This document shows positions 1 to 64,000 of a stretch of DNA of 64,000 bases, one piece after another. The position numbers and the translations under genes are program-made. Position 1 is the first letter of the stretch, and every line of letters begins with the position of its first letter. Source of the DNA: Auanema rhodensis (Eukaryota; Animalia; Nematoda); assembly GCA_964057225.1 (NCBI GenBank), contig OZ059894.1, forward strand, positions 6,944,001 through 7,008,000. Reading direction: 5' to 3'. The notes under the pieces are model-generated. The model saw only the letters and a list, made by a program, of their open reading frames with translations. It was not told the DNA's origin and did not search any database.

Positions 1-498
1 TGCCGATTTGATTGTTATGTAAGTTCAAGAAATTTAATTATTAATGACAACTTGCTAATTCACAGGACTCTCCCCGTACCACGTAAAGGTCTTGTAAGTG
101 CAGCTTTGTACATGTCGTGGCTTGATATTATGACTCGTGGCTTACCTCCCACATTGTTCGTACGCGGTAATCAGACTTCCGTTCTCACTTTCTATTCTTA
201 AAATATTTGATTGTTTTGTGTTATACATATACATTTTCTCTATTTTCTCAACAAATGCTCATTCCATTCATTATTGACCGTAGATCATAATATTACCACA
301 TCCGTTGGCTTATTTATTTTGATAGAAAAAAAGTGAAATTATTAATAGATAACTAAGATTGAGCATGTTCACATGAAATGTTGTAATTTAACCGTGATCT
401 TGTTAATTCGTGCCTTCTAGATATTTTTGTTGTTAATTTTTTAAAGAGATATAGTAATCATAATAAATTTATTGAATGATTTATTGTTCTTAAAAAAT

Positions 499-1216
499 TT
501 ACAGAAGATCTCTTTCTTCCTTGGGGAAGATGGTTTCAAGGTTCAATACTCCAATATCGAAGATTTTCTTAGGGACTCCTCCGGCGCTGATGTATTTGTC
601 GGGAATTCTGAACTTAACTTTACGTTGTCCGGGCTGAAATAATATAAAATTAAAAGGAATGAGTTGAATGCTGATACCTTGATTCCATCATCGCAATCGT
701 GGTATACCTTGAAGACGGGATCGATGTTGGTCAGTTCTCTCTCAGATCCTTGAAGTTGGAAGCTTCCATCAGTAGCCGTGTATCCTTCGTCAAGTACATC
801 ATCTGGATCAGGTCCTGAACAAAGAAATAGTTGATTTTTCCCCAGTGTATTTCTGACCATCATCTTCATCCCACAGCTTAACCTTCACACCACTAGCTGG
901 TTGGGGTCCGCACATAAGACGTCCCTTGACACCAACCGCCTGAAAATTCGACTATTTTGAAACAATACAACACCTTTGGGAATATGTCTAGTATGCAACC
1001 GTTTGAGCACGGAAAGCAAATTAAAATGAAATGAACATAACTTTCAAGTTCAATTAGCATTCAACGAGTGAATTAAAATATTAAATTATATATTTATAAG
1101 AATAATCGTATATAAAAACCAATTTTATTTAATTTTAGATTATATAGATCAAATTCTACCTGTTGTCTCATGGCAACAGTGAAGCCGAACAAGGCAATCA
1201 GAATAAGATACCGCAT
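499..1216 (-). CDS. Transthyretin-like (TTR-52/DUF290 family) secreted protein, 4 coding exons
   Basis: Spliced product [107 protein letters not shown]...FDIGVLNLETIFPKEERDLL*. It has a signal peptide and the canonical nematode TTR motifs (GRLxCG, DPDD, YHDC, G.INL). Confidence 0.95.
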
Positions 1217-1687
1217 CTGAAATGATAAAAAAATGAAATATCTCAAGAATATAAGACATGAATGAAACAAAATCTCAAATGAAATGAGCTATTTATCCAA
1301 AGGATTATGCAAGAAAGTAAATGTAAGCAGATCTAGCAACCTATCAGACTGAATAGCAAGATGAATTTACACTTGTTTTATTCTCTACAGAAAACACAGC
1401 TGTTAGTAGGGATGGTCCATATGTTGTGTCATCACTTCAAGATGGGGTTTTTCTATTTTTACAATTTGATCAACAATGAAACAAAGAACAGCTGTATTTT
1501 TACATAAACGATTGAATGTTGAATCTTGTCAGATTCCTTTTCCTTTATGTTTCTTTTCTTTAGTTTTTCTTTAAAATGCTATGATCAGAGATGAATATAT
1601 ATACAAAAAATTGGGACTTTTCTTGAATAACATCACAGTAAAATGGAATTTATTAAGTTGATCATGCATACTACGATGCGACGAAGG

Positions 1688-1713
1688 TTGGACACGTACC
1701 GAATTGGACACGT
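1688..1713. repeat. Short direct repeat TTGGACACGTAC x2, possible DNA-transposon subterminal remnant
   Basis: ggTTGGACACGTACcgaaTTGGACACGTACag is visible directly; no matching opposite end was found. Confidence 0.4.
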
Positions 1714-2205
1714 ACAGAAGTCATTATTTTGATTTATATAGCTATATATAAATATGTTTCTTTATGTATTTATATAATGCATTCTCATTCTGGCGTTGGT
1801 ATTGTTTTGAACGAGAGCTTGAACAAAATTTAAAAGTATTAAATGTATCAGAGAGAGCACTCCCACTCGCAGAGATGAGACTCTGTATTTTCAGGTAAAA
1901 AACGCATGCGCTCTAATGTTAACTCCAAACGATACCAGCCCCCTCATTCTTCTTATTTGTAACTTTGCTTTATTTTTTGAAATAACTTTTAGAAGCAAAG
2001 TATAAACTTTATACTTTTATTCATTTGTAAGCTTGTTCTATATATATAATTTGTTTTATTCTAGAAATATAAATACAATATCAAATTAAAAGAAATATAA
2101 AATACAACGAAATATTAAATAATTAAAATTTGAAAAAAGTTTGTTGTATCTGATCAAAACAATAGAAAAAAAGAAAAACTTGATAAAACGTTAAAAATCG
2201 TTGAA

Positions 2206-3483
2206 TCATGTAGAGACAGTTGTTACAAGTTGTGATGAGAATTGTGATTTTGTTGTATAGTAAAAACTTTTTATGTATTCACGATATTCTTTCAGAGAAA
2301 TCATGTAAATGATTGGATTAAAGTTTGGAAATATTGCCATTCCTAATGCCATACCAAATGCTATTTGAGGTCCCATATCATAATCAGAATATAGCATGAT
2401 GAAAATAACGAATATTGGAAGATATACGAACAGCAATATGAAACATCCCTGCAATCAATTTTTAGAATTCCCTCAGATGATAAGATAAGGAATTTAATTT
2501 GCACCGCAGACAAATGTCTGACATCTATCTAATCAATTATTGTTTTCTTTTGAGTAATTTAATTTTTTTCGAAAATGTACCTGAAGTAACAGCAATTTGA
2601 ACATTTTTGCATAAATAATTTTTCTTTTTGTTACCAAATTCGTTTTCAATGTCTTCATAATAAAAAACGAAAATAATCCAATACATAGAACCACCATTAC
2701 CATCACTATTACAGAATATATATGATATACATACTTTGTACTTAAAGCAGCCTACATAATGACGTCTTTTTGTGAAAACATTGTCGTATTTGTTATTTCT
2801 TACTGATAAGCTCAAGCCAAAGTGAGCTGTTTCTGACAAGTTTGGAACATCATAATTCGTTAAAGCTGGAAACGAATGTATTCTCGTAAGGTATTCATTT
2901 GGAGTAAGCATTAAACAATAAATAACTGCAGTAGCCGCAGCAGATAAGATGCATAAAATCGTGAATATTCTATATAAGTTCCGAATAGACAAGCCACAGA
3001 TTGAAGGTCTAAATTGAAAGAATTTATTTTAATTTATATATTACAAAAGTCTCAATATGAATACCTGCAAATATATATAAATCGGCTATAAAAGGATGCA
3101 ACGACTAAAAAATTCATGCTAATATATGAAAGATCAAGCATTACTAAAGAAAGTTTTCCATAAATGCCTTTTCCTGCATTTGTTGTTAAAATACATACAA
3201 AACTATGTCCGAACGTCTGACATAACTGAAAGAAATAGAAAGTTAAACCTTAAATCCTTTGAATGTCATATATGGGTGTATGTGGCTAACTTACAGGTAA
3301 TGTTATCGTATATACAAAAGAGAATAAGATATCAAAAAAGATAATTGAACCAACTATATATTGAAAAGATGAAAACATCTTAGTCGGCTTTTTAATGAAT
3401 ATGAACAGAAAAACGAAATTTATAATGAGTGATGTTACACCAGAAGTAATAACTACTATTCGAGAAATTTGTTCAATACTCAT
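2206..3483 (-). CDS. Serpentine 7TM chemoreceptor, Str superfamily (str/srj/srd-like)
   Basis: Multi-exon hydrophobic ORF: MSIEQISRIVVITSGVTSLIINFVFLF..., TM3 end FYSRFIYICR, TM6 QGCFILLFVYLP, TM7 FPNFNPIIYMISLKEYREYI. Exons 1-3 join in frame at GT-AG sites. Confidence 0.85.
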
Positions 3484-3973
3484 CTGAAATAACGGACAAT
3501 TTTAATGCTGCTTTCAAAGATTATGCAATGTTCAAACTGAAGAAAAAGGTTTGTATGGGTTGTCTGTTCAGGTAAAAATCAAAAGAGACGATGGACTGAG
3601 AGAAGTAATTGATACAAGTGGATAAAATCCCACTTATCGCCTGAATCCATTTTAAATTTTATAAATGAACGTGAAAAGGAGCAAAAGTTTTACATTCAAT
3701 GAATTGAGTTATTCAACTAAATCGAAGGATAGAAAATAATACTATATCAATTTACATAATTATAATTAAATTTTATTTTTTAAAGAATTATTGAAAAAAA
3801 ATCATATATCAGATCATTTCAATAACAAATGTCTGGAAGTCCATTATAACATGTTTTTGTTTTTGCAAATTTATATTTTTTTCTTTAAAACTGAGGATTG
3901 AAACCTTGTGTGTTATTGGGAAACTTCAGTTGTTTATATCGAACAGCTTTAATTCAATTGTTCCCCAATCGTG

Positions 3974-4481
3974 ATGACTTCATATACTGTTTTTGCTTTT
4001 TTCTTATTTGCATGCGTCGGCAACTGCCTAAGATTTCAATCTTATGCTGTAAGAGGAAGGCTCATCTGTGGTACTAACCCTGCGGCCAGTGTTCGTGTAA
4101 AGCTCTGGGAAAAAGATAATGGTATATTCCTAATATGTTACTGTTCAGTTTTGTTTTTATAGGGCCAGACCCTGATGATGTGCTTGATTCAGGATATTCC
4201 GATAGTAATGGAGAATTCAGGTTATCAGGTTCAACAGCAGAAATCACTGCGATAAGTCCAGAACTAAAAATATATCACGATTGCGACGATGGAAATAAGG
4301 TTATGCTTTTATTTCGTCATATCTCAAACTATCGGTTTAGTTGGGAAAGCGAAAAGTTCGTTTATTGCTGCCAAGATCATATATTGCTGATGGAAAAGTA
4401 GCTAAGAAAATGTATGATGTTGGTATTATCAATCTGGAAACATCTTATCCTTCGGAGGAAAGAGAAATAGTGGTAACATGA
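3974..4481 (+). CDS. Transthyretin-like (TTR-52 family) secreted protein, 3 exons
   Basis: [33 protein letters not shown]...[31 protein letters not shown]...[17 protein letters not shown]...[22 protein letters not shown]. Confidence 0.93.
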
Positions 4482-4731
4482 TTAATACAATGGTATCAAT
4501 GAAGATGATAAATTGACTTTCTTTCTAAAACGAGCGCCAATACAAATAAAAATTAGTAATTTTTGATTATTTCTTATTATTGATTTAAAAGTAATAGAAA
4601 AACGACTTTACACTATATACGAGATAACATCAGTTGAACAAAACGCGAAAGAAATGAAAAACTGGTGAAATTTGGAAATTGAACTTACCGTTTTCCCTTT
4701 TTATTCGTATTTAATATTAGATAGCATTCAT

Positions 4732-5332
4732 ATGTATACTTCAGGTTAATAATTTTTATAAAGATATTTAAATATGAAATAAATTTTCAGCTTATTTCCA
4801 AATAGCTTTAATTGGTTGCTTGTATTCTTCTAATTGGTACATACAAGCTTTAAGAGATCAATCAATAGCATTGAAAGGCAGCTTACAGTGTGGAAAACAA
4901 CCATTAGTTAATGCTTCTGTTTCTTTATTTGATAAAACGAAAGGTATGTTAGTTAGAGGTTGACATAATTTCGTAATATGATATTTAGTTGGCTTGAAAA
5001 ATCATATTTTGGCTTCTAATGTTAGCAACAATGAAGGAAGATTTTATCTAAATGGTAGTACAGCGAAGCTTCTCCCCTTATCACCTCTATTAGTTATATC
5101 TAATGGTTGTAAAGGAAGTGTCAGCTTACCTAGATTATTACTAATTTCATGAGAAATATTTATAGGAAGTGCAAATCAAATTGACGAATGCTAAAGGATT
5201 CATAACACGTAGTAAGGTAAAATCAGTTATTGAAATTCTAAAGAAAAACTGTTGACCATGTTAAAGAGTGCAAACGAAATATACAATGTGGGCGTTATAA
5301 ACCTGGCAGCTTGGAAGAACAACACAGCATGA
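4732..5332 (+). CDS. Divergent transthyretin-like protein, 5 exons (missed by the ORF track)
   Basis: MYTSAYFQIALIGCLYSSNWYIQALRDQSIALKGSLQCGKQPLVNASVSLFDKTKVGLKNHILASNVSNNEGRFYLNGST...SNGCKGSEVQIKL...IYNVGVINLAAWKNNTA*. It keeps the QS.A.KG.L.CG, G.F.L.GS and Y.VG.INL motifs, and all introns are GT-AG and in frame. Confidence 0.82.
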
Positions 5333-6161
5333 TATAGAACTCGAATTAATACATTTAATAGATTTTATCCTTTTATATATAATTATATTGTTATCTAAAA
5401 CATTATTCTTTTATAGCTCTTCTATAATTTGAATGTTCACATGTTCTCGCAAAATATACAGTCATGTGCAAAAACCCTCGGACAACTTTTAGAAACCCTT
5501 ATATCTTTTCAGATAAACTACAAAAAACTAGAAAAAATATATTTTGATTGTTAAAAAACGATAATTAATTTTTTAAAAATTCAAAAAATCTAAAAAAATG
5601 ATTAAAAGTATTTTCTGGAGTCTTCGAAATTTTCATAAACAGCTTGAAGTCTTCTTTCATGAATTTCATGAGTTTCATCAAGACTTCAGAAATAATTTTT
5701 TCTAGAATGTTAGGAATACACTAAACGCCTTTTTTTAACAAGATAATTTGGTTGTACGTCTTAGATATTTTTTCACATGACTGTTGATATAATATCAGTT
5801 GCGTAAAAATTAGACCATATAAACATGAAATCATTCAAACATGAAAAATGACTGAGTCATTGATAGAGGTTCTTTAGTTTTGTTCTCTCCATGATCATAA
5901 GCATTGTAAATCTGAGCGCTATTGAATATGCCGGTACGACAATAAATTATTTTAATATAAATACTTGATAGTGAACCAAAATAGCAATAAGCTATGTTTA
6001 CTTGCTCCAGGCATGCACGACATGTACTTATTGGAAACGATTCTTATCTCAAGCAATTTATTATCTAAGTCTGTCTGACACATTGTGACTGTGTATGAAA
6101 AATCTGCGTCCAATGAAAATAACTGATAAAAATTTCAATGTAGAAGAAGCTCAGTCAAGAC

Positions 6162-6729
6162 ATGTCTGAATTACCGAATAAAACTGAAACTCTGGCAGTC
6201 CCAAATGATCCTTGTGTGAGTTTCAAAATCCATTTTTTTTTTGCTGTTTCCATTGAATTAATTTTCTTTTTTGTTCAGAATCAGAACAATATGCCTCTAC
6301 CTTCAACATCTGCTTTTATTCCAGTAATAAAACCTACCTGTTTCGTTCCTCCAAAGAATGTTGAACCACTTAAACCAAATACTGTTGGATTAATTTAATA
6401 CTTTTAACAAAAATAATATCTATTTATAGCCAAGGCGTGGTGCTCCACGACAATCATTGGAAGGCGTATCAACAGCTAAGGCAAAACAAAGAATTTACGC
6501 CAGATATTACAGACTTAAACAAAAGCAAAAAATAGAAAAACTTACTTCTTTAATACAAACTCTACAAGCTGAAATGCAAATTTATCGAAACAAATTGGAT
6601 GAAAAAGATAAGATAATCGAGCTCTTGAAACCATATTATTTTCTGTACTGTGCACAGCAGCCTACACAGGTAAACGAATTACAACCACCCGTTGCTGAAC
6701 AGGTTGGAAATCCTAATAACTTATATTAA
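6162..6729 (+). CDS. zip-10: Small bZIP transcription factor, probable zip-10 ortholog, 3 exons
   Basis: Basic region PRRGAPRQSLEGVSTAKAKQRIYARYYRLKQK followed by a heptad zipper (IEKLTSLIQTLQAEMQIYRNKL). The symbol rests on position next to skp-1/bir-1/sipa-1, as recalled for C. elegans cosmid T27F2. Confidence 0.7.
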
Positions 6730-7284
6730 ATTACGGTACTTCATCATTGTTAGCCCTCATAGATTTAGATATAGTATATTAGAGAACAGTGTATGTGATC
6801 ATTCCGTATCCCTCCCCCCCCCCGATTCAAAATTGATTTCTTGTTAACTTATTGATTAGAGCTTGAACCCTTCGCATTATTTTTATTTATTTTGTTCCTA
6901 TTTCCAGACGTAAACATGAAAAGATAAATTTAGTTTACTATCAGATAATCATTTAAACTGTTAATACAATATAATAAAAGAACGACTCATTTATTAGATA
7001 CAGTCAACTACCGCTGTCTCGTTTCAATACCATGATTGACGGCCTCAACTGGCATTAGAATATCTTGTAACGATAAATGGGTTATACAAAACCCTTGAAG
7101 CGAAAGAAGAAACAATGTTCTCGGTGAACTACAGTATGTCCACTGGAACTAAGCAACAAGAAATTGAGATGGAACGATTATAAACGCATAGTAATATTAC
7201 AATTTACATTCAATTTTCTACCAATAATCTTGGAGAGTATAACAATAATAGGTTTGTAACCGTATTGATATAGAATCATTCAAT

Positions 7285-9491
7285 TTAGTGACGACTTTTC
7301 TTACTATCTGAACGATCCTCTTTTTCTCCTGTTCGTTTTTTATCTTTAACTTGTTGGAAAAGATCACCGAGTCCGAAGACGTCTTGTTCGCGCTCGAACT
7401 GAAAATAATTTCTGTACACAGTTTTTTAAATATATAATTACTTGTACAGGACCAGATCCTCTAGTTCCGTTCTCAGCTCCAGAGAAGCCTTTGTCAGGCA
7501 CAAATCGTTGAGTATTAATAATCTTATCAAGGTCATCTCCATATACATCCTTGTCAATGTTTTTACCTAAAAAGGTTTAATATTCAGAGTAATAGTTATA
7601 ATTATTCTTACTAGGTCGGTAAATATGTTGCTGAACCGCATCTCCTCTCCAAGCCTTATCGTAAGGATTGTAAGTTTCATCGTCCATGGCTCCACTGTCA
7701 AGACCCTGTAGCACAAGATATTTTACGATATAAAAATTATTCACTGACCTTGCTTTGATCAAACAAGCGAGAATCGAACTGAGTTTCTCCTGCTCTAGCT
7801 TTAGTATCTGGAAGACCCAACACAATCTTTTCAGATATATCACGCTCCTTGTCTCTGAAACAATTATTTTTACAAACCAGAAAAATTATAACCCTTACCT
7901 GCGTAATTTGTCAGCTTTGTCGGGTCGACTACGCGCAATATTTCTCTCTTTTCGGATATCATCCAAACGATCACGTCTAATAGTAAGTAAAATATAAATT
8001 TTTGATTAAATAGTGCTAACCTAATTTCATCTCTCTGTTTAGCAGATTCATCTTCGTCTTCATCTCTTCTGCGGATACCAGCCCTATCTTGACGAGCTTG
8101 AGCAGCCATTTGACGCATTTTTTCTTCCTGTTCGGTTTTCTTCTGCTGAGCGAGTCGTCTTTCAAGTTGTGATCTTGCTTCAACAGATTCACGAGCTTTT
8201 CTATCAGCGATATATAAGGCTTCAGACAATTTTGCAAAATTTTCGTTGATGTGAGTCTAAATAAAAGAATAAATGAAAAAACAAATGAAAGAAAAATTTA
8301 CTTGTTGAAGACCACGTCCGTCAGCGGCTAATCTTTTGTCGAGAGCAACAGTGAAACCTGAAAAAAAAATTTATAACATTAGGTTAATATAGAACAACCT
8401 TTAGGATTTTTCCAGTTAGATATGCAAGGAGGAATTTTCCAATCATTTTGATCCTTTGTGGTAATCTAGAACTTCAATTGTACAACTAATTCGTAAAAAG
8501 CAAATAGACTTTTCTTGGAGGACTGTGCATAACTGGAGGTGGAGGGGATGGTGGAGCACGGGGAATCTTTTGATTAATTCTAAAAAACAAAAATATTCAG
8601 ATTGAAAGGGTTTCAACCAACTTGAACTTTGGTGGTTCCATAGGATCCTTTTGTTCTTCGACCATACGAATGATACGCTGTTGAGCCTCTGAATTTTTTT
8701 CGAAATTATAGCCATATATAAAACAAAGCATTACCTCCAGCTCCTCCTTGTTGGCTAGGAGTATAGCGGATATATTGAGCTGGTCCTACCTTTTCAGCAT
8801 GACGAACAGGAAGACTAGATTCAACCTTAAATATATTACAATATAAAATTTTAAATAATTAGTAGAAAAATTACCTTACTATCGGTTATTTTTCCAAGCG
8901 CAAGTCTAGTTTTTTCTGTTACATCACGAACTATGTCCGCATCTGGTCTTTGTAGATCTTCATCATCTTCATCCCACACTTTTGCTTGCATATCGGCTAA
9001 TCTACTGTGAACAATCTGAAATTCGTTTATGCCTTAAATATAGGAGCATAACTAACCTTATCTTTGCCATGCCCTAGCCTAGCAATAGCGTCAAAACGAA
9101 GCTTTCCATCAGCATCAGTTTGCAGAGCAATTTGACCATCACTTTTTCCTTTTCTCTCACCCAACCCCATACCAAGAGGAAACTGAGCGAAGTGAATTTC
9201 TGGAAATGATCCACCATCTCCGAAATCCTGAAGCAATATTATAATTAAAAAATGAATAGCAATTTTTTTTACATCAGCGGATTTGGGTTTAAATCCAACT
9301 CGATGACCGTAAGGTGGTGGCTCCTTTGTAACAACAGCTAATCCAACAGCGTCTTCTTTTCCTTTGAACCAAGGATCTCTTCGCACTTGAGCATACTCAT
9401 CAGTTACTGCGGTAGGCGCAGGAAGAAGACTTAAAAAAAAATAATACAAAATCTTTGGAACCAAAACTTACTCGGACAGTTTCATAGACAT
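7285..9491 (-). CDS. skp-1: SNW1/SKIP/Prp45 spliceosome and transcription cofactor
   Basis: MSMKLSELLPAP...EPPPYGHR...DFGDGGSFPEIHFAQFPLGMG...QYIRYTPSQQ...DPMEPPKFK...PPSPPPPVMHSP...KIPPCISNWKNPKG...LDKRLAADGRGLQ...NENFAKLSEALYIADRKARE; the SNW motif is present. Confidence 0.97.
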
Positions 9492-9500
9492 TCTGGAGGT

Positions 9501-9612
9501 CTGAGAATATGAAAATTTAAATATAATCAAAATGAATACTATCGAAGAATGCAGATAATAACTGTATAAACAGATCCGGTAGTAAAAAAGTTTCAAAAAT
9601 GTACATTTTATT
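9501..9612 (-). promoter_or_regulatory. Intercistronic region: bir-1 poly(A) signal and skp-1 trans-splice acceptor (SL2-type operon)
   Basis: AATAAA on the minus strand at 9607-9612, a U-rich spacer of ~100 nt, then TTCTCAG at 9501-9507 nine nt before the skp-1 ATG. Confidence 0.75.
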
Positions 9613-9667
9613 CAGGATATGTCGATGAGATCGATCAGGGATAGTACAGCATATATAATAAGTTTAG

Positions 9668-10239
9668 TTAAATCGCAGCTTTTTCATTCATCGTCATAAC
9701 GTCGTCATAGCCGCTGGCAATTGTGTTAGACATTTCGTCGAGTTCAGCACTCTTGAATGAAATATTGAGAATAAATATAAGACATAAAACCATACTAATT
9801 CATCTTTTATTAAGTACTTCATTAGGTTGTAGGCATCATCCACTAGCCAATCACTTTCCTTTTTCTTATTTAAACGTATTAAAGGACAATCAGGCTCTCT
9901 GCTAGCATGTTCAGTCCTGGAAAATCATAAAAATACTTGACTCAACAAATTCTCATACCATGGGTCATCTTCAGGATCAAAAATTAAATCTCTTTTACAA
10001 AATACGCACATAGCACTTGAAAGTTCGTCATCTGTAGCTGTCGAAATAAATCCTGCTTGAGCAAGCTGAATAGTAAATAATATAAAGAACACGTATAAAA
10101 AGAAAATTACCTTCCCAGCAGTACAATTAGCAGCACTGTCAGCCTTATATGGCCAGTTTCCAAAAGTCTTCAAACGAGCTTGTGCAAATAATTTTTCATG
10201 AACATTACCCCATAAAGCATCAATATTTAAAGTATTCAT
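9668..10239 (-). CDS. bir-1: Survivin-like single-BIR protein, 4 exons
   Basis: ARLKTFGNWPY...LAQAGF...CVFCKRDL...DDPWTEHASREPDC gives a BIR domain with Cx2C...H...C zinc ligands; helical C-terminus ends ...NEKAAI*. Confidence 0.93.
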
Positions 10240-10605
10240 GCTCTTCTGAATTTACAACAAAGCTCCTGAAATTATTATAATACAATAAACATATATGGTG
10301 AATTTTACTTATAAAAAAAAGTATTTGAAATAAACGCTATTTAAAATGTTGCGGGGTTATGCAGTGTACGCACTATTGTACTGTAAACAGCATACAAAAA
10401 AATTAAGTTATGGTGTGGGTCTTGACTAATATTTAAATAATATTATAAATTAAAAAATTAAAGATGATGTACTTAAAGTAATTTGTTTCTCATGGTGTCT
10501 GTGTTGATAAATCTCTATATAGATTTCTGTATAGATTTTTAACAGTTTATTTAACTTGGTTTAGATATCAATTGTTTAAAGTAGTCCGTCTTTAGCATAT
10601 ATAAA

Positions 10606-10617
10606 TAAATATATATA

Positions 10618-10648
<31 letters not shown>
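10606..10648. repeat. (TA)n microsatellite
   Basis: Interrupted ATATAT run. Confidence 0.9.
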
Positions 10649-11184
10649 GTTAAAAGAACTTAAAGAATTTGTGATTCAAGCGTATAGTTTTAACGAGTGT
10701 ATGTGTCAAAATGATGCTAATTTTGCTTGATATTCCTAAATTTCATTGATGGGATTTGATTAATCTTTGAAGAAGCAGCTGCTCAATATACATGAATCTT
10801 TTTGAATCAAGAACTTATGCATTCGTTGATTAAAAAAAATTTGAACCTAAGTTGATATATTTTCAAGATTGATTTGGAAATTGTATAATTTAATGGTAAT
10901 GATTTTATACTAATTTTTATTATATTTTGTCCTGTAGACAAGTGTTTGGAACAACCGATTGTGCTCGTTTCTCCTTTTCAAATAAAATTTAGATCACACC
11001 TTTTATATATTGATTTCCGTCAAATTGTAGGAATATATATTATAGCATGCAATGAAGCTACTTATGTGATAATTATTTGGTATCCAATAATGGAATTTTT
11101 TAGTAAGCTAGTTCTTTTCTCGCACGACAGGCTTCAATATTACAGTATGAATTGTGAGCAAATGCTTTTAATGTAGTCAATAAC

Positions 11185-11617
11185 TGTCAGGACTGCACCG
11201 GACAACTCGGGAACTCATGGCCCCTGAGCTCTGTGGGTGGCTGTGGAAGGCTTCATCTGCCGCTGCCGTTGCTGCCGCGGCTGCTGCTCCGCCGCCCTGT
11301 CTGCCTCCCTGCTTGCCATTGCTGTATGCGTCTCCGTGGCCCGTGCTCCTCCTCCTACTCTTCAGTTCCCCGGGTATTATCTGCTCTACGTCCCTGTTCT
11401 AGTCTTCTCTGGGTTCTGCTTCTGGCATCAGTATTTTTGGCAGCTTGTCATCGGAGCACTGAGCGACTATGGTCCAGTTTGATTCATGAGGGACTGAAGC
11501 GCGTGCCGCACAGCCGCGACGCTCAGCTTTCGCGAGCGGACGCCTGAGGCAATCAACCTCGCAATGGCAAGTTCCGGTGAATGCTTCTTGGTCTTGCACG
11601 TGCTTAGTCCTGCCACA
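11185..11617. mobile_element. Putative solo LTR (433 bp) of an LTR retrotransposon
   Basis: GC-rich island in AT-rich DNA. It starts TGTCAGGACT and ends AGTCCTGCCACA (TG...CA with short terminal inverted repeats). No target-site duplication and no credible ORF. Confidence 0.55.
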
Positions 11618-13090
11618 TCAGTATGGAAGCGAATATTTTGTGTTCCTTTTTCAGAGTCTGTGCACCTTGTTTCGTATTTGTGTTTCTATTCCGGTTATAC
11701 ATATCTTAAGTTTCTCTAGGAAACTATCTTCCCCTTCTCAACCGTAATATTTTTCTCATGATGTGCTAAATAGCTAAGATATCTCTGCCTGGTACGTAAT
11801 CCGGAAATGTTTAAAGGTACTACGCTTCCGCTTAATATGATCGTATGGTTTGATATCTTTGTAAATTTGTGAACATCTTGAATGGTTCATTCCGTTTTTT
11901 AAAGTTCATATGTTGAGCCTTTTCATCAAAATTGAGTTGAGTCCTCTTCTCTTAATGTATTTTCTGTGATAAGTCAGCTGACATCTTCAAAAGTAGTGAA
12001 CTTCATTCGGCACCTTCTTCGACCATAGGACAATGGGTGAGCTGGAGTTGCTGTCGTTTATTCAATATTCCTTTTCAATTTCCTTTGATTTGCTTTAATT
12101 TAAAAAAATCTTCTTTTTTTTCTCGAACTTTTGTCATTACTTTTCTTCCAATCTTTTTTTGTTATATTCTGCTTCATCCTTTATTTCTAAGGCCTTAGTG
12201 TCCTACACTCTTTTTCATCGTTATTGCTGTCGTCGTCATCTTCGTTGTCGTCGTCTGCTTTGCCTCATCAGGCACAAGGCTAGCTCGAAGTCTTTTTGCT
12301 TCACAATTTGTTATTTCCTCTTATGCCACCGATTTTCGCTCGTTTCAGTCGATATAATTCGAAATGACTATGCTGATGTTTCGTTAGACCTGGACATTCT
12401 TTTCGCTATTCTTTTTATTCTCGTTAGATTTTACCCCCCCCCCCCCCCCTACGCACTTCTCGTTTTCCTTAAGAGACAAAAATGCAAAATTGCGCACAAT
12501 CAAGTGGTTTTCTTGCTCACAAAGCTGCAGTTTACTAATCGATTCACCAGATGGTTTCTGAATTCACGTTCCCACACGGCCTTATATGGATATGGACATG
12601 AGTGTTTTATGTGTGAGCATATGCATATCGAACATTTGCTTGATCTGATTCATTATCACGCGTTTTCTCACGCGTTTGTTGTTCAAAAATATATTATATT
12701 TCTTTTTTTTTGCTTATGCCATTCCAATAGAAATATTGCTTTTGAGCCTGACTGATGAAACAGCAAGATATTGATGTTCCTGGCTTAGAAGACAAATTCT
12801 ATTGCTAAAATTAGAATGATGAGGCAATAGTCACTCATTTCTGTAGACCGATATATGTATGAAGGCTTGTTGATGACTTAGAGTTTGTTCAATATACATT
12901 AGATTTTAATTGCAGTTTTCGCATAAGCTGATTTCTGGCAAACAAGTGCGTATTCGTGCCATGTTGCTGTGCGACCAGATTCTCACACAAGCCGTCCATA
13001 TCCACAAGTTCCGTATTGAGAAGTGGTTCCAAGTTGTAACGGGTGGATTTGAAGACAAAAAATTGGTATTTTTGACGTACTTGAGAATAG

Positions 13091-13105
13091 ATATGTATAT
13101 GTATG

Positions 13106-13149
<44 letters not shown>

Positions 13150-13168
13150 AAGAAAGAGAGAAAGAGAG
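13091..13168. repeat. Compound (TA)n(GA)n microsatellite
   Basis: tatatatatata...agagagagag run. Confidence 0.9.
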
Positions 13169-16100
13169 TGGAAATAGAGTTTTTGTAATACTCTCAGAAT
13201 GTGCAACTTCTACGGCTGCTACTATTCGTTCAGTATGTTCTTGTTAATCATCTTCGGATGGCTTTGAGCTGTTTTTTCTCGAGGGAGGCTGTACTAATGA
13301 GTCTTCATATTTTCATTTTTCGAAAGAATTGTAAAAGCAAAATCAGGCATATTTATGAATTGATAGGCATATCTATGATCATATAGGCTAATAAAGTATA
13401 TAAGGGAAAAACGTACAGCAAGAAAGAAAGAGAGAGAGATAGAGGAAGAGAGCAAAATTCAGGATCCTTCGTCATTACCATGAGACACTTGCTAGCCTCA
13501 TTCTTCGTTAGGATCGTCTTAGCAAATATTATGATGTTTATTTATCTGCTCAACAATGATGCTTTCTTAGTTACTAAAATGTCGTTTTTCACTATTTCTT
13601 TATAGTTCTAAGGACTTGCAAACCTCTTCTTTCACTTTCCACTTATTTCTCTTCTTCTATAAGAGGAACTTCTTCTTAATGTGTTCCTTCAGCATTTTAA
13701 TACCTTTTTCAAGCTTGGAAGTCGTTGTGAAGCTTCAAAGCTTATTCTAGAGATATCATTGTTGTATCCTGCTGCGCTTCATGAGCAGCCAGTAAGTTGG
13801 CGATGAGGGGAGCATTAACAGAGGGAATAATAGGAAAAGAAAAAGAGAAGGATAGAGAGATAGGATAGGAATGAGAGAGTAAAGAAGTGAATGAGAAAAT
13901 GCAGAATGGAGCTAAAAGGGAGTAAGAGAAAAATGGGAAATAGGAGTGAAAGAGTTGGTAATGTGTTTTTTTCATTGTCGAATGCTCTCGAGCTATGTAT
14001 GTGGGCTTTTCGATCTAGGAAGACTGCACTTGGTTCAGTGACACATTCTCAGACTATCTGAGAATCATTTTTTGGCCACCTGCCGAGAGTTTACATGGGA
14101 TGGGCGCTATGTAATACTCACAGAGAGAGGAGGAGAAAAAGAATTGAAATGCTATTTTTTCTTCTAATCACATACAGATAGAAAATAGATGATATAATGC
14201 ATATGGTCTCGAGATGTGAATCTTGTTTCGTTAAGATAACTGATTTTCTTCTTTTTCTCTTTTGCTGAAGTAAAAAAAAGTTTTTACGTCTGTTTGTTCA
14301 GGATCTCCAGTAGACATTGCGAGAGGGACGGACGGTATGCTTGACGAAGATCTAAATTGAGGAGATAACCAACTTGTATGAAAATGAGTGAAAAGAACAG
14401 GGAAAACGAGAAAAGGAAAAAAAGAACGTGAGAGGGAGTTAGAGAGAAAAAGAGAAAGTATTGTGTTGATTTCCGTTTTATATCCTTCCGACAAACCCTT
14501 CGTATGTCAGTCTCTTCGCTCTTATGTTCTCGTTTTCAAAGCATTCAGTTTGTTGCTCTCTTTCGATCCTCTTGTCTACTACTTCTTTTTTCTAAATGTA
14601 AAACTCGGTTAATATTGATCTGAGCCCAAACACTGTGTTCTTCTCGCTTTCCTTAACTCCGTTAGTCAACCCAAGCTGCTATACCCCTGATCACCATCTA
14701 ATACGTGCTGCTGCTCCGGCTACTGCTTTCCTCCTTAACATAAGCTGAAACTCCCCACATTCCTTATTACTTTCTCCGCTCCACACGGCTCCATGTCCTC
14801 TTCTCGTCGACACTGCTCTCATATTCCTCCTCTCCTTTCTATTATCATTCTGTTTTCTCTATGTCTCATAGGTTCTCTTGGAACTAGTAGTATTAGACTA
14901 CTACTTGGTTCATTTTCGTTTCTTTTTAGCAGAGAAAAAAGTGTATTTGTTTCACCTTTCGCAGCTTTTGACGATGATGTACAATGATCCTGGCGTAATT
15001 TGATCCTATCCTTTCGGCTCTTGAAAACGTTTCCCATACGTATTTATATAATAATAACAATAATAATAATATATATTTATATACATATCTATTATCGTTT
15101 TGTATTTTTACATATTTTATCAAGTTTTTCTTTGATTTATAATCCATTTTTCAATTCAGTCTTGATTCAACAGATGAAAAAAAAACGAAATATGTATATT
15201 CAAGCGTAGCAGAGATAGAATAAATGACAAATGTATAGAGCTTATAAAAGTGGAATAACGTGTCCATAGCTTTTATGAATTTTCTAATGTCCTTTCTATC
15301 AATTTTCCGAATTCTCTAGCTTTGCTCTTCCTAGGTTCACGTTTTCAATGTGCCTGTGTATACTAGATGCTTTCACTACTCTAGTTTCTATATATGCATG
15401 TATGTGTGTATAGCCTCGAAGACAGATTTGGTATTAGGTCTTCTTGTTTTTCAACGGAAAACGTTTTTCGTTCTATTCCGCTGGAACCTAAGAACTCTTG
15501 AGCAGTACGGCATGGGCGCAGACATATTTGCTTAGGAACAATCAGGTTATACTTCGAGCTCTGTTCCATTTGGTTATAGAGAGAAAATAGTTTATGATGT
15601 TTTAGTTTCTTCATGTTTGGCTATATTATATTTCTTTCGATTCAATTCTATAAGAGACAAAGTCTAGTTGCACCTTTGGCATCAAAATCTGTCTTGTACA
15701 TTTCTTATAAAAAGATTCGTAGCACGGGTAGCTCAGAAGAAGGAGACGATAGTGCGCATACAACTTTAGTTTTTTCTGTTCATTTTCTTGTCTAATTTTA
15801 TTTTATATTTGGTCAATATCATAACAACGTACGAATGCATATTAGATTAACAACGAGAATTCAGACCCGTTTCGTCTCGCTTTATGCTGCACCTGTCATT
15901 TGGAAAATGAGAGCAAAGCAGAAAGACTTTTTACAAAGAGCCCATTGTTTTCTCGGCATTTTTCCACAAAAATCAATCTGTAAAGTTTTTTATGAGCAGA
16001 ATAATAGCTCTACTTCTACGAATTCCAAAAAAAGAATCACTGCTCTGTAGGATGGAAGCCACTAAGACGTCGGCTAAGAGATATATATGTGTTGCCTATG

Positions 16101-16895
16101 TTTGTCTTGCAATATTCCTTCGGGCGATGTCTCTTTAAACTCGTAGCTTCTGAAGAGTTGATGTCAAAAGCCGAAGCTCAATCCGTTTTTGCACATTTCC
16201 ATTTTCATCCAAATATCTAATAACATATGAGCATACGCTGTTTCGGATTTATTTTTATTGATTAATCTCAAGAATATTTTGATGTTGTATGTTAGAAAAC
16301 TTTTTTTTCGTTTATTCAACACATCCTTGGCATAACTTGTAGATTACGCATAACGCGTGTATGTGTTCAAACGAAAGAAAATCATTTGTCTGTTATATTA
16401 TCTAGGTTTTAAGCTTCAAATATTTGTATATAAATATGTTTTAATCAACAAAATATTATGCAACCCTTTCAATATTTTTATTGAATAAACCAAAGTTCAA
16501 ATTTGTTCTGCTTAAGCTTAACATTATGGTTCATAATATCATCTATCACTTATTGAAATATTTATCATTGTTCGTAAATGATGCAATTCAGAAACCAATT
16601 TATCATACCTTCCCCATATTCAGGAAAATATTTTTAATAATAATAATAATAATATATTCAATGTTCTCTATTATATATAGTTAAACATATCTACTAACTA
16701 TTGTGACCTGTATATTTCAATGTTTCATTTTTGTGTTTAAATTGCAAACTTTTTTTTTTGTATTTGAAGTCGATTTTCTTATGTTTCTGCTTTATTTCCA
16801 ATATGTTTCTTCAGTGATCTTACTCTTTTCTTATTGCAGATAATGTGGCCATACGTCTGTGGATGAATTGAAAGGCTATGGGCGTGTAACTATTT

Positions 16896-19800
16896 ATGGA
16901 GCCCGGAGGGGACACGTGTTGCAGTGCCACAGCACGTGCACTAGACATGTTCAACCGCCGCGGTTCCGTTATTGCTGTTGTCATAGGAGGTTTGTCTAGA
17001 ATTCAAAAAACATATTTCATTCACTGTGAAAATGATTCAAGTTGTAAAAGAAGAGAAACAGAATAAAATAAGGAAATAACCAATGCGAGAAACGAGGGAA
17101 GCGAGAGATTGGGACCATGCGGGGAAGGGGGGAGGGCGAGAAGAACGTATAAGAGGAAAGAACGGTGAAAGAAGGCTGTAAAGCATCATATTAGTCAAAA
17201 CTTCTTGAAAAAAAAAGAAAATAATGAAGGAAAAAACTAGATTCTCCATTACAACTAACTTTTCCTTTTTTGTTTCCTTCGTTTTATATATTGTTGTGCT
17301 ATTGAAGATACTTCGGCTGAAAATTCTGTTTGTCTCTGTGTATGTATGTCTGTTGCATGTACATATGTATCTTGGTATCATCAATATTATAGAATATCAT
17401 CGAGCATGTTGTCCTCAGCTATTTTGTTTTGCTACAACTCTAAATGCCTTTTTTTCTCACAATTTCCCTCGTCTCTCTTCTTTTCTAGTTGTTTTTCTTT
17501 TGAATCCTTTTTTCTCGTCTTCATTTCTCACACAGCTTCTTCAGCGTCGACGTCGTCGTTGCTTCTTCATCTTTATCATCGCCTTCTCCTTTTCATTCTT
17601 TCTTCTATCCTTTCCTTCTTTCTTTTTCTCGTCTTCCTTTCTTGTTCTCGTTCCTGCTACTCTTCATTTTACTCCATCTCATTCTACTACTACTGCAACT
17701 ACAACTTCTTCATCATCATCTTTTCCTCTTTCTATTTCTCTCCTTTTTCTTTTCTTTTTCTTCTCATGTTTTCAATTGTGCATCTTCTGCTCCTGTTTGG
17801 TTTGCTTCTTCCACTACCCCTCCGGTTACTTTCATTCCTCATCCTGCTATGTTCGAACTGCCATGCTTCTTAACATCTTTATTCGAACTCAACACTTGCA
17901 TTCTTACTGAAACTGTTATTGATTCTGTCAGCAGCATTTTCACATACCGTTTCATTTAGATATTTGTTTCTAATTTTGAAAAAAAAACAAGCTAAACTTA
18001 GATGTTGTTGTTTGACATAGACCATTTCTATTGCAATGGCTGAAATTTTATTTGGATTTCTAATTGCGATCTGAGAAACGGATTAATCTTTGTTTTCTTT
18101 GCATTTCTTCAAGGTTTATGTAAGTTTTGAATGAAGTTTAACCAACCATCAGACAGATAGAGAGAAAGAGAGTGATAATATTGAAAAGTACTTGATGAAT
18201 ATACGCGTGGGAAATTTCACGTGCGGTAAAAATGAATTTTTTTGCGTTTTACGTGAAAAACGTGAAAGATTATTTCAAGCTATTTTCGCGTGGTGAACGG
18301 TCAAATTTTTTTTTATAAATTTTAAATTTTTTTAATTTCATTTGATTCATTATATGCTTCAGGAAACACGCCCGACGTGTTACCGTGTACAACGTCGAGT
18401 GCCACGACGGCTGCGTCAACGTCATCATCCGTCGTCACGACGGATATTCCGTCTACAAATTCTGATCCTGACAGTCACGGCTATACCGACACCCAGTTAG
18501 TTTGAGCGTAATTATAATTTTATTCTTTGTTGTTGTTTTGATTCAAGACTTTGAAAAAAGATATTATCATGTAATATATGAATTTGTTTTTAGAAATGAT
18601 TGGCGTCCTCCATATCCACGACTGGTTGCCTTCCATGACGTTTTATCTTTAGCCGCTGGCTGGTCTTTAGGTCTTCATCCGACCTGCTTTGATGACAAAC
18701 CCACGGGTACGTAATCAGTTAGAAATATTGTTTTCTTTCATAGATGTAAACTTACAACTTTATTTGCGATTGTAGGTGCTAGTCAAGCTCAATCTCCATG
18801 TGAAGATGATTGCGGAGACGGAAAATGCAATGAGCTATTAGCTAGCTGTCCCGCATTTAGGTTTGTATTCTCGTTTAACTAAATATCTCAATTTTTTCCT
18901 TTAGAAATGAGCTGGGTTGGGAACCTACCCGACGCTTAGCTTTAAGCCGCTACACTAGTGATGGGCCCGTTGAAGCTCATGAGTGTGAAACGTGGATGCG
19001 AGAGGTGAACCTTGATATGATTTATCTTATTATTCCCATATTTTTTAATATTTAATATTCAAATTTTTCATAACATTTACTTTTTTTTTAAATTTTAAAA
19101 ATATACTTTTTTTCAGCACTCTGCTGCTGAAGCTGGTATTTTAGAAGATGTTTCTAACGTCTATCTAGGTGGACGACTGTGTGCAGCTCGTCAACCAAAA
19201 ACCGTTATAGAACCCCAAGATATAGGTTCATATTATTATCGTCATTGCTTCTCTGGACGAAGTAAGATTTGAATGTGTTCAAATTATTTTATAATTTTCA
19301 TTTCTTTCAGCTCATGTAGAATATTTTGGTTCTGATGATGACATGGGTCCCATAGCTATCAGTATGGTCCGAGAAACAAATGAACGAAACAAAGAGCAAT
19401 CAGCAATTTATAGAATGATTGTTAGAATTAGTGATGTAAGTTAAAACTAAGAGTTCAACTTCAAATATTTTTGTTGTTTTATTGATATCTTTGATTTGAT
19501 TTGTTTAGCTTCGAACTATGAGAGTAGCCGTTCCTGAGGAAGCTCTATCTGATTCAAATGATCGCGGAAATCGTCCGATCATGAGAGAATTATTAGAACT
19601 GGTTAGTTGTTGTCAATAACGAACATTGAAATCAAGTGGTATATTCCAGGTGTGTCCTCAGATAAGTTTTAGCATCTTGAGACCAGCAATACAATCTCCA
19701 CGTGTTGAAGAAATATTAATGAAAATAGATGAGCAACCCATTTATACTCGGTATAAAGTTGGTGTCATGCTTTGCAAAGCCGATCAAAGTACCGAAGAGC

Positions 19801-22477
19801 AAATGTACAATAACGGTAATAATGTTGTACATGATCCTCAATAACTTGCAATTTTTTGTAGAGTCTTCATCACCAGCATTTGATGAATTTCTGGATTTTC
19901 TTGGTAACCGTGTCAAGTTGAAAGGCTTTGATCAATATAAGGTTGCAGACATTTATAAAAGTTATAATATTTTATTTTATTCTGTAGGGTGGACTAGATA
20001 CTCGTGGTGATACAACCGGTACTCATTCGATTTATGTTGAACATCAAGCTCATGAAATTATGTTCCATATATCAACTTTACTTCCATTTACACCTAGTAA
20101 TAAGCAACAAGTATGATTATCAATTTTATTTTATTTTATTTTTATTTTTATTTTTATTTCAATATAATCCTTTCTATTGGCTAATGTTTTGTTTATTCAT
20201 TTTTCTTTCCAGTTACCCCGCAAGCGTCACATTGGTAATGATATGGTTACTATCATTTTCCAAGAGCCAGGTGCTCTACCCTTTTCCCCAATGACAGTTC
20301 GCAGCCATTTCCAGCATGTTTTTATTATAGTCCGTGCTCATAATGCTTGTACTGATAATACAACTTATAGGTGTGACATATACACTTACAACAACTTTTT
20401 TCTTTTTTCTTTAGTGTCGCGGTCTCTCGATCAAAAGAAGTTCCAGCATTTGGACCTCCAGTACCGCCAGGTGCTACATTCAGCAAATGCGCTGAGTTCC
20501 ATGACTGGCTCCTGACCAAGAGTATTAAATTATTTAATTTTCTTTTAATCAAAGTTTTATTCTATAGTTATTAATGCTGAAAATGCTGTTCATAAATCTA
20601 AGAAATTTGCTACAATGGCTGCAAGAACACGTCGTGAAGCTCTCCGGGATTTATGCGAGAACTATGTTGGACCACATCAAAACGAAGGACCTAGTCGCAT
20701 TGCGAGTATGTTGATGTACTTGTGAGCTTAAAAACAAAGATGATATCGTTTCAGGTCGTTTCTTAGGAGGAAGTGTCAAACGTCGAGAACGACATAACCC
20801 AAAGCCTGATATTGCAAACATGCGCGGTGCTCTATCCTGGCTTGTTGATGTTCATGATCACTCATTAAATCAGGTAGATCTTTAACTTATTTAACGTTCC
20901 TATTTGAAAATTATAATTCAGAGAGTAAATTGTGTTCTTGGTTTGTCGCAAGATGCATTAGTGCTGTTGGAAAGGCCATCAGGAACTGTTCTATTCATAA
21001 CACCAACACATTCAGTTATTGGATGGGCTGTAACAGATTTTGGGTATAACTGCTTTATAGGATACTGATATCATTTAATGTTGTTTTCAGGCTAAAACTA
21101 TACTATGATCATGGAGAAATGTTATTGCTTAGATGCTGTACTGAAACCGGGACAGATGCTGAGCAGAATGGCTTAATAAGCAGATTGCAATCCGTTACTA
21201 AGGGTGATGAGGCTAAAGAGGTTTTTATTTTCGAAAAAAACAAATTACTTACAAAACTGCTTTCAGGTGATTTTGAGGAGACCTAGAGTATCAGATACAT
21301 GGGGTTTCCATGTTCAAGAAGAAGGGGTTGTAACAGATGTAGAAATGTACCAAACAGCTTGGAAAGCTGGACTTCGTCAGGGTAGTCGGATAGTTGAGGT
21401 TTATAATCAAAAATATTATTTCATAATTGCAAGGCATTTTAGATGGAATCATTGTCTGTTGCTACTCTCGGACTTGATCGAATCAGTCAAATGTTAACAG
21501 ATAGGGAAAACTTACGGTTACTCCTCATTTCACCAGCTTCTGATGGATCGCCAAGACGAGGGTAACTATCAATTTATATTTTTTTTTCAATTGTGTTTTT
21601 TTCTTCAGATGCGAAGATCCTCATTGTCCAGCTGTACGTGGTACTATCGAAGAAATGCTGACACCTGATGCATTTGCTCGACAACCCACATTGTAAGTTC
21701 TATTATATAAACACAGATAATTCTCTTATTCAAAATGATAGAATTGACAGGTATCAAAGCATGTTCCGAATGAGAAATCAAGAATATGCCAGTTCATCCA
21801 CGAGTAGCCCTGCGAGTTCATTTGATGAACGAACATTTTCTTTCGGTTCTCGAAGACCTGATGTTACTGGTCGGGCAAACAGCTCAGGGTGAGTCAATTG
21901 TTTTTTTTTGGATTTCTTGTTACAATTTTCTTCTGAAGATCGGCATCTGTTATACATAAGTCATGCACCACAAATCGTAAACCACAGAGTACCTCAGTTC
22001 ATGAGCATATGTGTATGCTTCTGAACACTCCGAAAGGATTGAATAGAGCACAATCAGATGAACACCTTCGTTCCCCATTAGCTGAAGAATCAAAGAAAGT
22101 AAGTTACACATAAACTTTGATTTCTTATTTTTATTTAAGGCCCCATTATCAGCACGAGAATCAACTAATGACGGCGAACAGAGCGAAATAGCTAAGTGTC
22201 AGGTGCATCTAGAGCATATGCTACAAGAAAAGCGGGCCATGGACTTGATGATTCAACAACTGAGAAAACAATTGCATCATGTATGTATTTCTGTTAAAAC
22301 ATCAAAAATTTTATATTTGCTTCTTCAAAAGTTAGATAAGAGTTTGAACACAACCAAACCTTATAATCTTATAATTCAATGAATTCAATGAATAAATTTT
22401 TGTTTTAGGAGCGACAAGCACATGATAATACTCGACGCGAATTAGAACGGTTACGTACAACTCTGGAAAAACGCTAG
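16896..22477 (+). CDS. sipa-1: SIPA1/SPA-1-like Rap GTPase-activating protein with PDZ domain and C-terminal coiled coil, >20 exons
   Basis: RapGAP motifs [61 protein letters not shown]; [36 protein letters not shown]; ends ...[13 protein letters not shown]. Exon 1 (MEPGGDTCC...VIG) splices in frame to the exon at 18363. The start is less certain than the body. Confidence 0.92.
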
Positions 22478-24223
22478 ATGACCAAGAGAGATGAAACAAT
22501 TCAAAGAAAGAGCCTTCATAGAAATTTGAAAAAAAAGATCAAATAATGGACAAAATTTGTTTTAAGTTTGATAACACAAGTCCCACTACTCCCTCACATT
22601 CATTTCTTCATTTGTATTGAAGGTAGTAGCTAAGCTTCGTCATGCTTTTATCATCCGAGTTTGAACCCATTACCTTCTTTACTCATGAAAGCAATGTAAA
22701 TTTCCGTATCGTTGGTCACATAATCATTCCGTTAATAATACATAACTTCGGAGTTTCTCTCAGAAAGTTTCATTTTACCGTCAATTTCAATATGTTGTCA
22801 AGCGATTGTTACATGTACATGTTGTTTCATTCGGTTGTGCATTCGATTTTAATCCCATTGTGTATGGTAAAGACAAAATACTTTCCAACCTTCATCTCTG
22901 ATATTCTGTTTTGACCCTACCACCCCATATATATATATTACATATAATATATATTTCTACAATTTTATTTTTAAATAATGAAATATTTCTTCATTGATAC
23001 GTTATACCTATTTGCCTTTCCTGTATACCCTTGAATGCGCAAAAAAAAACAATCAACAAATAAAGAAGAAAATACTATTTCCGGGAAAGTTTTATTTTTG
23101 GCTATACAAGTCTCTCTTTCTCTCTTCATCTTCTGTCTTGTTTCTCGCATTCTATTACCCTAAAACCTTAATCCTATAAAAAATTCATCTATTTCCTCAT
23201 ATTTGTATTTTTTTTTGGTTTGTTTGTTCATTCACATGGCATTTTTTGTTTCTACCGTTGTCTAGACTAAACAGCTGCCCTTATTTTCTATTTTGAAAAT
23301 GTACTTATTTCTACCTATTCAGGAATATTCATTATAGGTATTTGAATGACAAAAAATTCCGTCTATCCGTATTAATTCAGCTAACAATCATACAAAAAAT
23401 GCACTTAATAAGTCAGCTAGAAACCATTTATTTCTTCAATTTTTCTATAATTTTCTTCTCTTTTTTTTGGCAAAAAGTTGTAATTTATATTATATTATAT
23501 TATGTTCATTAAAAATGGACTGTTGTATGTGGGTAGCATTGTATTAATATACTTTTTTTTTAATTTTTCTTCTATTTCTACTCGTTTCAACAAAAAAATT
23601 CTACAAATAGATTTTATACATTTTATTCCGGAAATATTAAAAGAATAAATATAATAGAGAGACAAAAAAACCTTTTAAAAATTGAATAAGGTTTTAAATT
23701 CTTTTTAAGACCAGAAAAAATGTGAATAATTTAGTTTATAAGTAACATAAGTTAAGAATTGATATACCAATTATATGAAATACATTATGTTTTATGTTAA
23801 CTATGAATGGAAAACTTAAATGAACCCAATGTTTACTCTTACACTTCTAAACTAAATCCCAAACTTTAGGAAATAAATTAATTCACATAGAGCAATTGCT
23901 GGACCACGGTTGTAGTTTGTCACATGAGAGGACAGGCACCAGTTTTCAGAGGATAAAAGTGAAGAAGCCAATCTTAAAGTAAGTATGGATTGTTTTAGTC
24001 ACTCAACAGTTAGCTAAGGCTTTTTGCCTCATACTAAAATCTCCAAGGCTACAACTATGCTTTCTCTATCTCTCTCCTTTTCTTGCTCTTTTTTCTTTTT
24101 CCTCAATCACTATCAATACTTTTCGTTCTCTCTTCTCTCGTTCCCGCTTTATTTTGCTCACTCTCTTATTTTATCCCTTCTCTCTCTTTTTTCCTCATCC
24201 GGCCTTTGTTCCTTATATTTAGT

Positions 24224-24602
24224 CCTCTTTCAGTTCGTTGAACAGGAGTGCATAACTCAGCACACTGCCTTGCGCCTTGTCCTCGCATCAATGTTGTTTC
24301 CTTGTAAAGTTTTTGTAAGCTTGCATACTGTCGATGACCAAGCAAGAGCAAAACAGAAGCAAACATGTTTACTTCATTATTTGTGTGTATAATATGGCGT
24401 AGCTGTTGATTTGTCTTGTTAATATAAGAAGAAGCATGTTATCACAACTAGGTCCACATGTTCTTCTTGTTCTAACACTAGCCAACGCCTATAGAAGTTA
24501 GTATCGAAGGCAACAATAGAAAACAGTACTCATTTCGTGGTTCACCTCTTTCAATTCGTTGAACAGGAGTGCATAACTTAGCACATTGCTTTGCATCTTG
24601 TC
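24224..24602 (+). repeat. Pair of ~58-bp imperfect direct repeats (24224-24281 and 24545-24602)
   Basis: cctctttcaRttcgttgaacaggagtgcataactYagcacaYtgcYttgcRYcttgtc occurs twice, 321 bp apart, with 6 transitions. Confidence 0.85.
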
Positions 24603-26541
24603 TCCACCTAAAAGTCGAACTATTTCTTTTCATAATTCCTAAACAACCGTGAAACGTTCATGCATGTGCTATGTGTATGTGCGTTAGAACATGTAGCATT
24701 TATGTGAAAATTCTGATTCTCGAAACCAATACGTTCCACTAATCCGGTATTTCTCTCTCAGTATTTCTACTCTGCATAGTGAAATTAATTGTTTCCTTTT
24801 CTGATAGCCTATTACGAATCTTATCTTTTCACATCATCGACATGATATCTACATCCTTTCATCCGTTTTCTCTTATGTGATCCATAAATAGAGCAAAATA
24901 ATGTTTTTCGATCATTACTCGATAAGTGAACATACACATACGTGTGTATTTCAATCTTTAATTCATTTTTCAAAAAAACAATCAAAATAACATTTTAGTT
25001 ATGTGATTTTACCGCTTTCAAACTATCATCACACCATTTTCCATACATCATTGAGTTTTCCGTCAACTCTTTTCAATCGGAATTTCTTTTCTTTATTTTC
25101 TGAAAATTACAAGCTCCTCCCATACTCAAACGATTTTTCGCTGAACTTTTTTATTTACATTCACACTATTTGACAATATATCTTAACTATAACTTTGTGA
25201 ATCATGTGAAGTTACCGTTAGCCTAATTTATCGTATTTAAGGAGAACTTACAGGTTTTCGGCAGTTGTTCACTCCAATTCTTTGATTTTTCATGTATCTT
25301 TAACAAACTTTCTGAAAATAAAAATATAAAAAGTAAAACGATGATAATATAGCATCGTTCTTCTTGTTTCTTTTGTTCATCTTTAGTGTTGCCCTTGACT
25401 ATAAAACGATGTCATTCTTCTCGCCTGAGGTCGTTGTCATCGATTCGGTTCTTGATGCGTAGCCATCATCATGATCATCATCGCCATCACACTCATCATC
25501 ACCTCTGCAATGGCGCTGAAGCCAGCGCCAACGTCGACGTCCTCTTCATCCGTTCGTCCAGTCATTTCTTCTTTGTGGAGCTGAAGTTGATATGATGCAG
25601 CTGACACAATAAGTATCTTACACACATACACACACATTAATTGAAAGGCCATTCTTTCTTGTATATATCTATTGAATGCCTACTACAATCACATCAGAAT
25701 CTGATCAATGTTTCAAGCAATTGTTCTTTTAAACCTTTTTTCTTTCACCACGTTGAATTGTCGTCTTTGTTACCTGTAGATGGGTGCAGTTCATCAATGA
25801 CGTGTCTGTGGTCCAGTACGACATTTTCGTGTGTTGACTATCAGAATACTTTAAGCCACATGACGATGTCAATGTGTCTGGCAGCTTAAACAATTCATTG
25901 TTTGATATTTTATTGATGTTTACTAATGCTTAATCAAATCATCAGTAAGTATACTGATTAAGTTTTATTTCTTAGTTTTACGTATTAAATCGTTCTTTTT
26001 TGAGATTGAAAAATGATAAGAGTGCTAAAAACAAAATTAAGTTGTTAAGATGCTCTGCCCTCATTTCTAAACGTACTGTCTTTGCCTATTTTGAATATGA
26101 CAACCTTAAAGTACTCCTGAAATTGACGCCATAATCTATGAAATCTTTTGTATAAAAAGGTTTTTTTTTCACTCACTTTTCAAAGTTTCAAATCTTTTTT
26201 TATACTGGATTCAATCGATTATCATTTTTTCTGGATTGAATAGACACACATACACAAATAGTTTTCTCCCATTCATGATGCTCTCTACTCATTCCTCTAT
26301 CATCTATCTATCCATCCATTCATTCATCCATCCAGTCAGTCAGCCATTCATCTGTCCGTTTTCCCATATGTTTTACAGATAATAGTTGAAAACGAAATTC
26401 CTTGTTTTGAATCTCATTAAAAACAATATAGTCTGACTAATTTATAATTTGCTTTTCTCTCTTTTTTTCTTCTTTTTATGATTTATAGCAATAATTCGAA
26501 AATATCTTTCTTATCAAGTGACCATAGTTTGATTTTCAGGT

Positions 26542-27616
26542 ATGTGGTCGGTATTGCTCTTCGTAGCCTGCAGCATTGCTTCTTCTTACGCTGGTAGGTG
26601 CTTAACTTGACACCAACACATCAAAATTGAGAAAAAAAACTTTTTGTCAATGGCTCTAAGAATGAAGTCGAAGGTGATTTCGGTTATTTCAGAACGTCCA
26701 TCACCACTTCCGCCCATATGTAAATTACCATTGGACAGGGGACAATTTTGCTCCGAGAACGAACCAACCATTCGTGTAAGTTTTAAGAAACGTGTATTAC
26801 AACTTAACTGAGATGAGAGAAAAAACTTTTCAAGAACTTTTCCACTCAAAAAGCTCTAATCTATTGTGAATGAAACCATTAGTTTACACTCAAACAAATA
26901 GAAAGAACAGCAAGAAAGCAATGATGGGTGAACAAACTCATTTTCTAGCTTGAGTAAGCATTAGTCATCGAATGTTACTGAAATTCAAAAATCATTCATA
27001 ATTATTTGTATGTTTACAGTATCATATGGATCCCGAAACATTGGCTTGCTTAGCTTTTGAGCACAAGGGTTGTGGAGGAAACGCTAACAGCTTCTCCAGT
27101 AAAGGAGAATGCTCACAACGCTGCATTCCAGGTACACATCGCATTCAATTCATAGTTATCCAAATATTTCAGCCGATTATTTGATGTGCGCTGCTAATGA
27201 GCCACCTGTACGTCGTGAAAATGGAGATTCTTCATGCCACGGAAACTTACTCTTGCCTCTTGGACTCTCATTATCTACACCATCCCCATGTCCTGCAGGT
27301 TCATCTTGCCATGTTGGATTCGCCGTCGGAATTTGCTGTGATGATGCAGCCTCAGGTAATTGAAACATCATCTGATGGTCAAAGTTTGATTTAAATATTC
27401 AGCTGCTGTAAGTGCCAATTATAAGCCTGATTGCGGTCCTGGAAAAAAACCATTTAAATCCGAACAATACGGATTTCAGGTGATTATAACAACGAAAATA
27501 AGAAAGTATACTTATTTTTTCAGCTTATTCATCTTGGTAAATCATGCGAAAACGATTTCTGCCCAATAAATTCGACTTGCCATCAAGGCACTTACTACGC
27601 CTACTGTTGCCATTAA
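26542..27616 (+). CDS. Secreted Kunitz/BPTI protease inhibitor with Lustrin-type cysteine-rich domains, 6 exons
   Basis: Signal MWSVLLFVACSIASSYA; Kunitz ICKLPLDRGQFC...YHMDPETLACLAFEHKGCGGNANSFSSKGECSQRC; then CPAGSSCHVGFAVGICC and LGKSCENDFCPINSTCHQGTYYAYCCH*. Confidence 0.92.
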
Positions 27617-28904
27617 AATACTTTTGAAATCAGTTTTTTTTGTATATAAGCTTTAAAAATAAACGTGTACTTCAATTTCATGTTAAATCTGTAAAAATGC
27701 TCACAAGATAAACGTTTCGTAAATATATATTGTGTTCTTGTAACAGTGGAGGCTGCGTTGAGAAACAAATTTAAAAATAAACTACGAATTGTTCGTCTTT
27801 ATGATCAAAAAAATAACTATTCATTAATGTTCATCCTCATTAGAGATAAACTCATTGTTTTAGACCATAAAATTAGATGAATAATGAATAAAACAAAGAA
27901 ACATTAAAAATTATATATATAAACACTAAAACTGCTTAAATTAATGATATACATATATTAGAAAATGAAAACAAAACAATAAATTTTAAAATTATAACAT
28001 CACAAATCGAAACAAACTAGGTCCCATGAGTTTTAATTACTTTTATTAAAAAAAACAACCATTCTTCACGATGCTTGGAAAAGAAATAAAATACTAACAA
28101 CGTAGCACGTGAAATAAAAAAGATTTCACGTATGAGTGTCAAATCATATCTACTGGTATAATTTGTAGCTGTATCTTTCAATGGGATTCACATTTGTAAT
28201 ATGCTGATTAAAAGTCGTCATTCAACATGTGCTGAGTTCAAAAATATTCTCATAGTTTAATTAACATAAGAAATATAATAAACCTTGTATTATCTCAAGA
28301 TACGAATTCTGAGCATCGAAATTTCTCATAATAGGCTGGTAATATCGTAGATACGCTGCGTATATTGCTATGATATCTTCAAAAACTACCCTGATATGGA
28401 ACAATATTTGCTTACGTACCGCTTCTTATACCAGTCTATCAACATGGTACATTTCTTTCTCACAATGTGACAAGACTGTGGAACTTATAGCAACAAAGCC
28501 AAAAAAAACTGCTTTACAGATAAACAGAAGGCCCTATCTAGATTGCATATTCTCTTATCTCTCTCTCCTTATTCTTACAAATTAGCATTAATTTAAAATT
28601 ATAAGATAAATTATATACGTACTTAGGTACAATGTATATTAAATTACAAAAATCTAAAGTTTTGAAACGCTCTGCCGTGAATATAAAAATGTTTTATATA
28701 ACATTGTACGGTATAAAGATATGTTCCAGTTCCGTCACGTAAAATTGCGTATTAGTCATCTCATCATTCTTCAAAATTATTGTATTCGCGTTCATATAAG
28801 TGTTCAAAATGAGCGCATTCTCCTAATATTTTCATTATTTATATTTTGGTTTATATATATATATATAGCATTTTAAAATTGAACAATATGGTTTTAATTT
28901 TTAG

Positions 28905-29382
28905 ATGGCTCTTCTTGATTTATCCCAACGTCATGCTGATCTTCTTAACCAAGAAACTAGCCACAATGAGAAGGCTGATCTTACTGTCGGAGGTTATGCT
29001 GATATAATGGATTTAGAAGCCCCTAGAAATGTATGTTTTTTTATGTTTAAGTAGCTTTTTTTATTTCTATGTTTAGACGGCTAAATACGCCCCTCATGAG
29101 CTTCTTGCTGAAGGATCTCGCATGAATACTCCAATTTCTGATATTATCCATACTAAACGCTTGCTCAATGGAAATGGACAAGCTGAACAGCTTCTTCTGT
29201 ATGTTTATATTTTATTATTTAATTATTCACAAATTTATTTCAGCGAACTCAATTCTGCTGCTCAAATTAACCGTGGACCACCAGGTGTCTTTGAATCCTC
29301 AAGATTGCATTTCGATATGCTTTTGGGAAGAGATAGCGAAATTCATCCTTCTGATTATTTGAACTTCGATTCCAAATTTTAA
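28905..29382 (+). CDS. Proteasome maturation factor POMP/UMP1-like, 3 exons
   Basis: ~128 aa; C-terminal KRLLNGNGQAEQLLLELNSAAQINRGPPGVFESSRLHFDMLLGRDSEIHPSDYLN matches the recalled UMP1 pattern (G..AP..L.ME......R.P....S.L..D.L.G.D..I...D.LN). Confidence 0.75.
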
Positions 29383-29432
29383 ATGGTTAATACTGGTGTG
29401 AATTTGATCTTTTTGTATCCAATCAAGCAAAC

Positions 29433-29537
29433 AATAAATTATTTCTCTCTTTTATTTGTATATATCAAGATAAGGTTGAACAACCAGAACTATATGACTT
29501 AACGTAATAATTTAAAGAAAAAAATAATGATTTACAG
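29433..29537 (+). promoter_or_regulatory. Candidate intercistronic region (poly(A) signal plus trans-splice acceptor) between POMP and MED6
   Basis: AATAAA at 29433-29438 and TTTACAG at 29531-29537, four nt before the MED6 ATG; spacing about 100 nt. Confidence 0.65.
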
Positions 29538-29541
29538 CATT

Positions 29542-30604
29542 ATGAGTGGTAGGGTAGGAGGTGGACCACCGGGTACTGCTTCAACAACCGGCAAGTATAG
29601 AGTAAAATATATGAAACTAATTTTAAAACTTTAGTCGGCCCATTGTACCAATCATATAAAAATCCAAGTTGGCCACCGAATTATATCAATCCGGAAAATG
29701 CTTTGGAATATTTCTGTAACACAGCTAATTGTTTTTATGATCCCTCTTCCTGTAATCAACAAATTAGAATGCAAAATATTTCTCGACCGTTAGATGAATG
29801 CTTAACGTAAGTTTTGAACTTAAATTCTATTTTCAATTTCTATTTTTTTCAAGAAACATGGTTGGCATACAGTATGTTTTATGGAGTGCTCAACCACCTC
29901 TTTATATTATTTGTAAACATAGAAGAAATTCAGCACAAAATGGTTTTTGTCATTTTTCTTTTCTTTTTAAATAATATTTTTAGTTACACCATTGGCATAT
30001 TATTATATTATAAATGGTGTAGTTTCTCAATGTCCAGATCTCTTATCGTTTGTCCAAACTCGGCTACTTGGTTCAATTGACCCCCTGAAAAAAGCTTTTG
30101 ATGAAGTTGTACAATATTCAAAGTAAGTTATTAATATTATGTTTTTAGTTATACATTATATGTTTAGATATAATGTGGCGAAGGGATATTATTGGGAATT
30201 TAAGAATAAGCCCTCAAGTTCCGAAGAAAAGGTAATCAATTTCTGAGTTTAACATCTAATTATAACAATTTGTAAATTATAGGAAGAAGAGAAACCTTTA
30301 CAAGCTCGTAGTAGTCATTTTCAACAGACTCGCACTTCAATGTTAATGAAAAACTTATTTGAAATGTTCCCTCCAGCAAATGGCGTTGATGTTGGCCCGG
30401 TATGCTTTTAATTTTTTTAAAATGTTTTTATCAAGTTGCCAAATCCTGTAATCTTTGTGATTTCCTTTTTTCTTTTAGAATGCACAAACGGACCAACCAA
30501 AAATTGAAGTTATTGAAGAAGAGCCCACATCTATGGATACATCTACAAGTCTCCCTATTAAACCTGCCCCACCTTTAGATCCACCAGCTAAAAAAGCGAA
30601 GTAA
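29542..30604 (+). CDS. mdt-6: Mediator subunit MED6
   Basis: NPSWPPNYINPENALEYFCNTANCFYDPSSCNQQIRMQ...MVGIQYVLWSAQPPLYIICKHRR...PLAYYYIINGVVSQCPDLLSFVQTRL...YNVAKGYYWEFK; first intron is GC-AG. Confidence 0.95.
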
Positions 30605-31195
30605 TTTTTTATTGTACATATTGTTAGGTATTATCATTGATTTCTTTGTTTTGTTCATTTCATCTGAATTCATTCATGTTCGGAACATAAATTTGTATGA
30701 CCCTATTTGTTGTTTGATATTTCCTTCATATGTCCAATCTTTGTAAAGCTTTCTTCCCACATTGTCTAAATTGAAGCCCAAAAATTGGCTAAAGATGTTG
30801 AAAATTGAATAAAAGGAGAAAGTCAATGAATCGAATGAGATATACTTTATGAAAATGGAAATATAAATGATATGTAGGAGGATGCAGAATTATTTTTACA
30901 CGGCGCCTTAATGGTATGTCCCTATCTCTATCACTGATAGCAATTCGTTTCGTCAGTAAACCTTCTTCTCCCCAAACTTTGCTGGTTTCCCGTGTGAAAT
31001 TTAATAGACCCTATTGAAGACGTTTTTTTCCTGAAAAGGCGCCGGTTTTTGTGAAAAAAACGGTCAGCTGACGCTTCGGATGCTGCTTGTGGCTAGCCTG
31101 TATTCATTATTTTTTATTCAACTTTTTTGTACTTCTTCGTTATTTATTTAACATAAAACAGCTGCCTACAATAAATTTGACGACAGAAATCACGG

Positions 31196-34100
31196 ATGGT
31201 TTTGCGGCTGGGGCTCGACGAGCCAACTACTAGTGGTTCGCCTTTGAGTTATTTGGACGTTTCTAACATGAGTCGATCTTGGACGTATGCTATCAACACC
31301 AAGAAGGCTTTTCAGACGTCAGAAAGCAACAGATCAGCGTCTCGTATCCGCTACTTTTGCGGTGGCTTTGACAATAGTAGTTGTAGGAGTAGCGGCAGCA
31401 ACATCACAACAAGGACGGAGGGTGGGCGGAGCTGGCTAGAGTTAACGGACGGCCAACTAGATACTCGGTCACAATCTGCCAGCACGATGGTCAGCACCAG
31501 TACGACAACGACGATGACGACGATGTTGGCAATCGGCATCACAATGAAGTTTGCGGATCATCCACATGTGATCCCCAACAGGATTGATGAGCCAACTCTC
31601 CAGCGATCCAACCGTCAAGGCGACCATCGTCGTATACGTACTGACCTACGAAGCAACGACAATAACGAATACGACAACGACTATCCAATGGCCAGACGAC
31701 GACGACGACGATTTTCTGATGGCCACGACGACCACGACCTAAACGACTATCCCACCGGCTTCTCGACAACCCGCGCCTCCTTGCGCCAGAGGAGGAAGAA
31801 GCATGTCCCGTCCTCATACGATAAATCCCTTTTTTCCTCCGTCTTCCACTACTGTCGAATAGCTAGACGATCGATACTTTTGGCCTTAGTATTGCTTTCA
31901 TTGATAATGACGAGTAGCGCAGCACCACCAGCTCAACGACGAGATGACTCTACATCAGTACATCTTGTACCTCAGCACATTTCCCCCATTTCTCGTGACA
32001 TTATTCCTTCTTCTGATTCTGAACCACTATCCGTGAGAGATGGTTTCATACCCTTTTCAATAGGTAAGTTAAACTTCTTTTCTTTATTTTACTTAAATTT
32101 ACTCCATGCTCATGTACTTATCTATATATCTTACTTAGTTCAAAAATCCAGATCCATTATCCTGTGTATCGTGCTGTTTATCGCGTTTTCTTTTAAAATT
32201 GTTTGGATTTCCTTTGTTGCTCTTATCAGGCTCTTGCACTCATCAGCATCTTCAAGGACAGAAAAAAAAAACTTTTTTTGCTCATTATTCTTTGGAGATT
32301 ATCGATTAGTTCAGTTGTTGATGTTAGTTGAGTTGTGATGTAGTGTGCACCTTATCCATTTAACTCATTTTATCATCACGCTCAGGTTTTCTAATTTTTC
32401 AGGAAATTCAACTGTAGCCAAGGAACAATCAAAAAACACATTCTATTCGCTTGGACATGATATTAATACAGAATCTAATCCACCAATAATTATTGCGGAT
32501 AAGCCGAAAAAGAAAAATCGAAAACCAGGTAAGACAAGATGATTCAGCTAACTATTTCTCATTCTCCCGCCATGTACATGCTCCATGTACATGCTACATT
32601 TCAATCTATTTCACTTTTTTTTCATTTCTATCACATGTCCTTCAATATTTCTTTTCTAACGCTAATTATCAAACGATTTATCTTTCATTGACTCAATTCA
32701 CTTAATCACCCGTGTTTATGAACGAAGAAGTCTTCATTCTTTTCTTCTTCCTCATTCTACTTTCTGTACCACGTATTACAAACATAATCTAATTTCATAA
32801 TGTTAATTGTTTCCAAGCAGCTTCTTAGTAAGCATATCGAGAACAGCATAACCCATACAGCGAAATCCAGTTAATGAGTTCAACTGTGGGGAACAACCTG
32901 CCGAACAACCCACTCGTCTCAATTGCCATTTGCAATAGGGATGAACTTTGTTCCCATTTCGAAGTCCGGGGACATCTTTCTATCTCTAAACCCTCTATGT
33001 GGACCATAATGATATTATCTCTCTATTCAACTCGCCTTATATTATCTAGCAATCAACTACCAGAAACATTATGACAGTGATATAAAATTGTCTCACGATT
33101 TTTCTGGAAAAAAGCCGTCACAGCGGCTGAACTAAGCGTTTACTAGTAGGAAAAGCCCACCCAAGCTCTTCAAGCGATATATTATGTTAGTTTTGTCTCT
33201 GTGAATGATTTGCTTACTTCTATAAACATCACTCAGTTGTTGCCAGTTTAAATTGGACTTGTCAGAACAGACCGAAGTTGACGAAATTTTGAAACCTTGT
33301 AGTGAAGCCTGATTAGGCAAGTCAAACATAAACTTTCAAGTTCCTATGACATCATGGATCTTTGTCCTGAGAACTCTCCAGAGAATATACTTCAAACATG
33401 CTATTTCAGTATTACTATTCTGATATTCTATTACTTTATGACCTATAGCGTTGATATGACAAGCATGAATGTAAAATTGGGAAAAACTTTGTATTTCTTC
33501 AAGATAGACAACAATCAGTAGGACTTATAATGGAACTGATTTTAGTGAATTGTACTGATAAAGTTTGTCGAGGAATCCCGTAAGACTTCCTTGTTTGAGT
33601 TTCAAAGTTTATTCAGTAACAGACAAATTTTGTATTGATTCCCCCTTATTTATTAGAAACGTTTTGGAAAACGGTTTTAATTTTCCTTTTTTTTTCGCCA
33701 AAATCTGCTCGTCATCTGTTGATAATTCGTTTTTCAATTCTATTTGAGGATTCCGAAATCGTACTTCACTCCTTCCATTCAAACTAGAAATATGGTTTTT
33801 GCAAGCTTCTTTCCTTGTATAAGAAAAACATAATCGTTAATCGAATAGAAGAAAGAATTATGAATTCGTAATTATGCTTCATATCACTGTACAACAGTAG
33901 TTCTTAGAACATTGGAATGTGATATAAGTTAGCTTATCAGCAATTTATGTATAAGGATAGCAGTTTAAAGAGAAAGAAATCAAGAGAAGGCAAACATCGG
34001 GTGCGATAAACGGGAGAAAAATTTCTGGTCCCTCTCTCTCTCTTTTCCCTTTATTAGTCTTTCACTCTCTTTCGTTTTTGATTACCATCTAATCAATTGC

Positions 34101-36917
34101 TGATATTAACCATTATATGGCTATACTCAATTCCATGATTACATTTTTCAGAACTGTGCTCTATTGGGAGTAGGATTTTCTGTTTTTTTTTAACTGAAAA
34201 GTGCATTTTTCTAAAGCTAATGTTATTCAGTAGTGTAACAAGTGGAATATTTTGTAAAATTGTTCTGTTGTTAAAGCTGAAAGAGCTCACTTCGTAATCG
34301 AGATGGATTGATGCGAAGTAGATGAGTATCAAAGAATGCACAACCATGTTAGGCAAGTATTAGAGCAGAGATGCCTGTCCACCAAATGACTAGCCTAAAT
34401 GGATGTTTGCAGTTGGTCGAAAGTTCTTATTTTTAAGAATGACCAGCCTATTTTAGAACATCCAAAAGCTTATTTTAGCTCTTACATTCAATGATTTCTT
34501 GGAATTTGACATGCAACTCAAATCTTGAGATTGGAATCGATGAAATGTTGAAGAAGTGGCAGAGTGACTCGCGGTCTTGTCCCTAACCCACCCCCTGACT
34601 CATAGGTGTGGCTGAGATATGACGATCAGTGCAGAGAAACGCTTGCAGCAGGCCTCCCTCGAACTTCAGCTTCTACATTCCTGGCAGAGAGGAATAAGAT
34701 AAAGAAGACGCTCAGATGCATCTTCGTTTGCAATAGCATGTGTCTTGCTGCATTGGACTAACTTTCGGTGACATTTGGGGGCCGTTAGGATAAAATGGAG
34801 AAGCTGGAGAAAATTTTAGAAAAAGAGAAAAGTGAGAAGTTCTTGGTATGTGTGGCAAGGAATAAGACTCACTTTTGAATGGCGACACGATATGGTTCTA
34901 GCCAGAAGTCTGAACAAGACACGAAAATGAAGTTGAGCAGGTAGTCAAGTAAGACGTAGATCCGATTTCATACGTCCCTCTTTCTTATATACATACACAC
35001 ATACACAAACCAGGTGCTTCAGTCTTTTTCCTGACCTCACCTTCCTCCCTCGCTCATTTCTCTTCATTTCTCCGTGTTTTTTCCCATTTCTAAACTGCCT
35101 TCAACACTGAGCAGATATAAACTAACATACAAGCAGGGGATATTCATACCAGAATAGATCCCATGCCTCCTCCCACAAATCAGTTTTGACTTGGTTTTAA
35201 GAGCATATTTTCAGTGTTAGACCCTTTTCTAAAAAAATGTTCTTGGTCAAAGGGGTCTAAAAGAACTTTAACCCTGAGTTTTGATCTAGGAGGGAATCGC
35301 TTAAACCCTTACATTCTAACGGCTTACCTCCCCCCACTCTTTCTAGTGATATGAGCCATGTGTGGTATCATCTACTTAATGTCTTCTGATCAGCTTAAGA
35401 TACGTCAAAGCTGTTCTCTCAACCGGAAGTTTGAATTGATGCAAAAATGATGAGGTTGGAATGCCCTGACGCACAAGCTGTCATTATAGTTGATTCGAGT
35501 TCCAACAATCGATCATCACCCATCATAAGAGCGCACATATATCACCTCAGGTGTGCAAAGAATCACTGCAAAATATTCGTATGCCCATAGTCATGGTCCT
35601 GATTAGAAAGCAGAGTAATTACTAAGATTTTTTTTATTTTTCCTGTCTTTTTTTATGAACACGTATAATTGACACGATGGAGCCGGCAGACGAGAGGAAG
35701 ATTGAGCGACTACTTGTATCGGCTTGTCATGTGGAATCGTATGTGATTTGATAAAATTGTCCAAAGGCTTATGTATCTATATGGATGCACATACATAAGG
35801 CAACAGAAATTAAGTAGAGAACACACATATGCTTGTAAGAATAGTAAGTGGGAGGAGCTATTAGCACAATATCTTTGAAAAGGTGGGGGGGGGGGAGTCT
35901 GTGCTTTTCTAGAAGGGTGGGGGAGCTAGAATTGTGTAGGCAGGGGTGTCATAATTCCAATCAAAAGCTTACGAATTAAGCTTATGACAAACAGAGACGT
36001 ACTTACACACACACATCATAGTGATAATCAGACACGTTTTGAATTGGAAAATTTTGTGGTTAATAGCAATAAATGAAAAGTTTCGAAATCAAATAAGCAT
36101 CTTACTGAATGTTTTGTTTTAAAAGAAGGTCAACTAGTAGATTGTAAAAGCACCCGTGTGATAAGAATAGAAGAGCTGAATTTCTATCTATCTTGATTAT
36201 TACAAATATGTCATCAATATAACTTTTTAGTTTCTAACCAAAATTTTGTGATGCCTAACATTCCATTAGATAATTAATTAATTAATAATATAATTACATT
36301 TTGATGGCCTTCAAAACACATTAATATGAAAAATTATCGGAAAAGTAGAAAAAATTAAGAAAAAGTATAATTTTTATCATTTCATCATTACATATTTTAA
36401 TACAAATTCTATTCCTCCCACACATTTTTTAAGAGCAACACAAGTCGTTTACAATATTTTCTTTTAGGGCGGCGGAAACCTGCGTTGTCCGGAAGAAGCC
36501 AAGCTTTACAAGTTCTGGTTGATGCACCGACTGAACAACGATGTGAAGGGCAGAAATTCAAGCAGCGTATCCGTGTACCTGGATGCTTGACGAAAACCAT
36601 CGTCAACAGGTATTGCAAGAGAAATGGGTCAGTTATCAATAACTTGAGTATTGAAGATTCTGTTTTGGAACCTGTGCATCATATTTCATTCCAAGAATGA
36701 GTTCAAAAAAGCTTAAAGCATTTTTCAAATCTTGCTCTACCTGCGGTCCCAGAGAGTATGATTCTGTGAACGTCACTCTAGACTGTCCTGGCCAAGACCC
36801 ACCGCAAGTTACTCAATCGATTATCAAGGTATTCTGAAACTGAAGTACGTACTTCATTCTTCATTCGTTATTAAGGTAAAGAAATGTGCGTGCATAAACG
36901 TGGATCTGAACTCTTAG
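31196..36917 (+). CDS. DAN/Gremlin/Cerberus (CAN) family cystine-knot BMP antagonist with a long N-terminal region
   Basis: Exons ~31196-32063, 32403-32528, 36468-36609, 36657-36828, 36876-36917. C-terminus CEGQKFKQRIRVPGCLTKTIVNRFCFGTCASYFIP...SCSTCGP...VTLDCPG...IIKVKKCAC is a typical DAN domain. The start codon is uncertain. Confidence 0.88.
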
Positions 36918-38989
36918 CTGAGCAAGATGCGGAGACTGTACAACTCTAGCTAAGAAGACAGCTCTACTGCCTTGACCCCAGCAGCCTTGCTTTCACCAAC
37001 TGCAAGAAATTGTCGTTTTCCACAGCTCTTCATTTGATCGTTAATTATACACGACCATCAGAGCAACCGGTTATGATCTCCTTGGCGACATACAGAGCAG
37101 GTCAACACGATGACAGATCCAGCGCTAGAACAGCATTGTTCCCATCTGCCGAAACTCATCATCCAAAGTTCCAAAAACCGATTTCCTTCATTTGAACGGG
37201 TACACGCACTCACGCTCACATCTACAAGCTGAATACAACGTCATTTTATCATCACCATCATTCTACAACAGGGTTCCTCGGCATGGCGGTGCTAATCATA
37301 TTGCCTTTGGCTTTAATCCTCTAGTTTTATTCATTTTCCTTTTTAACGTATGTTGTGCGAATTGATTCGAAATACTATCACTTGGTAAGCTAGAAACTGG
37401 TAGAAAATCTAGATTATTTTCCTATTATCGCTGTGCTTCACTCTCATTGTTAAACTCTTTTTCTCTCCTTATTTTTTCTCAGATTTTTGTCTGAAAAAGC
37501 AAAAAATGCTAAGACCAAAGTAACTCTTCTTTATATCCCTGTTTATCTCTCACACATCTATTCTTTAAATTGAGTCATCACCTCTGCGATCTCATACCAA
37601 AATCAGCGACCACTACTATTCTTCCACGTGTGCTCACTTGCGAAGCTAATTGTTTGTCATGAGTAGCCCGGAGATGACGACAAAGCCCAGCTTCTGTTCA
37701 GAATCTCGTTCGGGCAGATTTCTTATCATTATAAAATTCTACATTCTCCGGGTTAATCTCGCTGTACTATCATCTTGTCCTCCAGTTCTCTCTTTCTGTT
37801 CCTACTAGTTAGACTAAATCCTCAGTTTTCTAAATTATAATAATATTAAATACATTCTTTTTAATTATCATACTTTTTTCACATCTGTTTTAAAAGTATA
37901 TTTAATCTATCGGTTTCTTATTCATTTTTTAAATTGTCATTTATTTTGTAACATAAATGTTGATCGGCTACAGTTCATGCTAACCTGTCAGTCCAACAGA
38001 ATCTTTTTGTGCTATACGAGGTCCATATAAGTGCAAAATACTAATAAATAGTTTCTAGATTATAGTCTTCTTCTATATATATTTATTATATTATTTATCT
38101 GTTGCAAGTAAAAAGAAGTAATAATGCAGTCATATCGAATCTTTGATAAAAAAAACATTTTAAAACTTTGATGTTGAAAAGTATTAATCGCATAAGAATT
38201 ATATTAAGACGATTAAATGTACATACAAATGTAATCTCATCATGATACTATTACGAACAAACATTTCGTGAATTAGCATATACTATGAAGAGAAGACCGC
38301 CGCGTCACGTGAAAATCATTAAATTTGAATCATTTTTCATTTATCGAATTATGGACCGGTTGCTCAGATGTGCTCAGTTTTCGAATGAGGTCCCACATGT
38401 TACCAAAAAAAAAAGATCTAATGCATCTTTTTTGTAATTATAAATTTGATCCTGACAAAAATTCGAAAAGAAAACAGCCAAGATGCACAAGGTTCATTCA
38501 AACGGCCTACCAACTGCCACCCAGCTTCGTACATAAATCTTCATTCGTGTTAGATGGGTTAATTAGGTTTTCCATAGATATTTAATGACAAACTTACTAA
38601 TTTTCAGCAATTTTTCACGTTTCTTTTATTAGTGAGCACCTTCCGGCTAATTTGAAGTATCTGATGATTCACTCCTGTTGTAAGAGCTAGAAAATTATTT
38701 TTGAAATTCTAGCTACTTAATCTAGAGGGGTGGCAAACAGATGTATATATATTTATTGAAATAACAAGAAACATTTTCTCTTAAAATTTGTTTTTTTTTT
38801 GCAAAAGTTGTAATGTCAACCGCAAAGAGAATTTATGATGAAGCTGATCAAATTACCCTATTACAAAGACCAGTTAGATCTAAAAAAATACCTTTCCATG
38901 TCATCTCGCAGTTCTTCTAGCATTTAACTATATTATGCGCCCACACTTAATTTCATTGGTTCTGGTCTTCGTTTATGCTGCTCTTTTAA

Positions 38990-39260
38990 ATGATGTCATG
39001 ATCAAACAAAGTACAACTTTTGAGAATCTATGAACTCTCTTTTTTTTTCTGGACGAAGAAAAGGAAGGGAAGAGTTTATATTTTTTGACTTTTTGACGAT
39101 GAAATCGAGCATATTTGACTTAAGAAGGAACGAGCATAACAGAAACCGTTTATAATTGGAGGAACAGTAATTATAGTGCGCGGAAGTTTTAGCTTATTTA
39201 GGACCGGAAACAAGTATTACGTCATAAGTTACCCGATCTTCCGCTTTTGCCAAATTTAGA
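38990..39260 (+). pseudogene. Highly decayed Tc1/Tc3-like transposase fragment
   Basis: Frameshifted peptides FFLDEEK, DLRR and IGGTVIIVRGSFSLFRTG resemble the recalled Tc3 FSDEKK...DLRK...FGGGSVMVWGAF, in the correct order. Confidence 0.3.
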
Positions 39261-39914
39261 AACGACGAAACTATTCTCAAGATGAAAAGAATCGACATGC
39301 AACTTCCGACGTTGAAGAAATATGCATTGTTTAGAATTTAACGCAATAAACCAGGGATATATCAATATTTTCATTACAGAAAGTTAATTACATTAATTAC
39401 AACCAATAATATCACATAGGGTACTCTTAGAATCACAATCATTGAGAAGCGGACATAAAAATAGATACAAGTTAACTCGAAACAAAATATATTGTGGTTA
39501 TGCTTTTGATTCCACACATGGTAGTTGGTGTTGATATGGTTAATTGATAGAAATTGTCTTATACCGTTAGATTAAATAATAAGATGTATGATGAAGATTA
39601 AATAGAAAATCTGTCAGTATGCTCTAGAAAACTAAAAATCGACGAAATATATAAGATGATGTGGTAACGATTCGACAACTATATTTGCTATGCAAGAGCA
39701 AAGCAGTTGGTGATACATAACGATATGCAGACTAGAAAAGGAAGTGAAAGCAACCGGAGAAAGAAAGGTTAATCGCAAAAAAACCCCAAAAGAAGTAAAA
39801 TCAGGAATGACACTTCAGTCTACTCAGCTCATGATTATCTTCAAACCCAAATAATTCAACTAAGAATTGAATAGATCACATATTGAAAACAACTATAGCA
39901 TAGTCATCAACTGA

Positions 39915-42297
39915 TTAATGGCCATTACCTGTTTTGTTATTACCTATTGGAAACATGATCATATTTGCTCTAAGATAGTCTATATCGGATAGTTGATCAT
40001 GTAACGCCAGAGCATCAAGGGAGAGCTCGGATGGGGCGCGATATTTCTTTTGCTGGGCAGCAGCGGATGATAAAATAGCATCCAACATGGATCTAAAATT
40101 TTAGAATTCACGTTGGTCCAAATACGACGAAACAGTAAAGCTTGAAAATAAAACTTACGGTTGATTAATAGATTTTGGTGCATTCTTTGCCATGGTAGAA
40201 AGACCTAACTCAGCAAGATCTTTTTGGAGTGCACTGTCAGCTGATCCTCCTCCAGCAGAATTTGCTGAAAGGAAGTCAACATCCAATAAAGCAGAACTTC
40301 GATCTGCAAATTACAAAAATAAGATTTTTATACATTTGTAAATGTCATACTTGCTCCCTTTAAAGGATTAGTAAGTCCAGATTTATCCCAATCGAAATCT
40401 GCTGGAGGTACCATCAAAGAATTAAAAGTAGAAGATGAATTCTCTACTGTTGCTGCAAAGTGGGAAGTTAGAGAAAAAAAAGTTGAAATATTAGTACTTT
40501 TATCACCAGTAGGTGCCTCGGAGGGAGATGCTGATGACACTCGAGCAGAATTTTCACCAGGAGTCAAGGTCAATACTGTTAGTTTCCTTAAACAAAATCA
40601 GATAATTTTCAAAGATCAATCAAAATAAAATTCCAATTTAGTAAAAAATAAAATACTTACGTGGAGCCATTCGATACAGGAGTAGGTTTTAATACATCAC
40701 TAGAGGTTAAAGGTGGAAGAGATCCTCGACCTATAGCTTCAGGATCGATGTTCAATTCTTTGAGAAGTTTTTTATTAGTACAGGCGGTCTTCCATTGATA
40801 TTTCAAAGCTTGTGCTTCTTCTACAACTCTCAAAGCTTTCCACAATATGGCACTGCTACAAAGAGAAAGAAGAGGTTTTAGAACAATAAAATAAAGTTAG
40901 TTTGTGCAAAAAAACAGAATTACTTAAAGCAACATCAAAACTATCATTAAAAACTATGTGCAAAAAGAAGTGAAATAAAGATAAAGTACCTGAGTAATAT
41001 ATGATTAGGGTCTAAATCAGTTGGATCTTCACGATCTAACAGTTCATGCAAATGTAAAGTCTGAAAAGCAAAAAAAATAATATTAAAATCATTATTATTA
41101 ACATACCTCATCGTCAACTATTTCGCTTTCTTCATCACTATTCCAAAGATCACTAGATTCAAGCAGATCTTCCAGACTTGGAATATTCTAAAAGAAACTC
41201 GAATATCTAAATTAAAGAAATTCGATACCTCTGCCTGAACAGCTTCCACGGCTAAAGGAGCTGGAGCCGATGAGAAATCAGCGGCCCAATCATCATCATC
41301 AACACTTACTAAAGTCCAATAATAAGTTTAGTTTGGGAAAATGAACAAACCTCCAGCAGAAACTGTAGCCGGCTCTCCAAAAGCTCCCCATTCATCATCA
41401 TCTTGAGTAGATTCCACTGCCTACAAATATTATAATTATAAAGACATGTATTTTTCTGCACCGGTAAACAATGAAATATGTTTTTTACCTGACTCGTACA
41501 CGGAGCACTATCAAAGGCCCCCCATTCATCGTCATCATCCTCTTCAATATCTATTTTTTCTTCTGTTATTGTTGTTGCTGCTTCTTCTTCCTTGGGTTCT
41601 TCGAAATCGTTAACCACATCATCATCTTCTATAATCTGTTGAGTTGAGCACTAGAATGAAACAGTTAGTAGCAATTGTCAAGTAACAAAATCAGTGATAC
41701 CTCCTGTTCCTGGAATGAAGCCACAGGCGTGGAGTCAAAATCTCCCCACTCATCTTCGGATTCGTCTGGCGTCTCAGTAGCAGAAGATGGGAGCTGAAAA
41801 AATAATTTTACACAGTGAAAAACTAAACCAGCACTATACCGGAGATCGCGATAAAACCTCAGAATCAATATGCTTATTCACTTCCAGGTTTTTCTTAGAC
41901 ACACAATCCAAATTCGTTAAGTCAGGAATACCATTTTCTTTTCCAAAATCTTCTAATTCGGGTATAGGCATATCGGTTTGAGCATGTGTTGTCTAAACAT
42001 TGAAAAAATGCATATGAAAAACAAGAAGGTAACACAAAGCAAGCAAAATAGAGTGAAAAACAGGAACACAATTGGTATGAAATACAAGACTGATTATTTC
42101 TTGAATTCATTTAAATAACATAAAAAAAGAAAGAATAAAAATCAAAAGGAACGCAGAGAAGCAAATAAAATGAGTTCTATAAATACCTGAAGATCATTAT
42201 CATCCTCTTCAAATACTGCTAACCGTACGGAATCATGAGGATCTGGAGGTTCTTCCAAGCTACCCGCACTGAACGGAGGCGGTGCCTCGACGTCCAT
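39915..42297 (-). CDS. Aftiphilin-like AP-1/clathrin accessory protein
   Basis: MDVEAPPPF...; repeated acidic EWGDFD, EWGAFD, EWGAFG and DWAADF motifs (gamma-ear binding type); conserved LWKALRVVEEAQALKYQW...LLKELNID; C-terminal LSDIDYLRANMIMFP. Confidence 0.85.
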
Positions 42298-45200
42298 ATA
42301 ATCTGAATCAGTATTATTTTAAACTCGTGTTTCAAAATAATTCTAGCAACAACGAAAGAAATATCATAGAAAACTTGCTACGAATGAAACCGGTAAATAT
42401 AAATATGAATTAACAAATATTATTATGCGAATATTATGAATATTATTAAAACAATGAGAACAATGACTATGCATGATGAGCAATATCAAGCTTTAACAAT
42501 AAAAAAACTATCAAAAGTGAATTTTAAAGTATTTCATATTACTAACAAAAGATTTGGAATGCAGATAGAAAGAAAATGTTGCTAGTAGCAATAATTTAAA
42601 TAAAAAAAGAAATGAAAATATTCTTAATGAATAAGTTATTGAAAGGAATAGGTAGTCAGGTGGGCTGCGGTGGGCCTAACAACGGAAACCAAGGCCACGC
42701 CCAATATGCAAGGCATGCATGGTTCTGATGCAAAGAGTACGCAGATAGCAAATGTATGCCCAATCTTCACAAGAACAAGTATTGTGCGACGCAACCATGC
42801 ACCTCTTCATGTTGTCTCTAATTTCATCGATTGATGGCAGAATGCTAGAAGGGGAGACACCTGCGTTTAGGAGATGCCGATCTTCGAAAGTATGAATAAG
42901 GTGAGTTTAAATTGATGTTCTTGATGAAAATTGACAGAAGCAGTGTAGACGACGAAATAGGGACAGAAGTAAACTATATTCATCAATCACTATGGTAGGA
43001 ATAAAATAGAATATAATGATAAAAGATAATAGTTCATTGTCTTTTGAAAGAGGATGGCTTGTTCTATAAAATATATGAACTAAAAGATTTTGAAAACAAC
43101 CGCTCTTTAGCTAAATAAAAGATAGAATTAGTAATTTGCACGTCAAGATCTTCACGTTACTACTCTAGTTTATGCAAATGACTAGGATCAAGAACAATTC
43201 ACACATGGAAAACCGAGGAAATAACGAATAACGTAAATAAGTTGGAAAAAATAAACGTAAAATGAATATAAACAGTATGTTTGATTGAGAAATTAACAAT
43301 TTAGATGAAACGCAAAGATTTCTTAGCTATTTGAAGATATTTGTATAGTCTTTTGTCGTCGTAGCAATAACTCGTATGCTGTATGTATCTAGATCAATGA
43401 TCATGAATTCTTAGGTTGAGCCAATGGAAGTATGTAATGTATATGTTATTAGTATATACTATATAGGTTATATCCAAGAGATATCGATATATACATGCAT
43501 AATGATTATTAAAAATGGTTATATAACGGATATTAACGGTTCGCAAGAGGACAGATGTTAGTGCTGTATAATCAATTAAGAATAATTATAAGGATTTTGT
43601 GTATCTGAATCATAGATTATGTTGCTAAATGGATAAACCAAATGATTGGGGGCATATTCGCTCTGTTATCATGTCAAACTGACAGCTGGAAATAAGAAAA
43701 ATGCTTTGAGAAAAGAATATTGTGACATTGTGAGAAGTAAGAAGCATATACATATATGAGATGGAAGCTATGAAAAGAGAAAAAGAAAGACGATGAGATA
43801 GAAGGAGAAAATGGCATAGAGATAGTAGAGGGAATTGAACTTTGCGAAAAGCTTCAAAGCTTGTATCTGCTTGATCATTTTCTTTCATTTCTTTTTCTTA
43901 AAAACTGATATATGTTTGAGCATCTATATAGAAATGTTTTCTGTAAATATATAATTTTTAGAATATAAATTAATCGAATAACATATGAAAAGAACGTGAG
44001 AAAATAGAAATATATGTATGCAATTCCATTTGGAAACTTTTGATAATACATGTATTTGTTATTAACTTCACCAAATAGTTATAGTAACTGAAAAGAAACT
44101 GAAATCGAAAAGCACAAGTAGTGGAAAGGAGACAAAGCCATTGGAAAACCCCTGTATTTAGGGTTTGAAAAACGAGAGAAAAGTTTTTTCTTGTATACAT
44201 AGTGTAGTGAGTGAGACGGAGGGCAGTTGTGGTAAAAGACAAATATGATTAGTTGAAGCTAGTCAAAGCTTATACATGTATTTGATATATTTCTTTTAAT
44301 TTACTATTAGAGGTTATTGAAGAAATCGAAAAAGTAATAAATTTCTCATTATACTAATGATTATGAGGTTTTGCTCAAAATTGCGCAAAAAGGTTCTCAA
44401 GTGTCCATTTCTTAAAGCAAAAATATCATGAAATATGAATTGAAAATGCAATAATATACATGTTATCAGATGTAGTGTGGCCACATAGCAACTCTATTGA
44501 GGAGTTGTGGGAAAAAAATGATTGGTGATCAGATTTTTCCTGTTTCGAACACGTAATCGTGTCATTGGATCATATTGGTTGTCAATCTCCTTCAGCTTAT
44601 TCGGGATAGAGAAACGCATGAAAAAGTATTTTTCATAAAATTGAATTATTTCCTTTTGGCTTAGCCTTCATGCACGAAAATGCGAACAATTAGTCTCTCA
44701 AACTATTTTGTTCCATCGCTTTCTCTTGGTTTCAGTTATTTCTACCGAGTATCGAAAGAAAGAATTGGAAAATTTGATAACACTTTTATCATATAATCGT
44801 CAAATTCATTCATTCTTTTCAGCATTTCTAACTCATGGGCTTAAACTTCAATAAAAGTATAATAAAAGGAAAAAGCTGAATAGTACAATTAAAAAAGGTT
44901 ATAAATAATCTATTATATAAAGAATTATTTGAAAACTGAATATATAAACGCATAGATAAATAACGTATGATTTTCTTATAAACTTTGTTTTCATGAAAAT
45001 AAATCTGATGTTTTGAAAAAATAAAAGGAGGATTTAAGAAAGCACAGCAAATGCCAAATTATGATTAGCAAAGATGAACAAACATTTCTGCAAGAACATA
45101 CACATACATACATAGTATGTATTTGTATTTTTGTCTGTATATTATAAGAAAAGGTATAAAAAGGCAAATATAACATTTTGAAAAAATCAAAACGAAAAGA

Positions 45201-45664
45201 AAAACTGATTGCCGGACTTGATGCATTATAGTTGTCACCATAGAATCGTGATGGTTTGAAAATCGATTAAACACGTCTTCGTAATGTTTTCTTTCTAAAT
45301 ATTATTTATAAATGTTGTTAAATGCTTATAAATAGTACAGCTGAAAACATTTGATTTTTCATGAAAAATTTATTCAATAAGTTATGATTTAAGCATAGGA
45401 GCTCAAGAGAAATAAACCCGTGTAAACGAAAGACGAGGCTGTTAAGCGTCCACTTATAGGGAAACGATGAATCTTTAGTAAAACCCGTGACTTTAAAATT
45501 TGAAAAATGGGAGGATCATGAGTATGATGCTTGAGAGATTGTTGGCAGTTTGGACTCATAGCAAACAACCATAAAAATAGAAACAAGAAAAGAAGTCAAA
45601 AATAGTGAATAATAAATAAGTGCGATGAAAGACAATATAAGTTCAAGAAAGACAACAAAAATGA

Positions 45665-46978
45665 TTATAGCACTAGATCTTGAGATAATCTATAATGCTT
45701 ATTGAGTGGGGTAGCCCGTTGTGTTCGAGGTAAAACTGAATGACATCCTATAGTAATAGTCTCTTTACTTCTAATATACTGCCAATGACCATTAGTTGGG
45801 TCACATGAAGCACGACGAAGAACAGGAACCTAATATAAGAAAATTAAAATAAAGAAAACTTTAAGAAAGAATATTACTTCTTGAGTGATTGGCAAGCAAA
45901 ATGCTCCAGATGCTCCACGACTTCGTCGACATAAACAGAAAGATTCAGAAAGAATTTTTGGCTCTCTGGTTTCATCGAAGTTCACCCTGAAATGAAAAAG
46001 AATTAGAAAATTGAATTTGAAAATGAAATGGAAACAACCGATCATCTCATCTCAACAATTAAAATAACATTTTACGTTGTTGCAAAATGATTTGAAAATT
46101 CAATTTAAAAGGTATCAACAAAGAAAAAACTTTGTATTACCTAGTATTCCAAGGACATAGTGCACGTTGCATAACAGTTGTGTCTCCTTCAGCTTTTGGT
46201 GATCGTTCGCAGATTGCAGGTTCCTCAATAGGTGGATTCCAGTCATCTTCTACTTGGTCAGGGGATGCACCTTCCATTGATTCTCTCATCCAATCAGCTA
46301 ATATTTCTTTCTGAAATTACTCAAATTACATTATGATTAAAAACATTAATTATTATTATTATTATTAATTAAAATTTGTATTTGTATAATATTTTAATTA
46401 GGAATACTCATTACATATTGGAATTATCAGCATCAATCAATCAAAATGGGACATCGAAACGCTGAACAGTTTGCAACTTACTCAACCTTGAAAATGGTCT
46501 CTATCTCTAAGTTGATGTCCTTTTTTATCTAATTAAACTAATTTTTTTTGAAAGAACATTGACACGTTTTCTTAGATATAAAGTACATATGCACGCATTA
46601 CTAATGTTTTGGATTGAGTTTTATTAAGGTTAATCAGTTTCAAAATACTTCCTCAGGCTGTTCAAATGAAATATTTGAAGTTTATAATCATATTGTTCGA
46701 ATTTTAGTCAAAGGGGCTTCATGAATTTCAAGTTACATCTGGGCAACACCCTTAGATCGCAACGATATGGCAACAAATCAGCATGTTCACGAAAAAAATA
46801 TTTGCGAATTTCAAGAAAAAAATGTAAAAATTTAGAAACTGATAATTACCAGGTTTGGAGGCTCTGAGCATGATCTGTAGGATCGAATATGTAGACTCCT
46901 ATGCTTCTTGGCAGATGCATAATATGGAATAAATTGTAGCATTAGCATGATTACCAAACTTTTCTGAATATTAATCAT
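45665..46978 (-). CDS. Interleukin-17-like secreted cytokine, 4 exons
   Basis: Signal MINIQKSLVIMLMLQFIPYYASA; IL-17 knot MQRALCPWNTRVNFDETREPKILSESFCLC...CLPITQEVPVLRR...ETITIGCHSV; resembles nematode ILC-17 proteins. Confidence 0.9.
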
Positions 46979-49009
46979 GGTTTATAGTGATTCTCTGAGC
47001 CAGTACTATCAAAACAGTTTGTTTCTACTAGTATCGAGGTTTTGGCTGTCCGGAAGAGAACCTGGGGCAGGCAGCCGTTAAGACCTAAGGTGGCTAAGGC
47101 GACAGACAATTGCAGGCAGGCGGCGCACGAATGACCCACTGACACGGCTGACAACGAAGTCGTTAACGTACTTGGAGTGAAACGAAAATAGAAAAGGAGC
47201 AGATAGTGGAAATCGTAAGAGGTGGTCACTATATATGTCGCAAGGAAGAGGTAAATGTGTTGAGAATGATATGTCTAACAAGCATACAGGTTCCAGTGTT
47301 CTCAAAATTCCGTTGAGATCACAAGCGCCTAAGGTCAAATCGGATCTTGTTAATATCTGATATTCCCAACATTTCTCAACTCACTAGACTGTAACCAAAA
47401 TACTACAAATGATCCCATTCATCCACGAGATAATACATCATATGATTAATCCAAACCTGGATATATCCCAGTTTTAAGTTTATCTGGCCTGTACTCTAGT
47501 GATATTCTGTCCGGAAACATTCCGTCAGTTATCGGGGAGACTATCACTGTAAAAAACGAACTTCATAACGATTTCTCATCAATTTTCATGGAAATAAATT
47601 CAAGTTGCGTGTGAGTTAACATAAAATCTGATTTATGATGTGTCTTCATGATATGAACACTGGCATTCGTGATTTAAGTTCTGTTAAACTTTTTGACGGA
47701 CTCTCATTACCATCGCAATCTTGTAACACTGGGTATCACTAATTTAAGACGAAAAAATGTAAAAGGAAACTAGGAAATTAGATAAGTTCTGAACTTCTGT
47801 ATATATGTTGTTATTAGATTTTAACCCCATATCTTTTCCTATCATTTACCTTCGTCGTACTGGCCTGTTCCAGTCTTTCATGGTTTGCCAGTCGTTCTGA
47901 CTTCGAACATTCTCTCTCCTTCTCTAGTCATTCTCGGTTTGTCAATCACACATCACCTTTTGTATGATTAAGCTGTTTCTTAAAGACAAATTTGAGATCA
48001 ATTGCCTTTTATCTAACTGCTTTCGAACATGCTGATCATGATGTTAGAGAGACCCAGATACATGACCTGTTGATGATGTAATACGGCTTTTCGTGCTAAA
48101 TTTAAAGCGAACAAAAACGTTTTTAGCAAACCATGTATATCTTGGGATGACACAAAAATCTTATCCATATATCTCTATCCATATCTCTCTATCCACTTCT
48201 GTTCATATGAAAAAAAATATTCTGTTTGGGCTGAACACGGAAATATATAACCCAGATGACCGTTTAACATGGTGATACGACCTTGAAAGTAGAAATCATC
48301 CCAAAAATGGTCAATTTATTACTTAACAATCTACGAAACTTTGTTGCCTTCAGGAACACCCACAGAATTTTAAAACATAATTTATCAATTATCAATTATC
48401 TAATCCCGATTATTAATGTTTGGAAAATACTGAAAAGTCGTTCAATGTAACAAATTTCTTTAAACATCCCAAAGGAAATTGTAATTCAAGCCATTGTAAG
48501 AAGGTGATTTATGGGTTAATCGCAGCAGTAAACGTAGACTATATTAAATAAAAAATAAAATAGTTTAGTTCTTATAAGTTAATTATAAATTTATAATAAA
48601 CATAGATATCAATAGTATTTTGTTTTTCTAATACCAACTGTTTACATACGCATACGTATAACTAAAAAAAATCGAAAATCAACCGCTCTCTGTCCGCTGC
48701 GTCTTCCAAATTAACACGTTATTACTACTTTTCCATACAATATATTCTTTTACCTTTTAATGTTCTTCCATAAAGTTTAAATATTATAGTTGAACTATAT
48801 TATTCAAACTTCAACGATTTAAATATGAAATTATTATTTTTATTTATTTTTTAAAACTTCATTATTACGGTAAGAAGTGACGCGTGGTGTAATTTATTCC
48901 GTTGAATATGTTGTTTTTTGTGTTGATATCAGTGCTATAGATTTGCATAATTTTTCCTTTTTTGTTGTATATTATTTATTTTTATAAAATTTTATTCGTT
49001 CAACTTAGA

Positions 49010-50247
49010 ATGCCTAAGAATTTGAAAAAGAGCAGAAGCGAGACTGATGACTCTGAGAGCGATATCGCCCAAACTCCTATTAAAAAGAGAGTGAGTAAAA
49101 CGTATTTGAAACAACAACAATGAACATTTTTTTTTTAGAAAGAAGTGTCGTTCCATGAATCTGATGAAGAAGAGGATGAGCAAATCGAAGGCATTTCGGG
49201 CATTGGTCCAGCAGAAATGCTAAAGCATGTCAAGGTGATAACCTGCAATTTGTTATTTGATCACTAGGTGATACTTTAGGGCTTATTAGACTTTGTTAAT
49301 ACAACTGGAAAATCTGAAAACGTATTCAAGTCTGCTCTTCCAAGACTTACAGATGATTACTTTTCTAGTACAGGTGAAGATAGAGCATTCGATATTGAGT
49401 ATGTTTACCATGTTCTTTCGTTGTACATTAAAATGTTTAGCACGTTCCTTGACACTTTCAAAAAATACAAGGTCCATGCGTTTAAAAAGTGCTCTATGGA
49501 TGTTACTTTGAGGTTAACATTAATTTTAATATGGAGTTGACAATTTTTTTAAGATGCGTAAGAGATTATTTGGAATCACCCGAATCCATTGTTCATTTTG
49601 ATGGTTTCCCCTCACCACCAGTAAATGTTCTGACCTTTTATTGTAGAAGGAATGGACTTAATCAAGGTTTCGGTAAATCTGCTGTATGTTTCTTTTAGTT
49701 ATTGTTTTTTATAAGTTATTTTTTCAGGACTGCAAAGCAAAAATGATGGCCGATGAAGCTGGAAAACTAGAATGCGAGTTTGAGATGTCTAAACTTGAGG
49801 TATTTGGTATATTTCATGTATTTACTGTATTCACGTATTTTAGCAAAAATACTTGAAAGATTTGGAAACTTTCCGAGAAAATAACGGACACTTACTGAAT
49901 GACAAGCAGAAAGATTTTGTTGACAAGAAGATCAAACTTTACCGTAAAAAGGTAAACATAGTGCTGTATATTTTCTAATAGTGTTGTGTTTAGATTCATG
50001 GTCCTGCTATTAGAAATACACCAAAAGCTCCAAAAACTCCTAGGAACAGAGGTAGAAAATCTGCCTTTGACCTCTTCTGTGCTACGAAAGCTGATAAGTA
50101 AGCTATTTATTAATTTATGATCAAATTTGATTTCAATTTAGATATACTGAGTTGAACGAGGAGAGTCGTATCAAGAAACTCACAAAGAAGTTTGAGAAGT
50201 TGGAAGATGATAAGAAAGAGATTTTTGAAAAATTAGCACTTATGTAG
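49010..50247 (+). CDS. HMG-box protein with UBF (UBTF)-like architecture, ~9 exons
   Basis: MPKNLKKSRSETDDSES...; FKKCSMDVTLRCVRDYLESPESIVHFDGFPSPPVNVLTFYCRR...LEQKYLKDLETFRENNGHLL (degenerate HMG box 1); RKSAFDLFCATK...KKLTKKFEKLEDDKKEIFEKLALM* (HMG box 2). Confidence 0.75.
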
Positions 50248-50608
50248 AGATATTACTTCAAATTTAGTTTTTATTGTTAAGAAATTTCGTTAGATGTCTG
50301 ATTTTATTTTGTTTTCGTTTCCAAAACTTACCTCATATCTTGCAAGTTATACTACCTTATGTATTGATTTGTGACACCTTTCCCTATTGAGAATTATCAA
50401 CTCATGATTATTCTCCCCCATCTACTATGACCGGGATTCTGATAATAACTTTGTATAATGTTCTTTTGTTGTTAATTTGTTAATTTCCAGCATAAAATGT
50501 CTCACTAATAAGTTTTTTTAGATTATAACGTTTAATAAATTCAAAGGCACAATAGATTATGAAAGACTTGATATAACATTGAAAAAAATAAAATATATTT
50601 GAAATATG

Positions 50609-52360
50609 TTAGGTGGAACCATCATTATTAGATTCTTCTAACTGTTTCAGAAGTTCTTGGAATGTTTCTTCCCGAAGATTTTGAGTATGAATATCTATTA
50701 CGGGGTCTTCGGGATTTTTAGGTTTCAGAGTTGTTCGTACAAGTTCTTTGGACAAGTCAGTTGTGTTATTTTCTGCTCTAAAAAAAATCATTAAATTAAT
50801 AAAACTATTTTAGTTACAAGTTCGTATTTTTTCCCGTAGCTACTGCGATCTTTTCCCAGAATCGGTTTTCCTGAGCTAGTTGATCGGAAAATCTTTTTGC
50901 TGCAGTCTTTCCTTTATCATCTTTTCTACAATATTATCAGTTTAGTCTTGTATATTATAATACAAATTTACTTTGTTTCAGGAATTACTATGATTTCTTC
51001 ATTTTGCTTCTCTTGGTTTGTATCAGATGAGGCTGGTTTACTACCATCTATGACATCATGTCTGTAAAAAGTTATTCGTGCTTCTAAGTATCTGAAAATA
51101 GAAATACCTGAATGCGAAGCAACTGGTGTTCTCTCGTGTAACTTCACAGAATACTTTAGCTGCTGCATAATAAGAAAATACACCATTGGCACAGATCACA
51201 TTGAATACACCTATAGTTAGTGTTTGTATGTTTTTGAAAAAAGGAATAGAATAATAACCTCCTATTTCTCGAGCAGCTCGTTTTGCTATGGTAACTTTAG
51301 TAGCAACAATATTCTGGGATAAACTCTATAATTGATTTTAAAGATTGATCTTGTTGGACAAATTTACTTGAAGCATAATTAATCTCAATTGATTATCATT
51401 ACACTTGTTCATAAGGTGTACCACGGTTGTCGCTTTTGCTCTCTTTGCACGAATTCGCCGACCGCGAGAATTATCTTAAATTTGAATGTATTACACAGTT
51501 ACACATTCAAGCTTACAGGTCGTAGGTTCAGTATAAGTGTTTGGTGTATAAGGTTCGCTGCTCTATAAGAATAAGCTTTTTGAATTTAAAAAAGTTAATT
51601 GTAACTCACAACACAAGGCGTTGGTGGAGGTGGTGCCGGACAAGTTACGGGTGGGGGTGGATCTGGACATGCTTCACAAGGCTGGAAGAAAAACAATTAG
51701 AAAAAGTTAATAATAGGGATATCATTGCACAGCCGATACACAACCGATTTTGATAATCAAAACTTCAAAATGAAAAGACTGTTGCTAATGTATTTGTTAT
51801 GCTGATTAGCATAAAATATTCATAGTTTTTGAATAGTTTTAGATGGGTATTAGCTGGTTTATTCACTAACTGCAGGAGTGGTGCATACTGGAGCAGCAGG
51901 ACAGGAACACTAAAATGAAAAGAAATTTTAAAAAAGGAAAAGAAAAAACTTGATGTACCTCTGGCTCTTGTTTAGTCGGTGGATATGATGGAGCCTGATA
52001 CAATATTATAAGAATATGATAATATGGAATATTAATTAATGATTATACCTGAGGTTCTGTATACATGTCACTGTTTCCTCCTACTTCGGAAAGTGGTGGC
52101 TGTAATAATTTTGAATGAAAACTAATTACTTTAAACTATATCAGTCAAAGCGTCGTTTGTTTCATATAGAAGGTTTACCAACCTGTGGACCATTATTATA
52201 ACTTTTTGGCGCATCAGCTGGCGGGTAACTGCCTCCACCTTCTGCATCAGGACCCTGGAATTGGGATTCTAAAATATTTTACTTTGTTTTCTTTTACCTT
52301 GTTATACTCAGAATGGATGGATTTTGCTAGTAGTAAGAATAATAAGAAATGGAACTTCAT
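50609..52360 (-). CDS. Ground-like (hedgehog-related, grl family) secreted protein, many small exons
   Basis: Signal MKFHFLLFLLLAKSIHS; Pro/Cys-rich linker; basic site RRIRAKR; ground-like domain CNDNQLRLIMLQ...FNVICANGVFSYYAAAKVFCEVTRENTSCFAF; acidic C-terminal extension. Confidence 0.88.
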
Positions 52361-53793
52361 CTGAAGAGACGAAAAAAGCGATGTCAGAGAATGAATGAAG
52401 TCAAATTGTTCAATTTCCTATTTATATATTGGCAAATTGTTTATGGAGAAAACCTATAGCCCCCTTTCCTTCAAATGAAAGTAAAGAAACAAGTACTCAA
52501 GAGGCTTGTGCTTCACTGGTCACACCTGTTTCGTCCACATTGTGAACTCGGAATAGATTGTTGAATAGTTAAAACCAAATATTATTTTTCCGAATAATAT
52601 GTTTCAATGAGATAATACATAGAAACTTTGAATGTTTTCAAAACTTTTACAAGTAATTCTATTAATTACTATCATCAAGTGGTATAATACAAGTCTATTT
52701 CACATTTTATTTCATGAAAATGATTTTCTAACTAGAAACTTGGCATTTCACAAACACTATAAGTGTTACAAACACTTTCATAAAAACCTTGAAAACTTAA
52801 ATCATTCTTCAAGAAAAAAAACACACAAGTAATTACAGAACGTTAAAATTGCTGAATGAAGATTAAAACAGTTTTCCGGTCCACATATTGATAATCATCA
52901 TGTGGAAAATACTGAGTAAAGTGAAACGCAGCTTTACCAAGATTGGTGAAAAGCAATTGATTTGTCTTCAAAATGAATATTCTTTTGACATTCCATACAA
53001 AACGAGTATTGAAAATCAGTAGAGCAAGCATCAGTTTGTTAAATTATTAATGAATCGTTAGGTTCATTATGTTTTTTCAATATTATTCTTTGTATATTGA
53101 GTTATTAATTTTAAAGTTTTCTTTCTGCTTTATAAGCTAAGTGGATCGAATCAAGATGCTCCTGATGAAAAAAACACAGCGGCAATTCGCTAAATAATTA
53201 AGAATAGAATGACCTGAATTGAAGAGCTTTTCAAGAGCTTTGAACGTTTAAATCTGGTCTCAACGGGATGAGGATCCTAGAAACGATTCATCAACCATCA
53301 AACAGATCTGATCAAGTGGCTATATGAGCAATGACTAGATATTAGATGGCGAGTTATGATATGAAAATACATTTGCTGCCACTTGAATGGTATCCGTTCA
53401 CTTACTCATTGAATCCTTTTGTTTCTTCTAATGATACCGCCGTAAATCTTTCCAGTGTCCCATCAGACTATTTAAGCTTGAATACAGCGTGACTCATGGC
53501 TATAATTCTTATTTCCGCATCTAATAACTGACAAATAAATGGAAAAAACTATAAGAATATCTTAGTCTTAATGGAAAAAAATATATATTTTTCAGTCATT
53601 TGGATCTTTTCAGACTCCACATCGACTCATTTGTTCGTTTGTAGTTTGAATTGTGATCATGTAGTATTTCCCTACATAACAGCGTTGTGACAAGCTATTT
53701 GCAATCAAAATATTTAATATGTGATAAAAGTTATCTGATATTTACTCTTCACAATGCCTTTCCAATGATTTTTACAAAATATTCATGATCACT

Positions 53794-54686
53794 GAACAGT
53801 ATTTCTGTTTTTTATTTTCAATTTCTAGTTTTCTTGAATTTACAAATATCACAGCTTTTCCCTGCTATCCATGACGATTTGACAGTTCGAGTGTGAGACG
53901 AACAGAGAATAAGCGGAAATTGAATGAAGAAAAGACTTTAAATAGTTGAAACTGGCTTATTGCTTGGGTTTCTTCTTGTCAGTTGCTCCGCAGCTTGTTC
54001 ATGCGCATATTTGGTCATTGTTTTCCATTTTATCTGTTTGTCTATCTGCTCACTGTCAAGTTCAACGACAACAGAATGCAAAGCGAATGACGATGAGCTT
54101 TCCTCGAAGTTTTTAAGGTTTCAGACAACGGCGAGGTATCATTTTAGAAACGGAAAAAGCTTGAAACGAAAGCAGAGAGAGAGAGAGAGAAATGAATGAT
54201 TCGGCAACATGACCACATCTACGCTTTCACCAGTTCTCTCTCACATGCAGTCGCTATCTATTTCTTTTATTTTTTTGTTCGAATTTGCTCTGTTTTGAAC
54301 TGAAGAAAAAGAGAATACAGTCTTCAATCCTCTTCTCGAACCATTTCTTTTTTGCTGCCTTCTATGGAAGTTTGAAATAGATACGGCTTCGCAAAACTCT
54401 ATTCTTCTTCTGTTGTCTGATTATTGAATTTTTTTTTATTTTTAAGATTTACTAGCTAGCATACACTACCAAGCCCATGTAGCTCACAATGTTCCGCAGA
54501 CTAGTATAGTTGAGGGATTATAATACCATTTCGATACCATTTCGACATCTCAGCTGTTTTAAACAAATTTTCATTCTCGGAAGTCAGTGAATCACCTCAT
54601 TTACAATACTTTTTTGAAAAAAAAGTGAGAAGTAAATGAATATTTGAAGCTCTAAAAAGTGCTTATCTTCAATATTTTTTATAAAT
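53794..54686 (+). repeat. Left inverted-repeat arm (893 bp)
   Basis: Starts GAACAGTATTTCTG and ends AATATTTTTTATAAAT. Confidence 0.95.
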
Positions 54687-54985
54687 AAATGCAATTTCTT
54701 TTTTTTTTCAATGTTTAGGTGTGACCACTTTCTCTTATGTGACCTTCTTTTCTCATCTCACTGTGACTGAGCACAATCACATTTGCTCCAGTTGAACTAG
54801 GCGCATGCGAGGCGACACGCAACGCTTTGGGCTAGAGAGAAAGCTTGAAACGAAAAGCTCCCCTCTCCTCTTTTCTCTTTTTCTTTTGTAGAAATGAGCA
54901 CTCAAACATTAATTCATTCGAGGTTAGATTCAGAATGATCATTTATAGGTTGTGAAAATTTGGGTAACAAAATTTTTCATACATA

Positions 54986-55135
54986 TTGCGTCAGCTTTTC
55001 ACGTGTCATAAAGATGTCATCAGCTTTCTTCAAGAGAGAGGGATTCCCCCAATATCAAAACTTTGTTCTGATTGTGGTATGGAACTGAAATTATCAGTAC
55101 CAAAGGAGCGATTTCGTTGCTCCAAGAAATATTGG
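54986..55135 (+). pseudogene. N-terminal zinc-ribbon fragment of a Merlin/IS1595(ISXO2)-like transposase
   Basis: LRQLFTCHKDVISFLQERGIPPISKLCSDCGMELKLSVPKERFRCSKK fits the FL.E.G.....C..C...M.L......RC.K pattern; no DDE domain follows. Confidence 0.55.
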
Positions 55136-55191
55136 CTGCTTGTGTTTCAATTTTTTTCTGTTTTCTATCTATTTTTGGTCTCTGAATAAAT

Positions 55192-55390
55192 CGAGTAATA
55201 AAGTTTATCTTGATTTTTGGAATAACAAACCCAATGAGTACCTTGACCATCTGAAGAGTCTAAATTTATAATACCAGTTTCTTTTGGTAGTATCTTATCT
55301 GGCAAAGTGTCTCTCATGAAGATGCCTCGGAAATTCTTGATTTCTAATGTGTCTACTAATTCTAAGAGTTCGAAATTTGTTAGCGCAGCA
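55192..55390 (-). pseudogene. Truncated adenain-type cysteine protease of Maverick/Polinton (adintovirus) origin
   Basis: LTNFELLELVDTLEIKNFRGIFMRDTLPDKILPKETGIINLDSSDGQGTHWVCYSK...LYYS has the F.G.F.RD.LP and NLD....GTHWV (catalytic His) motifs and breaks off where YFDSFG would follow. Confidence 0.85.
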
Positions 55391-55464
55391 AGGTATTTTG
55401 AAAATTTCATTGATTAATTTTTTTAAAAAATGAAATGGACATCTCAACAAAAAATTGATCAAAA

Positions 55465-56357
55465 ATTTATAAAAAATATTGAAGATAAGCACTTTTTAGA
55501 GCTTCAAATATTCATTTACTTCTCACTTTTTTTTCAAAAAAGTATTGTAAATGAGGTGATTCACTGACTTCCGAGAATGAAAATTTGTTTAAAACAGCTG
55601 AGATGTCGAAATGGTATCGAAATGGTATTATAATCCCTCAACTATACTAGTCTGCGGAACATTGTGAGCTACATGGGCTTGGTAGTGTATGCTAGCTAGT
55701 AAATCTTAAAAATAAAAAAAAATTCAATAATCAGACAACAGAAGAAGAATAGAGTTTTGCGAAGCCGTATCTATTTCAAACTTCCATAGAAGGCAGCAAA
55801 AAAGAAATGGTTCGAGAAGAGGATTGAAGACTGTATTCTCTTTTTCTTCAGTTCAAAACAGAGCAAATTCGAACAAAAAAATAAAAGAAATAGATAGCGA
55901 CTGCATGTGAGAGAGAACTGGTGAAAGCGTAGATGTGGTCATGTTGCCGAATCATTCATTTCTCTCTCTCTCTCTCTGCTTTCGTTTCAAGCTTTTTCCG
56001 TTTCTAAAATGATACCTCGCCGTTGTCTGAAACCTTAAAAACTTCGAGGAAAGCTCATCGTCATTCGCTTTGCATTCTGTTGTCGTTGAACTTGACAGTG
56101 AGCAGATAGACAAACAGATAAAATGGAAAACAATGACCAAATATGCGCATGAACAAGCTGCGGAGCAACTGACAAGAAGAAACCCAAGCAATAAGCCAGT
56201 TTCAACTATTTAAAGTCTTTTCTTCATTCAATTTCCGCTTATTCTCTGTTCGTCTCACACTCGAACTGTCAAATCGTCATGGATAGCAGGGAAAAGCTGT
56301 GATATTTGTAAATTCAAGAAAACTAGAAATTGAAAATAAAAAACAGAAATACTGTTC
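55465..56357 (-). repeat. Right inverted-repeat arm (893 bp)
   Basis: Starts ATTTATAAAAAATATT and ends CAGAAATACTGTTC; reverse complement of the left arm. Confidence 0.95.
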
Positions 56358-56788
56358 TATGATCTCATGCTTTTTGAAATATATTTTTTCTCTTCAGCCC
56401 ATAATTTCCTGGTTTTTCAGTGTAATGCTCTTCCATTTTAGTAGAATTCTATATATCTTCTATACTAAATCTCAGCTTTCTTTATCAATGTTATTCAAAA
56501 TTGCATGAATGTTTAAGCATTGTGTTCATATAATCTCATTAGATTTGAAAAATGTAATGTATATCCAAATTGCAGCTAATTATATTGCCATTTACTATAT
56601 GCAAATTGCAGTTTAATAGCTTACATTTGATTATTATGAGAGACAAATGATAACATAATTTGATAAGATGTATTATCTCTTTAATCAACTATTATTCCAT
56701 ATATGCATACATGTATATAACTTGAATAATCAGCCATAAAATGAGAATTAGAATCTTTAAATCGTAGGTAGTAATAGAGAGCGAGAGT

Positions 56789-56790
<2 letters not shown>

Positions 56791-56831
<41 letters not shown>
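56791..56831. repeat. (GA)n microsatellite
   Basis: About 20 GA units. Confidence 0.95.
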
Positions 56832-56833
<2 letters not shown>

Positions 56834-59800
56834 CGGGAAGATGAGAAGGAATAGTGAGTTGGTCTTAGCATCATGCCTTTCGGCTATTCAGCTTTTACTG
56901 ATGTCCTTGTATATCTGCGTTAAGGGTGTATGTAAGTCTGATTATCAGGGGAATATTTAGATGTTATGAATCAAATAATTCTCATATAACTATTAATTTT
57001 GAATATTCAAGCTTTAGATTTTATCATTTTCTTGCATAGCCTCTAAATCAAGTTGTTCCAAGCTATTTCACATCTGTGGCTTGAAATTCGTTTCTATTCA
57101 TCCATGCTTATCGCTGCAAGAACCTCCTTCTACATCTTTTACTTTCCTACATATATATTTTCTTTTTTCGTTCTCAGATTTGTTTATTGTTCCTCTCTTT
57201 TCCACTTACTTTCGTCTACATTGTCTTTACAAATAGTTTTGAATTTTTCATTAATGTCTCTTCTTGTGAAAACGATTTTAACTGTTTCATACGCCACATT
57301 TCTGACTTTCAGTCCACTTCATATACATATATCTTCTCAACCAAATGTTTCATTTGGGCTTTTTTGTCGTCTTGACCATATCGTTTTGTATTGAAAAGAT
57401 CGACAATCGCATCGTCCGTTCTTCGACCTCTTCATTCTCAAGAGACAGCATTCTATGTGTTGTTTCAATTATTCTGCTTTATCTCAAGTCGTTTTCGATT
57501 TTTCCTTATTCAATATCAGACTTACAAACAAATTCTTCAAACTTTTCTATATTCACCCATTTCATCAAACACAAAAACATATAGCATATCTATTCGCAAT
57601 GTTCATCCATATTTGTTGCAACTTGTCTCCAACTTTCATTGTCATCACACGTCTTTATAGGCTTATATGTTTAGCAAACTTTCTTCAAAAGAACATATAG
57701 TGCTGTTTGTAAAAGCAAATAATAGCATAATATCATTGAATTACGTTTTCTAAAACAGCAAATTACTGCTTTTTAGTTTTGTCTGAGTTTTTTAAAACTT
57801 TTTTTTTTCTCACCAACTTGATTGTTTCCTATCACACACTCTTGTTCTCATAATTACCCGTTACGCACTAGTCTGCTATTATACGGACTGGTATACGCAT
57901 TCTAGATCTTTTGCACTTGTTCTATCAACAGGTAAGAACATATATGTTGTATAGTCAAGTGAAATATCACGTGACGTCTACGTATATCAATGCTCAACGT
58001 TCATTTCTAACGTGAAGATCAGATTGAGCGGTTGGTTATATGTATTTCAATCAAAACACTTTTTATCATACAACCACTAAACTTACATACATCTCGGTTT
58101 TATATTCACAAAACATGTTGTTATTGAAAAAATTTTATTTTAATTTTCAACATTCCAATTATATCTCTTTTCTCTCTTCTTCTTTCCTTACTATACCCAT
58201 CGTTTTCTTCCTTTTCGTAGTATCATGTTCTTACTTATGTCGTTTCAAATTCACTTTATTTTATTTACAAAACGTTTTCTATGGATGTGTTAACCGAAGA
58301 AACTTTGTTTATTCTCCTGTTTTTATGTTTATTTAGAATTTGTATATACTTTTCGTTTTCTCAATATTCACTACTTAACGTGCTATCATGGCAATCAGGT
58401 TACTCTCACTAATCTTGATTTGCAGCTTTTATTTACCTTTTGCTTTGAAAAATATAAGAAAAACTAATGAATTTGAAAAAAAAACTTACTGCAAAACAGT
58501 TTATAAATCCTTCAGCTACTCTTAAACAGTTTAATTCTTGAATTTTGACATTGCTTCACATAGCCAAGTGAAAACGAAAGCCGAATGAACGGTCGATGTG
58601 ATTGTCGAAAAGGCTTTCCTGTAACAAAAAGCTGTGACAAACATTCTCCTTTTTTCGCCATTTTGCCTCTTTTGTCGTTTCCTAGATGTATATCTTCTTG
58701 TTGTGTCACTAATTATCTCACATCATCCATATACATGTACGCAGTGAGAGTCTAAGAGAAGGTCTTTCTTTCAGCTTGTCTTCCATATCTGACATCTGAA
58801 TCAGATGCCATTTTCCGTATTGCAGTTTCACTTTGTTTTCTATTTTCTCTTTCTTTTGCCATAGCTTATATGCTTGCATGCTTTGTTCAGTTATAGTGAT
58901 CGTTATAGTATTCAGTAGATATTCTTGAATCAAAAATGCAATTGTTTTGACAAAAAATTCTTCCTTATTACATACAGAATAGCAGCTTCAGTTGTATCGT
59001 ATCTTTACTATTTGAAAGTTATTTAAAGTTTTTTTTCAATTTTTCCAACTATTTACAATCTATTAGCTTCTAAAACTCTTTCTCTCTCTATTTCTCTCTA
59101 TTTGATCATTTGAATAATCTATTTTGTTCACCAGTAAGTAAGCACGTAGCTTATCCTATGAAATCTGGATCAATCCATTTTGCTTTTTCCATTAGGAGTA
59201 GATATGTGCACGAACCAGTTTTCATTTTGTTACTTTTCCTCATGAATTTCGGCACAAAAATCGGATAAAGCCACTCGTCGATCTGTGATTGGTATTTGTA
59301 AATGTGGGATCAATCTCACTTTTAAAGTCTCTCCAAAAATATTTCATGTTCATGCATGTGAGAGACAGAAAGTTCTTTCAGGCTTAACTCCATCATAGAT
59401 AGTATCTATATCGGAGAGATCTCAGAGATGGAAGAAGAATTGCCTGAAGGTGAACTGCTTGCTATAACCCCATGTCATACTGCCATTTTGTCGCAGCTTC
59501 AGTGGCAGTTGAAACTGTATGCTAAGCGGGCTGACGTCAACATAATCATTCTTTCGTTTTGATTTTTTCCGTTTTCCTTATACGAATCAGCAAACCGGCT
59601 TTCTGTGTCAAGCTGTTCTCGTTGTTCGTGCTGTTATATTGCTCTGTTTTTCCAGTCTATCCTCAAGATTATTGGAGGCCACTTCATTTTTTCCATTAAA
59701 GGTTTATATATGACCTTCGGCAGACTTTTTCCCATATAATTATAAAATATGACAAGTTGTCGTTTTTCCTACTCACTCAACTGCTACAACTAAATAAAAA

Positions 59801-62798
59801 AAGTGAGAGCCTCACACTGTTTCCGAAATCTGAATCATGTTTCCTACTCAATCATATGTTTTTAAGACAGATACTGCCTTGACAGGCGGTATATTTTTCC
59901 TATAAGAGACCCTGACCACAATATTCGTTCTGGCTATGTCTAGCCATGTTACTATCCCCGAGGCCATCTACTGAGGAGGAAGCCGACAGAAAGATCTTCT
60001 AATACAGCTTTTCGCCTTTCTCATATCGCTTTTCCATATCCAGTTTTAAATGGCTAAGGTTCAATCTTTAGTTTAAACCACTTTTAAATTCAAAAATAAC
60101 AATAAACATGTGTATTTTGAGATTGAAAAGGTTATTATACACATGACTCAGCCTTCACAGCATTTTTTGGAACACTTAGTCATTGAGTTCAGTGCTTGAA
60201 ACAACCATTCTGTCCTTCTACTGTCTATCAAATGAACTTGAAAACCGCCGATTTGTCCTCATTCAAAATCATAAATGAATTCATTCTCACGTCTTTACGT
60301 GAGAATCTTCACGTGTATATGTCTGACCTTCAATTGGATCTCCTATATGCCACTTCATAATGTGCTTAAAACTGTTTATATACATTTTATTATTTGCTTT
60401 ATATGGTAATTTGAGTATAATATACCCTAGAGCAAGAATTTTGGCATCTGCTTAAGAACGAAGTAGCGAAATGAGGATGAGGATCATTTGAAAGGATATG
60501 AGGACACAGCGATGTTCCATCTTCTTCTTTTATGGATACATAAGATCATATCGACTAGCTAGTAAACGCAAAGACTCCTCCGTCATTGCGAGATAAGCTT
60601 CTCAACCTCTTCATCTGTTCCTTATTCTTCTTTTCGTCGTTTTTGAATTGTGTTGATAATCGTCGTCAAAGAAATTGAGAAGAAAAAGATCTTTTTTTTT
60701 CATTTCGAATAGTATTTGTTTGAACGTTTTCCCTTCATTTTGAACAACGGGATTCTGAATGTGTTGCTTGAACTACATATTCAATGATCATTCTTTTGGC
60801 ATCAAAAATATAGACATATAACCATATTTATCCATGAATACATTGACATATTATTGTATTTTCTGTATCAATATCGTCATTTCGATCCTCTTTTTTACTT
60901 TGTTCTTCTTCTTTTTTTTTCTTTCGGCTATTTGCCTTTCTGTCTGCCTGTCCATGCACTTTAACTAGAAAATGGACGATAAACAAGTGATGCTAGAGTC
61001 AAGACACCTAGTTATAACTTGTCAATCTGATGATTGCAATGGCAGATTTTCTGGTTACATGCTTGCTAGCTAGTATCTCTTCCATATACTCAGCTGTTAT
61101 ACCAGCTTTTTATTCTATTCTCTCTTTTATCAACCTGATTCATTCATTATTTAGCAGTGGAGGAAGACTCTTTGTAGGATAGATAGACGGCTAAACGCTT
61201 AAGTAAAGAAGACACAGAAAATAATAGAAAGATAGAGATGAGGAGGGAGAAAGATGAATTAAGAGAGAGATAAAGAACGAGGAAGAGAAGGTTAGCTGAC
61301 GTGGTTAGAACCAGATTCTGCTTCATATGACACATGACTGAAGCCCGTCCTGGCCTGACACTAGCATAACTACTACATAGCATCACAGCAAGGGAGTGGA
61401 TGAAAGAAAGAAAAAGAGACGAGTGATAGGTTCCTGTGCAGTTCCTGTGAAATACACAGAGACTGACAATGCGAGGGAAAGAGAGATGCCTATGAATAGT
61501 AATAATGAGAGGTAGTTGTGAGAGGGATAGACAGTTAGAGAAGGAGACAGATAGCGACTATGAGGTATACTAGACAGATAACAATCTCATATCCAGATTT
61601 TATGCGATTCTAGATTATTATGCAATACCTATTATAACATAGTTAAATGTGAAATACAACTATCTCTCAACTTATTGCCAGAACATCTGCATAGATTAGG
61701 TAAAAGATAACCACTATGCTACGCTATTCTCTCTCTCTATATATACATTACATGTCAAAATAATGTTAAATATGAAAGAAATTGCTAAATTGCTTATGTG
61801 AAAACTTGTCCATGTACAAGGTTCATCATATTTTCCAGAAATATGCATTATCTCATCAATTTCTATTTGCCTCTTATCATCTTTCAATCCGTTTCTGTAT
61901 TTCTCGATATCTCTCTAAATCATATTCCATATAAGCCATTGCCCCCATCACTGCCAACTTACGATCTTTTTCTCTCCTTGGTTCTCTGAAATTCTCTCTC
62001 TTTATCATCATCTCACTTTCTTTTCTTTTAAGTCTTTCTTCTCCTTCTTCTCTTTACTTCTCCTTTTCTTATACCCCTCCCCCCACCATCTACCTCAAGG
62101 ATATTGAAGAGGTGAAAAAGAGAGAATGATTTCACTAATAGATAATATCATTAAATGTGAATGTTGATAGACACAGAGGGCTAAGCGAGCTGACATTGAA
62201 AATTCGAGTTAAGGCTTGAAAGATGATAATCGTTAACAACATCATACTATCTCGGATTCTCTTCTCCTTCAGAATATCTAATGTCGATCATTTTAAACAA
62301 TCGTCTTGTACTTTCATATTGTTTTTATTCTCTTGTCAAACTTTCTTCAAGTACGTTATTGACTATGAGAATGTTCCAGTGCGTCTTTAGCATTGAATCA
62401 CAATCCTTGTCTTCTAATAAGTAAACTAAAGACTTTAACCTTTTTTAATGATTATGAGCATCTTCTTCATCTAATTAACTTATTAAGATGATATGTGAAA
62501 CCGTAAGTTCTGCCATTCATATCATTATTGAATAAACTTTTTCTTTTCTATTCGTTTTGCTTCCTTTCCTATTAGATATAAGCCAGTTTATTGAAGAAAA
62601 AGAAATCAATCGAGTTCACCGTTGACGATGTGATTCTTCTTTGTATATGCCTTTTCATCCTGTTAACATATCTGGCTTTTGAATGTTAAAAATTCTGTCT
62701 TTATGTGTTTTTAGTTGCAAATTGTTTAGTGATTGTTAAGGATTTTTTCATTTTCTAGGCCAAATCCTTGTAACTATAACTAACTTCTATGTTCCTAC

Positions 62799-62807
62799 TC
62801 TCTCTCG

Positions 62808-62858
<51 letters not shown>
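62799..62858. repeat. (TC)n microsatellite
   Basis: Long TC run. Confidence 0.95.
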
Positions 62859-62860
<2 letters not shown>

Positions 62861-63059
62861 AATTTTCTTTTTTCTCTCTAACGTAACTCTCTCTTTTCTT
62901 ATTTCATATTTGTATGTATTATATATTTTATTATTTTTATAATCATAAATTTATAATTCGAATTGATTCTGCCAAGCCAGTTGGTTGAACCTGATCATGA
63001 TGGCTGAATAAAAAACAGAAATTTGAACAATAAAAACAAAAAATCGTAATATGAAATTA

Positions 63060-63290
63060 AAAACTTTCCGTTTAGATACTTGGTCTTCAGACTCTCAAGA
63101 TCTGCCCTCGACATTTTTTGATTTTCGATTGTTTTGTTTCCAATATTGGAAAGTCTACTCTCTTTAGAAATAATTATTTGGACTTTGGCCATTTAGATTA
63201 TCAAGTTTTTGGTTTTTTCGCTTAAAGTTATCTTATATATAGTTGGTCTTGATAAAGCTTAGACGCATTTTATTACTTTTCTCTTCTATT
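63060..63290 (-). pseudogene. Decayed Tc1/mariner-superfamily transposase C-terminal fragment
   Basis: With stops and frameshifts: LYQDQ...AKKPKT...KWPKS...VDFPILETKQSKI...ADLESLKTK, resembling FQQD.AP.H.AKKTQ...WP..SPDLNPLDF.IW..LESK....LESLK. Confidence 0.4.
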
Positions 63291-64000
63291 AGGTAATATC
63301 AAATAAAGCAGCATATTTGCTTTTTAAATTTCTTTTCTTTCAAATCTAAGCCACATTACTTTTGTTTATAAAAATTCAGAAAATCAAAGTTTGGGAAAAT
63401 ATTTGGAGTCATTATATGAAGAGATAGTGCCAGTTTTCTTCTATTTTTGTAGAAACATTGAACATTTTCTAGCACTTTGCCTTTTAAATTCTATATTTTT
63501 TCATCTATTTTTGATATTTTCTTTGAATTTCTGTAATTGACCTTAGGTACAATTTGCATAATGCTACGTGAAAATGTCTAAAATGATCGGTTGAAGTACG
63601 ACCATTCTCGTAGTATAAAGACACAGTTATTCTTCTCTGTAACCTTCTTTACTTCCCTGTTTTCTCTCTTTTCTTTTTTTCTCTTCTCTCTCTTCCTCTC
63701 TCTTCTCTTCTCGATTCCACTCGTTATACACTATCTGCTTACCTGTTTTAGTCTTTACCAAACCTAGTATTTCTAGAGATTTTCGTAATACTAGTAGTAG
63801 TCGCAAGTTGATGCATAGGAAAACCTCATAGGATTTTCATCGACGTATTTCAGAATAAATGAAGTCTATTGGAGACCTTCCGTTTATTATATATTTGTTT
63901 ATAATCAACATAGTAAACCAGTCCCAGTTATATTGCTGTCGATTAGCTTTTCGTCATTGCCATTCTCTTTTTCCCTTTTCTCTCTTATATCCTTCAATCT

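Follow-up and report, generated by a model that had tools for sequence, protein, structure and literature searches.

In Caenorhabditis briggsae, a MULE with 870-bp terminal inverted repeats (TIRs) has captured Maverick cargo, and MULE-Maverick interplay of this kind has led to a toxin-antidote element in the same species (Widen et al., bioRxiv 10.1101/2022.07.12.499685). In the nematode Maverick treated in that study, the genes next to the terminal repeat are those for the polymerase and the cargo, which border it with their 3' ends (Widen et al., bioRxiv 10.1101/2022.07.12.499685). Published Maverick/Polinton elements have TIRs of 100-1500 bp and target-site duplications of 5-8 bp, and those of nematodes are mostly fragmentary and carry adenovirus-like proteases, in agreement with what a first reading of the letters alone (the sequence-only reading) had stated about adenain-type proteases in nematode Mavericks. 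Full-length Polintons have been reported from Auanema rhodensis and from many other nematodes. The A. rhodensis locus described here has, like the C. briggsae MULE, a nematode host, inverted arms that approach 0.9 kb and, between them, a small part of a gene derived from a Maverick. It differs from that element in that no MULE transposase is found here or nearby, and in that the gene represented is the protease, which belongs to the core set of Mavericks, instead of cargo. Both the perfect inverted repeat and the scrap of Maverick-type protease are real, but neither the Merlin-like transposase part of a chimera nor the assignment to Pack-MULEs, both proposed in the sequence-only reading, is established.

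The locus lies in a 64-kb window, that is, the whole stretch of DNA analysed. A left arm at 53794-54686 (893 nt, non-coding and with an (AG)8 run) and a right arm at 55465-56357, its exact reverse complement, enclose a unique core of 778 nt at 54687-55464 (GC 0.35); none of the three features is assigned to a strand. In a base-by-base check the arms were complementary over 893 nt with 0 mismatches, and the (AG)8 run had equal length on both sides, so that two mismatch-free 893-bp arms, microsatellite included, around a spacer of 778 bp had been described with the right coordinates and lengths. Arms and core together make a structure of 2.56 kb, with zero differences in 1786 nt of arm. The repeat finder called the arms at 900 nt (53787-54686 and 55465-56364), because two mismatches followed by five matching bases adjoin the perfect arms on the outside. 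Local alignments of 40, 100 and 300 nt outside and inside the arm ends, in inverted or direct orientation, gave nothing above shuffled controls, and all four boundaries are therefore sharp, with the identity falling from 100% to none. An old repeat with a homogenised centre was considered as well and rejected, as neither a decayed extension of the repeat nor direct similarity from flank to flank rose above shuffles. No second copy of arm or core was found within the 64-kb window.

Perfect arms would be left by a recent origin, by ongoing gene conversion between the arms or by assembly polishing, and the picture is the same each way; that the structure is young is thus one reading of it. The mutation rate of nematodes is a few per billion sites per generation. 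Under the reading of recent origin, this rate would place the arms at roughly 10^5 generations or fewer.

The core has a GC of 0.35, and that of the arms, also 0.35, is near the 0.31-0.32 of the flanks. The longest open piece within the arms has 85 codons and found no family match, no ORF longer than this occurs in the element, and neither tandem arrays nor subterminal repeats were found inside the arms. Searches of arms and core for RNA families (Rfam and tRNA) were likewise blank. No feature identifies the arms as exons of the host or as termini of a transposon family already described. An intact gene is absent from the whole 2.56 kb, and nothing there could yield a working protein. Compared with Foldback (FB) elements, the likeness lies in the long inverted arms, which here make up 70% of the element, and in a short middle, which is variable in FB. 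Unlike in FB elements, the arms here are unique sequence and not arrays of tandem subrepeats, and coding capacity of the FB type is absent.

The gene piece in the core is an open stretch of 82 codons on the minus strand (55168-55413), a relic of an adenain-like cysteine protease (Peptidase C5, Maverick/Polinton type). The raw fragment had no direct match in Pfam, NCBIfam or PDB, and the family signal was obtained only via its relatives, of which a scan of 1.84 billion representative proteins gave 913 at E<=1e-3 and 134 at E<=1e-10. The best relative among these representative proteins was 68% identical to the relic (E 4.5e-24), and the closest overall, an ORF from a public read-set assembly, was 74% identical. 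The Pfam threshold of Peptidase_C5 (adenovirus endoprotease) was passed by full-length relatives, 13 of the 38 aligned. One relative (P0025), a fusion that also includes an rve integrase with chromodomain, matches the window in its protease part only. The relic is tied by the profile of its relatives both to adenain (PDB 1avp/1nln; E 7e-9 against 1avp) and to the S273R protease of ASFV (E 1e-7). With the alignment of the relatives as input, its predicted model reached a pLDDT of 84 and superposes on the N-terminal half of adenain; the six top structural matches were all adenovirus proteases (probability 1.00, TM 0.62-0.67 over approximately 70 columns). Unlike adenain, to which its identity is about 20%, the relic is N-terminal only and is without the part that would bear the nucleophile. 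Homology to Peptidase C5/adenain is thereby found by sequence and by predicted fold, and the Maverick-type protease fragment that had been proposed to point inward from the right arm is real, being highly significant via relatives, profile and fold.

The window matches positions 19-89 of the 157 of the family profile (E 8e-38), about 45% of its length and N-terminal, and each of the 46 relatives of at least 150 aa matches the window in a single stretch and a single frame, with outer bounds of 55159-55401. For the rest of the protease only noise was obtained in other frames or elsewhere in 53-57.2 kb. A full-length protease gene interrupted by frameshifts was for this reason rejected as a candidate: there is one matching stretch only. 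The gene has been broken once, by truncation, with the C-terminal part absent and the retained part free of stops and frameshifts. The native start codon has been kept, because the first residue of the relatives aligns opposite the methionine of the relic. In the aligned part the invariant and nearly invariant columns are all intact in the relic, including the H-W of the G-x-H-W stretch. A complete catalytic domain is absent, since the His is kept and the downstream acidic residue and the cysteine are undetectable. An open frame of 82 codons has a chance of approximately 0.006 per start in random sequence of like composition, and this low chance fits with a relic that has had little time to decay. 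Other Maverick genes (polymerase, integrase, capsid) were not detectable in the window.

On the plus strand of the core, an open piece of 73 codons at 54968-55186 has a CxxC...C pattern that resembles a zinc ribbon, and it may be non-coding. It shares 19 nt with the end of the protease piece, the two frames converging tail to tail. Two inward-pointing fragments of mobile genes that meet in this way had been suggested; the protease and the tail-to-tail frames stand, and the mobile identity of the second fragment does not. Pfam gave only sub-threshold matches to generic zinc ribbons, NCBIfam and PDB gave nothing, and a word-indexed search restricted to proteins of 40-128 aa returned no candidate homologue. 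The 64-kb window holds no paralogue of the piece, and its single-sequence model (pLDDT 51) was unusable. In particular, there was no match to a transposase family of the Merlin/IS1595 type and no ORF of DDE length. The suggestion of a Merlin-like transposase fragment is backed by no search, and all that is present is an open frame in which a CxxC...C pattern occurs; the Merlin/IS1595 reading is unsupported but not disproved, because the word-indexed protein search sees only 40-128 aa.

Outside the arms there is a direct repeat of six bases, ATGATC, with a left copy at 53785-53790 (plus strand) that ends three bases before the left arm and a right copy at 56359-56364 (plus strand) that starts one base past the right arm. 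Among 20,000 random pairs of points with the same spacing, an exact repeat of at least six bases within three bases of both points was seen in 0.66%. The same bases had been reported as a near-duplication of nine bases in the flanks, and the two 9-mers do stand where they had been reported (53784-53792 and 56358-56366) and agree at 7 of 9 positions, with a match of this quality within one base found in 1.0% of 20,000 random point pairs of the same spacing. If the 900-nt version of the arms is used, a four-base repeat, TCAT, abuts them. The 6/6, 7/9 and 4/4 matches are three readings of one coincidence, which is suggestive as a hint of insertion and is post hoc. Directly next to the perfect arms there is no target-site duplication, the longest abutting direct match being one base. 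In comparison, a MULE typically has an abutting duplication of 9-11 bp, as against 7/9 and one base off the left arm here (chance approximately 0.01). The Pack-MULE label rests on this duplication and is not established, and two mismatches in nine bases sit badly with none in the 1786 nt of the arms. Of the four arm boundaries, three also have a GATC on their outer side at a distance of at most 10 nt, for which the naive probability is 3e-5, post hoc.

The host is a nematode of rhabditid type. The window is AT-rich eukaryotic DNA in which the TTTTCAG motif is mildly enriched, and Pfam identified exons of SKIP/SNW (7873-8229, minus strand), of a Rap-GAP (20177-20512, plus strand) and of a protein with a Ground-like domain (51059-51325, minus strand). 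The Ground-like family is typical of nematodes. The longest ORF of the window has 380 codons, and the one named relative that it has comes from Auanema sp. JU1783. Within the 20 kb around the repeat there are few credible exons, and among the open pieces searched with Pfam within 3 kb on either side no mobile-element gene was found, the Ground-like exon being the only match. No transposase was identified in the element or nearby, and no ORF of Maverick size occurs in the 64-kb window, in which the longest is 380 aa and the long ORFs are without Pfam matches of Maverick type. None of the ten local ORFs starting with ATG, the protease relic included, was present when looked up as an exact sequence in a protein collection (0/10), and a 25-mer of the left (host) flank had no match in a metagenome scan.

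Most likely, the locus is either a dead DNA element of the passenger type or a recent inverted duplication. Of the explanations considered we favour, with a probability of about 0.42 and hence tentatively, that it represents one copy of a DNA element that is non-autonomous, has long inverted repeats (foldback-like, Pack-MULE-like) and holds a scrap of a Maverick. This reading accounts for the sharp ends, for the near-terminal repeat and for a few hundred bases of foreign gene between long arms, and the C. briggsae MULE is a close parallel to it. The similarity halts abruptly at four boundaries, and a direct repeat stands by both outer ends, with a chance of approximately 1%. As in long-TIR elements that carry cargo, a mobile or viral gene is represented in the core by a short fragment, and this fragment is the only protease-like stretch of the window. 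Also in favour are the absence of an ORF of Maverick size from the window, the fragmentary state of most nematode Mavericks, the occurrence of full-length Polintons in A. rhodensis and the Auanema origin of the window's one named protein relative. Against an element speak the lack of an abutting duplication and the fact that the direct repeat is open to a post-hoc choice between its three readings; two mismatches in a nine-base duplication fit poorly with flawless arms. The lack of a second copy in the window, of subterminal or tandem repeats in the arms and of a transposase here or nearby also speaks against it.

If the locus is such an element, the arms would be its terminal repeats, and the core would be cargo taken from a decayed or resident Maverick together with DNA of another source. 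The element appears to encode nothing that works; any movement in the past would have required an enzyme from another locus to recognise the tips of the arms, and the near-terminal ATGATC pair could be the remnant of a target-site duplication. A read-through transcript would be expected to fold into a double-stranded RNA stem of approximately 0.9 kb, the loop of which would contain the protease scrap. Small RNAs, if any, would for this reason come from the arms and would target arm sequence, not Mavericks. As to superfamily, the element may be a MULE, Maverick-derived or of another kind.

The explanation that survives best besides the favoured one is a local inverted duplication, in which template switching during replication, or break repair, made a reversed copy of approximately 0.9 kb of ordinary intergenic DNA that lay next to an old remnant of a Maverick. 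The event could be recent, or it could be older, in which case gene conversion has preserved the identity of the arms. A duplication of this sort needs no family of elements. Non-coding arms that lack the internal structure of a transposon and form a single pair in the window are what such an event would leave, as is the lack of a target-site duplication abutting the arms, and fragmentary Mavericks beside which it could happen are common in nematodes. The GATC by three of the four boundaries could also hint at switching guided by microhomology. However, the template-switch models that we built by hand all leave two bases of the junctions unexplained, the five-base palindromic match is set off from the arms by two mismatches, and a near-terminal direct repeat is unexpected after a duplication of this kind. 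We regard a local duplication as possible but rather unlikely.

It could also be that the locus is a gutted Maverick/Polinton, in which the arms are, or include, the terminal inverted repeats of the element itself and the internal genes have been lost except for the start of the protease. Here the likeness to nematode Mavericks (Jeong et al., PMC10748475) bears on the argument: the protease is of adenain type and the only identifiable gene piece of the locus, the arms of 893 nt fall inside the published range of 100-1500 bp and are non-coding like terminal repeats, and an exact six-base direct repeat lies near both ends, which suits duplications of 5-8 bp. The differences from those elements are considerable. 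The structure is 2.56 kb and not 13-25 kb in length (Jeong et al., PMC10748475), it has no polymerase, integrase, ATPase or capsid genes, nor was any remnant of a polymerase, integrase or capsid found, its protease is cut to approximately 45% of the profile, and the repeat does not abut the arms. In addition, the offsets of ATGATC (three bases and one base) would make the tips unequal, and the arm adjoins the 5' end of the protease, unlike the nematode Maverick in the Discussion of Widen et al. A gutted Maverick is, in our view, distinctly unlikely. A more particular origin is conceivable and must be called speculative and improbable: the locus might be a defective integrated Maverick whose arms arose by inverted end duplication during replication, or else a second, independent case, in a nematode lineage outside Caenorhabditis, of capture of Maverick DNA by a long-TIR element. 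If the defective Maverick were the true origin, the locus would be a naturally occurring 'mini-Maverick' that could travel with full-length elements.

An artefact of assembly or polishing has to be weighed as well, either a chimeric foldback read or near-identical arms that were equalised by multiply mapped reads. Zero differences in 1786 nt, the microsatellite included, are the expected product of over-polishing. A foldback chimera, however, would normally continue into the inverted left flank, which is not so here, and the structure is internal to the contig, has unique sequence on both sides and encloses a 778-nt core with a genuine gene relic. Because the structure lies inside the contig and the core is genuine sequence, we find an artefact very unlikely. 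Finally, a host locus for hairpin RNA, with the arms held identical since the long stem feeds small interfering RNAs, would have the right geometry in a perfect 893-bp stem with a 778-nt loop and a core that folds somewhat better than shuffles (z -3.65), but it is highly improbable given that the arms match no other sequence of the window that they could regulate and that the virus-like piece lies in the loop, where it would give no double-stranded RNA.

What the locus means depends on the copy number of the arm pair. If it is multi-copy, the locus would newly document traffic between an element of the cut-and-paste type and a virus-like Maverick in a nematode that has been little studied. If only one copy exists, the locus is an inverted duplication of very recent date beside viral debris, which could serve to mark structural mutation or to warn about assembly quality and no more. 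Either way the locus is non-functional, as the only recognisable gene in it has been cut to less than half, and it is a further instance of kinds of element that are already known.

Arm and core share some sequence. The 15-mer AAGCTTGAAACGAAA of the core (54841-54855, plus strand) recurs exactly in both arms, at 54157-54171 and at 55980-55994, and is absent elsewhere in the 64-kb window, where 0.55 matches are expected if up to two mismatches are allowed. Further weak similarities between arm and core were also observed.

At three of the four arm boundaries of the perfect inverted repeat (53794-56357), a TGATC(A) site lies 2-3 nt outside the arm (53786-53791, 55456-55461 and 56360-56364), an association that we observed post hoc, and further sites are found at 53654 and 54936. 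With the arms excluded, 4 of the 34 TGATCA sites of the window fall between 53654 and 55461, a local enrichment of TGATC(A) around the repeat that was likewise noticed only after the fact. The arms and the 778-nt core that they enclose also have sequence in common. An exact 15-mer occurs in the left arm (54157-54171), the core (54841-54855) and the right arm (55980-55994), and between it and a downstream AAATGA lies, in arm and core alike, a run rich in purines or pyrimidines. This stretch may be a promoter or leader remnant common to the arms and the core.

On the left side of the repeat, at a distance of about 2.5 kb, an open piece on the reverse strand (51059-51325) matches Pfam PF04155, the Ground-like domain, over the C-terminal half of that domain, with an E-value of 8e-7 and a score below the gathering threshold. 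The piece probably belongs to a nematode grl-type gene as one of its exons, and the repeat may be located in the upstream region of that gene. On the right side, only 420 nt separate the repeat from the microsatellite (AG)28 (56776-56831), which forms with (CT)30 (62798-62858) a low-complexity inverted pair spaced by about 6 kb.

At 380 aa, the forward-strand ORF 31196-32338 is the longest in the window. It had no match in the Pfam search, and its one distant relative, a protein of Auanema sp. JU1783 with a DAN domain, matches over 14% of the length; the ORF may represent a gene that evolves fast or is mis-joined. A direct repeat of 71 nt (24224-24294 and 24545-24615, 83% identical, 321 nt apart), contained in or adjoining a 122-codon ORF (24024-24392), may represent a repeated exon or domain. 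Further left, a SKIP/SNW exon (7873-8229, reverse strand) and a Rap-GAP exon (20177-20512, forward strand) are spaced by about 12 kb. In C. elegans, skp-1 is presumably a neighbour of sipa-1, an adjacency that would mean conserved synteny with these two exons.
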